From assembly GCA_046292385.1 (NCBI GenBank), contig JBKBRF010000050.1, positions 1 to 49,502 on the forward strand: a DNA stretch of 49,502 nt, in the 5' to 3' direction. Made by a program: the position numbers and the translations under genes. Under the pieces are notes generated by a model. That model was given only the letters and a program-made list of their open reading frames with translations, searched no databases and was not told where the DNA came from. Below, piece by piece: positions 1 through 49,502 of this stretch (positions are counted from its first letter, which is position 1; each line of letters starts with the position of its first letter). This DNA is from Armatimonadota bacterium. Lineage in GTDB: Bacteria; Armatimonadota; SYMT01.

Positions 1-125
1 CTCTACGGGACGGGCTCCACTCGGTTTCCCTACAGCGCGGAGGCTCTCTAGCCGGTCTGCAATTCTCAAGCTCGTCCTGGCTCCGGGGCGTCTCCGCCGT
101 CCGGGCCATTCCCGAGCGCTCGTTA

Positions 126-155
126 ATCTTAACCAGTCCCGCTCGCCGCTGTCAA
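126..155 (-). promoter_or_regulatory. sigma70-type promoter P2 (TTGACA-N18-TAAGAT) firing toward the left edge
   Basis: Minus strand TTGACA at 155-150 and TAAGAT at 131-126. Confidence 0.7.
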
Positions 156-230
156 CCGGGAGTTTTTAACTCTCGCCTAACTTCGGGCTCGCTCCGGCTC
201 TCGCCGGGGGCCGCGGGGGCTGGCCTGCGT

Positions 231-259
231 ATCTTACTCAACGCCCCCGCGGGTGTCAA
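231..259 (-). promoter_or_regulatory. sigma70-type promoter P1 (TTGACA-N17-TAAGAT), in tandem with P2
   Basis: Minus strand TTGACA at 259-254 and TAAGAT at 236-231; hexamers identical to P2, about 105 bp apart. Confidence 0.75.
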
Positions 260-260
260 T

Positions 261-325
261 ACCCTTCCGTGAACGGCAGATCCTGCTCTTGCTCTTGCTC
301 GCTGGCGACCCTCGCTCTCCGGCAC
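261..325 (+). repeat. dispersed intergenic repeat family A, copy 1 ((CTGCTC/TTGCTC)n-GCTGGCGACCC)
   Basis: Aligns by eye with 5257-5340 and 39684-39767. Confidence 0.75.
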
Positions 326-398
326 GCCCTCGAAAGCTCGAGCCCGGACGCCGAAGTTCCGCCGCCCTTCCAGCGCGGGCACGATGGCCTGCGGGAAT

Positions 399-430
399 CC
401 GGGGGTTGCGCTGCGCTTCACCCCCGGCTA
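399..430. repeat. REP-like hairpin CCGGGGGT-N13-ACCCCCGG
   Basis: Inverted repeat downstream of the aminotransferase gene. Confidence 0.5.
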
Positions 431-516
431 ATCTCCCACGCTCCTCCGGGGCGTCGACCTGCCGCGCAGCCTTGCGCCGCGGGGTGCCGTCACTCCGTCC
501 CTCTGTCTTACGCCTC

Positions 517-1638
517 CTACGGACGTGCGAGGAGCTGCTTCAGCGCGTGAAGCAGGTAGAGCACGTTGCGCGGGCTGCTCGTCTCCCCCATCAGGCCGAT
601 GCGCCAGACCTTGCCCTTCACCGGGCCGAGGCCGCCGCCGATCTCGATCTGGTACTCGTTCAGCAGGCGCGCGCGGATGGCGGCCTCGTCGCAGCCTTCA
701 GGGACGCGGACCGTCGTGAGCGACGGCAGCCGGTAGCCTTCCTGCGCGAAGAGCTCCATGCCCATCTCCTGCAGCCCCTCCTGCAGCATCCGCGCGTTCT
801 CAGTGTGGCGGGCGATCCGCTGATCCAGCCCCTCTTCCGCGATCAACCGGAGCGACTCGTTCAGGCCGTAGATGGCGTTGACCGGCGCGGTGTGGTGGTA
901 GAGGCGCTCCCCGCTCCAGTAGCGCCGGATCATCCCGATATCGAGGTACCAGCTCTGGACCTTCGTCTTGCGCGCGTCGAACCGCTCCAGCGCGCGGGGG
1001 CCGAAGGTGACGGGCGAGAGCCCGGGCGGGCAGGAGAGGCACTTCTGGGTGCCGCTGTAGGCGAGATCGATGCCCCAGTCGTCAACCCGCACGTCGACCC
1101 CGCCCAGCGAGGTGACGCAGTCGACCAGCAGCAGCGCGTCGGCGGCGTGGGTCGCCTGGCGGATCTCATCCAGCGGCTGGAGCACCCCGGTAGAGGTCTC
1201 CGCGTGCACCACTGCCACGATCTTCGGGCTCGTCTCCCGGATGGCAGCGGCGACCGCCTCCGGATCGAGCGGACGGCCCCACTCCGCCTCCACGCGCCGC
1301 ACTTCCGCGCCGCACCGCGCCGCGACGTCGCACATCCGCTCGCCGAAGACCCCGTTCACCCCGATCACCACGCGGTCACCCGGCTCCAGGATGTTGACGA
1401 AGGTCGCCTCCATCCCCGCGCTGCCGGTGGCGGAGACCGGGAACGTGAGCGGGTTCTCCGTCCGGAATACCATCCGGAGGAGCGACATCGTCTCGTCCAT
1501 CAGCGCCAGGAACTGCGGGTCGAGGTGCCCGATGGTCCACTGCCCCATCGCCTGCAGCACGCGCGGATGCACGTTGCTCGGCCCGGGACCCATCAGCACG
1601 CGCTGCGGCGCGTTCCAGCTCGTATCGATCTCTGCCAC
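517..1638 (-). CDS. alanine-glyoxylate/serine-pyruvate aminotransferase (class V PLP)
   Basis: [30 protein letters not shown] (PLP Lys) and RIGLMG motifs. GTG start chosen for its GGAGGG SD; ATG at 1659 is an alternative. Confidence 0.9.
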
Positions 1639-1797
1639 GGTCGTTTTCCCTCCGCTCATCGGTAGAGTGTAAGAAAGGGGATAGGGAGATGGGGAACGGG
1701 GATGAGGGGGATGGGCAGCCAATCGGGTTTGGCTCTCACTCCTACTCATATTCATACTCTTACTCAGTTCGGATCAGCCCCGTCGCAGAGTCCTGAC

Positions 1798-2574
1798 TTG
1801 TCCACCGCAAGACCTGCCAAACCAAAGACCCGGCTCCTGGCTGCACTGGCGGGCGTGGGGGCGCTGCTCGCGCTGGGGCTGGCGGGAGTGGGCGGGTCGC
1901 CGCACCGGGATCCGCTCTGGCCGCCGCGGGCGCGGGTCGCCTCTCCGCTCTTCGATCCGGCGCGGGCGCACGCGCTGCTGGACGACCCGATGCGGGACGG
2001 ATGGCAGCTTCCGGACCGGATTGCGGCGGCGCTGGAGCTGGCACCAGGCGCGACGGTCGCCGACCTCGGCGCCGGCTCGGGTTACCTGCTGCCGCACCTG
2101 AGCCGGGCGGTCGGCCCCACCGGCACCGTCCTGGCGGAAGAGATCCAGCCGGAGTACCTGCCGGCGCTGCGGAAGCACGCGGAGCGGCTCGGCAACGTGC
2201 GGGTGGTGCTCGGCACCGCGGACGATCCCCGCCTGCCGGAAGGCTCCGTCGACTGCTTCACCCTGCTCACCGTCTACCACGAGGTGGAGCGCCCGGTCCC
2301 GTTCCTGAAGGCGCTGCGCCGCGCGGCGCGCCCCGGCGCCCGCCTGGCGATCGTCGACTTCGACGCCGGCCGCGACGGCTACCCTCCCGCGCCGCCCGGC
2401 CACGAGATCGCAGAGCGCGACGTGCTGATCGAAGCCCGCGCCGCCGGCTGGGAGCTGGAGCGCCGCCACGAGCTCTTCACCAGCCAGTTCTTTCTCGTCT
2501 TCAAGATGAAAGATGAGAGAAGAGAGATGAGAGAGGAAAGACCTGGTGCGTTGGCGTGGCAGGTTGGTGGCTGA
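1798..2574 (+). CDS. class I SAM-dependent methyltransferase with N-terminal hydrophobic segment
   Basis: VADLGAGSGY motif I, VGPTGTV, YHE and PGARLAIVDF. Start uncertain (TTG 1798). Confidence 0.8.
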   Translation: MSTARPAKPKTRLLAALAGVGALLALGLAGVGGSPHRDPLWPPRARVASPLFDPARAHALLDDPMRDGWQLPDRIAAALELAPGATVADLGAGSGYLLPHLSRAVGPTGTVLAEEIQPEYLPALRKHAERLGNVRVVLGTADDPRLPEGSVDCFTLLTVYHEVERPVPFLKALRRAARPGARLAIVDFDAGRDGYPPAPPGHEIAERDVLIEARAAGWELERRHELFTSQFFLVFKMKDERREMREERPGALAWQVGG

Positions 2575-2609
2575 CTGCCCTATACTCCTCCTAGCAACAG
2601 GAGCATGGC

Positions 2610-3116
2610 ATGCACTGGAAGGAAGCGCTGCTCGTGGGATGCCAGGCGATATTGTTCATCGTCTGTGCCGGAATAGCGTGGCGTATTCCACGTGGAAGGC
2701 TCGCCGCGGCGGCTCTGCTGCTGGCGGAGGCGGTGGGAGCCAGCCTTTATCTGGGCGGCCTGATTCCTGATCCTGCCGCCAGGCGCGTCACTGCACTCCT
2801 CTGCGTTGCGGCGCTCCTCTATCTCGCCTGGCTGGCAGCCGGCGAGAGCCACGCGATGCGGGCGGCTGATCACGAAACCTCTGCCGTGCTCGGGAGAATC
2901 CACACGCGGGTGGAGCGTACACTCAACGCTCTGACAGCTCAAACCGTTCCAGTGGACGCGACCGCCGGGCTGCCGCCGAGAGAAGTGCCGGACGATTGGG
3001 ACGAGCTCTTCTCAACGCTGGACATGAGTGGCCGGCACGTCTCGAATCTGCTATGGATTGGCCTCGCCTGCCTCTCCGTTACCGCACTACTGCTGCTGCT
3101 GCGTTTCACCCGCTGA
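2610..3116 (+). CDS. hypothetical membrane protein (about 4 TM segments)
   Basis: AGGAG SD upstream; several hydrophobic stretches. Confidence 0.6.
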   Translation: MHWKEALLVGCQAILFIVCAGIAWRIPRGRLAAAALLLAEAVGASLYLGGLIPDPAARRVTALLCVAALLYLAWLAAGESHAMRAADHETSAVLGRIHTRVERTLNALTAQTVPVDATAGLPPREVPDDWDELFSTLDMSGRHVSNLLWIGLACLSVTALLLLLRFTR

Positions 3117-3446
3117 AAGCTCCGAGCTTCCATAGCGGCGAGCTACCGCGATGCTTTCTCGCCTTTTCCAGAAGCCACCCCTACGGAGAGCGGGCCGGAA
3201 ACGGCGGTATCGGTCGCCCTCGTCACCGGCCGTGTCACCGCCGGCGAGTGGGGCAGTGAAACCCGGGCGTTCTTCGATTCCATCGGCCCCGCGGTCGACG
3301 CAGCCCTCGACCTGGCGCGGACTCTCAACCCCGGAGAGATCGCGCTGGACGAAAACACCCGACGGGCCCTGACGGAGCAGGGCTCGGTTGCGCTAGATGA
3401 CACCCGCCTCTCGGGGCCGCGAGGGAATGAATTCCCTCGCTCGTAG
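3117..3446 (+). pseudogene. degenerate class III nucleotidyl-cyclase C-terminal fragment, in frame after the TGA of 2610-3116
   Basis: Own translation VSVALVTGRVTAGEWGSETRAFFDSIGPAVDAALDLARTLNPGEIALDENT resembles the cyclase GxHxGxVxAG...GDxVNxAxRL...PGxIxVSExT pattern. No ATG/GTG/TTG start. Confidence 0.45.
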
Positions 3447-3542
3447 GCCTGCGGCCACGCGTCCTTCGGACGCCCGAACCAAGCTCATCTGAGTCCCCGG
3501 AGGGGGACTTCGTGCCGTTGTTGCTGCGGTTTCAACCGCCCG
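3412..3542 (+). repeat. REP/BIME-like composite repeat family B, copy 1
   Basis: Palindrome GCGAGGGAA..TTCCCTCGC, hairpin GCGTCC-TTC-GGACGC, then AGTCCCC-GGA-GGGGGACTTCGTGCCG...GCGGTTTCAACCGCC. Shared with 5452-5513 and 9321-9410. Confidence 0.75.
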
Positions 3543-3612
3543 AATCCCCCCAATGGCCGCCACCTTTTGCCACCTCTCCGGCCGGTCTCACCGCCGCTTC
3601 TCCGGGTAAATG

Positions 3613-3626
3613 CAAACTGATGTTTG
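3613..3626. promoter_or_regulatory. candidate LexA (SOS) box CAAAC-TGAT-GTTTG
   Basis: Perfectly palindromic variant of CGAAC-N4-GTTCG, overlapping TTGACA (3624-3629) upstream of imuB. Confidence 0.5.
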
Positions 3627-3662
3627 ACAGAGCGCTTGCCGGAGTCATCACCCTCATGATAG

Positions 3663-3676
3663 CAAACACATGTTCG
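3663..3676. promoter_or_regulatory. LexA (SOS) box CAAAC-ACAT-GTTCG
   Basis: One mismatch to Gram-positive/Chloroflexi-type CGAAC-N4-GTTCG; 40 bp upstream of imuB. Confidence 0.75.
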
Positions 3677-3716
3677 ATTTCTTGAGGGGCAGGCCGGCAA
3701 GCGGGGGTCAGGGCGG

Positions 3717-4994
3717 ATGGCTTATCGCGCGGCGGCGGAGACGCTGGTCGGATGTATTCGGATTCCCCAGTTCGGGGTGCAGGTAGAGCGGTGGCGGCGG
3801 CCGGAGCTGGCAGGGCAGCCGCTGGCGCTGGTGACGGCGGCGCGGCAGCCGGTGGTGGCCGCCTGCTCGCCGGAGGCGGAGGCGGAGGGGGTGCGACTCG
3901 GGATGCCGCTGCGGCAAGTGCTGGGGGTCAGCACCCGGATCCTGCTGCTGACGGCGGACGCGCACCGGTACGAGCAGGTCTTCGCGGCGGTGCTGGCGGG
4001 GCTGGAGCTGGTGAGCCCGGTGGTGGAGCCGGGGCCGGCCGGGCTGGCGTACGCGGGGCTGGAGGGGCTGCTGCCGGAGCCGGGAGCCCGTGGGGCGCGG
4101 CGGACCGCCGCGCTCTACCGGCAGCCGGAGGAGCTGGTGCAGGCGCTGGAGGCGGCGGTCTGCCTGCCGCTGGAGACGCGGATCGGCATCGGGCGGGGGA
4201 AGTTCGTGGCGTGGGCGGCCGCCTCCCTGGAGGCGGAGGGGCACGTGGAAGCGGACGGGCCGGAGGTCCGGAGCTGCTGGGTGCCGGACGACCGCCGGGA
4301 AGAGCTGCTGCGCCCGCTGCCGGTGGAGCTGCTGCCGGTGAGCGAGGGCATGCGGCGCCGGCTGGCGGCGTTCGGGATCCAGACGCTGGGCAAGCTGGCG
4401 GCGCTGCCGCTCTCCGCGGTGCTGGCGCAGTTCGGCCCGGAGGGGCGCCGGGCCTGGCACCTGGCGCGCGGGAGGGACGACGACCCGCTGCACCCGCGGG
4501 ACGCGGTGCTGGAGATCGCGGAGACGCTGCGGTTCCCCTCCCCGGAGGCGATGCTCGACGCGCTGCTGGCGGCGGTGCGGGAGCTGCTGGAGCGGGCGCT
4601 GCGGCGGCCGGAGCGGCGGGGCGGCGGGGTGCGGCAGATCCGGCTCGACGCGCGGCTGGAGAGCGGCCTGGTCTGGACGCAGACCACCACCATCCGCCGG
4701 CCCAGCGGGGAGCCCGCGCTCCTCTTTCCGCCGCTGCGCTACCACCTGGAGCGGGAGCACCCGCCGGAGGCCGCGGAAGAGCTCACCCTGGTGCTGACCG
4801 CCTTCACGCAGTCCCTGGGCGGGCAGAGGTCGCTCTTCCCGGAGCCGCACCAGGAGCGCCGGGAGCGGCTGGCGGAAGAGCTGCGCCAGCTCCGCACCCG
4901 CATGGGCGAGCAGCCGGTCTGCCGGGTATTGGAGCTCGAGCCCTGGTCGCGCCTGCCGGAGCGCCGCTTCGGGCTGATACGCTACGACCCCTGA
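3717..4994 (+). CDS. imuB: ImuB-like catalytically inactive Y-family DNA polymerase
   Basis: Y-family motifs (GVRLGMPL, SPVVE, RIGIGRGKFVA, LRPLPV, FGIQTLGKLA). Catalytic acidic residues are replaced (CIRIPQF for DMDAF; PAGLAY for SIDEAY). Confidence 0.85.
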   Translation: MAYRAAAETLVGCIRIPQFGVQVERWRRPELAGQPLALVTAARQPVVAACSPEAEAEGVRLGMPLRQVLGVSTRILLLTADAHRYEQVFAAVLAGLELVSPVVEPGPAGLAYAGLEGLLPEPGARGARRTAALYRQPEELVQALEAAVCLPLETRIGIGRGKFVAWAAASLEAEGHVEADGPEVRSCWVPDDRREELLRPLPVELLPVSEGMRRRLAAFGIQTLGKLAALPLSAVLAQFGPEGRRAWHLARGRDDDPLHPRDAVLEIAETLRFPSPEAMLDALLAAVRELLERALRRPERRGGGVRQIRLDARLESGLVWTQTTTIRRPSGEPALLFPPLRYHLEREHPPEAAEELTLVLTAFTQSLGGQRSLFPEPHQERRERLAEELRQLRTRMGEQPVCRVLELEPWSRLPERRFGLIRYDP

Positions 4995-5224
4995 ACGCGC
5001 CGCAGCCGGTGCGGGTGGAGACGGGAAAGGAGGGCGCGCCCCGCGTGGTGACCGCCGGCACGCGCCAGGCGGTGGTCCGCGTGCACGACGAGTGGCGCGT
5101 GGAGGACGAGTGGTGGCGCCAGCCGATCTCCCGCCGCTACTTCCGCGTTACGCTGGAAGACGGCCGCTGCCTCACCCTCTTTCACGACACCCTCGTCCGG
5201 CGCTGGTACCGGCAGCACTATTGA
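4943..5224 (+). CDS. small ImuB-associated protein (DUF6504-like)
   Basis: WRVEDEWW...RRYFRV...LFHD...W motif; overlaps the imuB 3' end. Start uncertain (CTG 4943 or GTG 5009). Confidence 0.7.
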   Translation: MVAPAGAPLRADTLRPLNAPQPVRVETGKEGAPRVVTAGTRQAVVRVHDEWRVEDEWWRQPISRRYFRVTLEDGRCLTLFHDTLVRRWYRQHY

Positions 5225-5254
5225 AAGGCAAAAGGCTGAAGGCTAAAGGCAAAA
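5224..5254 (+). repeat. short tandem heptamer repeat (AAAGGC[AT])n
   Basis: aaaggca aaaggct gaaggct aaaggca aaag directly after the stop codon. Confidence 0.7.
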
Positions 5255-5256
5255 GT

Positions 5257-5340
5257 CCGAACCCTTCGGAAGCGGGAAGTCCTGCTCCTGCTCTTACTCC
5301 TGCTCCTGCTCGCTGGCGACCCTCGTGTTCCGGCGTGTCC
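5257..5340 (+). repeat. dispersed repeat family A, copy 2
   Basis: CCGAACCCT...CCTGCTCCTGCTCTTACTCCTGCTCCTGCTCGCTGGCGACCC...CCGGCGTGTCC. Confidence 0.75.
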
Positions 5341-5451
5341 TCGTTGAGCGCAGCCCCAACCGGGCGCGGCGGGTTCCTACAGCAATGAGAGATGACAGAT
5401 GAATCCGAACCGGTCTCGACCGGTAAGCGGCATCGCGTCCGCGGCAACTGA

Positions 5452-5513
5452 GCGTCCGGAGGACGCGTGGCCGCAGGCCGTCCAGCGAGGTATTTCAATG
5501 CGTCGCGGCCCCG
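5452..5513 (-). repeat. repeat family B, inverted copy of 3412-3473
   Basis: 53/62 identity to 3412-3473 by manual alignment of the reverse complement. Confidence 0.8.
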
Positions 5514-5528
5514 CGGGCTCCCGCAGCA

Positions 5529-5846
5529 CTACCGCTCCAATCGACCCTGCACATCGTTCGCGATCCGTTCGAGAGCGAGGAGAAGGTTCTCGCGGCTGAA
5601 CATGTTTCCGTGGAAAGAGCCGCGATTCGTCGGGCCGAACAGCTCTTCGCCGTCGCGGTCGACGGTCAGCTCCATGTCGCCGTAGTGGATGCGAATGCGG
5701 GATGCGGCGGAAGCGTAGGTCAGCTCGAAGCCGCCCTTGAACGACTCCGGCCAGTGCTGCCGCTCGCCCGCCAGCGTAAAGCCATGCTCCGCCAGGAAGC
5801 CGAACGCGCGCTTCGTCTCCGCCGCCAGCTCATCCACGCTCGCCAC
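5529..5846 (-). CDS. hypothetical protein (105 aa)
   Basis: Protein-like composition; starts 3 bp after the ABC gene stop on the same strand. Confidence 0.65.
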   Translation of the reverse strand: MASVDELAAETKRAFGFLAEHGFTLAGERQHWPESFKGGFELTYASAASRIRIHYGDMELTVDRDGEELFGPTNRGSFHGNMFSRENLLLALERIANDVQGRLER

Positions 5847-5849
5847 CGG

Positions 5850-7613
5850 CTACCCTCTTCCTACCGCGGCTTCGGTCTCCGCGAGGCTGCCGGCCAGGTG
5901 GCCCATCTGCATGCGGTACATCTCCGCGTAGAGGCCGCCCCGCGCCAGCAGCTCCTCATGGCGACCCTCCTCCGCCACGCGGCCCTGGTCCAGCACCACG
6001 ATCCGGTCGGCGCCGCGGACGATCGAGAGGCGGTGGCTGATGATCAGGGTGGTGCGGTTCTGCATCAGCCGCTCCAGCGCCTGCTGGATGATCCACTCCG
6101 ACTCCGGCTCCACGGCCGAGGTCGCCTCGTCCAGGATCAGAATCTCCGGGTCGGCCAGGAAGGCGCGGGCGATGCTGATGCGCTGCCGCTGCCCGCCGGA
6201 GAGCTTCACCCCCCGCTCGCCGATCTCCGTCTCCCAGCCGTTCGGCAGCCCCTCGATGAACGAGAGCGCGTTCGCGGCGGCGGCGGCCGCGCGGGCTTCC
6301 TCCAGGGTCGCGTCCGGGCGGGCGTAGCGGACATTCTCCAGCACGGTGCCGCTGAAGAGGAACGTCTCCTGCAGCACCATCGCCACGTGGCGGCGCAGGC
6401 TGGCGCCGGTCACCTCGCGCACGTCGACGCCGTCCACCCGCACGCTGCCTTCCTGCGGGTCCCAGAAGCGCGGGATCAGGTTCACCAGCGTGCTCTTGCC
6501 GGCGCCGCTGGTGCCGACCAGCGCGACCGCTTCGCCGGGGCGCACGTCGAGATCGATGCCGCGCAGCACCGGGCGGTCCTTGTAGGAGAAGTGGACGTTC
6601 TCCAGCGTCACCCGGCCGCGCACCTGGGTCAGCGCCCGCGCGTCCGGCGCGTCCTGGATGGTGACCTCCTGGTCCAGGATCTCGAAGACGCGCCCGCCCG
6701 CCGCGACGCCGCGCTGGATCAGGTCGTTGATCTGCGCCAGAGAGGAGATCGGGGAGTAGAGCTGCCACCAGTAGCCGCGGTAGGCGACCAGCCCGCCCAC
6801 GGTGAAGCGCCCTTCCAGCACCAGCAGCGCGCCGAAGCCGATGGCGATGACGTTGCTGATGAAGCCGACGAACTGCGACAGCGGGAAGAAGCGGGTCCGC
6901 AGGTTGACGGCCCGGAACTGCTCTTCGCGGTACTGCTCGGTCGTGCGCCGGAAGCGCTCCGCCTCGTTCTCCTCCTTGGCGAACGCCTTCACCACCATGA
7001 TGCCGGAGAGGTTCTCCTGCAGGCGCGCGCTCACGTCGCCCAGGCGGTCGCGGGCGCTGCGGTAGAGCCGCTTCACGCGGGTGTTGAAGATCCGCACGCA
7101 AACCGCCACCACCAGGATCGGCAGGATCGTGAGCGAGCCGAGCAGCGGGCTCAGGATCAGCAGGGAGACGATGACGATCAGGAAGCTGTAGGCGTTGGAG
7201 AGGATCGACTCGGTCCCGTTGATCACCACCTGCTGCAGCACGTCGACGTCGCCGATCGCCCGGCTCACCAGGTCGCCGGTGCGGTGCTCCTGCAGGTACT
7301 GAAGCGACTGTCCCTGCAGCTTGCGGTAGACCTCGTTGCGGAGGTCTTGCACGAAGAGCTGTCCCGCCTTCTCCAGCAGGTTGTTCCGGATCGCCCCCAG
7401 GATGGCGCCCATCCCATGCGCCGTCACCATCACCGCCAGCGCCGGCGCCAGCAGGTCCGGCCGCCGCCGCGTCACCACCTCGTCCACGATGTACTTCCAG
7501 ACCCACGGGTGCAGCAGGGAGAGCGGCGTCGCGAACAGCATGCAGACGAGGCCGAGAATCACCATGCCGCGGTACGGGCGCAGGTAGCGGAGAATGCGGA
7601 GATAGACGTCCAT
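5850..7613 (-). CDS. ABC exporter, fused TMD-NBD (MsbA/ABCB-like)
   Basis: Walker A GTSGAGKS, signature LSGGQRQR, Walker B ILILDEATS, SHRL; N-terminal membrane domain; ATG at 7613. Confidence 0.95.
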   Translation of the reverse strand: MDVYLRILRYLRPYRGMVILGLVCMLFATPLSLLHPWVWKYIVDEVVTRRRPDLLAPALAVMVTAHGMGAILGAIRNNLLEKAGQLFVQDLRNEVYRKLQGQSLQYLQEHRTGDLVSRAIGDVDVLQQVVINGTESILSNAYSFLIVIVSLLILSPLLGSLTILPILVVAVCVRIFNTRVKRLYRSARDRLGDVSARLQENLSGIMVVKAFAKEENEAERFRRTTEQYREEQFRAVNLRTRFFPLSQFVGFISNVIAIGFGALLVLEGRFTVGGLVAYRGYWWQLYSPISSLAQINDLIQRGVAAGGRVFEILDQEVTIQDAPDARALTQVRGRVTLENVHFSYKDRPVLRGIDLDVRPGEAVALVGTSGAGKSTLVNLIPRFWDPQEGSVRVDGVDVREVTGASLRRHVAMVLQETFLFSGTVLENVRYARPDATLEEARAAAAAANALSFIEGLPNGWETEIGERGVKLSGGQRQRISIARAFLADPEILILDEATSAVEPESEWIIQQALERLMQNRTTLIISHRLSIVRGADRIVVLDQGRVAEEGRHEELLARGGLYAEMYRMQMGHLAGSLAETEAAVGRG

Positions 7614-7677
7614 TCTGCTACATCTTACCTGCGGACCGGGGGAAGCGGCCTCCCGGGCGGGGATTGCGGAGGGAGCG

Positions 7678-8490
7678 ATGGCGGAAGCGGAGTACGTGCT
7701 CGGCACGCACGATGAGGAGCGGGACCGGCTGGGGCTGCAGCACCGGCTCTGGAGCGGCCCCGCGTTCGCGCTCTGGGAGCGGGCAGGAATCGCGCCGGGA
7801 CAGCGGGTGCTCGACCTCGGCTGCGGCCCCGGGTTCACCACCTTCGACCTCGCCGGAGTGGTCGGCCCCACCGGACGGGTGTTCGGTGTCGACGTCTCGG
7901 AGCGGTTCGTCGGCTACCTGCGGGAGCGGGCGCGCCGGCTGGAGCTGACGCACGTCGACGCGGCGGTCGGCGACGTCCAGCAGCTCGAGCTGGCGGAGGC
8001 TTCCTTCGATGCCGCCTACCAGCGGTGGGTGCTCTGCTTCGTTCCCGACCCGGAAGCGGTGATCGCCGCGGCGGCGCGCGCCCTGCGGCCGGGCGGCGTC
8101 TTCGCCATCCAGGAGTACCTCCACTACCGCGGCATCCTTCTGGCACCGGGGAGCGCCGCTTTCCGGCGGGTGGTGGAAGTGGTGGACGGAAGCTGGCGCG
8201 CGCGGGGCGGCGACCCGGACGTGGGCCGGCGGCTGCCGGAGCTGCTGCTGCGCCGCGGGTTCGCGGTGGAGGAAGTGCGGCACCTGGTGCGCACCGCCCG
8301 CCCGGAGGCCCCGCTCTGGCAGTGGCCCGCCACCTTCTTCCGCACCAACCTGCCGCTGCTGGTCGCCTCCGGCCAGCTCACCGCGGAGAAGGCGGAGGCG
8401 TTCCACACGGACTGGCAGGCCCACACGGAGAATCCCGGCGCCTTCTTCTGCAGCCCGCCGATGGTGGAGATCATCGCCCGGAAGCGCTAA
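7678..8490 (+). CDS. class I SAM-dependent methyltransferase
   Basis: VLDLGCGPG, FGVDVS, FDAAYQRWVL and LRPGG motifs; GGAGGGAG SD. Confidence 0.92.
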   Translation: MAEAEYVLGTHDEERDRLGLQHRLWSGPAFALWERAGIAPGQRVLDLGCGPGFTTFDLAGVVGPTGRVFGVDVSERFVGYLRERARRLELTHVDAAVGDVQQLELAEASFDAAYQRWVLCFVPDPEAVIAAAARALRPGGVFAIQEYLHYRGILLAPGSAAFRRVVEVVDGSWRARGGDPDVGRRLPELLLRRGFAVEEVRHLVRTARPEAPLWQWPATFFRTNLPLLVASGQLTAEKAEAFHTDWQAHTENPGAFFCSPPMVEIIARKR

Positions 8491-8641
8491 ATCAGCGGGG
8501 CAGGAGGACGACCGGCGGTCGAGTCCTCCGGCGAGATTTCCCTGGCGGGGAAGCGGTGGCAAGTGTCACACGCTGTAAGATTGGTGCACCCGGGGCGCAG
8601 CGTAGGTTCTGCCGGTGAGGACGAGCGGCCCCTCACGTGCC

Positions 8642-9150
8642 CCCACCCCAGTCATCCTGAACCGCAGGCACGGCCGAGAGCCGGCCACGCCCGAAGAAAC
8701 GATCCGTAGCCCTCACAACGGCCCGACGGCTTTCCGCTTGACTCGCCACTCACCGTAAGCAGTCATTCTGAACGCAGTGAAGAATCTCGGCAGCCGGCTT
8801 GGTCCGGAGCACGCATCGGCGTGACGAGGACGCGGCCTGGCGGAGCGCTCCCGAACGCGGGTGCTGACCGTACCTCCGGAGAGCCGAGTGACGTAGACCC
8901 TTCCCTGCGGTCAGGATGACCACCGGGGGCGGAGCTGTGCTCACGCGGGGCTGACGCCGATCCGAAGGGCCGTCTCGCGGCGGGGGTTTCTTGAGAACGG
9001 AGTGAAGGATCTCGGCAGCCGTACTGAGACGGGAATCGCAGGGGGTGAGGCGGACTCTACCACCGGTTCCCCTCCGCGCGCCCGGCCTCCCGCTGCGGCC
9101 TAGGCTGAGCTACGTAGATCCTTCACTGCGTTCAGGATGACTGGGGTGGG
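8642..9150. repeat. ~510-bp non-coding element with perfect 21-bp terminal inverted repeats and internal GTCATYCTGAAC...GAAGRATCT REP units
   Basis: CCCACCCCAGTCATCCTGAAC at 8642-8662, exact reverse complement at 9130-9150; further related units near 8762, 8891, 9001 and 9111. Confidence 0.75.
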
Positions 9151-9320
9151 AAATCGAAGGCGGCCGAGCTTTTCCCGCCCCTCCCGAGCCGGCACCTGGA
9201 GTGCGAATGCTTGCTTTCGCACCCCGCCTCAGCGGGGCCATCGGCGCAGCCTCCCGATCTCGCCCACAGTATCCGATCTGCGGGGTTAGGAGCGCTTGCC
9301 CCGAAAGTCTCCGGGATAAA

Positions 9321-9410
9321 CGGCCAGGCGTCCTCCGGACACCTGGACCGGGTCTTCTCAGTCCGCGAAGGCGGACTTCGTGCCGTGGTTGCCGCGGTTT
9401 CAACCGCCGG
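9321..9410 (+). repeat. repeat family B, copy 3
   Basis: CGGCCAGGCGTCCTCCGGAC...AGTCCGCGAAGGCGGACTTCGTGCCG...GCGGTTTCAACCGCC, matching 3452-3540. Confidence 0.75.
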
Positions 9411-9427
9411 CCCACCGGCGGCATGGC

Positions 9428-9471
9428 GAAAAACGAAGAAGGCGCCCCGGGAGAAGGTACTCCGGAGCGCC
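9428..9471 (-). terminator. intrinsic terminator of tRNA-Leu
   Basis: Minus-strand hairpin GGCGCTCCGGAG...CTCCCGGGGCGCC followed by TTCTTCGTTTTT. Confidence 0.7.
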
Positions 9472-9483
9472 GATCTGTTTCGA

Positions 9484-9565
9484 TGCGGAAGGGGGGACTT
9501 GAACCCCCATGGATTGCTCCACACGCCCCTCAAACGTGCGCGTCTGCCAATTCCGCCACTTCCGC
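9484..9565 (-). tRNA. tRNA-Leu (anticodon GAG), CCA not encoded
   Basis: GCGGAAG/CTTCCGC acceptor stem, GGAATTGGCAGAC D-loop, CACGT-TTGAGGG-GCGTG anticodon arm, long variable arm, GGTTCAAGTCC T-arm. Confidence 0.97.
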
Positions 9566-9646
9566 TCGTGTGCGCCAGGATTGCTCCACGCGCCCGAGTT
9601 TTGAGCCGACCTCGCCGGTTGAGGGCCTGGGTGCGAGGACGGTTGG

Positions 9647-9675
9647 ATTGTAGCATCCGGCGCGGCGGGGGTCAA
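9647..9675 (-). promoter_or_regulatory. sigma70 promoter for tRNA-Leu (TTGACC-N17-TACAAT, extended TG)
   Basis: Near-consensus hexamers about 80 bp upstream of the tRNA. Confidence 0.75.
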
Positions 9676-9774
9676 GTGGCTCGCGGCCGGGAAAAATGGC
9701 CGCCAAGGACCGTTTCCAGCCGACGCGGCGGTGGAGGCACCGCGGCCGCGGTGCCTCACGAGCGGCGCGCGACG

Positions 9775-10044
9775 CTACGACTGGAGCGGTCCGCCCTGGG
9801 TTACGCCGCCCCAGACCGGCTCGCGGGCGCCGTCCGGCATCGTCCAGGTGTAGTTCTGCACTTCGGACAGGAACGTCTCGTAGTCCGGCCAGTTCCGCTC
9901 CGGCATGTTCTCCCGGAGGTCCGCCAGGATCGTCTCGGAGATCTCGTCCTGGGATCCCGCCCACTCCAGCACCTGCTCGGTGCTCATCGGGAACTCGTCT
10001 TCGATTCCGTTGAAGATCTCCCGACCGTTGATCGACCAAGGCAT
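9775..10044 (-). CDS. small acidic protein, DUF2795-like
   Basis: FPMSTEQVLEWA...ILADL...P.R.W pattern; AGGAG SD before ATG 10044. Confidence 0.6.
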   Translation of the reverse strand: MPWSINGREIFNGIEDEFPMSTEQVLEWAGSQDEISETILADLRENMPERNWPDYETFLSEVQNYTWTMPDGAREPVWGGVTQGGPLQS

Positions 10045-10078
10045 CGCCCACACTCCTGTCTGTCGAAAAGCCCGTTCA

Positions 10079-10106
10079 GGGCTCTCTTCCCGCGGGAAGA
10101 GAGCCC
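10079..10106. repeat. perfect 28-bp palindrome GGGCTCTCTTCCCGCGGGAAGAGAGCCC
   Basis: Self-complementary over all 28 nt; lies in the 5' leader of the 9775-10044 gene. Confidence 0.85.
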
Positions 10107-10119
10107 CTCTCGCTGGGAC

Positions 10120-10146
10120 TTTCCCGGGAGAGCGGCTCCGGCAAAC
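10120..10146 (-). promoter_or_regulatory. SigB/SigF-like promoter GTTT-N17-GGGAAA
   Basis: Same architecture as 19558-19584. Confidence 0.5.
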
Positions 10147-10165
10147 GCGAAGGGCCGGGGCGGGG

Positions 10166-11422
10166 TCAGGCCGTGCCCGGAGCAGACGGCCCCTCACCCC
10201 GCAGGCGCGCGACCAATCCCACGGCGGAGAGGGCGGCGACGAGGCAGCAGACCGCCGCCAGGAGCAGCGCGGAGTCTTCCCGGCCGGGACGGGAGGCGAT
10301 CCAGCCGGCGGCGAGGGTGCCCGCCACGAATCCGACGCTCCACGCGCCGTGGCTCAGCCCCAGCAGACGAGCGCGGGTCTCCGGCTCGCTGAGGAGGCGG
10401 ATGATCGTCGTCATGCTGACCGAGATCGACCATGCCGCGCCGGCCCCGACCACGCCGAAGAGGGTGATCGCCCAGACGTGCCGCGCCAGCAGCGCGAGCG
10501 CGACGGCGGAGAGGGCAAGGGTGACCGCCGCCAGCACCACCGGCCGCCGCGGGCCGTAGTGATCGACCAGGCGCCCCATCGCGACCTGGCAGAGCGCGGA
10601 GACGACGAGGCTGATGGCGGTGAAGTCGGTCGCCGCGGCGCGCTTGCCGGTGAGGCGGAAGAGGAGCAGTGGAATGACGAGCGTCGCCACGCCCCAGTAG
10701 ACGGTCGGCAGGATCCGCAGCAGCACCAGGAGCTGCACCTCCCGCCGGCGTACCAGCTCCCGCAGTGAGCCGCCCCCGGAGGGCGCCTTCTCTTCGGGCC
10801 CGGACTTCGCCACCTCCGGCATCGACCACGCCGCCGCCAGGATCACCGCGACCTGACCGATCACCATCGCCCACCCGAGAAGGCGGAAGTAGCCGGGGAC
10901 GTCGTCGAGCCGCCCCGCCGCCAGGTTGCCGATGGCGTTTCCCGCGGTGCCGCTCATGAAGTAGAAAGCGGTCGCCAGCCCGAGGGAGCGGGCGCTCACC
11001 GCGTCCATCATGTAGGCCTGCCCCGCCACGGAGCCGAGACCGAACATCAGGCCGGCGTAGACGCCGAGGAGCAGCATCCAGGCGGGGCTGCCGGTCAGGA
11101 ACATGCAGGCCGCGGCGATGACGCCGGTCATGCCGAGCAGGAAGGCGCGCTTCCGGCCGAGGAGATCGACCAGGTACGCGCCGGCGAAGGCGGTGATGCC
11201 GCCCATCAGCACGAAGAGCGCCCGCAGAATGCCGGTGAAGCTGGCCGGCAGGTGGAGGTGTCCCTCCACGTAGACCGGGAAGAGCGAGAAGAGCGGCGCC
11301 ACCAGGATCCCGCTGAGCACCTGCAGGAAGAGCAGCGAGCTGAGCGCCGGCGACCACATCTCCCGCGCCGGCCCCGCCACCCGCGCCAGCACCCCCGGTA
11401 ATCCCCGCTCCATCAGATCCAC
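10166..11422 (-). CDS. MFS transporter
   Basis: About 12 hydrophobic segments; motif A-like LVDLLGRKR and GRLVDHYGPRR. Confidence 0.92.
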   Translation of the reverse strand: MDLMERGLPGVLARVAGPAREMWSPALSSLLFLQVLSGILVAPLFSLFPVYVEGHLHLPASFTGILRALFVLMGGITAFAGAYLVDLLGRKRAFLLGMTGVIAAACMFLTGSPAWMLLLGVYAGLMFGLGSVAGQAYMMDAVSARSLGLATAFYFMSGTAGNAIGNLAAGRLDDVPGYFRLLGWAMVIGQVAVILAAAWSMPEVAKSGPEEKAPSGGGSLRELVRRREVQLLVLLRILPTVYWGVATLVIPLLLFRLTGKRAAATDFTAISLVVSALCQVAMGRLVDHYGPRRPVVLAAVTLALSAVALALLARHVWAITLFGVVGAGAAWSISVSMTTIIRLLSEPETRARLLGLSHGAWSVGFVAGTLAAGWIASRPGREDSALLLAAVCCLVAALSAVGLVARLRGEGPSAPGTA

Positions 11423-11488
11423 ATCCTACTTCCACGCCAAGAGGGCTGTGCCAGCTTGCAGGGCAATCTTACTCCGGGAGGTGAGGCC

Positions 11489-12079
11489 ATGTCTGCGTAT
11501 ACCATCCTGCTCGGTTGGGATCTGCCGACCCAGCCGCCGCGGGGCGGCGAGGAGGCGCGGGAGATTGCCTATGGGAGCCACGGCATCCCCGCGTTCTGGA
11601 TGACGCTGTTCGACCCGGCCTCTATTGTAACTGCGGTGGAGGCCGTTGAGGACGAAGACGGACACGACGAGCCGGAGGAGTATCCCTACCTCGTTACGGA
11701 TGCGGCGGCGGCTCTGGAGCGGTCGAGGAAGCGCTGGCCGTCCCTGGCGCAAGCGATTGGGCAGGAGTATGCGGCACTCTTCCAATCCTGGCACCAGCAC
11801 CTGTCCGCCAACGGATCCCGCTACTTTCACTGCGACCCGTGGGATTACTGTGCCATCTCCGGGGATTACGACAGCTACCGGGACGAGCTGCTCGCCGCCC
11901 TCACAGCCTTTGAGACGGAACCCTGGGAGAGGTCCGGCTGGCTCGTCAAGCGCCACCGGCTGACTCCCGCCTGGGCGAAGCTGCTGGAGAATTTCGATGA
12001 ACGGGAGAATCGGGAGCTCGTCGTGAACGCGCTCTGCGGGCACGGCGGACCCTGGGACGGATCGGAGCGGGGCGGTTGA
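11489..12079 (+). CDS. hypothetical protein
   Basis: Strong GGAGGTGA SD before ATG 11489; protein-like composition. Confidence 0.7.
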   Translation: MSAYTILLGWDLPTQPPRGGEEAREIAYGSHGIPAFWMTLFDPASIVTAVEAVEDEDGHDEPEEYPYLVTDAAAALERSRKRWPSLAQAIGQEYAALFQSWHQHLSANGSRYFHCDPWDYCAISGDYDSYRDELLAALTAFETEPWERSGWLVKRHRLTPAWAKLLENFDERENRELVVNALCGHGGPWDGSERGG

Positions 12080-12224
12080 TCGCCTTCGAGTTGCTAACGC
12101 CGCTCCAGGCACCCGGGGGGATGGGGATCGAGTGGGAGCTACTTGTTACGGGGAGCGACTACCTCTCGCCACTCGCCAGCGTCATTTTCAGAGCAGGCTC
12201 GGCTTCGATGACTGAGGTGAACGG

Positions 12225-12848
12225 ATGGAGCGAGTGACAGTGCTGGACCATCCGCTGGTGCGGGTGTGGGTGACGGAGCTGCGGAGCGCGGAGACGCCGA
12301 ACGCGCGGGTCCGCGACCTCCTGCGCAACCTCAGCGTGGCGCTGTTCCTGGAGGCCTCCCGGGAGCTCGAGACGGTAGGCGTGCGGGTGCGCACCCCACT
12401 CACGGAGACGGGGGGAGCCCGGCTGGAGCGTGCCCCGCTGCTGGTGCCGATCCTGCGCGCCGGCCTGGGGATGGTCGACGGCATCCTGGAGCTGGTGCCG
12501 GAGGCCGACGTCGCCCACCTGGGCCTCTACCGGGACCATGACACCCTCGAGCCGGTGACCTACTACACGCCGTCGCATCGCAGCACGCCCGGGCGGGAGC
12601 TGTACGTGCTCGACCCGATGCTCGCCACCGGCGGCTCCGTCTGCGCCGCGCTGGACGTGGTGAAGACATGGGCACCCGGGCGCGTGCACCTGCTGAGCGT
12701 CATCGGCGCGCCCCCCGGGGTGGAGCGGGTGCGGTCGCGGCATCCGGACGTCTCGATCACCCTCGCCGCCCTGGACGAGCGTCTGAACGAGATCGGGTAC
12801 ATCGTCCCCGGCCTCGGAGACGCCGGCGACCGCCAGTTTGGCGGGTGA
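12225..12848 (+). CDS. upp: uracil phosphoribosyltransferase
   Basis: DHPL, VPILRAGLGM, LDPMLATGGS, GYIVPGLGDAGDR. Confidence 0.97.
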   Translation: MERVTVLDHPLVRVWVTELRSAETPNARVRDLLRNLSVALFLEASRELETVGVRVRTPLTETGGARLERAPLLVPILRAGLGMVDGILELVPEADVAHLGLYRDHDTLEPVTYYTPSHRSTPGRELYVLDPMLATGGSVCAALDVVKTWAPGRVHLLSVIGAPPGVERVRSRHPDVSITLAALDERLNEIGYIVPGLGDAGDRQFGG

Positions 12849-12996
12849 TCGCTGCTTCACGGCAGCCAGCATGAGGGGGCGACCCATCCGGTAGGGGCGC
12901 GCCAGATTCCGCAAACTCCTTTCGCCATGGAATGTCCAAATCGTGCGACCGGGCTTCACCTCCGCCGGGGATGCTTCCCCACGTAGACCGCTCATC

Positions 12997-15105
12997 ATGC
13001 CGACCCCTGCTTTTCGCGCACCCGCAGCCAGCCGCAGCGCGGCACTCCTCACGGCAGTACTGCTCCTGGCGAGCACCGCGTGGGCGCTCCACACCCAGGC
13101 GGAGCCCGCCGCATCCGAAGAAGTCACCAGCCCCGAATGGAGGGAGGCGGCGCGGCGCACGCACGCGCGGTTCACCGGACAGCCGGGAACGGTGGCTCAA
13201 TTTGGCGATTCGATCACGGTGACGCAGGCCTTCTGGACGCCGCTGCGCTACGAGCGCCGGAACGCGCCTCCCGAGCTGGAGGCGGCCTTCCGCCGCGTCA
13301 ACACGAAGCTCCGCCCGGAATGCTGGGCCGATTGGAAGGGACCCGCTTTCGGCAGCGAAGGGGGACAAACGACCCGCTGGGCGGAAGCGCACGTCGACGA
13401 GTGGCTGAAGAAGCTGCGCCCGGAGCTGGCCGTCCTCCTCTTCGGCACCAACGACCTCCACTCGCTGGAGCTGCCGGAATACCGGCGCCGGCTGCTCTCC
13501 GTCGCCCGCCGGTGCCAGGAGCAGGGCACGGTCCCGATCCTCACCACCGTTCCGCCCCGCCACGGCTTCGAGCAGAAAGCCGAGCAGTTGGCCCAGGCGG
13601 GGCGCGAGGTCGCCCGCGAGCTTTCGCTGCCGCTGATCGACTATCACGCGGAGATCGTGCGCCGGCGGCCCGACGACTGGGACGGTGCGCTCGACCGGTT
13701 CAAAGAGTTCGACACGTACGAGGTCCCCACCCTGATCTCCCGGGACGGGGTGCATCCCAGCTATCCCACGCGGTTCCAGAACGACTACTCGGAGGCGGGA
13801 CTGCGCTCCAGCGGCTACACGCTGCGCAACTACCTGACGCTGCTGAAAGTGGCGGAGGTGCTGCAGGCCCTCGAGACGCCGCCCCGACCGGAGGCGGCGG
13901 GCGCCGACCGGGGCCGCGCGGCGGTCTCTCCCCCGGGTCAGCCCTGGCATCCGCAGGCGCCTCCACTCCCCCGCCCCACGGGCGAGGTGATCCGCGTCGC
14001 CACCGCCGCCCAACTCTACGAGGCCGCGGCCCGCGTGCGTCCCGGGGGCACGATCCTCCTGGCGGACGGAGAGTACGCGCTCTCCCGTCACGTGGAGATC
14101 CGGACCGACGGCGTGACCCTGCGCGGCGAGAGCGGCGACCGGCACCGCGTGGTGCTCGACGGCGGCGGCACCCTCGGCGAGGCGATCTGGATCACCGCCT
14201 GCTCCGGAGTGACCCTGGCGGACCTGACAGTGCAGAACGTCCGCTGGAACGGCATCAAGATCAACTCCGACACCGGCGTCCAGCGGCTGCGGATCTACAA
14301 CTGCGTGCTCCACAACATCTGGCAGCGGGCCGTCAAGGGGGTGAAGGTGCCCGCCGAGGGCCGGGAGCGGCTGCGCCCGCGCGACTTCCGGATCGAGTAC
14401 TGCCTCTTCTACAACGACCGCCCCAAACGGTTCAGCGACGATCCGGCCGATACGCCGGAGAACTTCAACGGCGACTACGTTGGCGGCATCGACGTGATGT
14501 ACCCGCAGGGCTGGACCGTGAGCGATAACGTCTTCCTCGGCATCCAGGGCCGGAACCGGGAAGCCCGCGGCGCCATCTTCCTCTGGCACGACGCCCGGGA
14601 CTGCCTGGTCGAGCGGAACGTGATCGTCGACTGCGACTCCGGGATCTGCCTCGGGAACGGGCAGCCGCCGCCGGACAGCGCGGTGCACGCCTCGGGCTGC
14701 ACCGTGCGAAACAACCTGATCACCCGCGCGCCGGAGAACGGCATCCTGGCGGACTTCACCCGGGACTGCGCGATCGTGCACAACACGGTCTACGATCCGG
14801 CCGGACGGCTCCGCCGGGGCATTCGCGTGGTCGATGCCGCGGAGGGCCTCTACGTCGCGAACAACCTGCTGTCGGGCCCGAAGATCCTCGTTGAGACCTC
14901 GTCCCCGATCCGGCTCGGCCTCAACCGCGAGGAAGCCCCCGCGGCGCTGTTCGTGGACGCCTCCGCCGGCAACCTCCGGCTGGCGCAGCCGGCTCCGGGC
15001 CTGGTCGACGCGGCGCCGCGGCTTCCGCAAGCGCCGGACGACCTCGACCGCCGCCGCCGGGGATCGCGGGCGGATCTCGGCGCCCACGAGCTCAGTCCCG
15101 AGTAA
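12997..15105 (+). CDS. secreted SGNH/GDSL hydrolase fused to a right-handed beta-helix (pectin-lyase-fold) domain
   Basis: Signal peptide; GDSIT, FGTND, DGVHP (SGNH triad blocks); then PGGTILLADGEY and Asn-ladder beta-helix repeats. Confidence 0.8.
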   Translation: MPTPAFRAPAASRSAALLTAVLLLASTAWALHTQAEPAASEEVTSPEWREAARRTHARFTGQPGTVAQFGDSITVTQAFWTPLRYERRNAPPELEAAFRRVNTKLRPECWADWKGPAFGSEGGQTTRWAEAHVDEWLKKLRPELAVLLFGTNDLHSLELPEYRRRLLSVARRCQEQGTVPILTTVPPRHGFEQKAEQLAQAGREVARELSLPLIDYHAEIVRRRPDDWDGALDRFKEFDTYEVPTLISRDGVHPSYPTRFQNDYSEAGLRSSGYTLRNYLTLLKVAEVLQALETPPRPEAAGADRGRAAVSPPGQPWHPQAPPLPRPTGEVIRVATAAQLYEAAARVRPGGTILLADGEYALSRHVEIRTDGVTLRGESGDRHRVVLDGGGTLGEAIWITACSGVTLADLTVQNVRWNGIKINSDTGVQRLRIYNCVLHNIWQRAVKGVKVPAEGRERLRPRDFRIEYCLFYNDRPKRFSDDPADTPENFNGDYVGGIDVMYPQGWTVSDNVFLGIQGRNREARGAIFLWHDARDCLVERNVIVDCDSGICLGNGQPPPDSAVHASGCTVRNNLITRAPENGILADFTRDCAIVHNTVYDPAGRLRRGIRVVDAAEGLYVANNLLSGPKILVETSSPIRLGLNREEAPAALFVDASAGNLRLAQPAPGLVDAAPRLPQAPDDLDRRRRGSRADLGAHELSPE

Positions 15106-15175
15106 ATCGAGACCCCGGTCGCCCGCCGCGTGCCCTGCCCATCCCCCACAGCTCGATCCGTTCCAGGAGAAGACG

Positions 15176-16423
15176 ATGAACAAAGCCCTGCTGCTTGGCA
15201 GCGCCCTCACCCTCGGCCTCGGCGGCGTTGTAACCGGCGCCGTCACGGAGCCTCCCGCGGCATCCGCGGAGGACCAGGTTACCTGGCTGAACAGCTACGC
15301 CGCCGCCCAGGCAGCGGCGCGCCAGGCGGGAAAGCCGATCTTTCTCGTCTTCCGGTGAGAGCGCTGACCGTCCTGCAAAGGATTTGACGAGCAGGTTGTT
15401 CGTCTTGACCCCGAGATCTCGGAGCTTGCCGGAGAGTTCGTCCTCGCCCGCGTCACCAACATGCGCGGCGTCGATCTGAACCAGTTCGACTTCGACTACG
15501 ACCTCACGTGGGCCGGCTTCTTCATGAACGCCGAGGGGAAGGTCTACGGTCGTTTTGGCGGGAGAGACGGAGAGGACGCCGACGCGCACCTCACGCTCTC
15601 CGGGCTGAAACACGCCATGCGCGCCGCACTGTCCGCCTATCGCCAGACGCCGAACGCCACCCCGGAGCCGTTCCGGAAGAGCGTGGCACGGGCGGAGGAC
15701 TTCCCCGCGGCCGGGCGCCTCAAGGCGGGTGCCTGCATTCACTGCCACAACGTCTACGACTTCGAGCGCGACGCCCTCTTCTCTGCCGGAAAGTGGAAGA
15801 AGGAGCTCGCCTTCGTCTATCCGCCGCCGAAGAACCTGGGGCTCGCCCTCGACCCGGACCAGCAGAGCCGAGTGCAGGCGGTGACGCCCGGCTCACCCGC
15901 GGCGAAGGCCGGGCTGCGCGCGGGCGACCTGCTTCGGACCGTCGGCGGGCGGCCCACCGCGTCGTTCGCGGACGTGCAGTACGCGCTCCATCGAGCGCCC
16001 TCGGAAGGCGCGCTGCCGGTCACCGCGGAACGCGCGGGACAGCCGCTCTCGGTGTCTCTCCCGCTGGCGGCGGGCTGGCGAGAAAGCGATATCTCCTGGC
16101 GCGGCTCCATGTGGGGGATTCCGCCCACGGCTGCAGTCTACGGCCAGGACCTCACGGCGGAGGAGAAGCAGGCGCTCGGCCTCGCGCCGGAGGCGCTCGC
16201 GTTCCGGCAGGGCGACTTCGTGCCCGGTCCGGCTGCCCGCGCCGGCATTCGGGCGAAAGACGTCATCCTCGGCCTGGACGACCGTCCGCTGGAGATGACG
16301 ATGCTGCAGTTCAACGCCTACATCCGGCTGAACTACGAGGTCGGCGACCGCCTCAACTACCGCGTGATCCGCAGCGGCCAGCGGCTGACGATCCCGATCA
16401 CCCTGGAGCGGCGGGACTTCTGA
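15176..16423 (+). CDS. exported thioredoxin-fold/CxxCH/PDZ-PDZ selenoprotein with two in-frame UGA codons (U61, U64), 415 aa
   Basis: AGGAG SD and ATG 15176; signal peptide; W...A...A...GKPIFLVFR-TGA-ER-TGA-PSC-KGFDEQV continues in frame into ORF 15461-16423; SECIS-like hairpins; CIHCH; two PDZ-like units (PGSPAAKAGLRAGD; PAARAGIRAKDVI). Confidence 0.82.
15370..15404 (+). promoter_or_regulatory. candidate bacterial SECIS elements (two tandem hairpins)
   Basis: TCCT-GCAA-AGGA (15371-15382) and GACGAGCA-GGT-TGTTCGTC (15386-15404); both loops start with G. Confidence 0.65.
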
Positions 16424-16518
16424 GGTAGCGGGAGCGGCGATGACACCGCAGAGTTGCTGACGCCGGTCCGGGCACCCCGGAATCGATGAGAGCAGGGTGA
16501 GGGCTACTTCTCACGCGG

Positions 16519-16601
16519 CCTCACCCCCGACCCCTCTCCTGCGAGGAGAGGGGAGCTATGGACGTCAGGCAAGCCTGTTCCCCCTTCCCTCGCAGGGAAG
16601 G
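16519..16601. repeat. CCTCACCCC..CCCCTCTCC..GGAGAGGGG palindromic repeat pair between convergent genes
   Basis: Hairpins CCCCTCTCCT-GCG-AGGAGAGGGG and CCTTCCCT-CGC-AGGGAAGG. Confidence 0.7.
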
Positions 16602-16644
16602 CTTATCCTGGATGGGGGAGATCAGGGGGCGAGCTCCGGGGGCT

Positions 16645-17454
16645 CTAACCGGAACCGAACGGAAGCGCCTCCCCCGAAAGCATCGCCGGGGAGCGACCTT
16701 CCGGCGACTCGCAACAGATGATACCTTCGTCGGTAAACGGGGCGTGGACGAGCCGCCGGACTCCCGCCCGGACCGGATCGAAGCTATCCGGCCAGCGGGT
16801 CAGCTCGTCACAGACAGCGCTGCGGAAATCGGCCCCCAGCAGCGCCGCGCCGCGCAGGTCCGCCCCGCTCAGGCAGGCGCCGCGCAGATCGCAGTCCGTG
16901 AGGTCGGCGCTGCGCAGGATCGCCCGGGCCAGGTCGGCGCCGCGGAGATCCGCCTCGGCCAGTACCGCCGCCTCCAGCGTGGCACCCCGGAAGACGGCCC
17001 GGCGGAGTCCCGCTCCGGTCAGGTAGGCTCGGGAGAGATCGGCGCTCCGGAACGACGCGTCGGTGAAGATCGCCAGCTCGGCCCGCACTCCCACGAGCCG
17101 CGCGCGGAGAAAGAGGGCGTCGGTCGCAATGGCGCCGTCGAGCCGCGCGTCCTCCAGGTCCGCGCCGATCAGGCAGGCGCCCCACAGGCTGCAATCGTCC
17201 AGGTCCGCCCGCCGGATCGAGGCACCGGCCAGCTCGGCACCGCGAAAGTCGCTGCCGCAGAGGCGGCACTCATCCAGCACGGCGCGGGTCAGGTTCGCCT
17301 CCCGCAGGCTCACCCGGAGCAGCGTGGCGCCGCGGAGGCTCTGCTCCTGCAGCGCCGCTCCCGCCAGGCTCTCGTGGGAGACGAACATTCCCTCCAGCGT
17401 GGGGCCGGGCACGGCGCGCATCGGGGCGCCGCTCCGGCGCGAACGGATCACCAT
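16645..17454 (-). CDS. pentapeptide repeat protein
   Basis: Long run of A(D/N)LxX repeats; C-terminal TRWPDSFDP. Start uncertain. Confidence 0.9.
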   Translation of the reverse strand: MVIRSRRSGAPMRAVPGPTLEGMFVSHESLAGAALQEQSLRGATLLRVSLREANLTRAVLDECRLCGSDFRGAELAGASIRRADLDDCSLWGACLIGADLEDARLDGAIATDALFLRARLVGVRAELAIFTDASFRSADLSRAYLTGAGLRRAVFRGATLEAAVLAEADLRGADLARAILRSADLTDCDLRGACLSGADLRGAALLGADFRSAVCDELTRWPDSFDPVRAGVRRLVHAPFTDEGIICCESPEGRSPAMLSGEALPFGSG

Positions 17455-17565
17455 CCTGCACCGCGATTTCCAGAGAGCGCGGTCGCGTGCCGCGCGAGAA
17501 GACTGCACTCCGTTTCTACCCGTCGTCTCCCGGCGCTCACACTCCGGTTCTCCCGCCCCCTCCCC

Positions 17566-18213
17566 TCAGGCAGCGCGGTCGGGGGCTTCCACGGCGAGCG
17601 TCGGTACGTCGACTTCTCCCCGGTCTGCCGCGTCGTCCTCGACCTCCTCGGTATGCTCGGTCACGTCCCCCACCACCTTGCCGCCGAGGGTCTGCGCCCA
17701 CGACTTCAGGAACTGCGACCAGATGGTGCTCTGCACCGCCTTGCCGCCCAGCTCGTAGGCGGCGGAGCGGACCACGTCCCGGATGCGCGCCCGGGTGCGG
17801 ATCCGGAGCACGAGCGCGCCGTCCTCGTCCTGCGTCGCCGCAAAGGTGACCCGGCCGGACTCCATGTGTCCGCTCTGGGTGCGGAGGGTCAGGCTCCGCT
17901 CCTCCACCGCCACCGCCACCACGCCGGCATGGCCGCCGCCGGTGAGGCGCACGTGCATGGTGTCGCCCTCTTCCAGCAGCTCGCCGCCGCCGTCCGGGCG
18001 CTTGAAGCCGGCGAGCAGCTCCGGGGAGTAGTCCGGGAAGTTCCGCCGCAGGGCGAGCAGCGCCTGCTCCGGCGAGACCGGACACTCCTCGATCTTCAAG
18101 AGCCAGTCCCGCTGGTAGAGCGGGCCCACCCCATCGGTGGCAACCTGGACCGGCCGCTTCTCCTCCCGGGTCCGCTCCGCCTCGTGCTCCGGAGTCCGCT
18201 GCGCGTCTCGCAC
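17566..18213 (-). CDS. DUF1990-like / SRPBCC-type hypothetical protein
   Basis: DGVGPLYQRD and TLRTQSGHMESGRVTF motifs. Confidence 0.65.
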   Translation of the reverse strand: MRDAQRTPEHEAERTREEKRPVQVATDGVGPLYQRDWLLKIEECPVSPEQALLALRRNFPDYSPELLAGFKRPDGGGELLEEGDTMHVRLTGGGHAGVVAVAVEERSLTLRTQSGHMESGRVTFAATQDEDGALVLRIRTRARIRDVVRSAAYELGGKAVQSTIWSQFLKSWAQTLGGKVVGDVTEHTEEVEDDAADRGEVDVPTLAVEAPDRAA

Positions 18214-18248
18214 TCCCGCCTCCCGTCATGTCGACCCCAACGACTGCT

Positions 18249-19124
18249 TCACGAGCTTTGTAGCCGGGACGGCGGGGAATCACACCCGGCAGGCCGCTCC
18301 AGGCGCTGACCGCTGGGCAGCTCCCAGGTGGGGCGCTGGCGGCAAAACGGCATCCGGAGCAGGCTGAGGAAGGTCAGCTCCGAGGGATCGCGATAGGCCG
18401 GCACGCCGATCGTGATCGCGTCCTGCGGGACGTCGAGGCGGAGGGTGCGGAGCAAGCGGTCCCACCAGGAGAAGATGACGCCCCAGTTGGAGTTCGTCTC
18501 CCGCTCCACGATCGAGTGATGGATCCCGTGCATCCGCGGGGTGACCACCACCCAGTTAAGCGCCCGCTCCAGGCGGGCCGGGAGCCGCCAGTTGCTGTGG
18601 TGGAACTCCGTCGCCGCTTCCTGCACGATCTCCCACGCCAGCACCAGCAGCGGCGCCGCGCCGATCAGCAGCACCTGCCCGCACCGCCAGCCAACCGAGA
18701 GCAGCAGCTCTCCGAAGTGGAAGCGGACTGCCGTGGAGACGTCGAGGTCGAGGTCGGTGTGGTGCACGTGGTGGAAGCGCCACAGGAACGGCACGACGTG
18801 GTTCAGGTAGTGCCAGACCCAGATGGTGAAATCGAGCAGCAGCAGCCCCGCGAGCCACTCCACCGGGGCGGGGAGCCGCACCAGGTGCAGCAGCCCCCAG
18901 CCCTCTCGCTCCGCCAGCGCGGCGACCCACACCACCACCGGAATCAGGACCAGGCGCAGCAAGAGAGTCGCGGTGGCCGCCAGCGCCCCGTTGGTCAGGA
19001 GCCGCTCCAGCCGCGGCTGCACCCGTCTCCGCAGCGGGCGCCACGTCTCCAGCAGCAGGAAAAACAGGAACAATCCGAAGAGGAGCGGGCCGCCGAGGAA
19101 GTCGAGGATCGGGTAGAGCTCCAT
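18249..19124 (-). CDS. sterol desaturase / fatty acid hydroxylase family protein
   Basis: His boxes WHYLNH, HHVHH, FHHSN, HGIHH; WDRL. Confidence 0.93.
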   Translation of the reverse strand: MELYPILDFLGGPLLFGLFLFFLLLETWRPLRRRVQPRLERLLTNGALAATATLLLRLVLIPVVVWVAALAEREGWGLLHLVRLPAPVEWLAGLLLLDFTIWVWHYLNHVVPFLWRFHHVHHTDLDLDVSTAVRFHFGELLLSVGWRCGQVLLIGAAPLLVLAWEIVQEAATEFHHSNWRLPARLERALNWVVVTPRMHGIHHSIVERETNSNWGVIFSWWDRLLRTLRLDVPQDAITIGVPAYRDPSELTFLSLLRMPFCRQRPTWELPSGQRLERPAGCDSPPSRLQSS

Positions 19125-19152
19125 CGCATCCTCTCCGGCGCCGCGGGCCCGG

Positions 19153-19548
19153 TCAGGCGACCGCCTTCTCCAGGCGCTGCAGGAGGTCCGGGATGTCGAG
19201 CGGCTTCTCCAGCACGTGCTCCACCTGCTCGTGGTGCGCCCGGCGGCGGGTGGCGTAGTTCAGGGTGCCGCTCATCAGGATCGCGCGGAGGCGCGGGATC
19301 TGGTGGCGGATCTGGCGGATCGTGGTGACGCCGTCGATGCCCGGGAGCTGGAAGTCGGTCAGCAGCACGTCCGGCTTGAACAGCTCCGCGATCGCGATCG
19401 CGTCTTCCCCTTCCCAGGTGGCGACGACGGTGTAGCCGCTCTCCTCGAGGATCTCCGAGAGGATGCTCAGCACCTCCTTCTCGTCGTCCACGAGCAGCAG
19501 CCGTACCCGCGCGTCTTCTTTAGTTGCCCCGTCAGCAGCTCCGACCAT
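19153..19548 (-). CDS. single-domain response regulator (receiver)
   Basis: LLVDDE, LLTDFQLPGIDG, MSG, EKP. Confidence 0.92.
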   Translation of the reverse strand: MVGAADGATKEDARVRLLLVDDEKEVLSILSEILEESGYTVVATWEGEDAIAIAELFKPDVLLTDFQLPGIDGVTTIRQIRHQIPRLRAILMSGTLNYATRRRAHHEQVEHVLEKPLDIPDLLQRLEKAVA

Positions 19549-19557
19549 CGAGTGGAC

Positions 19558-19584
19558 TTACCCGGCCGTTCTGCCGCGGGAAAC
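19558..19584 (-). promoter_or_regulatory. SigB/SigF-like promoter GTTT-N17-GGGTAA
   Basis: Matches the actinobacterial SigF-type GTTT-N17-GGGTA; ATG lies 9 nt downstream. Confidence 0.6.
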
Positions 19585-19598
19585 CCGCCCGGAGCGTT

Positions 19599-21749
19599 TT
19601 ACCCCACGGTGATGAGGAGCAGGTCGGCGTAGCGGCGGCGGATGTCGTCCGCCAGGGGGCGGTGCTCCGGCGATTCCAGGTGGGGATCGGATTCGACGAG
19701 CCGGAAGGCGGCGTCCCGCGCGTCGGCGAGAATCCGCGCGTCGCCGACGATGTTCGCGATCCGCAGCTTCAGGATGCCGCTCTGCTTCGTCCCAAGGAAC
19801 TCCCCGGGGCCGCGCAGGCGGAGGTCTTCTTCCGCGATCTCGAAGCCGTTGGTGGTGCGGACCATCACCTCCAGCCGCTGCACGCCGTCTTCGGTCTTCG
19901 GGTCGGCGAGCAGGACGCAGAACGACTGGTGCTCGCCGCGGCCGACCCGTCCCCGGAGCTGGTGGAGCTGCGCCAGGCCGAACCGCTCCGCGTCCTCGAT
20001 GATCATGCAGGAGGCATTGGGGACGTCGACCCCGACCTCGATCACCACGGTAGCGACGAGGATGTCGACCTCCCCGTCGCGGAAGCGCTCCATCGCCTCG
20101 TCCTTTTCGTGCGACGGCATCTGGCCGTGGATCAGCCCCACGCGCAGGTCCGGGAAGACCTCGTGCTGGAGGTGCTCGTGCACCTCCGTCGCCGCCTTCG
20201 CCTGGAGCTTCTCGCTGGTCTCGACGAGCGGGCAGACGAAGTAGGCCTGCCGCCCCTCCGCCACCAGGGAGCGGAGGCCGCGGTAGACACCGTCCCGCGC
20301 CTGCTTCTTCTTCCAGTGCGTCTTCACCGGCTTGCGGCCCGGGGGCATCTCGTCGATCACGGAGACGTCGAGGTCGCCGTAGACGGTGAGCGCCAGCGTC
20401 CGCGGGATCGGCGTGGCGGTCATCACCAGCATGTCGGGCGCATGCTCCTGCATCCCCTTGTCAAGGAGTGTCATGCGCTGCACCACGCCGAAGCGGTGCT
20501 GCTCGTCCACGATCACCAGACCGAGCTTGTCGAACTCCACGTCGCTTTCCAGCACGGCGTGCGTGCCGACCACCACGTGCGCGAAGCCGCTTTTCAGCTC
20601 TTCCTTGATGAGCCGCTTCCCCTTGGCCCGCACGCTCCCGACGAGCCGGTGCACCCGCACCCCGAGCGGCTCCAGCACCCGCTGCAGCACCGCGAAGTGC
20701 TGCTCCGCCAGGATCTCGGTCGGCACCATCATCACCACCTGGTAGCCGTTGCGGACGGCGGTGAGGATCGCCGCGGCGGCGACGACCGTCTTCCCGGAGC
20801 CGACGTCGCCCTGCAGCAGCCGGTTCATCGGCCGCGCGGAGCCCATGTCGGCCCGGATCTCCGCAATCGCCCGCTCCTGGGCGCCGGTCAGCGTGTAGGG
20901 GAGGGAGCGCCGCAGCTCTTCCAGGTGCTCGTCGCGGATCTCGAACGTGATGCCGGGCAGCACGGATGCCACGTGCTTCTTCCGCAGCGCCAGGGCGCAC
21001 TGCATGCGGAACAGCTCGTCGAAGACCAGACGCGCCCGCGCCCGCTCCAGCTCCTCCGCCCCGTCCGGAAAGTGCGCCTGCCGCAGCGACCACGCCATCG
21101 GCGGCAGCCGGCGGGCCACCGCGATGTCCGGCGGGAGGAGGTCCGGCACCAGGTGGCCGTACTTCTCCAGCGCGTTCCAGACCATGTTCCGGATCGACTT
21201 CGGCGTGAGCCCTTCCGTCGCGGGATGGATCGGCACGATGCGGTGGAGGTGGAGCGAGGAGTCGTCGCCGGTCAGCTCTTCCCACTCCGGGTGCTGGAAT
21301 CCAAGCACGCCACCGCTGCGCTGCGCGGTGCCGTAGACCGAGATCTCCCGGCCCTTGAGCCGGTCGAAGACCTTTGCCATCCACGCCTGGTTGAAGAAGA
21401 TCAGCTCCGCGTGGCCGCTGCCGTCGCGGATCACCGCCTTGGTGATCGCCAGCCCCCGCCGGGGCGTGCGCTCCGCGCTCCCGCCGACCACCTGCCCGGT
21501 CACCAGCACCGTCTCGCCGTGCATCACTTGTCCGAGCGGGCGGAAGTTGCGGCGGTCCTCGTACCGGTGGGGGAAGTGGAAGAGCAGGTCCTCCACCGTG
21601 ACGATCCCCATCTTCTCCAGCGCCGTGGCGAAGCGCGGCCCCACGCCTTTGACGAACTGCACCGGCGTCCCCAGCTCCGCGGCCGGGGTGCCCGGCGCCG
21701 GCGCGCGCGAGGCCAGGGGGAGATCTGCGGTTCGTTCCGAGGTGGGAAT
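19599..21749 (-). CDS. recG: ATP-dependent DNA helicase RecG
   Basis: KGVGP, PHRYEDR, RLLQGDVGSGKT, DEQHRFG, MTATPIPRT, QLRGRVGRG. Start probably upstream of GTG 21662 (ATT 21749 proposed). Confidence 0.95.
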   Translation of the reverse strand: MPTSERTADLPLASRAPAPGTPAAELGTPVQFVKGVGPRFATALEKMGIVTVEDLLFHFPHRYEDRRNFRPLGQVMHGETVLVTGQVVGGSAERTPRRGLAITKAVIRDGSGHAELIFFNQAWMAKVFDRLKGREISVYGTAQRSGGVLGFQHPEWEELTGDDSSLHLHRIVPIHPATEGLTPKSIRNMVWNALEKYGHLVPDLLPPDIAVARRLPPMAWSLRQAHFPDGAEELERARARLVFDELFRMQCALALRKKHVASVLPGITFEIRDEHLEELRRSLPYTLTGAQERAIAEIRADMGSARPMNRLLQGDVGSGKTVVAAAAILTAVRNGYQVVMMVPTEILAEQHFAVLQRVLEPLGVRVHRLVGSVRAKGKRLIKEELKSGFAHVVVGTHAVLESDVEFDKLGLVIVDEQHRFGVVQRMTLLDKGMQEHAPDMLVMTATPIPRTLALTVYGDLDVSVIDEMPPGRKPVKTHWKKKQARDGVYRGLRSLVAEGRQAYFVCPLVETSEKLQAKAATEVHEHLQHEVFPDLRVGLIHGQMPSHEKDEAMERFRDGEVDILVATVVIEVGVDVPNASCMIIEDAERFGLAQLHQLRGRVGRGEHQSFCVLLADPKTEDGVQRLEVMVRTTNGFEIAEEDLRLRGPGEFLGTKQSGILKLRIANIVGDARILADARDAAFRLVESDPHLESPEHRPLADDIRRRYADLLLITVG

Positions 21750-21983
21750 GGCGAAGCTCCGAAGCCCGCGTCAGCAAGCGGGCTCTCCTTCGGTATTATC
21801 CCGGAGCCGCGGAGGGGCTGTCCAGCGGGAGCGAGCCGGACCAGGAGAGAGTGTGGAGCTCGGGGAGCGGAATCCGATCCTTCCGCACGCGCATGGCTTC
21901 GTACAGGATTCCGAGGCGTCCTCCTCTGGTCGCGGATGGCCCTGGAGTAGGAGAACGAGTGGGAGTAGGAGTATGAGTGACTC

Positions 21984-22703
21984 GTGAAGACCCTGGTCGT
22001 CGAGGACAACACCGCCCAGCGGGAGCACGTGGAGCGGCTGCTGCGGGAGCGTCTGCCGCAGGCGCTTCCGCTCGCGTGCGTGGCGGACGGAGCGCAGGCG
22101 GTCTCGCGCGCCCGGCTGGAGCGGCCGCAGCTCCTGGTGCTCGACATCCAGCTTCCCGGCCAGAGCGGTATCGAGGTGGCGCGGTCGGTCTGGGCGGAGC
22201 GGCCGGAGACGCGGATCGTCTTCTGGTCGCAATTCAAGGACGAGATCTACGTGCGGCGGCTCGCGCAGATCGTGCCGCCGGAGACGGTCTACGGCTACAT
22301 CCTGAAGAGCAGCCCGGACGAGAAGCTGCTGCAGGCGGTCCGCGCCGTGCTGCTGGAGGAGCAGTGCTGGCTCGACCGCGAGATCCGCGGCGTGCAGGCG
22401 CGCGCCCTGCAGAGCCCCAGCGCCCTCACCGACGCCGAGTACGAGGCGCTGCTCGACATCGCCCTCGGCCTCACCGACCGCGGCGTCGCCCGCCGCCGCT
22501 ATCTCTCCCGCCGCGGCGCCCAGAACCGCATCCACAGCCTCTACCTCAAGCTCGGCGTCGAGCGCGAAGAGGAGCCCGGCAGCCTCTTCAGCCCCCGCAA
22601 CCGCGCCGTCTTCGAAGGCCTCCGCCGCGGCCTCCTGAACGCCGACGTCCTCGCCGCTGAAAACCAGGCCCTGGAGCGCTGGCGTGAGGAGAACCCGGAC
22701 TGA
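21984..22703 (+). CDS. NarL/LuxR-type response regulator
   Basis: VVED, LDIQLPGQSG, GYILKS receiver plus C-terminal HTH (LTDAEYEAL..IALGLTD..VA...LS). Confidence 0.88.
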   Translation: MKTLVVEDNTAQREHVERLLRERLPQALPLACVADGAQAVSRARLERPQLLVLDIQLPGQSGIEVARSVWAERPETRIVFWSQFKDEIYVRRLAQIVPPETVYGYILKSSPDEKLLQAVRAVLLEEQCWLDREIRGVQARALQSPSALTDAEYEALLDIALGLTDRGVARRRYLSRRGAQNRIHSLYLKLGVEREEEPGSLFSPRNRAVFEGLRRGLLNADVLAAENQALERWREENPD

Positions 22704-22729
22704 GTTGGACCCATTGGGCGTAGGTGCCG

Positions 22730-23611
22730 CTAGCGACTTGCCGCCCGTGGTTCTGCGAACTCCAGCAGCGACTCGATCACGTGGCGTGGACTGTGGAGCC
22801 CCGCGATCTCCTGGGGTAGCTCAAGATACCTCTGGGCAGCCATTACCACCGTTTCCCAGTTCCGCGCTCTCTGGGCTGCGGTTGCCAGCGCATACCACGC
22901 CTCGTGACTCGTCGGGTCCAATTCCGTGGCTCGTAGGGCGAGCTGCTCCGCTTCCTTGAAGTCCCGCTCATAATCAGCGGCATAGCGTGATTGGTAGACG
23001 AGTAGACGGCTCTGGTTCGCGCGGTCGTCTGGGGCCTGTCGAATGTGGAACCGCGCAGCCTCGGCCTCCACCCGTCCGTGCCATGCCCCGGCACCGGCCC
23101 GCCGGGTGTCGAGCGCGGCGGTCACGAGGTACATGCCGGGTTGAAGCTGGCTGGTGAGCAAAGGCGGCAGCGCGAACTGCACTCCGAGCCGGTTGGCGCC
23201 GATCGACTGCGCCGACCCCACCTCGCGCCGAGTCGCGCCTATGTGGCGTCGCCAGTCGAATTCGACTGCAGAGCGCGGCTCGCCGACCCAGCCCGCGCGG
23301 TAGACCTTGACCGAGACGAAGCTCGCCCAATTGTCCTTTCCTGAGGCGAGGCAGAGCTGGGGCACGCTCGTCGGCGCCCGGCGGTCGTTGTGAGCCCGGG
23401 CCCGCGAATCTTCCGCACGCGGGTATCGCAGAGAAATTCCCAGGCGTACCGGCTCACCTTGCCAGTAACTGTGCTTATGATGGCCGGGCGGCACGGATCG
23501 CTCAATCGCGAGTCTCAAGGGCCCGGAGGCCTGCGGGAAAACCCGCACGCCTCCGAAGAGCGCGAGACCGGCCGTAACGCAGAGTGCCGTTTTTCGAAGG
23601 GTCCACCGCAT
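22730..23611 (-). CDS. hypothetical exported protein with C-terminal TPR-like repeat
   Basis: Signal-like N-terminus; EAEQLALRATELDPTSHEAWYALA TPR pattern; GGAGG SD. Confidence 0.7.
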   Translation of the reverse strand: MRWTLRKTALCVTAGLALFGGVRVFPQASGPLRLAIERSVPPGHHKHSYWQGEPVRLGISLRYPRAEDSRARAHNDRRAPTSVPQLCLASGKDNWASFVSVKVYRAGWVGEPRSAVEFDWRRHIGATRREVGSAQSIGANRLGVQFALPPLLTSQLQPGMYLVTAALDTRRAGAGAWHGRVEAEAARFHIRQAPDDRANQSRLLVYQSRYAADYERDFKEAEQLALRATELDPTSHEAWYALATAAQRARNWETVVMAAQRYLELPQEIAGLHSPRHVIESLLEFAEPRAASR

Positions 23612-23869
23612 AGGCCGGCCTCCAGTACCAGGTCCTGGCGTCTACGAGCGAGTCCTACCGGTGCAAGTGCTGCTACCTATCCGATCTGTTACCACCGTTC
23701 CCATTCCGCCGCCAGCTGATTCTATTAGTCCCTGGTGCGGAGAAGGCTGAGATTCGCGACTTCTACGACCAGAACAGGCCCTGGTCAGTGAGACGCAATA
23801 GCACTACGTAGAGAAACTGAAGGTGTCCGGAAGCGCCGCCGAAGGCGGTGCTGGAGGGTGCCACCTGTG

Positions 23870-24062
23870 AACACCCCTGGGCGCCAGGGGTGTTCGCTCG
23901 AAGGGCCGGGAGACAGCCCGTGAACCGGACTGCTGTATTGGTAGGGCGAACTGGCGCGGGAAGAGCGCTCCGGAGCGCACTCCCGGAGCGGCCTGCTAGC
24001 GGAGGCGCAGCCGGAGCGTGAAAAGGCCGCGGAGGGCTCTCGCCGCGGGAGGGCTGTCTCCC
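23870..24062. repeat. structured intergenic element (12-bp hairpin plus distant 12-bp inverted repeat)
   Basis: GAACACCCCTGG-GCG-CCAGGGGTGTTC; GGGAGACAGCCC (23908) pairs with GGGCTGTCTCCC (24051). Confidence 0.55.
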
Positions 24063-24197
24063 AGCACAAGGGCGCGGGGTCGGGTGCGCGGTCCAGACGA
24101 GGCCGAACGAAGTGCGCTCCAACCGATCGACACGCCTCGGCAGGCGAACCCGCTTCCCGCGTCGAACCTCGCCCGCAAGACCTCCCCCCACCTCCCC

Positions 24198-25319
24198 ATG
24201 AGCCGCATCACCCGCGTCGAAGCGATCCCCTGTTCCGTGCCGTTCCGCCGCCCGTTCGTGATCGGGCGCGGGGCGGTCGGCGCGGCGGGGCAGTGGGGAC
24301 GGCACGTCTTCGTGCGGCTGGAGACGGAGTGCGGGCGCGTGGGCTGGGGCGAGGCGCGGGCGCTGCCGGCGTGGAGCTACGAGACGCAGGAATCGATCAC
24401 GACGGCGATCCGGGGCTATCTCGGCCCGCTGCTGATCGGTCGCTCCCCGTGGGAGCTGAACGCGATCCACCGGGAGATGTACGAGACCCTCACGCCCGCC
24501 GTCAGCAATGGGCAGCCGTTCGCCAAGGCGGCGCTCGACATCGCGCTGCACGACCTCCAGGGGCAGCTCTCCGGCCAGCCGCTCCACGCGCTTCTGGGCG
24601 GCAAGCTGCGGCCGACCCTTCCCCTCACCTACGCGCTCGGCATCGCCGCGCCGGAGGAGATGGCGGCGGAGGCGCGCTCCTACGCGGAGGCAGGCTGCTT
24701 CAAGATCAAGGTGGCGGGGGAGCCGGAGCGGGACCGCGAGCGGGTGCGCGCGATCTCCGAGGCGCGGCCGGACGCCGACCTCTGGCTCGACGCCAACCAG
24801 GCCTATTCCCCCGCTCTGCTGCCGCCGTTCCTGGAGGGAATCCGCGGCGTTCCCCGGATCTTCTGCCTGGAGCAGCCGGTGCGGAGCGTCGACTGGCTCG
24901 GCCTGCGCGCGGCGCGGGAGCGGTCGCACCTGCCGATCGCGATCGACGAGGGCTGCTTCAGCCGGTTCGACGTGGCCCGCGTGGCGGAGCTGCGCGCCGC
25001 GGAGTTGCTCGTCCTCAAGGTCTGCAAGAGCGGCGGGCTGAGGGAGTGCCTCCAGGCGGCGGCCGTCGCCGACGCCCACGGGATCGGCCTGCTCGGGAGC
25101 GGTCTCACGGAGTGCGGCATCGGCTTCACCGCCTCCGTCCATCTATTCAGCACCCTGCAGACGCTGCTGCCGCCGGAGCTGAACGGCGGGCAGTTTCTGG
25201 AGTCGCTCTGGGTGCGCGGGCTCCGCCTCGAAGGGAGCGTGGTCACCGTTCCGGACGGCCCGGGGCTGGGGATCGAGGTGGACGAGGAGGAGATTCGGCG
25301 GCATGCCGTCGATTTCTAG
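24198..25319 (+). CDS. enolase superfamily, muconate-lactonizing/dipeptide-epimerase subgroup
   Basis: GWGE, KAALDIALHDL, KIKV, DANQ, EQP, IDE, KVCKSGG. Confidence 0.92.
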   Translation: MSRITRVEAIPCSVPFRRPFVIGRGAVGAAGQWGRHVFVRLETECGRVGWGEARALPAWSYETQESITTAIRGYLGPLLIGRSPWELNAIHREMYETLTPAVSNGQPFAKAALDIALHDLQGQLSGQPLHALLGGKLRPTLPLTYALGIAAPEEMAAEARSYAEAGCFKIKVAGEPERDRERVRAISEARPDADLWLDANQAYSPALLPPFLEGIRGVPRIFCLEQPVRSVDWLGLRAARERSHLPIAIDEGCFSRFDVARVAELRAAELLVLKVCKSGGLRECLQAAAVADAHGIGLLGSGLTECGIGFTASVHLFSTLQTLLPPELNGGQFLESLWVRGLRLEGSVVTVPDGPGLGIEVDEEEIRRHAVDF

Positions 25320-25335
25320 GCGGGCGGGTCGTTGG

Positions 25336-25365
25336 TTGACACCCTTCGAAGGCCGCCGATATACT
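25336..25365 (+). promoter_or_regulatory. sigma70 promoter of greA (TTGACA-N18-TATACT)
   Basis: Near-consensus hexamers. Confidence 0.75.
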
Positions 25366-25493
25366 TATGCCACTCTGAGAAAGAGGCGTTCTCCGGCCGG
25401 TGCCTGGCGGTGCCGGCAGGCGTGGGACAACTCCGGAAGAGACCGGCGCCGCGCTGCCGGCGGGGCTCTCCCCGACGGCACGGGAGCGATATT

Positions 25494-25979
25494 TTGAGCG
25501 AGAAACAGGTAGTCCTGACCCCTGCCGGCCACGAGCGCATCCTCGCCGAGCTGCGGGAGCTGCAGACGGTCCGCCGCCACGAGGTGGCCGAGAACATCCG
25601 GCAGGCGAAAGCCTACGGGGATATCGCGGAGAACGCCGAGTACGAGGACGCAAAGAACGAGCAGGCGTTCCTGGAAGGCCGGATCTCGGAGCTGAAGAAC
25701 CTGCTGGGCACCGCGATCATCATCGAGGAGGACGAGATCCCTACCGACGAGGTCGGGATCGGCTCCGTGGTGAAGGTCCGGGACCTGGAGTTCAATGACG
25801 AGTGGGAGTTCACCATGGTAGGCTCCTACGAGGCGGACCCGGACGCGGACCGCATCTCCCACGAGTCTCCCATCGGAGAGGCGCTCTTCGGCAAACGCGT
25901 GGGCGACGTGGTGGAAGCCAACGTGCCCGCCGGCACGGTGCGCTACGAGATCCTCTCGATCCGCCGGCCCGGCAGCTAG
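25494..25979 (+). CDS. greA: transcription elongation factor GreA
   Basis: LT..G, GDIAENAEYEDAK, ISHESPIGEAL; TTG start with GGAG SD. Confidence 0.96.
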   Translation: MSEKQVVLTPAGHERILAELRELQTVRRHEVAENIRQAKAYGDIAENAEYEDAKNEQAFLEGRISELKNLLGTAIIIEEDEIPTDEVGIGSVVKVRDLEFNDEWEFTMVGSYEADPDADRISHESPIGEALFGKRVGDVVEANVPAGTVRYEILSIRRPGS

Positions 25980-26156
25980 CTTTACGCGCTGCCCGCTTTA
26001 CCTGGCGGCAGCGCAAGGGCGGAGCGGGGGGAGCGGGAGGAGCCGCGCACCGGTCCGAGTCTCCCATTCGCCCTCTCTCCCTTGCGCCCACTTCAGAATC
26101 CGGGTGACGTAGTCCGAACGGCTGCAGCATAACCCGGCAACCGCAGACGGGCTTGG

Positions 26157-26184
26157 CAGGGCGTCCTCACGGACGCTCTGTTTT
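26157..26184 (+). terminator. terminator-like hairpin between greA and lysS
   Basis: CAGGGCGTCC-TCAC-GGACGCTCTG-TTTT. Confidence 0.65.
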
Positions 26185-26216
26185 CGTGCGGGCCCGCACA
26201 TAGAACGGACAGCGAT

Positions 26217-27737
26217 ATGCCTCTGGATGAAGGGAACGAGCTGATCCGCAACCGCATGGAGAAGCTCCAGCGGCTGCGCGAGCAGGGCCTCGACCCATTT
26301 GCCGCCGAGCGGTACGACCGCACCCACACCACCGCGGAAGCGGTGGAGCAGTTCCGCGCCCGCGAGTCCCAGGACGAGCCGGAGCCGCTCCAGGCGCGCC
26401 TGGCGGGGCGCATCCTCTCCCGGCGCGACATGGGCAAGGCCCGCTTCCTCGACCTCTGGGACGAGTCGGGCCGCATCCAGCTCTACGTGAAGCTGAACAA
26501 CGTGGGCGAGGAAGCGTTCGAGCGGCTCGACCTGGTCGACCTGGGCGACTTCCTCGGCGTCGCCGGCCCGGTCTTCCGCACCCGCACCGGCGAGGTCTCG
26601 ATCGAGGTCCAGGAGCTCGAGATCCTGGCGAAGGCGCTCCGCCCGCTCCCGATCGGCAAGAGCACCGGCGAGGAGCACTACGGCGACGTGACCGACGTGG
26701 AGTTCCGCTACCGGCAGCGCTACGCCGACCTGGCAGTCCATCCGGAGGTGCGGGAGCACTTCCGCCGCCGCTCCCGCATCCTGAAGGGGATCCGCGACTT
26801 CTTCGACGACCGCGGCTACATGGAAGTCGAGACCCCGGTGCTGCAGATGGTCGCCGGCGGCGCGGGAGCGCGGCCGTTCCTGACGCACCACAACGCGCTC
26901 GACTACGACTTCAAGCTGCGCATCTCGCTGGAGCTCTATCTCAAGCGGCTGATCGTGGGCGGCTACGAGAAGGTCTACGAGATCGGCCGCGTCTTCCGCA
27001 ACGAGGGGATCAGCACCCGCCACAACCCGGAGTTCTCCCTGCTAGAGAGCTACGAGGCGTATGCGAACCTGGAAGATATCGAGCGGCTGGTGGAAGAGCT
27101 GGTCTCCGGCCTCGCCATCCAGCTCTACGGGCGGCCGTTCATCCCGCACCCGAGCGGTGAGATCGATCTCTCCCCGCCCTGGCGGCGGCTCCCGATGCTG
27201 GAGGGGATCCGGCAGTACGCGGGGGTGGGTCCGGAGTCGTTCGAGACGTTCGAGTCGGCCCGCGCCACGGGGGAAAAGCTCGGCCTCGACATGACGCACG
27301 AGGGGAACGTCGGCGGCATCATCGAGAAGATCCACGAGCGCTTCGTACAGCCGAACCTGATCAGCCCCACGTTCATCACCGACTTCCCGCTGGAGACCTC
27401 GCCGCTGGCGAAGAAGCGCCCGGACAACCCGCGGCTCACCCGCCGGTTCGAGGCGTACGTCGCCACCGCGGAGCTGGCGAACGCCTTCTCCGAGATCAAC
27501 GACCCGATCGATCAGCGGGAGCGGTTCGAGGCGCAGCTCCAGCTGAAGGAGACCGGCGACGAGGAAGCGCACCCGATGGACGAGGACTTCCTCCGCGCGC
27601 TGGAGTACGGCATGCCGCCGACCGGCGGCCTCGGCATCGGGATTGACCGCCTGGTGATGGTGCTCACCAACACCGAATCGATCCGCGACGCGATCCTCTT
27701 CCCGCAGATGCGCCCCCGACGGGACGCGGACGCCTAG
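26217..27737 (+). CDS. lysS: lysyl-tRNA synthetase (class II)
   Basis: OB fold (AGRI...RDMGK..F), RYRQRY, EVETP, FRNEGIS..HNPEF, EYGMPPTGGLGIGIDRL. Confidence 0.98.
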   Translation: MPLDEGNELIRNRMEKLQRLREQGLDPFAAERYDRTHTTAEAVEQFRARESQDEPEPLQARLAGRILSRRDMGKARFLDLWDESGRIQLYVKLNNVGEEAFERLDLVDLGDFLGVAGPVFRTRTGEVSIEVQELEILAKALRPLPIGKSTGEEHYGDVTDVEFRYRQRYADLAVHPEVREHFRRRSRILKGIRDFFDDRGYMEVETPVLQMVAGGAGARPFLTHHNALDYDFKLRISLELYLKRLIVGGYEKVYEIGRVFRNEGISTRHNPEFSLLESYEAYANLEDIERLVEELVSGLAIQLYGRPFIPHPSGEIDLSPPWRRLPMLEGIRQYAGVGPESFETFESARATGEKLGLDMTHEGNVGGIIEKIHERFVQPNLISPTFITDFPLETSPLAKKRPDNPRLTRRFEAYVATAELANAFSEINDPIDQRERFEAQLQLKETGDEEAHPMDEDFLRALEYGMPPTGGLGIGIDRLVMVLTNTESIRDAILFPQMRPRRDADA

Positions 27738-27751
27738 CCGCCGGTGTGCCA

Positions 27752-27840
27752 GTTAGCAGGTTGCAGGTTTTCAGGTTTGCAGGTGGTCTCACAAGCGCTG
27801 AGCGCACCAACCTGGAACCTGAAACCTGTTAACCTGAAAC
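27752..27840. repeat. inverted-repeat element of tandem CAGGTT / AACCTG units, copy 1
   Basis: Four 7-8 nt CAGGTT units, a unique spacer, four AACCTG units. Confidence 0.8.
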
Positions 27841-27879
27841 TGCATCCCGCGCCTCCGCGGGTGCCGATCAGGAACAGAC

Positions 27880-28383
27880 GTGGCGGTTGAACCCCAGCAA
27901 TTCAAGGAGATGCTGCGGCACTGGGCCAGCGGCATTACCGTGGTGACCGTGCGGGACGAGGACGGGCACGTCCACGGGATGACGGCAAGCTCGTTCACCA
28001 GCGTCTCGCTGCAGCCGCCGCTGGTCTTGCTCTGCATCAACCGGGGCTCCCGCACGCACCACCTGCTCGCGGAGCGCCGGGCGTTTGGGGTGCACCTCCT
28101 TTCGGAAGGAATGGAAGAGCTCTCCAACCGCTGCGCGGGACTGCGCGGGGAGCCGGCGCACCGCCTGGACGATCTACCGCATCAATCCACCCCCACCGGG
28201 GCTCCGATCCTGGAGGGAGCGCTGGCCTGGATGGACTGCACCCTCTGGGCGCAGTACGACGGGGGCGACCACACCATCTACATCGGCGAGATCCAGGCCG
28301 GCGGCACCCGGGAGGGCGCGCCGCTCCTCTGGTACAACCGGGGCTACCGTCACCTGGCGGACCCGGACGACGCGGCGCGTTAG
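27880..28383 (+). CDS. flavin reductase-like FMN-binding protein
   Basis: SGITVVT, GMTASSFTSVSLQPPL, GGDHTIYIGE. Confidence 0.93.
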   Translation: MAVEPQQFKEMLRHWASGITVVTVRDEDGHVHGMTASSFTSVSLQPPLVLLCINRGSRTHHLLAERRAFGVHLLSEGMEELSNRCAGLRGEPAHRLDDLPHQSTPTGAPILEGALAWMDCTLWAQYDGGDHTIYIGEIQAGGTREGAPLLWYNRGYRHLADPDDAAR

Positions 28384-28435
28384 CAGCGGTCCCGGCGACG
28401 TCGGGATCCGGGAATGGCGGCGGAAGGCGAATCGG

Positions 28436-29284
28436 ATGGAACACGGGAGTCTACAGTCGGCGGCGGAGGAGACGTCGGAGCTGCTCGCGAGCTACTTCCG
28501 GGAGCGCGTGCTGCCGCACCCGCTCCTGGCTCCCGTCCTGCCCGAGGCGGCGGTCTGCGTGACCGGCTCCGTGGCGCTCGGCGTCTGGGACGAGCGCTCC
28601 GACTTCAACCTCCGCTGGATCCTGCCGGACGAGGAGCACGCGGCGCTCGCCGCCAGGCTGGAGCAGGAGGGACTGTGGGAGCCCGCCTCGGACTCCCGCC
28701 TCCGCATCGTCGACCGAGAGCCGTTCCGCCGCTATCCCGGCGTGGAGCTGCTGCTCCTGTCGCAGTCGCAGGTGCGGCAGGAGCTCCGGTTCGATCTCCC
28801 GGTCAGTCTCTGGGTTTACACCCACTCGGAAGTCTACCAGGACCCGCACCAGACGCTCGCCGCGCTGGTGGCGGAGGCCGAAGAGCGGTTCCAGAGGGAC
28901 CTGGGGAACCTTCGCTGCGAGCACTACTACCGCTTCCGCCAGGCGCGCAGCGGCCTCATCTCCCCAATCATGCCGCGCCGCCTCAACACGGTGCTCGCCA
29001 TGAAGCGCGGCGACGCCGTGCGGGAAGCGCTGCGGCTCGCCTTCCTGGCGGACGGCAAGCCGTACCCGTACGACAAGTGGCTGGAAGTGGCCGCGGAGCG
29101 GGAGACGCAGTGCGGCTCCGGCATCGTGACCGCCGTCCGCGCTCTCATCGCCGCCCGCGAGCCGGAGTCGATCGAGCGCGCCGGCAAGGTGCTGCGAGAC
29201 CGGGTCGCCTTTGCCCTCCAGCAGGGCGGCGTGAGCGAGCCGTGGCTGGAGCAGTGGTGGCTCTGGCCCTCTATCGCACCCTAG
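28436..29284 (+). CDS. nucleotidyltransferase-fold protein with DUF4037-like C-terminus
   Basis: VTGSVALG..D..SDFN (Pol-beta-like GS..DxD with D->N); PYPYDKWL. Confidence 0.65.
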   Translation: MEHGSLQSAAEETSELLASYFRERVLPHPLLAPVLPEAAVCVTGSVALGVWDERSDFNLRWILPDEEHAALAARLEQEGLWEPASDSRLRIVDREPFRRYPGVELLLLSQSQVRQELRFDLPVSLWVYTHSEVYQDPHQTLAALVAEAEERFQRDLGNLRCEHYYRFRQARSGLISPIMPRRLNTVLAMKRGDAVREALRLAFLADGKPYPYDKWLEVAAERETQCGSGIVTAVRALIAAREPESIERAGKVLRDRVAFALQQGGVSEPWLEQWWLWPSIAP

Positions 29285-29356
29285 ATTCGAGATAGAGCGA
29301 CGGACCGCGGGTAGCGATGGGGGTGTCGCCGCTCGATCGATCGAATGCGCTTCCGT

Positions 29357-30436
29357 CTACCGCAGCCAGTCGTCGAGGTGAGCCGCGACAAACCGGTCGT
29401 CGTTCTGGTCCGGATAGGCACGGTAGACTCGATCAATCTCCGCCGCCTGGCCAGGAGAGAGGGTCTCGTTCGGGGCCAGGCACCAGTTTCCCGCAAGCAG
29501 TCCCTGCCGTCGGAGGACTTCGTGCAAGCCCGCGACGCAGCCGGCGTACTCATGCGCCGCATCGAAGAAAGCGGCGTTGGCGTCCGTGACCTGGATCGCC
29601 CGCGTGAGCCAATGCGGCGCGAGTGACGACTGCTCGCGGGCCGCCTTGATCTCCTCCAGCAGCATAACCGCTTGCCGGGTCCAGACGGCCCAGTGCCCGA
29701 GCAGGCCCCCCGCGAAGAACCGGCGCACTCTCTCGTCTCCGACGTTGAGCTCCCACGACGTGAGCAGGTCGAGAATGATGTTGTCGTCGTTCCCGGTGTA
29801 GAGGGCGATGTCGTCCCGACCGGCTTCCATCACGGCGCGGACGACGTCCAGCGTCTGGTAGCGGTTGAACGGCGCCACTTTGATGGCGACGACGTTCTCG
29901 ATCTCCGCGAAGCGGCGCCAGAATTGATAGCCGAAGGTGCGCCCGCCGACGGCCGATTGCAGATAGAAGCCGAACAGCGGGATCAGCTCGGCCACGGCTC
30001 GGCAGTGCTCCAGCACCGCATCCTCGGACTGGTCGGCTGTCCACGCGAGACTGAGCAGCCCCGCGTCATAGCCGAGAGCTCTGGCGATCTGCGCCTCTCG
30101 CACGGCCTGCGGGGTCGGGCCGCAGAGACCCGCTATCTTCACCAGCGGACGAGGCGCCCGGCTCAGCACCGTCGCGGCGGTCTCGGCTGCCAGCTCCAGC
30201 ACGGGGCGGTAGAGGCCGCGCTCGCGGATGGCGAACTGGGTCGTGTGGACACCGACCGCGATGCCGCCCGCGCCCGCAGCGAGGTAATACCGGGTGAGCG
30301 CCTGCTGCCGGCGCTCGTCCAGCCGGCGGCTCTCGTCCAGGGCGAGCGGGTGGGCGGGGATCACCTGCCCCGCGAGCAGGTGCGCCCGCAGGTCGGCCGA
30401 GCACCCGCTGTTGGCTGCGGCGGCCAGGGGCGGCAT
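29357..30436 (-). CDS. dihydrodipicolinate synthase (DapA/NanA aldolase) family protein
   Basis: VIPAHPLAL, GVHTTQF, FYLQ, AIKVAPFNRY, LYTGNDD. Confidence 0.88.
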   Translation of the reverse strand: MPPLAAAANSGCSADLRAHLLAGQVIPAHPLALDESRRLDERRQQALTRYYLAAGAGGIAVGVHTTQFAIRERGLYRPVLELAAETAATVLSRAPRPLVKIAGLCGPTPQAVREAQIARALGYDAGLLSLAWTADQSEDAVLEHCRAVAELIPLFGFYLQSAVGGRTFGYQFWRRFAEIENVVAIKVAPFNRYQTLDVVRAVMEAGRDDIALYTGNDDNIILDLLTSWELNVGDERVRRFFAGGLLGHWAVWTRQAVMLLEEIKAAREQSSLAPHWLTRAIQVTDANAAFFDAAHEYAGCVAGLHEVLRRQGLLAGNWCLAPNETLSPGQAAEIDRVYRAYPDQNDDRFVAAHLDDWLR

Positions 30437-30439
30437 GGA

Positions 30440-31525
30440 TCAGTACTTTCCGTCACGCGTCTCGAAGTGGGTGGGCTTGCCGAGGGTTCGGCCTCCACTC
30501 TGCAGCCAGTGCGCTGCCCACTCGATCATCCTCTCCAGAGGCACGGAGGGATAGCCGAACAGTGCGTGCGCCTTTGAGGCATTCGCAAGCAGCGCCGTCT
30601 CCGCCTCCTGTCCTACGATCCGCGGCTCCCGTCCGAAGAGCTCGCCAAAGCGGTGCGCCAGCGCTCGAACGGAGAGGGTCTCCGGGCCCGTGAGATTCAG
30701 GGCGAACGGCGGAGAAGAGGCATAGGGCAGACACCGGATCGCCTGGGCGCACGCGTCTCCCTGCCAGATGACGTTGACAAAGCCCATCGTCACGTCGACC
30801 GGCTCACCAGCCAGCACCTTGGTCGCGATGTCCACCAGCACCCCGTAACGCAGGTCGATCGCGTAGTTCAGCCGGCAGAACACGACCGGGGTCCCGTTCC
30901 TCCGCGAGAAGTAGCCGAACAGGCGCTCCCGCCCGACGCATGAGCTGGCATAGTCGCCCACCGGCTCCAGCAGATCTCCCTCCCGCGATCCGCCGGACAC
31001 GACCGGCACCTGCGGGTAAACACAGCCTGTGGAGAAGACTGCGGTACGGGCGCGCGGGTATCTCTCGGCGATCAGAGCCGGAACGTAGCAGTTCATGGCC
31101 CATGTCGCCTCCGGAGCCGCGCTCGTTCCGAACTTCTGCCCCGCCATGAAGACGACGTTCTCCGCCTCCGGCAGGCGGGTCACCTGATCGCGGTCGGTAA
31201 GGTCACCGCGGATCGTCTCGATCCCCGCCGCGTCCAGAACCGACCTTGAGCGCTCCTCGGAGAAACGAGCTACGGCCCAGACCCGCCGCTTCGCTCCGCC
31301 GCACGCGTCCAAGCCCCGGCGGAGCATCCGGGCGAGGCTCGGGCCCATCTTGCCGCCGGCGCCGAGGACGACGAAGTCGCCCTCCAGGGACCCGACCGCA
31401 GCGACCACTTCGGCGCTGGGACGGGAGAGGAGCTCCTCCAGCGCTTCCTCAGTGTGCGGAGTCTCTCCGTCGTCTGGAGCCTGACCCGCGCCGGTGGCAC
31501 GCGAGAATGAGTGGTCGTCTGTCAT
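30440..31525 (-). CDS. NAD-dependent epimerase/dehydratase
   Basis: VLGAGGKMG Rossmann motif, MAGQKFG, FSTGCVY, RLNYA. Confidence 0.9.
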   Translation of the reverse strand: MTDDHSFSRATGAGQAPDDGETPHTEEALEELLSRPSAEVVAAVGSLEGDFVVLGAGGKMGPSLARMLRRGLDACGGAKRRVWAVARFSEERSRSVLDAAGIETIRGDLTDRDQVTRLPEAENVVFMAGQKFGTSAAPEATWAMNCYVPALIAERYPRARTAVFSTGCVYPQVPVVSGGSREGDLLEPVGDYASSCVGRERLFGYFSRRNGTPVVFCRLNYAIDLRYGVLVDIATKVLAGEPVDVTMGFVNVIWQGDACAQAIRCLPYASSPPFALNLTGPETLSVRALAHRFGELFGREPRIVGQEAETALLANASKAHALFGYPSVPLERMIEWAAHWLQSGGRTLGKPTHFETRDGKY

Positions 31526-31576
31526 AGCAACACTGCTCCCTCGCCGGGCTGCGGGCGCGGCGCGTGAGATCGGCGA

Positions 31577-31969
31577 CTATAGCTCGGGGACAAACGCGTC
31601 CCGGATCACCTCTACGGTGGCGACATCGCCGTTCAGCACCACCACCTCCACCACGTCGAACCGCACCGGCCGGTCTTCGAGCCCCGGCGTCTCCCGGTGT
31701 GCGTGGAGGTAGTGGACCGCCGCCCGCCCCAGCCGCTGCTGCTTGGTCCAGCCGACCGCCTCCTGCGGCAGCCCGTGACGCAGGGTCGCCCGTGCCTTCA
31801 CCTCCACGAACACGAGCGCCTCGCCCTCCTCCGCCACCAGGTCGGCTTCCCCACCCCGGCAGTGATAGTTGCGCGTCAGAATGCGATACCCCCTCCGCTC
31901 CAGCTCTTCCGCGGCGGCGTTCTCTCCCAGGCGGCCCAACCAGGCGCGGTGTTCGGATTCGGATCGCAT
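31577..31969 (-). CDS. yraN: YraN family (UPF0102) endonuclease-fold protein
   Basis: LGE..A...L...GY.IL.RNY, GEADLV, FVEVKAR, RFDVV. Confidence 0.93.
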   Translation of the reverse strand: MRSESEHRAWLGRLGENAAAEELERRGYRILTRNYHCRGGEADLVAEEGEALVFVEVKARATLRHGLPQEAVGWTKQQRLGRAAVHYLHAHRETPGLEDRPVRFDVVEVVVLNGDVATVEVIRDAFVPEL

Positions 31970-32022
31970 GGGATTTCACCGCGGAGGGCGCGTGAGGGGG
32001 CGGAAGACAGTCGAGCCGGAGT

Positions 32023-33102
32023 CTACCTATTGTCGCAGGTTTCACCTTCACCAATGCAGGTAGCAATCCGCTCGGCTGCGGCGGCGGCGAGGGTGATGCC
32101 GTCGCCTTCGAAGCCGCAGGCGAGGTAGAGGCCGGGGAGGCCGCTCGGACCGGCGTGGGGGCCGTCGGCGCACCGGGGCCGAAAGCCGACGTCGCGCCGG
32201 GTCCACGGCACGGTGGTCGCGGCGGGCAGGTAGCGCTCGGCGGAGGCGAGGACCGCCGGCGCCCATGCTTCCGCGCCTACGGTGGAGAAGCCGGCGCGCT
32301 CCCGGGTGCCGCCGAGAACGCACTCCCCGTCCGGGTGCTGCTGAAAGCTGAAACCGACCCCACCCGGCGCCTCCCCGAACTTGACGCAGAGGTAGTCGGC
32401 GCCGAGGAGCGGGCGCGTGGCGAGGCAACGGTCCGCGGTTCCCCGGAGCAGCAGGCCCCGGTACGGCTCGATCCGGAGGTCGAGGCCGGCGCTCCGGGCC
32501 AACTCCGCGCTCCACGGTCCCGCGGCGAGGACCACCGCTTCCGCCTGCAGGTCGACCCCGGCGCGCACCCCCTTGACGGCGCCGTCATCCAGCAGCAACC
32601 GCTCGACCGGCGCGGCGAGAACCTCCGCGCCGTCCGCCTCCGCCTGCGACAGCCAGAGGGAAGCGAGGGGGACCGGGCCGACCTGCGCGTCCAGCGGGCA
32701 GAAGGTGCCGGCGCGCACCGCCGGGCCGATCTCCGGTTCCAGCTCCCGCGCTTCCGCGGCGTCGAGCCACGCCAGCGGAACGCCCGCGCGGGTCAGCGCT
32801 TCGTGGTGCGCCCGCAGCGCTTCGACCTCGGCATCGGTCGCCGCCAGCACCAGGCTGCCGCGGCGGGCATAGCGGAGCTCCGCTTCGCGGCCAGCGGCGA
32901 GCTTTTCCAGCAGCTCCAGGCTGCGGCGCGCCATCTCCAGCGAGGAGCCGGGGCGCTTCGACTGCAGGAGCAGGTGACCGCCGGAGAGAGCGGTGGTGCT
33001 GCGGGCGGGCAGGTGGAGCACCGTCACCCGGTGGCCGGCCCGCGAGAGGGCTGCGGCGCACGCCGCCCCGACCGCCCCCGCGCCGATCACGATCACCTTC
33101 AC
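32023..33102 (-). CDS. FAD-dependent oxidoreductase (glycine/D-amino acid oxidase family)
   Basis: VIGAGAVG, VVLAAGPWS, GFRP, GFEGDGITLA. Confidence 0.9.
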   Translation of the reverse strand: MKVIVIGAGAVGAACAAALSRAGHRVTVLHLPARSTTALSGGHLLLQSKRPGSSLEMARRSLELLEKLAAGREAELRYARRGSLVLAATDAEVEALRAHHEALTRAGVPLAWLDAAEARELEPEIGPAVRAGTFCPLDAQVGPVPLASLWLSQAEADGAEVLAAPVERLLLDDGAVKGVRAGVDLQAEAVVLAAGPWSAELARSAGLDLRIEPYRGLLLRGTADRCLATRPLLGADYLCVKFGEAPGGVGFSFQQHPDGECVLGGTRERAGFSTVGAEAWAPAVLASAERYLPAATTVPWTRRDVGFRPRCADGPHAGPSGLPGLYLACGFEGDGITLAAAAAERIATCIGEGETCDNR

Positions 33103-33127
33103 GCCCGCACCTGCGCAGAGGCCGGCC

Positions 33128-33586
33128 TCAGGAGAGGCCGGGGACCTCGATGTTCCGCTCCCGCGCGATGTTCGCGTAGCGGCGGATCGACTGGAGCGAC
33201 ATGCGGCGGCGCTCCAGCGCCTGGTTGATCTTCAGGATCAGCAGCTCGAAGACGTCGACTCCCGGGATGTTCTTCTCCACGTAGTCGAACGCGCCGCGCC
33301 GCATGCATTCCACGGCGTTGCCGACGTTTCCGTAGGCAGTCAGCACGATCACCTCGCTGAAGATATCCCGGCTCAGCGCCGCTTCCAGCGTCTGGACCCC
33401 GCTCTCCGGGTCCTCCATCACCATGTCGGTGAGGATCAGGTCATACGGCGGCTGCGCGGCGAGGATCCTCTCGATCCCGACCGCCTGGCCGTCCGCCTCG
33501 TCCACCTGGTAGCCCTCACGCTGCAGGCGGCGGCTGATGGCGCTGCGGACGTCGTCTTCGTCGTCAATGACGAGTAACCGGTACAT
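33128..33586 (-). CDS. response regulator receiver protein
   Basis: LVIDDE, LTDMVM, LTAYG, GAFDYVEK; no output domain. Confidence 0.92.
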   Translation of the reverse strand: MYRLLVIDDEDDVRSAISRRLQREGYQVDEADGQAVGIERILAAQPPYDLILTDMVMEDPESGVQTLEAALSRDIFSEVIVLTAYGNVGNAVECMRRGAFDYVEKNIPGVDVFELLILKINQALERRRMSLQSIRRYANIARERNIEVPGLS

Positions 33587-33702
33587 ACTCTCGTCTACTC
33601 CCTCTCCACGCTCTCCCGAACGCGCTACTCTATCAGCCGCCGCTTTCCCTGTCACTTCTCCGTTTGTTCGGCCGACTCCTCAACGGAACGGAGCCGGGCG
33701 CC

Positions 33703-35559
33703 TCACCCCACCGGCTCCGGCGCCGGCGGCGCGGCGTAGCGGCTGGTCGGCAGCACGATCAGGAAGTGCGCCCCCTCGCCCAGCCGGCCGACCTCCGCAA
33801 TCACGCCCTGGTGCGCGTCGATGATCCCCTTGACGATCGAGAGCCCCAGCCCCATCCCCTTGGAGCGGGTGGTGAAGAACGGGGTGAAGAGCTTGCTCTT
33901 GTTCTCCTCCGGAATGCCGGGCCCCCGGTCCAGCACCTCCACCCGCACCGCCGCTCCGTCCTCCCGCCAGGCCGGCGGCACGCGGAGATCCGGGTAGGCG
34001 CTCCGCTCCGCCTCGGTCCAGGGGCCGGTAATCACCCGCACGGCGCCCCCCTCCGCCTGATGGTTCACGGCGTTCTCCAGCAGCTCGGAGAGCGCGCGGC
34101 GGAAGCGGGCGGGGTCGAGCGACACCGGCGGCAGGCCCTCCGCCGTCTCCACCTCCAGCGTCACCACGCCGGAGCGGGGCAGCGTCTCCCGCGCCACCGT
34201 CTGCACCAGCTCGTTCAGGTCGGCGGGACGGCGGTCCAGGTGGGTCGCCATCAGGAAGTCGCGGAACTCGGTCAGGATCTCCTCGAGCTGGAAAACGCTC
34301 TGCGTGGCGCGGCGGACCACCTCCGTCACCACGTCCGGGCTGAACTCCGGCTGCTTGGCGAGGTAGCCGAGCTCGTTGAGCTGGCCTTTCAGGGCGAAGA
34401 CCTTGTTCCCGATCATGTGCGCGGAGCGAGCCGACATCTCCCCCCACGCCGCCATCCGCTCCATCTGGAGCTGGCTCGCGATCAGCGTCTGCTGGGTCAC
34501 GGCGGCGCCGACCTGCTTGGCGAGCGTGCTCAGCAGCTTCTCGTCCCGCTCGGTGAAGTCGTTTCGGATGATGGAGCTGGCCGGCTTGCGCCGCGCCACC
34601 CGCAGCACGCCCCACAGCTCGGAGCGCTGGAAGACCGGCACCCCCATGTAGGCTTCGATGATCTCGTTGGTCAGCGCCGGGTAGACACCCCGCCACCGCG
34701 GGTCTTCCCGCACGTCGGGCACGCGCACCAGCTCCCGGTGCTCCGCCACCCAGCCGGTCAGCCCTTCGCCGAGCGCGTAGGTCATCGTGCCCACGTGACT
34801 GGCCAGCTGCGTGCTGGTGGCGCGCAGGACGAGGCGCCCCCGGGACGGGTCGAGCTGGAAGATGGAGCACTCGTCCGCGCGGAGGATGCGGGCGGAGCTG
34901 AGGACGACGCGGTTGAGCAGCTCGTCCATGTCGGTGCTGGAGGCGAGCTCGTTGCCGATCTCGATCAGCGCCGCCTCCCGCGCCCGGTAGTTCGCCACGC
35001 TGATGGCGATGGCGGCCTCCGCGGCGACCGCGCCGAGGAGCTGGAGGTCGCGCTGGCTGAAGGCGTCGACCTGCTCGCTCTCCACGTTGATGACGCCGAT
35101 CACGCGGCCGTCCCGGTTCACCAGCGGCGCGGCGATCTCGCTGCGCACGTCCGGGAAGAACATCACGTAGTGCGGGTCCTGCCGCACGTCGCCGCTCACA
35201 TACGGGACCCCGGTACAGACCACCTGCACGGTAATCCCGCTCCCCGGCGCGTCGGTGATCTCCAGCCGGCGGGACGGCGCGCGCTCCCACCCCTGTCCCG
35301 CGGTGATCCGCAATTCCAGCTCGCCGCGGGAGCGGTCGACGAGGCCGATGAAGCCGCGGTTGCCGCCGACGGCGTCGAGCGCCTCTTCCAGGATCGCGCG
35401 GAGCAGCTGGTCGAGGTCGAGCACGGCGCTGAGGAAGCGCCCGGCCCGGTAGAACGACTCGAGCTCCAGGCACTCGGCCGGAAGCTCGGCCCGCCCGCGC
35501 GGCGCGTCGGAGCCGTCGCCGAGGTGGTCGGAGGTGGAGGAGATTTCGAGGTCAGACAT
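33703..35559 (-). CDS. cytoplasmic GAF-GAF sensor histidine kinase
   Basis: Two GAF domains (DVRQDPHY..SEIAAPL; DVREDPRW..YMGVPV); H-box AHMIGN; N-box ELLENA; DRGPGI; FTPFFTT; GMGLGL. Confidence 0.95.
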   Translation of the reverse strand: MSDLEISSTSDHLGDGSDAPRGRAELPAECLELESFYRAGRFLSAVLDLDQLLRAILEEALDAVGGNRGFIGLVDRSRGELELRITAGQGWERAPSRRLEITDAPGSGITVQVVCTGVPYVSGDVRQDPHYVMFFPDVRSEIAAPLVNRDGRVIGVINVESEQVDAFSQRDLQLLGAVAAEAAIAISVANYRAREAALIEIGNELASSTDMDELLNRVVLSSARILRADECSIFQLDPSRGRLVLRATSTQLASHVGTMTYALGEGLTGWVAEHRELVRVPDVREDPRWRGVYPALTNEIIEAYMGVPVFQRSELWGVLRVARRKPASSIIRNDFTERDEKLLSTLAKQVGAAVTQQTLIASQLQMERMAAWGEMSARSAHMIGNKVFALKGQLNELGYLAKQPEFSPDVVTEVVRRATQSVFQLEEILTEFRDFLMATHLDRRPADLNELVQTVARETLPRSGVVTLEVETAEGLPPVSLDPARFRRALSELLENAVNHQAEGGAVRVITGPWTEAERSAYPDLRVPPAWREDGAAVRVEVLDRGPGIPEENKSKLFTPFFTTRSKGMGLGLSIVKGIIDAHQGVIAEVGRLGEGAHFLIVLPTSRYAAPPAPEPVG

Positions 35560-35697
35560 CGCGGAATTCTATCGGCATGCCCGCGCCTGCGACCGGCTTC
35601 GTGGCGCCCCGGAAGATTGCGTTTCTACCATGTTGGCAGGGGTTCTGCCAATGACGCGCCAACCGTCCCCTGGCTGACCGACTCAGAGGAGCGTGTG

Positions 35698-36870
35698 ATG
35701 AAGATCGTCGAGATGCAGCTCATCCCGGTGGCGTTCCCGGACCCGCCGCTGCGGAACTCCACGGGGCTCCACGAGCCGTTCGCGCTCCGGACGCTGGTAC
35801 GGCTGCGGACCGACGACGGCTTCACCGGCTGGGGAGAGACGTACGGGGGCACGGCGGCGCTGGAGGGGCTGGAGGCGGTGCGGGCGGAGGTGCTCGGGGC
35901 GGACCCGTTCGCGCTGGAGGCGCTGCGGCTGCGCGTGACCGATCCGCGCGCCTACGCGCCGCTGGAGGTGGCGTGCCTGGACCTCGCGGGCCAGGCGCTG
36001 GGGCAGCCGGTCTACAACCTGCTCGGGGGGAAGGTCCGCGATCCGATCGAGTTCGCCGCGTACCTCTTCTACCATCACGACTGCCCCGCTTACGGGGAGT
36101 GCATGACGCCGGAGGGGATCCTGGCGCAGGCGCGGCGGCTGGTGGCGGAGCACGGCTTCCGCGCGCTGAAGCTGAAGGGCGGCGTGCTGCCGCCGGACCA
36201 GGAGATCGAGACGATCCGCCTGCTGCGGGCGGAGCTCGGCCCCGACTTCCGCCTCCGCCTCGACCCGAACGCGATCTGGAGCGTGGAGACCTCCATCCGG
36301 GTCGGCCGGAAGCTGGAGGGCGACCTGGAGTACCTGGAGGACCCCACGCTGGGCCTGGACGGGATGGCGGAGGTGAACCGGCACGTGGCGGTGCCGCTCT
36401 CCACCAACATGTGCCTCACCGCTTTCGAGCACTTCCCGAAGGGGATCGCGCTCCGGTCGATCGACGTCGTCCTCTCCGACCACCACTTCTGGGGCGGCCT
36501 GCGCGCCACCCAGGAGATGGGACGCATCTGCCACACCTGGGGCCTCGGCGTCTCGATGCACAGCAACAGCCACCTGGGGATCAGCCTCGCCGCCATGCTC
36601 CACGCCGCCGCGGCGACCCCGCACCTCACCTACGCGTGCGACACCCACTACGTCTGGCTGGACGAGGACCTCCTGGAAGACGGCAAGCGCCCGTTCCAGG
36701 ACGGCTGGATGACCGTCCCCGAAGGCCCCGGGCTCGGCATCCGGGTGGACGAAGACCAGGTGTCGCGCATGGCCGAGGACTACGTGAAATGCGGCCTCAC
36801 CCGACGCGACGACGTCGGCTACATGCGCCGCTTCGACCCCGCCTGGGAGCCGCTTTGCCCGCGGTTCTGA
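35698..36870 (+). CDS. glucarate dehydratase-related enolase-superfamily protein
   Basis: GLHEPFALR, GWGETYGG, KLKGG, LDPN, YLEDP, STNM, DHHFWGG, SMHSNSH, DTHY; GAGGAG SD. Confidence 0.9.
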   Translation: MKIVEMQLIPVAFPDPPLRNSTGLHEPFALRTLVRLRTDDGFTGWGETYGGTAALEGLEAVRAEVLGADPFALEALRLRVTDPRAYAPLEVACLDLAGQALGQPVYNLLGGKVRDPIEFAAYLFYHHDCPAYGECMTPEGILAQARRLVAEHGFRALKLKGGVLPPDQEIETIRLLRAELGPDFRLRLDPNAIWSVETSIRVGRKLEGDLEYLEDPTLGLDGMAEVNRHVAVPLSTNMCLTAFEHFPKGIALRSIDVVLSDHHFWGGLRATQEMGRICHTWGLGVSMHSNSHLGISLAAMLHAAAATPHLTYACDTHYVWLDEDLLEDGKRPFQDGWMTVPEGPGLGIRVDEDQVSRMAEDYVKCGLTRRDDVGYMRRFDPAWEPLCPRF

Positions 36871-36900
36871 GGGATGAGGGATGAGGGATGAGGGATGAAA
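36870..36900 (+). repeat. tandem heptamer (AGGGATG)4
   Basis: Directly after the stop codon; same unit at 39652-39680. Confidence 0.8.
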
Positions 36901-37055
36901 CTCCGAACCCGTGTCCCGTGAGGCTGTGTGCGCTGGCGAGTGGCTGCTCCGGACCTGAGTAGGATTACGAGTAGGAGCTGAATTCGGGAGGCTGTGATCC
37001 CCCCATCCCCAATTCCATCCCCACATCTCCTGATAAGCTCGGGTTTCCTGAGGCT

Positions 37056-39620
37056 TCAGAGCAGATCGACGGGCTCTACGTCGATTACCACGCCGCCTAC
37101 CTGGCGCTGGACTTCGGGGCAGGCGGCGTCCAGGACGGCGGCGACCTGGGCGCGGGTGCGGCCTTTGAGGAGCAGGTGCCAGCGGTAGCGCTCCTTCAGG
37201 CGGGTGAGCGGGCACGGGGCGGGGCCGAGGAGGCGGACCTGGTGGCGGCGGGCGGCGGGGGCGAGCAGCTCCGCGACCGAGTCGACGCGGCTCTTCGCGA
37301 CGGCATCGTCCACGTGCGTGATCAGGAAGCGCGCGAGGGAGCCGAACGGCGGATAGCCCAGCTCTTCGCGGCTGCGGATCTCCTGGGCGTAGAAGCCGCG
37401 GTAGTCGTGCCGGGAGGCCGCGACCACGCTCGGGTGCTCCGGGTTGAACGTCTGGATCACCACCTCGCCCGGCCGCTCGCCTCGTCCGGCGCGGCCGCTG
37501 ACCTGGGTGAGAAGCTGAAAGGCGCGCTCGCCGGCGCGGAAGTCGGGGACGTTGAGCGCCACGTCGGCGGTCACCACCCCCACCAGCGTCACCGCCGGGA
37601 AGTCGAAGCCCTTGGTCACCATCTGCGTGCCGATCAGGATGTCGATCTCCCGGTCGCGCATGCCCCGGACGATGCGGGTGTGCGCGTCGCGGACGCTGGT
37701 GGTGTCTTTGTCGAGCCGTGCCACCCGCGCCGCGGGGAAGAGCTGCCTTACGCTCTCCTCCACCCGCTGCGTGCCGAGGCCGAACTGCTTCACGCGCGCC
37801 CCCAGGCAGCGCTCGCAGGTGGTGGGGGCGGCGCGGGTGTAGTCGCAATGGTGGCAGAGCAAGCGGCTGGCGTCCCGCCGGTGGAGGGTGAGACTGACGT
37901 CGCAGTTCGGGCAGCGCGGCACGTGCCCGCAGTCGCGGCAGAGGAGAAAGGCGCTGTAGCCGCGGCGGTTCAGGAACAGGATCACCTGTTCGCCGGCGGA
38001 GAGCCGCCGCCGCATCTCCTCCAGCAGCCGGGGACTGAAGACGCCCGCCTGCGGGCCGCGGGCTTCCGCGCGGAGATCGACGATCTCGACCGACGGCAGC
38101 GGACGGCTGTGGACCCGCTGCGGCAGCTCCAGCAGCCGCGTGCGGCCGGTCAGCGCGGCGTGGAACGTCTCCACGCTCGGCGTGGCGCTGCCGAGCACCA
38201 CGCAGCCGCCGGAGAGGCGGGCACGCTCTCCGGCCACCTCGCGCGAGTGGTAGCGCGGCAAGCTGCCCTGCTTGTAGCTGCCGTCGTGCTCTTCGTCGAG
38301 GATGATCAGCGCGGGGCTTCGCATCGGGGCGAAGAGGGCGCTGCGAGGGCCGACCACGACGTCCGCCTCGCCGCGCCGCAGCCGCTCCCACTCGTCGAAG
38401 CGCTCGCCGTCCGAGAGCGCGCTGTGGAGGATCGCCACGCGCTCCCCCAGCCGCCGCCGCACGGCGGCGGCAACCTGCGCCGTGAGGGAGATCTCCGGCA
38501 CCAGCAGGGCAGCGGTGCGGCCCGCCGCGCGGGCCCGCTCGATCGCGTGGAGGTAGACCTCGGTCTTGCCGCTGCCGGTCACCCCGAAGAGCAGCAGCGA
38601 CTCCCCCTCGCCGCGGGAGATGGCGCCGCCGATCGCCTCCTCCGCTTCCCGCTGCGCGGTGTTCAGGTGCGGGGCCTCGTCGCGCTCCGTGTCGTAACCC
38701 GCGGGGCGGCGGCGGACCCGGACCTCGGTCGTCTCCAGCAGCCCCCAGCGGACGAGTCCCTGGAGCACCGACTCGCTGACTCCCAGCTCCTGCGCCAGCC
38801 GCCGGCGGCCTTCCGGCGAGTCGCCGCGCTCCGCCAGGTACTGCAGCACGCGCCGCCGCTGCTCCGTGAGGATGAACCCCTCGCGCGCCACCTCCAGCGC
38901 GAAGCTGCTCTCCGCATCGGCGTCGCCGGTCTCCGCTTCCTCCGGGGCGGCCTCGCTCGTCAGCTTCTCGGTCACCGCGGCGGAGAGGCGCACGCCCTTG
39001 AGGGTCCGCGCCTGCACGCGAGGCGGCAGGAGGACCCGCTCCTCGCGGATCCAGCCTTCCTTCTTCGCCCGCTGGAGCGCCTGCACCAGGTTCGGCGCGG
39101 GGAGCGCTGCCACCAGCTCCGCCTTCGGCATCCGGCCGCCCGCTTCCGAAAGGATCCGGTGGATCGCCTCCAGCGTCTGCCGCGTCAGCAGCCCGAGGCG
39201 CGGCGGCAAGCCGCCGTCCCACTCCCCCAGGCTCAGGACCGACTGCAGCTCCACCCCGTGCCGCTCCGGAACCGCCAGGGAGAGGACGTCCGCCAGCGTG
39301 CAGCGGTACTCCCGCGCCAGCCACCGGAGCAGCTCCAGCATGGCGCCGTCGAAGGCGGAGTCGGGGCGGGGAACGGAGAGGATCGGCCGCAGCTTGCGGG
39401 TTTCCGGCTCATCCGGCAGCGGGCCGACGTAGAGCACGTAGCCGAGGTGCTCCCGGCCGCCGAGCGGGACGAGCACCGGCGCGCCGACGAGCACCGCCAC
39501 CCGCAGCTCGTCCGGCACCAGGTAGGTGAGCGATTCCGGGAGCCCGGCCGGGGAAGGGAGCAGCACCACCTGCGCCACGAGCGATCCGGCGGCGGGAAGG
39601 TCGAGCCTCTGCTGCTCCAT
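37056..39620 (-). CDS. priA: primosomal protein N' (PriA helicase)
   Basis: LTY, GVTGSGKTEVY, LVPEISLT, DEEHD, GSATPS, LNRRG, four CxxC pairs, GTQMVTKG, QVSGRAGR. Confidence 0.97.
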   Translation of the reverse strand: MEQQRLDLPAAGSLVAQVVLLPSPAGLPESLTYLVPDELRVAVLVGAPVLVPLGGREHLGYVLYVGPLPDEPETRKLRPILSVPRPDSAFDGAMLELLRWLAREYRCTLADVLSLAVPERHGVELQSVLSLGEWDGGLPPRLGLLTRQTLEAIHRILSEAGGRMPKAELVAALPAPNLVQALQRAKKEGWIREERVLLPPRVQARTLKGVRLSAAVTEKLTSEAAPEEAETGDADAESSFALEVAREGFILTEQRRRVLQYLAERGDSPEGRRRLAQELGVSESVLQGLVRWGLLETTEVRVRRRPAGYDTERDEAPHLNTAQREAEEAIGGAISRGEGESLLLFGVTGSGKTEVYLHAIERARAAGRTAALLVPEISLTAQVAAAVRRRLGERVAILHSALSDGERFDEWERLRRGEADVVVGPRSALFAPMRSPALIILDEEHDGSYKQGSLPRYHSREVAGERARLSGGCVVLGSATPSVETFHAALTGRTRLLELPQRVHSRPLPSVEIVDLRAEARGPQAGVFSPRLLEEMRRRLSAGEQVILFLNRRGYSAFLLCRDCGHVPRCPNCDVSLTLHRRDASRLLCHHCDYTRAAPTTCERCLGARVKQFGLGTQRVEESVRQLFPAARVARLDKDTTSVRDAHTRIVRGMRDREIDILIGTQMVTKGFDFPAVTLVGVVTADVALNVPDFRAGERAFQLLTQVSGRAGRGERPGEVVIQTFNPEHPSVVAASRHDYRGFYAQEIRSREELGYPPFGSLARFLITHVDDAVAKSRVDSVAELLAPAARRHQVRLLGPAPCPLTRLKERYRWHLLLKGRTRAQVAAVLDAACPEVQRQVGGVVIDVEPVDLL

Positions 39621-39683
39621 TTATGGACTGAGTGGGAGAAAGGGGCGCTAGAGGGATGAGCGCAGAGGGATGAGGGATGAAAG

Positions 39684-39767
39684 CCGAACCCTCCGTGGAC
39701 GGGAGTTCCTGCTCCTGCTCCTACTCTTGCTCCTGCTCGCTGGCGACCCGGGACCTCCGGCATGTCC
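39684..39767 (+). repeat. dispersed repeat family A, copy 3
   Basis: CCGAACCCT...CCTGCTCCTGCTCCTACTCTTGCTCCTGCTCGCTGGCGACCC...CCGGCATGTCC. Confidence 0.75.
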
Positions 39768-39806
39768 CCGCCAACTCTAGCCGCGCGGGTACTTTCCAGT
39801 CCGGAT

Positions 39807-39828
39807 GCCGGGCCCCGAAGGGCCCGGC
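39807..39828 (-). terminator. stable UUCG hairpin downstream of metK
   Basis: GCCGGGCCC-TTCG-GGGCCCGGC on the minus strand; no U-tract on that strand. Confidence 0.45.
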
Positions 39829-39868
39829 CGTTTCTCTCGGAAGCCTCACAGGCTCCCCGCGGTTAGGC

Positions 39869-41008
39869 TTAGGCGGAGTTGCGCAGCGTCTCCGCCATGT
39901 CGGTCTGCTCCCAGCTCACGTCGAGATCGGTGCGGCCGAAGTGCCCGTATGCCGCGGTGGCGCGGTAGATCGGGCGGCGGAGCTCCAGGTGGTTGATGAT
40001 ACCGGCCGGGGTGAGATCGAAGTACTTGTTGACCAGCTCTTCCAGGCGGCTGTCCGGCACCTGGCCGGTGCCGAAGGTATCGACCATCACGGAAAGCGGC
40101 TCGCGCTTGCCGATGGCGTAGGCCACCTGCAGCTCGCACTTGTCCGCCAGGCCCGCCGCCACGATGTTCTTGGCGACGTAGCGCATCATGTAGGCCGCGG
40201 AGCGGTCCACCTTGGTCGGGTCCTTGCCGGAGAAGGCGCCGCCGCCGTGGCGGGCGTAGCCGCCGTAGGTGTCGACGATGATCTTGCGCCCGGTCAGGCC
40301 GGTGTCGCCCATCGGCCCGCCGATCACGAAGCTGCCGGTCGGGTTGACGAAGTACTGGGTGGCGTCGTCGACCATCTCCCGCGGGAGGATCGGGGCGACC
40401 ACCTTTTCGATCACGTCTTCGAAGATCGTCTTCTGCGGGATGCTCGGCTGGTGCTGCGTGGAGACGAGCACCTTGTCGATGCGGACCGCCCGGCCGTCCT
40501 CGTACTGCACGGTGACCTGGGTCTTGCCGTCCGGGCGGAGGTACGGGATCTGGCCGCTCTTGCGGACTGCGGAGAGCTGCCGGGCGAGCTTGTGCGCCTG
40601 CATGATCGGCATCGGCATCAGCTCCGGCGTCTCGTTGCAGGCGTAGCCGAACATCATGCCCTGGTCGCCGGCGCCGCCGGTGTCCACCCCCATCGCGATG
40701 TCGGGAGACTGCTTCTGGATGGCGGTGAGCACGCCGCAGGTGGCGCAGTCGAAGCCGAACTTGGCCCGCGTGTAGCCCACGTCTTCCAGGGTGCGGCGGA
40801 CGAGCTCCGGAATCTCGACGTAGCCGGAAGTGGTGATCTCGCCGGCCACCACCACGGTGCCGGTGGTCAGGAAGGTCTCGCACGCTACACGGGAGTGCGG
40901 GTCCTGGTCCAGCAGCGCGTCGAGCACCGCATCGGAGATCTGGTCGGCCAGCTTGTCGGGATGGCCCTCGGTAACGGACTCAGAGGAGAAGTAGAAAGAA
41001 CGACCCAT
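39869..41008 (-). CDS. metK: S-adenosylmethionine synthetase
   Basis: [43 protein letters not shown]. Confidence 0.98.
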
Positions 41009-41203
41009 ACGTGATAACCCCCCCACGCCTCGCGTGGTTAGCGCCCTGACACGGTAGGTTCCCAGTGGTGAAGTGCATCCGCCCCGGGGGACGCCGCAGC
41101 CGGCGGCAAGAGGGGGATCGTGTGCTTCGTGGGGCCTACAACTCGCTGCTTGGGCCGGACCCTTCAAGGCGCCCAGGCGAAGGGCGACCCGTGTAGCAGC
41201 ACC
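41009..41203 (-). promoter_or_regulatory. structured ~195-nt metK 5' leader (candidate cis-regulatory RNA)
   Basis: GATAAT -10-like box at about 41211-41206; several stems; terminal hairpin encloses the G-rich SD. Confidence 0.45.
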
Positions 41204-41206
41204 TTA

Positions 41207-42418
41207 TTATCTCGCCTCGTCCCCCTCTTGCCCCGCCGGCTCAGGCGAATTGCCTGACTCGGCGGTCACTTCCACCGCTTCCAGCACCCCATCGGACCGG
41301 TAGAGCGCCACCGTTCCACCGTCCAGAGCCGCGGCGGCGATCAGCACGTCGCCCTGCAGCGCGTAGGGCCACCGGCGCTGTCCGTCGCGACCGAAGAGCC
41401 GCAGCGCGCCGCCGCCGCTCGGATCCGGGTCGAGCGCGACCACCCACTCGCCGCCCGGGCCGACACAGATGCCGATCGGCGACTGGAACGGCCCGCCCTT
41501 CACCCACCCCTCTCCCGGGCCGGAGTAGTAGGCCAGCCGCCTCGCCACGCCGGTGACGTCCCGCTCGTCCTCCGGGTGCTCGTAGGAGACCGCCGCCGCG
41601 GCCTCGTCGGCGCTCAGGCGCACCCAAGGGTCGTGCCCGGGCGGCAGGTTGAGGCGCCACCGGCGACTCCGCGCGCTCGTGAGCAGTTCCAGAAAGAGCT
41701 GGCCGTTGGTCCGCTCGCTCACTACCGCCACCGTGCGCCCGTCGCGAGAGGCATCGATCGAGTAGCGGCGGACTCCCGGCTCCTCCATCGACCAGAGCTC
41801 CCGGCCGGTGCTCTTGATCCGTCGCACCGCCATCGGACTGCGGGTCACCACGTAGAGGCTGTCGTCTTGCCCGAAGCGGAGCTGCGCCGGGTCTCCCTTC
41901 GGGTCGAGCACCTTCACCTTCACCCGCCCGTCCGGACCGCGGCCGCAGAAGAGCACGCTGCTCCCCGCGATGATGGCGGCGAACCGCCCGTCCGGGGAGA
42001 CGATGGCACTCCGCACCGGCTCCGTCGGCTCCAGCGTGTGGAAGTGCAGCCCGTAGCCGGTGAGGAAGTGAACCTGCCGGCGGCGGGGATCCCGCTCCGT
42101 GTAGGCCACCACCATGCTCCCCTCGGGGCCCGCGGCGAGACTGTCGACCCCCTTCAGCTGCCGCTCCCACACCACCTCGCCGGCACGGTCGTGAGCGAGG
42201 ATCCGCCCGCCCTTCACCACGGCCAGCACCCGCGCGCCGTCCGGCGTTACCGTCACCCCCACCACGTCGGCGAGGGGCCGGCTCCAGGCCTGCGCCAGCG
42301 GCTGGCGCGGCTCCGGCGCGGTCACCGGCGGCTCCGGCTGCTGCCCGCCCGCCGTCCCGAGCAGCAGCGCCGCAGAGACCAGGGCCAGTATTCCGATCGT
42401 GGGGAGTCTGTTTCGCAC
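41207..42418 (-). CDS. exported beta-propeller (PQQ/WD40-like) protein
   Basis: Signal peptide; TPDG, SPDG, SRDG repeats with G..W blade motifs. Confidence 0.75.
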   Translation of the reverse strand: MRNRLPTIGILALVSAALLLGTAGGQQPEPPVTAPEPRQPLAQAWSRPLADVVGVTVTPDGARVLAVVKGGRILAHDRAGEVVWERQLKGVDSLAAGPEGSMVVAYTERDPRRRQVHFLTGYGLHFHTLEPTEPVRSAIVSPDGRFAAIIAGSSVLFCGRGPDGRVKVKVLDPKGDPAQLRFGQDDSLYVVTRSPMAVRRIKSTGRELWSMEEPGVRRYSIDASRDGRTVAVVSERTNGQLFLELLTSARSRRWRLNLPPGHDPWVRLSADEAAAAVSYEHPEDERDVTGVARRLAYYSGPGEGWVKGGPFQSPIGICVGPGGEWVVALDPDPSGGGALRLFGRDGQRRWPYALQGDVLIAAAALDGGTVALYRSDGVLEAVEVTAESGNSPEPAGQEGDEAR

Positions 42419-42471
42419 TGGTCTACTCTTGCGGGGTACAGCTACTTCTCACGGCTTGGAATGGAGATCGC

Positions 42472-42558
42472 GGTTAACAGGCTTGCAGGTTACAGGTTGT
42501 TCCGAGCCCCGCCTATCGGGAAGCTAACCTGTAACCTGCGAACTTGCCAACCTGCAAC
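42472..42558. repeat. CAGGTT/AACCTG inverted-repeat element, copy 2
   Basis: Same architecture as 27752-27840; just downstream of pdxT. Confidence 0.78.
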
Positions 42559-42571
42559 GACGCGCTTCCGT

Positions 42572-43165
42572 TCACCGCCCCGGCTCGCGGACCATCCTCA
42601 CGAAGAGGGAGTGGATCTGCGTGTCCTCGGTCAGCTCCGGGTGGAACGTCGCGCCGAGCATCCGCCCCTGCCGCACCAGCACCGGGCCGGCTTCCGTCCG
42701 GGCCAGCACCTCCACCCCCGTTCCCGCGCGCGTAATCTGCGGCGCGCGAATGAAGACCGCGTGCATCGCTCCCGTCTCCAGCGCGGGCGCCTCCACGTCG
42801 GCCTCGAAGCTGTCGACCTGCCGGCCGTAGGCGTTGCGCCGGACCGCGATGTCCATCGTCCCGATCCGCGGCTGCGTGCTGCCCTCGATCTCATTTGCCA
42901 GGAGGATGACGCCCGTGCAGGTCCCGAAGACCGGCAGCCCGTCCTGGATGCGGCGGCGGAGCGGCTCCATCAGGTCGAAGCGCTCCAGCAGCATCCCCAC
43001 GGTGGTGCTCTCCCCGCCCGGGATCACGAGCCCGTCCACCTGCTCCAGCGCCGCCCGGGTCTTCACCGGCACCGCCCGCGCCCCCGCCGCCTGGAGGGAG
43101 CGCACGTGCTCCGGCACGTCGCCCTGGATCGCCAGCACTCCGATCGTCGGCTCCTGATCCGCCAT
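42572..43165 (-). CDS. pdxT: PLP synthase glutaminase subunit
   Basis: GVLAIQG, IPGGESTT, FGTCTG, RNAYGRQVDSFE, FIRAP, FHPE. Confidence 0.97.
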   Translation of the reverse strand: MADQEPTIGVLAIQGDVPEHVRSLQAAGARAVPVKTRAALEQVDGLVIPGGESTTVGMLLERFDLMEPLRRRIQDGLPVFGTCTGVILLANEIEGSTQPRIGTMDIAVRRNAYGRQVDSFEADVEAPALETGAMHAVFIRAPQITRAGTGVEVLARTEAGPVLVRQGRMLGATFHPELTEDTQIHSLFVRMVREPGR

Positions 43166-43185
43166 CGAGACTCCTGACACACAAG

Positions 43186-43210
43186 CGGGCAGCCTCCGCG
43201 GAAGCTGCCC
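43186..43210. repeat. 25-bp hairpin direct repeat, copy 1
   Basis: CGGGCAGCCTCCGCGGAAGCTGCCC; 23/25 identical to 45204-45228. Confidence 0.8.
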
Positions 43211-43280
43211 TGCGCCTCACATCACCGATCCATGCTATCTGAAACGGGACGTGACGTATACCTCCGGCTCGGGAGTGGGG

Positions 43281-45038
43281 TTACCGCCGCTGGGGGCGAT
43301 ACTGCACGTCCGGCGCAATCGAAGCCGACACGGGAGATATCTGCAGCTGGACCCCTCCGGCTCCGGGGTACTCCGAGTAGAGACGCGGGGTCTCGTCGAA
43401 CCCGAGGCCGGTGGCGCTGACGACGACGCGCGTTCGTTTCCGCGGAAACTCGCCGAACGCCCGCTGATGGGCCTGGAGCTGGGCGGTAAACTGCGCCCGC
43501 TGAGGATCGGAGAGAATCCCTTCCGCCCCGATCAGCTCCCGCAGCGCCGACGCGCGCTGGTCGATGCCGCAGGCCAGATCCGCGGCATCGGAGGCGCCGC
43601 AGAGCCGCTCCGAGAGCCGCAGCCGCAGCAGGCAGAGCTCGAGGGCGGTCGCCGGCTCTTGCTGTCCGGCCTGCAGATGGCGCAGGAAGTCGAAGAGATC
43701 CTCGTAGCCGGGCCAGGCCCGCTCCGTCAGCTCGCGAAGTCGCACGTCGAGACTCAGGAAGGGACGGAGCGGCGAGGGCGCCGCCACGAGACAGGAGCGG
43801 GAGAGCCGCGGGAGGAGTACCGCGGCCCGCAGCTCCGAGAGCGCCTCGGCCGGACGATCTTCCACCAGGTGCATCCGGGCACGCTCCAGGGGGATCGCGG
43901 CGTTGCGCCGGTCCAGCCGTTCCGCCTCCTCCAGCAGCGCGGCCGCGCCGTCCGAATCGAACGCTGCCCGGGGGAAGTAGAGCCGAAGCGGGAGGTTGCG
44001 GGGAACCGACTTCTTCGCCTTACCCAGCTCGTAGGCGCGGAGGTAAAGCTGCCAGCCAGCGGTGGCCGGAGTCTTCTTCAGGTCCGGCTCCTTCAACCGC
44101 CGTGCTTCCTCGAAAAGACCCTTCACGACCGGCGAGGGCGTCTGCCGCGGCCGCAGCCGCGGCTCCTCGCCCGGTCTCGGCACGCGCACGTGCAGTGCAT
44201 CGCTCGAGTAGCTCCCTATCGGATCGGGCTTTTCCGCTGCCTGGCAGAGCAGGCCCGTGAGATCCGCGACCCCCGCCAGCGCGACCGGGTCCGCCGCGCG
44301 GCGCTCCACCACCTCCGAGCACCGCGCCAGCAGCGTGTCCGGGGTGAGCTCCCCGAGCTTTTCAAAGCCCTTCCCGAGCTGCTCCAGCTCTTTCGCCAGC
44401 TCGGACTCGGGCTCCCACGACTTCACCAATTCGGTCGTCTGGCGCAGCTCATCCTTCCAGAGCAGCGGCAGGAAGTAGGCCCAGAGCTCCGTGAGCTCCA
44501 GCTCCGCCCCGGCGGCGCTTTGCGAGCGCGCATCTTTCAAGGAGGCCAGAGCAGCATGCAGCGCCTGCCCGACCTCCCCGATCCAGGGACGGCAGCGATC
44601 GCCCCCCTCGCGTGCGGCGCGCCGGAAGGCCTCCACCTGTTCGTTCCTGCTGTGGTCGATGATCCCCTGGAGCTTGTCGGGGTTCAGCCGCATCATCTCT
44701 CGCTGCTCGGGAGTGAACTGCGAGACCATGTGAAACCCGAGGCCGAGCCATCGCTCCAGCATGCTGTCGCGCAGGGCCGCCTGCAGCCGCGTGTGGGTGA
44801 CAAGCGCCCGGCAAAGCTGTGCCTGCGCATACCGGAGCCGGAGCTGCGGGTCTTCCGGGAAGGCGCGAACCGCTCGCTCCGCCGCTCCCAGCGCTTCGGT
44901 GAGGCGACGGCTCTCCAGGTCGCGGCGGATGCTCCGGGCGCGCTCCGGCGCCGTATCCGACGACTGGCCGGCGCCGGCGGCGGGGAGCAGGCGCACCAGA
45001 AGCAGCGAGAGCGTGAGAAGGAGGAACGTAGAGCGCAT
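43281..45038 (-). CDS. hypothetical exported alpha-helical (TPR-like) protein
   Basis: Signal peptide; EALGAAERAVRAFPEDPQLRLRYA and LEEAERLDRRNA TPR-like patterns. Confidence 0.7.
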   Translation of the reverse strand: MRSTFLLLTLSLLLVRLLPAAGAGQSSDTAPERARSIRRDLESRRLTEALGAAERAVRAFPEDPQLRLRYAQAQLCRALVTHTRLQAALRDSMLERWLGLGFHMVSQFTPEQREMMRLNPDKLQGIIDHSRNEQVEAFRRAAREGGDRCRPWIGEVGQALHAALASLKDARSQSAAGAELELTELWAYFLPLLWKDELRQTTELVKSWEPESELAKELEQLGKGFEKLGELTPDTLLARCSEVVERRAADPVALAGVADLTGLLCQAAEKPDPIGSYSSDALHVRVPRPGEEPRLRPRQTPSPVVKGLFEEARRLKEPDLKKTPATAGWQLYLRAYELGKAKKSVPRNLPLRLYFPRAAFDSDGAAALLEEAERLDRRNAAIPLERARMHLVEDRPAEALSELRAAVLLPRLSRSCLVAAPSPLRPFLSLDVRLRELTERAWPGYEDLFDFLRHLQAGQQEPATALELCLLRLRLSERLCGASDAADLACGIDQRASALRELIGAEGILSDPQRAQFTAQLQAHQRAFGEFPRKRTRVVVSATGLGFDETPRLYSEYPGAGGVQLQISPVSASIAPDVQYRPQRR

Positions 45039-45203
45039 GACTGGCACCGCGGCCGGCGCTCGGCGCCGCGCTGCAGGATCACGGCGTCCGAGTGGACGGG
45101 GCGCTGCTCCAGAGACAGCTCCCGATCCGGTTGGCCTCCAATGGTTGGGAGGTCCCGCGCTCGCCGGAGTTTCAGGGTTTGTGGGCTGATCCGGAAAGTG
45201 AGA

Positions 45204-45228
45204 CGGGCAGCCTCCGAAGAAGCTGCCC
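45204..45228. repeat. 25-bp hairpin direct repeat, copy 2
   Basis: CGGGCAGCCTCCGAAGAAGCTGCCC. Confidence 0.8.
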
Positions 45229-45256
45229 GTTCACTTGAACTGAGTGGGAGACCGGT

Positions 45257-45348
45257 GGTTAGCAGGTTTACAGGTTCCAGGTTTTCAGGTTTCGCCACCC
45301 GCGTCTCGGGGCGCCAACCTGCAACCTGCCAACCTGCTAACCTGAAAC
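45257..45348. repeat. CAGGTT/AACCTG inverted-repeat element, copy 3
   Basis: Same architecture; just downstream of pdxS. Confidence 0.8.
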
Positions 45349-45387
45349 AGTTACCATCACTCCCCCTTGCGCCCACTCTCCCCAAAA

Positions 45388-46323
45388 CTACCAGCCGCGG
45401 GTGGCGAGCAGCTCCTTCGGGTCCATGCTGCGCACGTCGAGGCCGGACATCGGCTCGCCGAGGTCGGTGGAGACTTCCGCCAGCATCTGGGGGTCGTCGT
45501 AGTAGGTCACCGCCGCCACGATCGCCTTGGCGCGCTTCAACGTGAGCTCCCGGCGCTGGTCCGGATCGGCCACGCTGGCCGCCGCCTTGAAGATGCCGCT
45601 GCCGACGAAGACCGCTTCGGCGCCGAGCTGCATCATCAGCGCGGCGTCGGCCGGGGTGGCGCAGCCGCCGGCGCTGAAGTTCGGCACCGGCAGCTTGCCG
45701 GTGCGCGCGCACTCGAGCACCAGGTCGTAAGGCGCCTGGAGGTTCTTCGCCTCGGTCATCAGCTCTTCTTCGCGGAGCGCGCTCAGGTGCCGGATGCCGC
45801 GCTGCACCGCGCGCATGTGGCGGACCGCTTCCACCACGTTGCCGGTGCCCGCCTCGCCCTTGGTGCGGATCATCGCGGCGCCCTCACCGATGCGGCGCAG
45901 CGCCTCGCCCAGGTCGCGACAGCCGCAGACGAACGGCGCGCGGAAGAGGTGCTTGTTGATGTGGAACTCCTCGTCCGCCGGGGTGAGGACTTCGCTCTCG
46001 TCGATGAAGTCGACGCCAAGCGACTCGAGGATCTGCGCCTCCACGAAGTGACCGATGCGGGCCTTCGCCATCACCGGAATCTCGTAGCTCCGGGTCCGCA
46101 GCGCCTCGATGATCTCCTTGATCACTTTCGGATCGGTCATCCGCGCCACGCCGCCCTGCGCGCGGATGTCGGACGGCACGCGCTCCAGCGCCATCACCGC
46201 CACCGCGCCGGCCTCCGCGGCGATGAGCGCCTGCTCCTGGTTGGTGACGTCCATGATGACGCCGCCCTTGAGCATCTCCGCCAGGCCTACCTTGGTCCGC
46301 CACGTCGACTTATCGACTTCCAT
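45388..46323 (-). CDS. pdxS: PLP synthase synthase subunit
   Basis: [58 protein letters not shown]. Confidence 0.98.
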
Positions 46324-46370
46324 CGCCCTTCTCCCAGCTAACGACTAGAAAAAACGTGCGGTGCTCGGCA

Positions 46371-47408
46371 TCAGCCGTTCCCCGGCGGCACGGACACCGA
46401 CTCCGGGAAGGCGAACAGTGCGGGCGCCCCGCCGGTGTGCCAGTATACCACGGTTTCGCCAGGGAGTAGCTCGCCCCGCGCCGCCAGTCCGCGGGTGCCG
46501 GCGAGCGACTTTCCGGTATAGACCGGATCGACCAGGTAGCCCTCCGTGCAGGCCGCCAGCCGGATCGCCTCGCGCCCCTCTTCCGTCGGGATGCCGTACC
46601 CCTCCCCCAGCCAGTCCCCCAGGATCGGCACCTCGTCCGGATCCGGGCGCCAGTCCGCGCCGAGCAGCTCCGCCGCGGCCGCGATGGTCTCCGCGCACTT
46701 GCGGCGCAGCCCGGAGATGCCGGGGCAGACGCTGATGCCGTAGACGCGCGTCCCGGGCAGGAAGAGCCGCGCCCCGAGCAGAATGCCGGCGAGCGTGCCG
46801 GTGGAGCCGGCGGCGACCGTCATCGCGTCGATCCAGAGGCCCTCCGCGGCGGCTTGCTCCGCCAGCTCCCGCACGGCGCGCACGTAGCCGAGGCTGCCGA
46901 GCGGGGTGGAGCCGCCGACCGGGATCACGTAAGGCCGCCGCCCTGCCGCGCGGAGCTCGTCCGCCAGCCGGTCGAGAGCGGCGTGCATCTCGCCCAGGGA
47001 AAGCCCCGGCCAGAACCGCACGTCGGCGCCCAGGACGCGGTCGAGCAGCAGGTTGCCCCGCGCCTCTTCGGGCTCCGGGTCGCAGAGGCAGAGGACCGCC
47101 TCCATCCCCAGCCGGCGCGCCGCGGCGGCGGTCATCCGGGCGTGGTTCGACTGCACCCCACCGGTGGTGATCACCACGTCCGCTCCCTGCGTCCGGGCGT
47201 CCGCCAGCAGGTACTCCAGCTTCCGCGCCTTGTTGCCGCCGAGGGCGAGGCCGGTCGCGTCGTCCCGCTTTACCCGGAGCTGCGGCAGCCCGATCGCTCT
47301 CCCCAATCGCGGCGCCCGCTCCAGCGGGGTCGGCAGGTGCGCCAGGGAGACGCGCGGCACCGCGTCGAGGCGAGCGGCGGCAGGAAGCTCGGCGGCTTGG
47401 AATGACAT
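46371..47408 (-). CDS. D-cysteine desulfhydrase / ACC deaminase family PLP enzyme
   Basis: PTPL, VKRDD, GGNKARKLEY, GGVQSNH, DPVYTGK, HTGG. Confidence 0.93.
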   Translation of the reverse strand: MSFQAAELPAAARLDAVPRVSLAHLPTPLERAPRLGRAIGLPQLRVKRDDATGLALGGNKARKLEYLLADARTQGADVVITTGGVQSNHARMTAAAARRLGMEAVLCLCDPEPEEARGNLLLDRVLGADVRFWPGLSLGEMHAALDRLADELRAAGRRPYVIPVGGSTPLGSLGYVRAVRELAEQAAAEGLWIDAMTVAAGSTGTLAGILLGARLFLPGTRVYGISVCPGISGLRRKCAETIAAAAELLGADWRPDPDEVPILGDWLGEGYGIPTEEGREAIRLAACTEGYLVDPVYTGKSLAGTRGLAARGELLPGETVVYWHTGGAPALFAFPESVSVPPGNG

Positions 47409-47519
47409 TTTGTTGGCGGAGTTGATCCCGGCGGGCCGATTTGCGTAATTGTACTGCGGCGGCAGCGGTTTTCCGCTTCCTCATCGCCATTCCGTCCGCC
47501 CACCCGACCTGACGCACCC

Positions 47520-49283
47520 ATGATTTCCTCGCGCCGCCTCACCCTCTTCGCCGTCTCCGCCGCCGGCCTGCTGCTCTTCGCCGCCTCGCGGGCGCCCGGG
47601 GACGACCGGCCGCCGATCTTCCCGGTGCAGCCGGCGCTCGACGGCAACCGCGGCCCGTTCGAGGTGGCATTCACGCCGGACGGCAAGACCGCGGTGGTGA
47701 CCGAGTTCGACGAGGACGCGCTCGCGGTGATCGACACCGCGAGCGGCGAGGTGCGCGCGCACATCCCGACCGGCGGCGAGGAGCCGACCGGCGTGGCCGT
47801 GCTGCCGGACGGCAAGACCGCGCTGGTGACCAACAGCTTCAGCGGCTCGCTGGCATTCGTCGACCTGCAGGCGCGGAAGTCCGAGGTGATGCCGCTGCGG
47901 GGCATGCCGTACGACGTGGTGCTCTCGCCGGACGGCGCCACCGCCTACGTCTCGATCAGCCAGCTCGACCAGGTGGCGGTGATCGACGTCGCCGGACGCA
48001 AGGTCCGCGCCACCCTGCCGACCGGCCGCCGTCCGCGCGCGCTCGACATCACGCCGAACGGGCGGGTGGTCGTCTCCGCCAACCTGACCCAGGGCTCGCT
48101 CACCTTCCTCGACGTGGTGAGCCTCCGGCCGCTCGGGAACGGCCCCACCCCGGCGGTCAACATGCGCGGGGTGGCGATCTACCCGGACGGCCGCCGCGCC
48201 TACTGCGTGGCCCAGCGGGCGCAGAACGAGCGGCCGACGGAGACCGCGGTCGGGATCTGGTCGAACCAGGCATTCCACGTGCGCCCCAACGGCCGCGCGG
48301 CGGGCGACGAGAATATCTGGCTCGACCTGCTGGGCAAAGACGTCTCCGACCCGGAGTCGGTCGTCTTCGACCCGCAGTACCGGCGCGCCTTCATCACCTG
48401 CAGCGGCGGGCACAGCCTGAACGTGCTGAGCGTGCAGGGAGACTACGACCCGAAGGCGGTCCAGCAGATCGGCGTCCACCCCAAGGGCCTCGCCTTCACC
48501 CCCGACGGCAAAGAGCTCTGGGTGGCGAACCACCTGGGGAACGACCTGGCGGTGGTGAACCCGGAAACGCTGGAGGTGACCCGGCGGATCAAGCTGGGTG
48601 CCACCACCCGCAAGGACCCGCACCTGCTGGGCCGTTTCCTCTTCACCACCGCTACCATTACGGACGGTCAGCAGTTCAGCTGCAACTCCTGCCACCCGGA
48701 CGGCAACACCGATGGCATCACCTGGAAGTTCGTCCACGTGAAAGACCAGCTCGGCAGCGAGATCAACCGGAACGTCCGCAGCCTGCGCGGCGAGCTGGGG
48801 GAGACCGCGCCGTTCCGCTGGAGCGGGCATACGAAGACGCTGGAGGACTTCATCCAGGACGAGGTGACCGGTCTCCTGAAGACTCCCGCGCTGAGCGAGG
48901 AGCACCTGAAGGCGCTGGTCGGCTTCGTCAGCACGCAGCGGTTCCCGCCGAACCCGCACCGCCAGCCGGACGGCAGCCACACGGAGGAGGCGCTGCGCGG
49001 CAAGGCGCTCTTCGAAGGGAAGGCCGGCTGCGGCGGCTGCCACACCGGCCCGAAGGTCGGCGGCCAGCGCACCGCCTGGATGGGTACCACTCCGCAGGGA
49101 GTCGACCTCGACGTCCCGCACCTGGCGGGCGTCTACGACAGCTACCCCTACCTCCACGACGGCCGCGCCGCCACCCTGGAGGAGATCTTCACCAGGCACA
49201 ACGAGGCGAAGCTCCACGGCCGCGCCCACGAGCTGTCGCCGGAAGAGCTGAACGACGTGGTGCAGTACTTGAGGGAACTGTAG
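47520..49283 (+). CDS. exported YVTN beta-propeller fused to a di-heme cytochrome c peroxidase-like domain
   Basis: Signal peptide; TPDG/SPDG propeller repeats; CNSCH and CGGCH heme motifs; TAPFRWSG; GKALF; PYLHDGRAATL. Confidence 0.9.
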   Translation: MISSRRLTLFAVSAAGLLLFAASRAPGDDRPPIFPVQPALDGNRGPFEVAFTPDGKTAVVTEFDEDALAVIDTASGEVRAHIPTGGEEPTGVAVLPDGKTALVTNSFSGSLAFVDLQARKSEVMPLRGMPYDVVLSPDGATAYVSISQLDQVAVIDVAGRKVRATLPTGRRPRALDITPNGRVVVSANLTQGSLTFLDVVSLRPLGNGPTPAVNMRGVAIYPDGRRAYCVAQRAQNERPTETAVGIWSNQAFHVRPNGRAAGDENIWLDLLGKDVSDPESVVFDPQYRRAFITCSGGHSLNVLSVQGDYDPKAVQQIGVHPKGLAFTPDGKELWVANHLGNDLAVVNPETLEVTRRIKLGATTRKDPHLLGRFLFTTATITDGQQFSCNSCHPDGNTDGITWKFVHVKDQLGSEINRNVRSLRGELGETAPFRWSGHTKTLEDFIQDEVTGLLKTPALSEEHLKALVGFVSTQRFPPNPHRQPDGSHTEEALRGKALFEGKAGCGGCHTGPKVGGQRTAWMGTTPQGVDLDVPHLAGVYDSYPYLHDGRAATLEEIFTRHNEAKLHGRAHELSPEELNDVVQYLREL

Positions 49284-49502
49284 TTGTAGGGTCTAGGGGG
49301 TGGGGTATAGGGCTGGCGGGTGCGGGGTGCGCCATTCGTGTGCGGCTGCCGTACCGGGTTCCAGGAGCCCGCGCAGGTATAGCCCCCGTACGCTCATATT
49401 TCGCAAAGCATCGGAGACGTGCGGGCGGGATGAGGAGCGCCCGCCGCGCGTGCTGGTTACCCGGCGCGGGGGATCGCTACCCCCGCGAGCCGATACAACT
49501 CG

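Follow-up and report, generated by a model that had tools for sequence, protein, structure and literature searches.

A probable two-selenocysteine member of the Trx7/PDZ (seleno)protein family with a single SECIS hairpin downstream of two in-frame UGA codons

The window analysed here is a whole stretch of 49,502 nt (contig JBKBRF010000050.1 of GenBank assembly GCA_046292385.1, forward strand). Direct translation of positions 15176 to 16423 gives a single open frame that runs from the ATG across two in-frame TGA codons to a terminating TGA at 16421-16423, for a product of 415 residues (Table 1). Around the internal TGAs it reads GKPIFLVFR-TGA(15356-15358)-GAG-CGC-TGA(15365-15367)-CCG-TCC-TGC and stays open onward to 16421. 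Translated with table 11, the same DNA instead yields a stub ending at 15358 and a separate ORF of 320 aa at 15461-16423. A sequence-only reading of the window had proposed that these two pieces are one gene, and the start codon, the Shine-Dalgarno-like sequence, both TGAs, the product length and the downstream ORF all lie where it placed them. Overall, we consider it likely, at about four chances in five, that 15176-16423 is one gene encoding an exported protein made up of a Thioredoxin_7 domain, a helical linker carrying a CxHCH motif and two PDZ domains, and that both UGAs are translated as selenocysteine (Sec) by means of a single SECIS.

Table 1. Features of the two-UGA gene and its upstream region (positions in the window)
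Feature	Position	Strand	Basis
Shine-Dalgarno-like AGGAG, 6 nt upstream of ATG 15176	15165..15169	+	Read from sequence
CDS, 415 codons plus stop, Trx7/PDZ (seleno)protein, with TGA 15356 and TGA 15365 taken as selenocysteine	15176..16423	+	Translation, NF041199
Probable Sec-type signal peptide, approximately residues 1-22 (MNK, hydrophobic run, T-G-A)	15176..15241	+	Inferred from sequence
Thioredoxin fold of Thioredoxin_7 type (Pfam residues 36-109), continuing to about residue 128	15281..15502	+	Pfam PF13899, 41.2 bits; Foldseek
UGA1, residue 61, opens the redox motif; most relatives have Cys	15356..15358	+	Sequence, alignments
UGA2, residue 64, usual Sec site of the family	15365..15367	+	TGA in 80/80 related loci; Cys in 13/31 phylum-sample homologs
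Mini-hairpin GUCCU-GCAA-AGGAU	15370..15383	+	RNA fold; UxxU vs CxxU and synonymous-codon controls
Codon TGC for Cys67, which ends the U-x-x-U-x-x-C motif, within the mini-hairpin loop	15374..15376	+	Sequence
SECIS hairpin GACGAGCA-GGU-UGUUCGUC, 8-bp stem, loop GGU, encoded by D-E-Q-V-V-R	15386..15404	+	Fold, covariation, bSECIS criteria
Invariant C-x-H-C-H (C187, H189, C190, H191; C-I-H-C-H here)	15734..15748	+	Alignments
PDZ domain 1, residues 222-296	15839..16063	+	Pfam PDZ_2, PDZ_6, PDZ; Foldseek: DegP, DegQ, RseP PDZ tandems
PDZ domain 2, approximately residues 343-409	16202..16402	+	Second PDZ stretch in Pfam and NCBIfam; model secondary structure; Foldseek

The protein belongs to the family that the sequence-only reading had named, the Trx7/PDZ (seleno)proteins: it matches NCBIfam NF041199 of that name with 443.5 bits over residues 36-409 (cut-off, 300), and a profile search of the genome with the same model gave 427.1 bits for the window's gene with both TGAs read through. 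Domain models and fold searches concur on the architecture that defines NF041199, an N-terminal Thioredoxin_7 domain (PF13899) followed by two PDZ stretches. The thioredoxin fold, the CxxCH motif and the PDZ pair suggested from the letters alone are all present. The full-length predicted model has a pLDDT of 91.2 and a pTM of 0.88; residues 1-31 fall below a pLDDT of 50. In this model U61 and U64 sit between strand 55-60 and a helix beginning at residue 65, placing residue 61 directly after the first beta-strand, as had been anticipated. By Foldseek, the thioredoxin domain model falls in the AGR2, ERp19, DsbD-gamma and DsbH class, and Pfam gave no match to AhpC-TSA or Redoxin (PF00578, PF08534) at E values up to 0.1. 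The PDZ tandem, for which the best Foldseek match is 3otp_D (E = 7.2e-11), is similar in fold to those of DegP/DegQ/HtrA and RseP, but the window protein has no protease domain: a Pfam scan of the 415-aa product detected no protease family, and the degP_htrA_DO model TIGR02037 scored 64.5 bits against a cut-off of 416.2, over PDZ residues only. The probable signal peptide suggests that the protein would be exported. No PDB fold matched the helical region at 141-221, and a Foldseek search with the N-terminal model aligned the thioredoxin part alone. The CxHCH motif within this region does not vary in any of three alignments, A1 with 18 rows, A3 with 52 and A4 with 30. Its form here, C187-I-H-C190-H191, fits the CXXCH pattern of c-type cytochromes, and Pfam found no cytochrome family in the 415-aa product; the motif may hold haem or a metal.

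The family itself is not new, and to that extent the sequence-only reading overstated the novelty. It was catalogued as a selenoprotein in 2008 under the name 'putative secreted serine protease MucD' (Zhang & Gladyshev, PMC2398784) and appears as 'PDZ domain-containing protein' in a 2022 review (PMC9312934), and the accessible portions of both describe it as CxxU with one Sec. The window gene is like the NF041199 family in its signal peptide, Thioredoxin_7 domain, CxHCH motif, two PDZ domains and predicted Sec at residue 64, and it has the same SECIS hairpin, encoded in the family by D-x-Q-V-V-R. It differs from the family as described in the accessible parts of those reviews in having UxxU, with two predicted Sec residues, and an additional hairpin in the spacer after UGA2. 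What is unusual is the two-Sec form and the small extra hairpin; the family, its recoding system and the concept of a single SECIS serving two UGAs were known already. In the openly accessible main texts searched, we found no UxxU form of the Trx7/PDZ family. The rarity of UxxU motifs in general had nevertheless been overstated, since the sources, as far as they were accessible, list them for several other bacterial families; other bacterial UxxU families include Prx-like, FmdB and MerA-like proteins and the group 4 hydrogenases.

Contigs assembled independently of this genome retain both TGAs. These were Logan contigs rather than raw reads. A contig from the probable source run (depth, approximately 51) covers 15100-15409 with 0 differences, and X7, a contig from another study, covers 15331-15557 with a single difference, at 15534. 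A third contig, X3, is approximately 90% identical and shows 37 differences over 15244-15631, none of them at 15356-15367. The TGAs are therefore not assembly errors.

It had been predicted that gene callers would split a gene of this kind, and this is how the family is found in databases: 119 of the best 120 database homologs are headless, being 317-366 aa long and named 'serine protease Do', 'metalloprotease with PDZ domain' or 'hypothetical'. Public collections thus hold the family almost solely as headless 'PDZ protease' fragments, so that its redox domain, and hence its likely function, is systematically missed. Such annotation, like the table 11 translation into precisely a stub and ORF 15461-16423, is what would be seen if UGA1 were a true stop, leaving either a pseudogene or two genes, one for a stub of 60 aa and one for a headless PDZ protein initiated at ATG 15461. 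We can give this hardly any credence. In all relatives the reading frame is conserved over the stretch from the TGAs to ATG 15461, which carries the remainder of the thioredoxin fold, the product is predicted to form one compact fold (pTM 0.88), and Cys-type relatives are single genes; indeed, one gene rather than separate halves was found in all relatives examined. Furthermore, UxxU occurs in at least five lineages, with two copies in this genome, and the SECIS hairpin accompanies it each time; the approximately 90%-identical relative retains both TGAs amid its 37 other changes. Both TGAs fall on columns where relatives show Cys or TGA, with 41-59% identity on either side, which argues that neither is there by chance; this pattern is the one that the sequence-only reading had named as support for Sec at residues 61 and 64.

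How the two columns vary was examined in two samples. In a sample of the phylum there were 35 matches in 26 of 401 genomes, with two TGAs in 7, one in 6 and none in 22; the 31 that were translated comprised 7 UxxU, 6 CxxU and 13 CxxC proteins and 5 with a non-Cys second residue. Species-representative genomes gave 80 related loci, kept from 239, in which column 64 is U in 80/80, so that TGA 15365-15367 matches the Sec column of the family, and column 61 is U in 12/80 and C in 68/80. This locus sample is biased towards Sec-type genes because the search used the Sec-type alignment A2; a related-locus search with the broad alignment A1 returned no conserved stretch. A count by eye gave a residue equivalent to Cys67 in 10/15 UxxU genes vs 72/74 CxxU genes. 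In P0027, a full-length database homolog with 49-52% identity to the window protein, both columns hold Asp (D-E-R-D), and this, together with the loss of the second redox residue in 5/31 phylum homologs, suggests that the redox pair is not indispensable to the family. On a tree built with FastTree, the 11 UxxU rows need 8 changes, at least 5 of which are forced by well-supported branches, and the window's gene falls in a clade of UxxU genes whose other members include UEKU and UEEU types. The UxxU form therefore recurs in the family, and at least five origins suggest that it is no accident but is favoured by selection.

The genome, which our analysis placed in Planctomycetota, has the selenocysteine machinery whose presence had been set as a check on the two-Sec proposal. 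A profile search found selA (577.9 bits), selB (367.5 bits) and selD (362.3 bits, itself with 1 TGA), all above cut-off, and a single tRNA-Sec (selC; 66.6 bits, above cut-off) adjoins selD and selA. The same genome carries two paralogs of the Trx7/PDZ gene, with the motifs UERUTSC and CVPUAAC. Elsewhere, selA was found in 2 of 3 other UxxU genomes, the genome without it being 72% complete. The four Sel components would accordingly be expected to read the codons for residues 61 and 64 as selenocysteine, and Sec insertion at both is suggested by the alignments and the gene set.

One could instead suppose that only UGA2 specifies Sec and that UGA1 is read as Cys, by a tRNA-ReC-like tRNA-Cys that depends on SelB, or, through near-cognate readthrough, as another residue, so that the mature protein is CxxU. 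CxxU is after all the family norm (68/80 loci), and tRNA-ReC, which reads UGA as Cys, is reported in the accessible text of a 2026 paper on group 4 [NiFeSe] hydrogenases to be enriched in genomes with UxxU hydrogenases. ARAGORN moreover called a 97-nt 'tRNA-Cys GCA' 5 kb from selC (C11:92717-92813) and a second 'tRNA-SeC' on C77 (C77:16947-17029). Neither call, however, has an Rfam tRNA or tRNA-Sec match at E values up to 10, and neither was recovered by a whole-genome search with RF01852. The 'tRNA-Cys' call looks like a terminator, since it consists of a long perfect hairpin directly after a stop codon, overlapping the end of a convergent ORF. With ARAGORN and the Rfam models, no tRNA-ReC was found in the genome. 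TGA at column 61 is also retained across diverged UxxU clades, which would be pointless if TGC were equivalent. Decoding of UGA1 as something other than Sec therefore seems to us very improbable, and Sec at both positions remains the preferred reading.

The SECIS, which the sequence-only reading had not located, is the hairpin at 15386-15404. It folds with -8.7 kcal/mol, and UGA2 is 26 nt and UGA1 35 nt away from its apical loop. The bSECIS model set out in the Fig. 2 legend of PMC13188914, the part of that source used here, asks for a loop of 3-9 nt, a stem of 4-16 bp, a G in the first two loop positions, a spacing of 16-37 nt from the UGA and an MFE of -7.5 kcal/mol or lower; the hairpin agrees with the model as given there, and both UGA spacings are in range. 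The 35-nt spacing from UGA1 is near the top of that range. Across 82 Sec genes the hairpin is present in 82/82, with a mean of 7.7 of 8 pairs and a minimum of 6, whereas 17 non-Sec homologs have a mean of 2.2 of 8 pairs and a maximum of 5, and the hairpin in 0/17. Of 656 pair cells, 96.8% are paired, against 26-54% when the partner strand is slid, and the stem covaries, one pair being GC in 31 genes, AU in 29, GU in 12 and CG in 10. This is a SECIS with covariation. We infer that it directs recoding of both codons, both spacings being within the known bacterial range.

Between UGA2 and the SECIS lies the mini-hairpin, which starts 11 nt past UGA1 and 2 nt past UGA2 and folds with an MFE of -5.2 kcal/mol. 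Comparable mini-hairpins are stable (-2 kcal/mol or lower) in 14/14 UxxU genes vs 34/68 CxxU genes, their stability exceeds the synonymous-codon expectation in UxxU genes only, and a held-out UxxU locus has one too, at -5.8 kcal/mol. Register and loop sequence vary among lineages. In E. coli, the spacing between UGA and SECIS is reported to be strict. With a ribosome at UGA1, the mini-hairpin could stay folded at the mRNA entrance, where it would draw the single SECIS, 35 nt off, into working range or act as a weak auxiliary SECIS, and a ribosome advancing 9 nt to UGA2 would melt it. That the mini-hairpin has been selected as an RNA device confined to two-Sec genes is a tentative idea, which we rate well below even odds; if true, it would amount to a general bacterial solution to recoding two close UGAs despite the UGA-SECIS spacing rule. 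The same observations bear on a further arrangement, in which the mini-hairpin acts on UGA1 as an additional, minimal SECIS, leaving only UGA2 to the main hairpin. The distance from UGA1 to the mini-hairpin loop (16 nt, inside 16-37 nt), the 11-nt spacer, a loop that begins with G, the higher frequency of stable forms in UxxU genes and the restriction of excess stability to them described above, and the held-out locus would all suit such separate signals. Two bSECIS criteria nevertheless fail, the MFE of -5.2 kcal/mol lying short of -7.5 and the loop being GCAA where G[G|U] is needed; register and loop sequence change between lineages, and the main hairpin is already within range of UGA1. We regard separate signals as unlikely, and one SECIS for both codons as the probable arrangement.

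The two predicted Sec residues replace CxxC where strand 1 ends and helix 1 begins, and would therefore be expected to form the redox centre, alternating between diselenol and diselenide states; the PDZ domains would hold a polypeptide substrate. Two Sec residues replacing CxxC in a thioredoxin fold would give a diselenide redox centre of which there are few natural examples. A search for conserved neighbours around 82 loci found none that is widely common: the top shared ORF occurs at 17 loci and has no Pfam family, and it is followed by a protein kinase at 9 loci and a sulfatase at 8; all three are missing from the window. The neighbours in the window, a GDSL lipase/beta-helix protein and a fatty-acid hydroxylase, give no functional lead.

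The accessible text of the 2026 hydrogenase paper likewise proposes a single SECIS for both UGAs of UxxU motifs and leaves open how SelB and SECIS handle two close UGAs; related CxxU and UxxU genes with a common SECIS, as found here, and with the extra hairpin linked to the UxxU form, offer a compact system for this question with UGAs 9 nt apart. In the hydrogenases, too, as that text describes them, the CxxU and UxxU forms intermingle across the tree and the SECIS is conserved between forms, but there the pair ligates nickel, whereas in the window protein it lies in a thioredoxin redox motif. The same text reports tRNA-ReC enrichment and, in the parts accessible, no extra hairpin, whereas the window's genome has the mini-hairpin and no tRNA-ReC was found in it. 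The two-Sec motif also invites comparison with SelL and the bacterial 'Prx-like thiol:disulfide oxidoreductase' (PF00578), which share with the window protein a UxxU redox motif and a thioredoxin-superfamily fold. For SelL, a 2007 paper reportedly described a diselenide as well as a single SECIS that serves two UGAs. Those proteins are peroxiredoxin-like, whereas the window protein is of the AGR2/DsbD-gamma class and carries PDZ domains and CxHCH.

The gene at 15176-16423 on the forward strand is real, and its place as a two-selenocysteine member of an established selenoprotein family is well supported. The sequence-only reading had claimed a single frame running from the ATG through two in-frame TGA codons, and translation bears this out, the frame staying open to the terminal stop. 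Under translation table 11 the frame is cut in two, leaving a stub that stops at 15358 and a 320-aa ORF at 15461-16423; with TGA read as selenocysteine (Sec, U) it gives a 415-residue product with the motif U61-E-R-U64-P-S-C67. The same reading had asked for the TGAs to be confirmed in reads, and this was achieved at the level of Logan contigs, not raw reads: both codons are kept in independent contigs and, as far as these show, neither is an assembly error. The contig from the probable source run (word depth about 51) spans 15100-15409 with 0 differences from the window, one from run X7 (soil, another study) spans 15331-15557 with 1 difference, at 15534, and one from run X3 spans 15244-15631 with 37 differences, none within 15356-15367.

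Features of the two-selenocysteine gene, in window coordinates
Feature	Position	Strand	Remarks
Shine-Dalgarno-like AGGAG	15165-15169	+	read from sequence
Start ATG	15176	+	read from sequence
First in-frame TGA (UGA1)	15356-15358	+	preceded by ...GKPIFLVFR
Second in-frame TGA (UGA2)	15365-15367	+	GAG, CGC before; CCG, TCC, TGC after
SECIS hairpin GACGAGCA-GGU-UGUUCGUC	15386-15404	+	fold; encoded by D-E-Q-V-V-R
Terminal stop TGA	16421-16423	+	frame open from second TGA up to here

The product matches NCBIfam NF041199, "Trx7/PDZ domain-containing (seleno)protein" (residues 36-409, 443.5 bits, cut-off 300), and Pfam places Thioredoxin_7 at residues 36-109 (41.2 bits) together with two PDZ stretches. 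The protein family is thus already known, and its two-Sec (UxxU) form is a new variant. The family was first described in the GOS survey (PMC2398784), under the name "putative secreted serine protease MucD"; the survey counts 2 Sec sequences and 12 Cys homologs and gives the motif as CxxU. A 2022 review (PMC9312934) and a 2026 review (PMC13188914) also catalogue it as CxxU with one Sec, whereas the window gene has UxxU and two. These reviews place UxxU in other bacterial families (Prx-like oxidoreductase, putative mercuric reductase and the FmdB family), to which a 2026 hydrogenase paper adds a fourth, the group 4 [NiFeSe] hydrogenases; the UxxU form of the Trx7/PDZ family has no mention in the openly accessible main text of the literature searched. 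Gene callers split the gene, as had been predicted: of 869 homologs in the database, the best 120 include 119 that measure 317-366 aa, span 76-84% of the query and have no thioredoxin domain; these carry the names "serine protease Do", "predicted metalloprotease with PDZ domain", "RseP" or "hypothetical".

The genome to which the window belongs (7.04 Mb, 91 contigs, 98% complete) has a complete selenocysteine machinery, for which the sequence-only reading had proposed a search: selA (577.9 bits), selB (367.5 bits), selD (362.3 bits) and a single tRNA-Sec (UCA; 66.6 bits) were all detected. The tRNA-Sec, selD and selA are adjacent on contig C11 (C11:87434-90122, outside the window). The selD gene has one in-frame TGA of its own, suggesting that SelD is probably a selenoprotein in this genome. 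A profile search found three copies of the family above the NF041199 cut-off, the window gene included; the paralog at C39:50370-51512 has two TGAs (FRUERUTSCK) and that at C59:20602-21771 has one (LRCVPUAAC). Short contigs from runs X2 and X3 (soil, root) match window positions 15332-15378 with 4 differences and run on into a SECIS of the C39-paralog type (GACTCACAGGTGGTGAGTC), indicating that the paralogous UxxU gene is also present in those samples.

UGA1 could alternatively be decoded as Cys by a tRNA of the tRNA-ReC type, a SelB-dependent Cys tRNA for UGA that the hydrogenase paper reports to be enriched in UXXU genomes. ARAGORN run on the whole genome did make two extra calls, a 97-nt tRNA-Cys(GCA) (C11:92717-92813) and a second tRNA-SeC (C77:16947-17029), but no Rfam model matches either of them at E up to 10, the RF01852 search of the genome picks up neither, and both were rejected. 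The 97-nt call looks like a terminator: it is a perfect 16-bp hairpin located just after a stop codon and overlapping a convergent ORF at its end. Taken together, ARAGORN and the Rfam models, which unusual tRNAs may escape, lend no support in this genome to a Cys-inserting UGA tRNA. Both codons are probably read as Sec.

Relatives were compared at the two redox columns in two samples. In a phylum sample of 401 genomes, 35 matches (E up to 1e-40) were found in 26 genomes, 7 with two TGAs (in the window's own genome and in G236, G258 and G048), 6 with one and 22 with none. Translation of the 31 whose loci were returned gave 7 UxxU, 6 CxxU, 13 CxxC and 5 with Cys in the first position but another residue in the second. 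These five, L046 (CARR), L048 (CFKM), L049 (CPVR), L052 (CERR) and L055 (CQRE), have lost the second redox residue and keep an invariant CxHCH motif. In a one-genome-per-species scan with the Sec-type alignment A2, a sample that leans to Sec-type genes, the second column is TGA in all of the best 80 of 239 relatives and the first is TGA in 12 and TGC or TGT in 68; 73 of these loci were typed first, and the 7 typed later serve as a hold-out. Cys or TGA at the two columns had been named as support for the two-Sec gene, and homologs do carry one or the other there. The middle residues of UxxU vary (UERU, UEKU, UEEU, USHU, UIPU, UHHU, UVPU, UGHU). Merging both samples and dropping 4 duplicates left 82 distinct Sec genes, 14 UxxU and 68 CxxU. 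By a by-eye count, C67 (15374-15376) is present in 72/74 CxxU vs 10/15 UxxU genes; it may be dispensable once both positions are Sec. In P0027, a full-length database homolog of 416 aa that shares 49-52% identity with the window protein, Asp fills the two columns (F-R-D-E-R-D-K-L-C), while CIHCH and the PDZ domains are retained. Six Sec-type genes (L054, L088, L096, L101, L102, L110) extend only 241-283 residues from the thioredoxin start, ending at TAA/TAG, at a further TGA (the script cut at either) or at a contig end; they may represent broken genes, truncation by the contig end or forms with a single PDZ.

The SECIS hairpin is conserved as a structure. In alignment A5 (82 genes), standard pairs fill 96.8% of 656 pair cells, a share that drops to 26-54% if the 3' partners are shifted by 1-3 columns; 3/8 pairs vary on both sides, one of them occurring as GC 31, AU 29, GU 12 and CG 10 times. 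The 82 Sec genes form a mean of 7.7/8 pairs (minimum 6) and 17 non-Sec homologs a mean of 2.2/8 (maximum 5). With 8 bp, a GGU loop, -8.7 kcal/mol and distances of 26 nt to UGA2 and 35 nt to UGA1, the hairpin falls within the bacterial consensus as given in the Fig. 2 legend of the 2026 review (PMC13188914; stem 4-16 bp, loop 3-9 nt with G in its first two positions, UGA-to-loop 16-37 nt, MFE at or below -7.5 kcal/mol), so that one SECIS is formally able to serve both UGAs. It occupies the same position in CxxU and UxxU genes. A single SECIS for both UGAs of UXXU motifs has likewise been proposed, in the hydrogenase paper, for group 4 [NiFeSe] hydrogenases.

A FastTree tree was built from 89 rows, among them 14/18 non-Sec homologs; the 7 loci typed late and 7 proteins under 330 aa in length were left out. 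To account for its 11 UxxU rows, 8 label changes are needed, and branches supported at 95 or above force at least 5 of these. The window gene lies in a clade (support 95) with one UEKU and one UEEU gene, beside which sit CERU genes, and the C39 paralog is sister to a CERU gene from a genome of the same family. This recurrence of the two-Sec form, together with its retention within clades, argues against a pseudogene.

A further hairpin is linked to UxxU. The 18 nt separating UGA2 from the SECIS fold as GUCCU-GCAA-AGGAU (15370-15383), beginning 11 nt after UGA1, and the corresponding segment is more stable in UxxU than in CxxU genes.

Folding of the 20-nt segment; in the controls each amino-acid sequence was fixed and codons alone resampled
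Measure	UxxU (n=14)	CxxU (n=68)
Mean MFE, kcal/mol	-5.2	-2.2
Genes at or below -2 kcal/mol	14/14	34/68
Expected MFE, synonymous codons, pooled usage	-2.9	-2.1
Median percentile of observed MFE, pooled usage	0.12	0.64
Expected MFE, gene's own codon usage	-3.0	-2.1
Median percentile of observed MFE, own usage	0.11	0.58
Mean GC3	0.762	0.767

The raw difference (Mann-Whitney p = 1e-5) is overstated because the genes are related. With one gene per UxxU lineage (8 on the tree and 2 short genes off it), Fisher's combined p is 0.0018 for all 10 and 0.0075 for the 8 tree-placed lineages, and 0/2000 random sets of 10 CxxU genes reached the UxxU lineage value. In the hold-out, the UxxU locus (UGHU) gave -5.8 kcal/mol and the six CxxU loci -0.4 to -2.7. 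Register and loop vary among lineages, and the element falls outside the SECIS consensus in MFE and in the G[G/U] loop rule, so it may act as a helper or spacer and not as a second SECIS.

An AlphaFold2 model built from a 52-row alignment has a pLDDT of 91.2 and a pTM of 0.88, the low confidence of residues 1-31 being in keeping with a signal peptide and linker. In the N-terminal domain (pLDDT 89.1), strand 1 comprises residues 55-60 and helix 1 begins at residue 65, a predicted secondary structure from which we infer that U61 and U64 occupy the CxxC position of thioredoxins, with C67 one turn on. Foldseek matches to this domain include AGR2 (9i3u_B, E 2.2e-5), ERp19 (1sen), DsbD-gamma, DsbH and 3f9u, a putative exported cytochrome c biogenesis-related protein. 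The C-terminal half resembles the PDZ tandems of DegP, DegQ and RseP, but Pfam and NCBIfam detect no protease domain in the protein. On the alignments, the family's most conserved feature is CxHCH rather than the thioredoxin motif: C187-x-H189-C190-H191 is invariant in every one, members without the redox pair included, and fits the CXXCH pattern, and neither Pfam nor Foldseek recognises a cytochrome family or fold in that region. In the most likely working model, the protein would be an exported selenol/thiol-disulfide oxidoreductase whose PDZ domains would hold polypeptide substrates and whose redox couple, in the UxxU variant, would be a diselenide.

Comparison of related loci revealed no conserved gene neighbour. 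In the window, a GDSL-lipase/right-handed beta-helix (NosD-like) protein lies upstream (12943-15105, +), an ORF of 583 aa at 16558-18309 matches no Pfam family, and a member of the fatty-acid hydroxylase family lies downstream on the opposite strand (18249-19124, -). Judged by the record titles of related contigs, the family is found mainly in Planctomycetota, chiefly Gemmataceae. The contigs of L058/L129, L084, L091, L093, L110, L118 and L137 are titled Actinomycetota, Alcaligenaceae, Armatimonadetes or Abditibacteriales, labels that may reflect binning or naming errors; in L058, L129, L118 and L137 the 87-nt motif/SECIS segment is identical to that of loci in genomes assigned by the genome search to the window's phylum.
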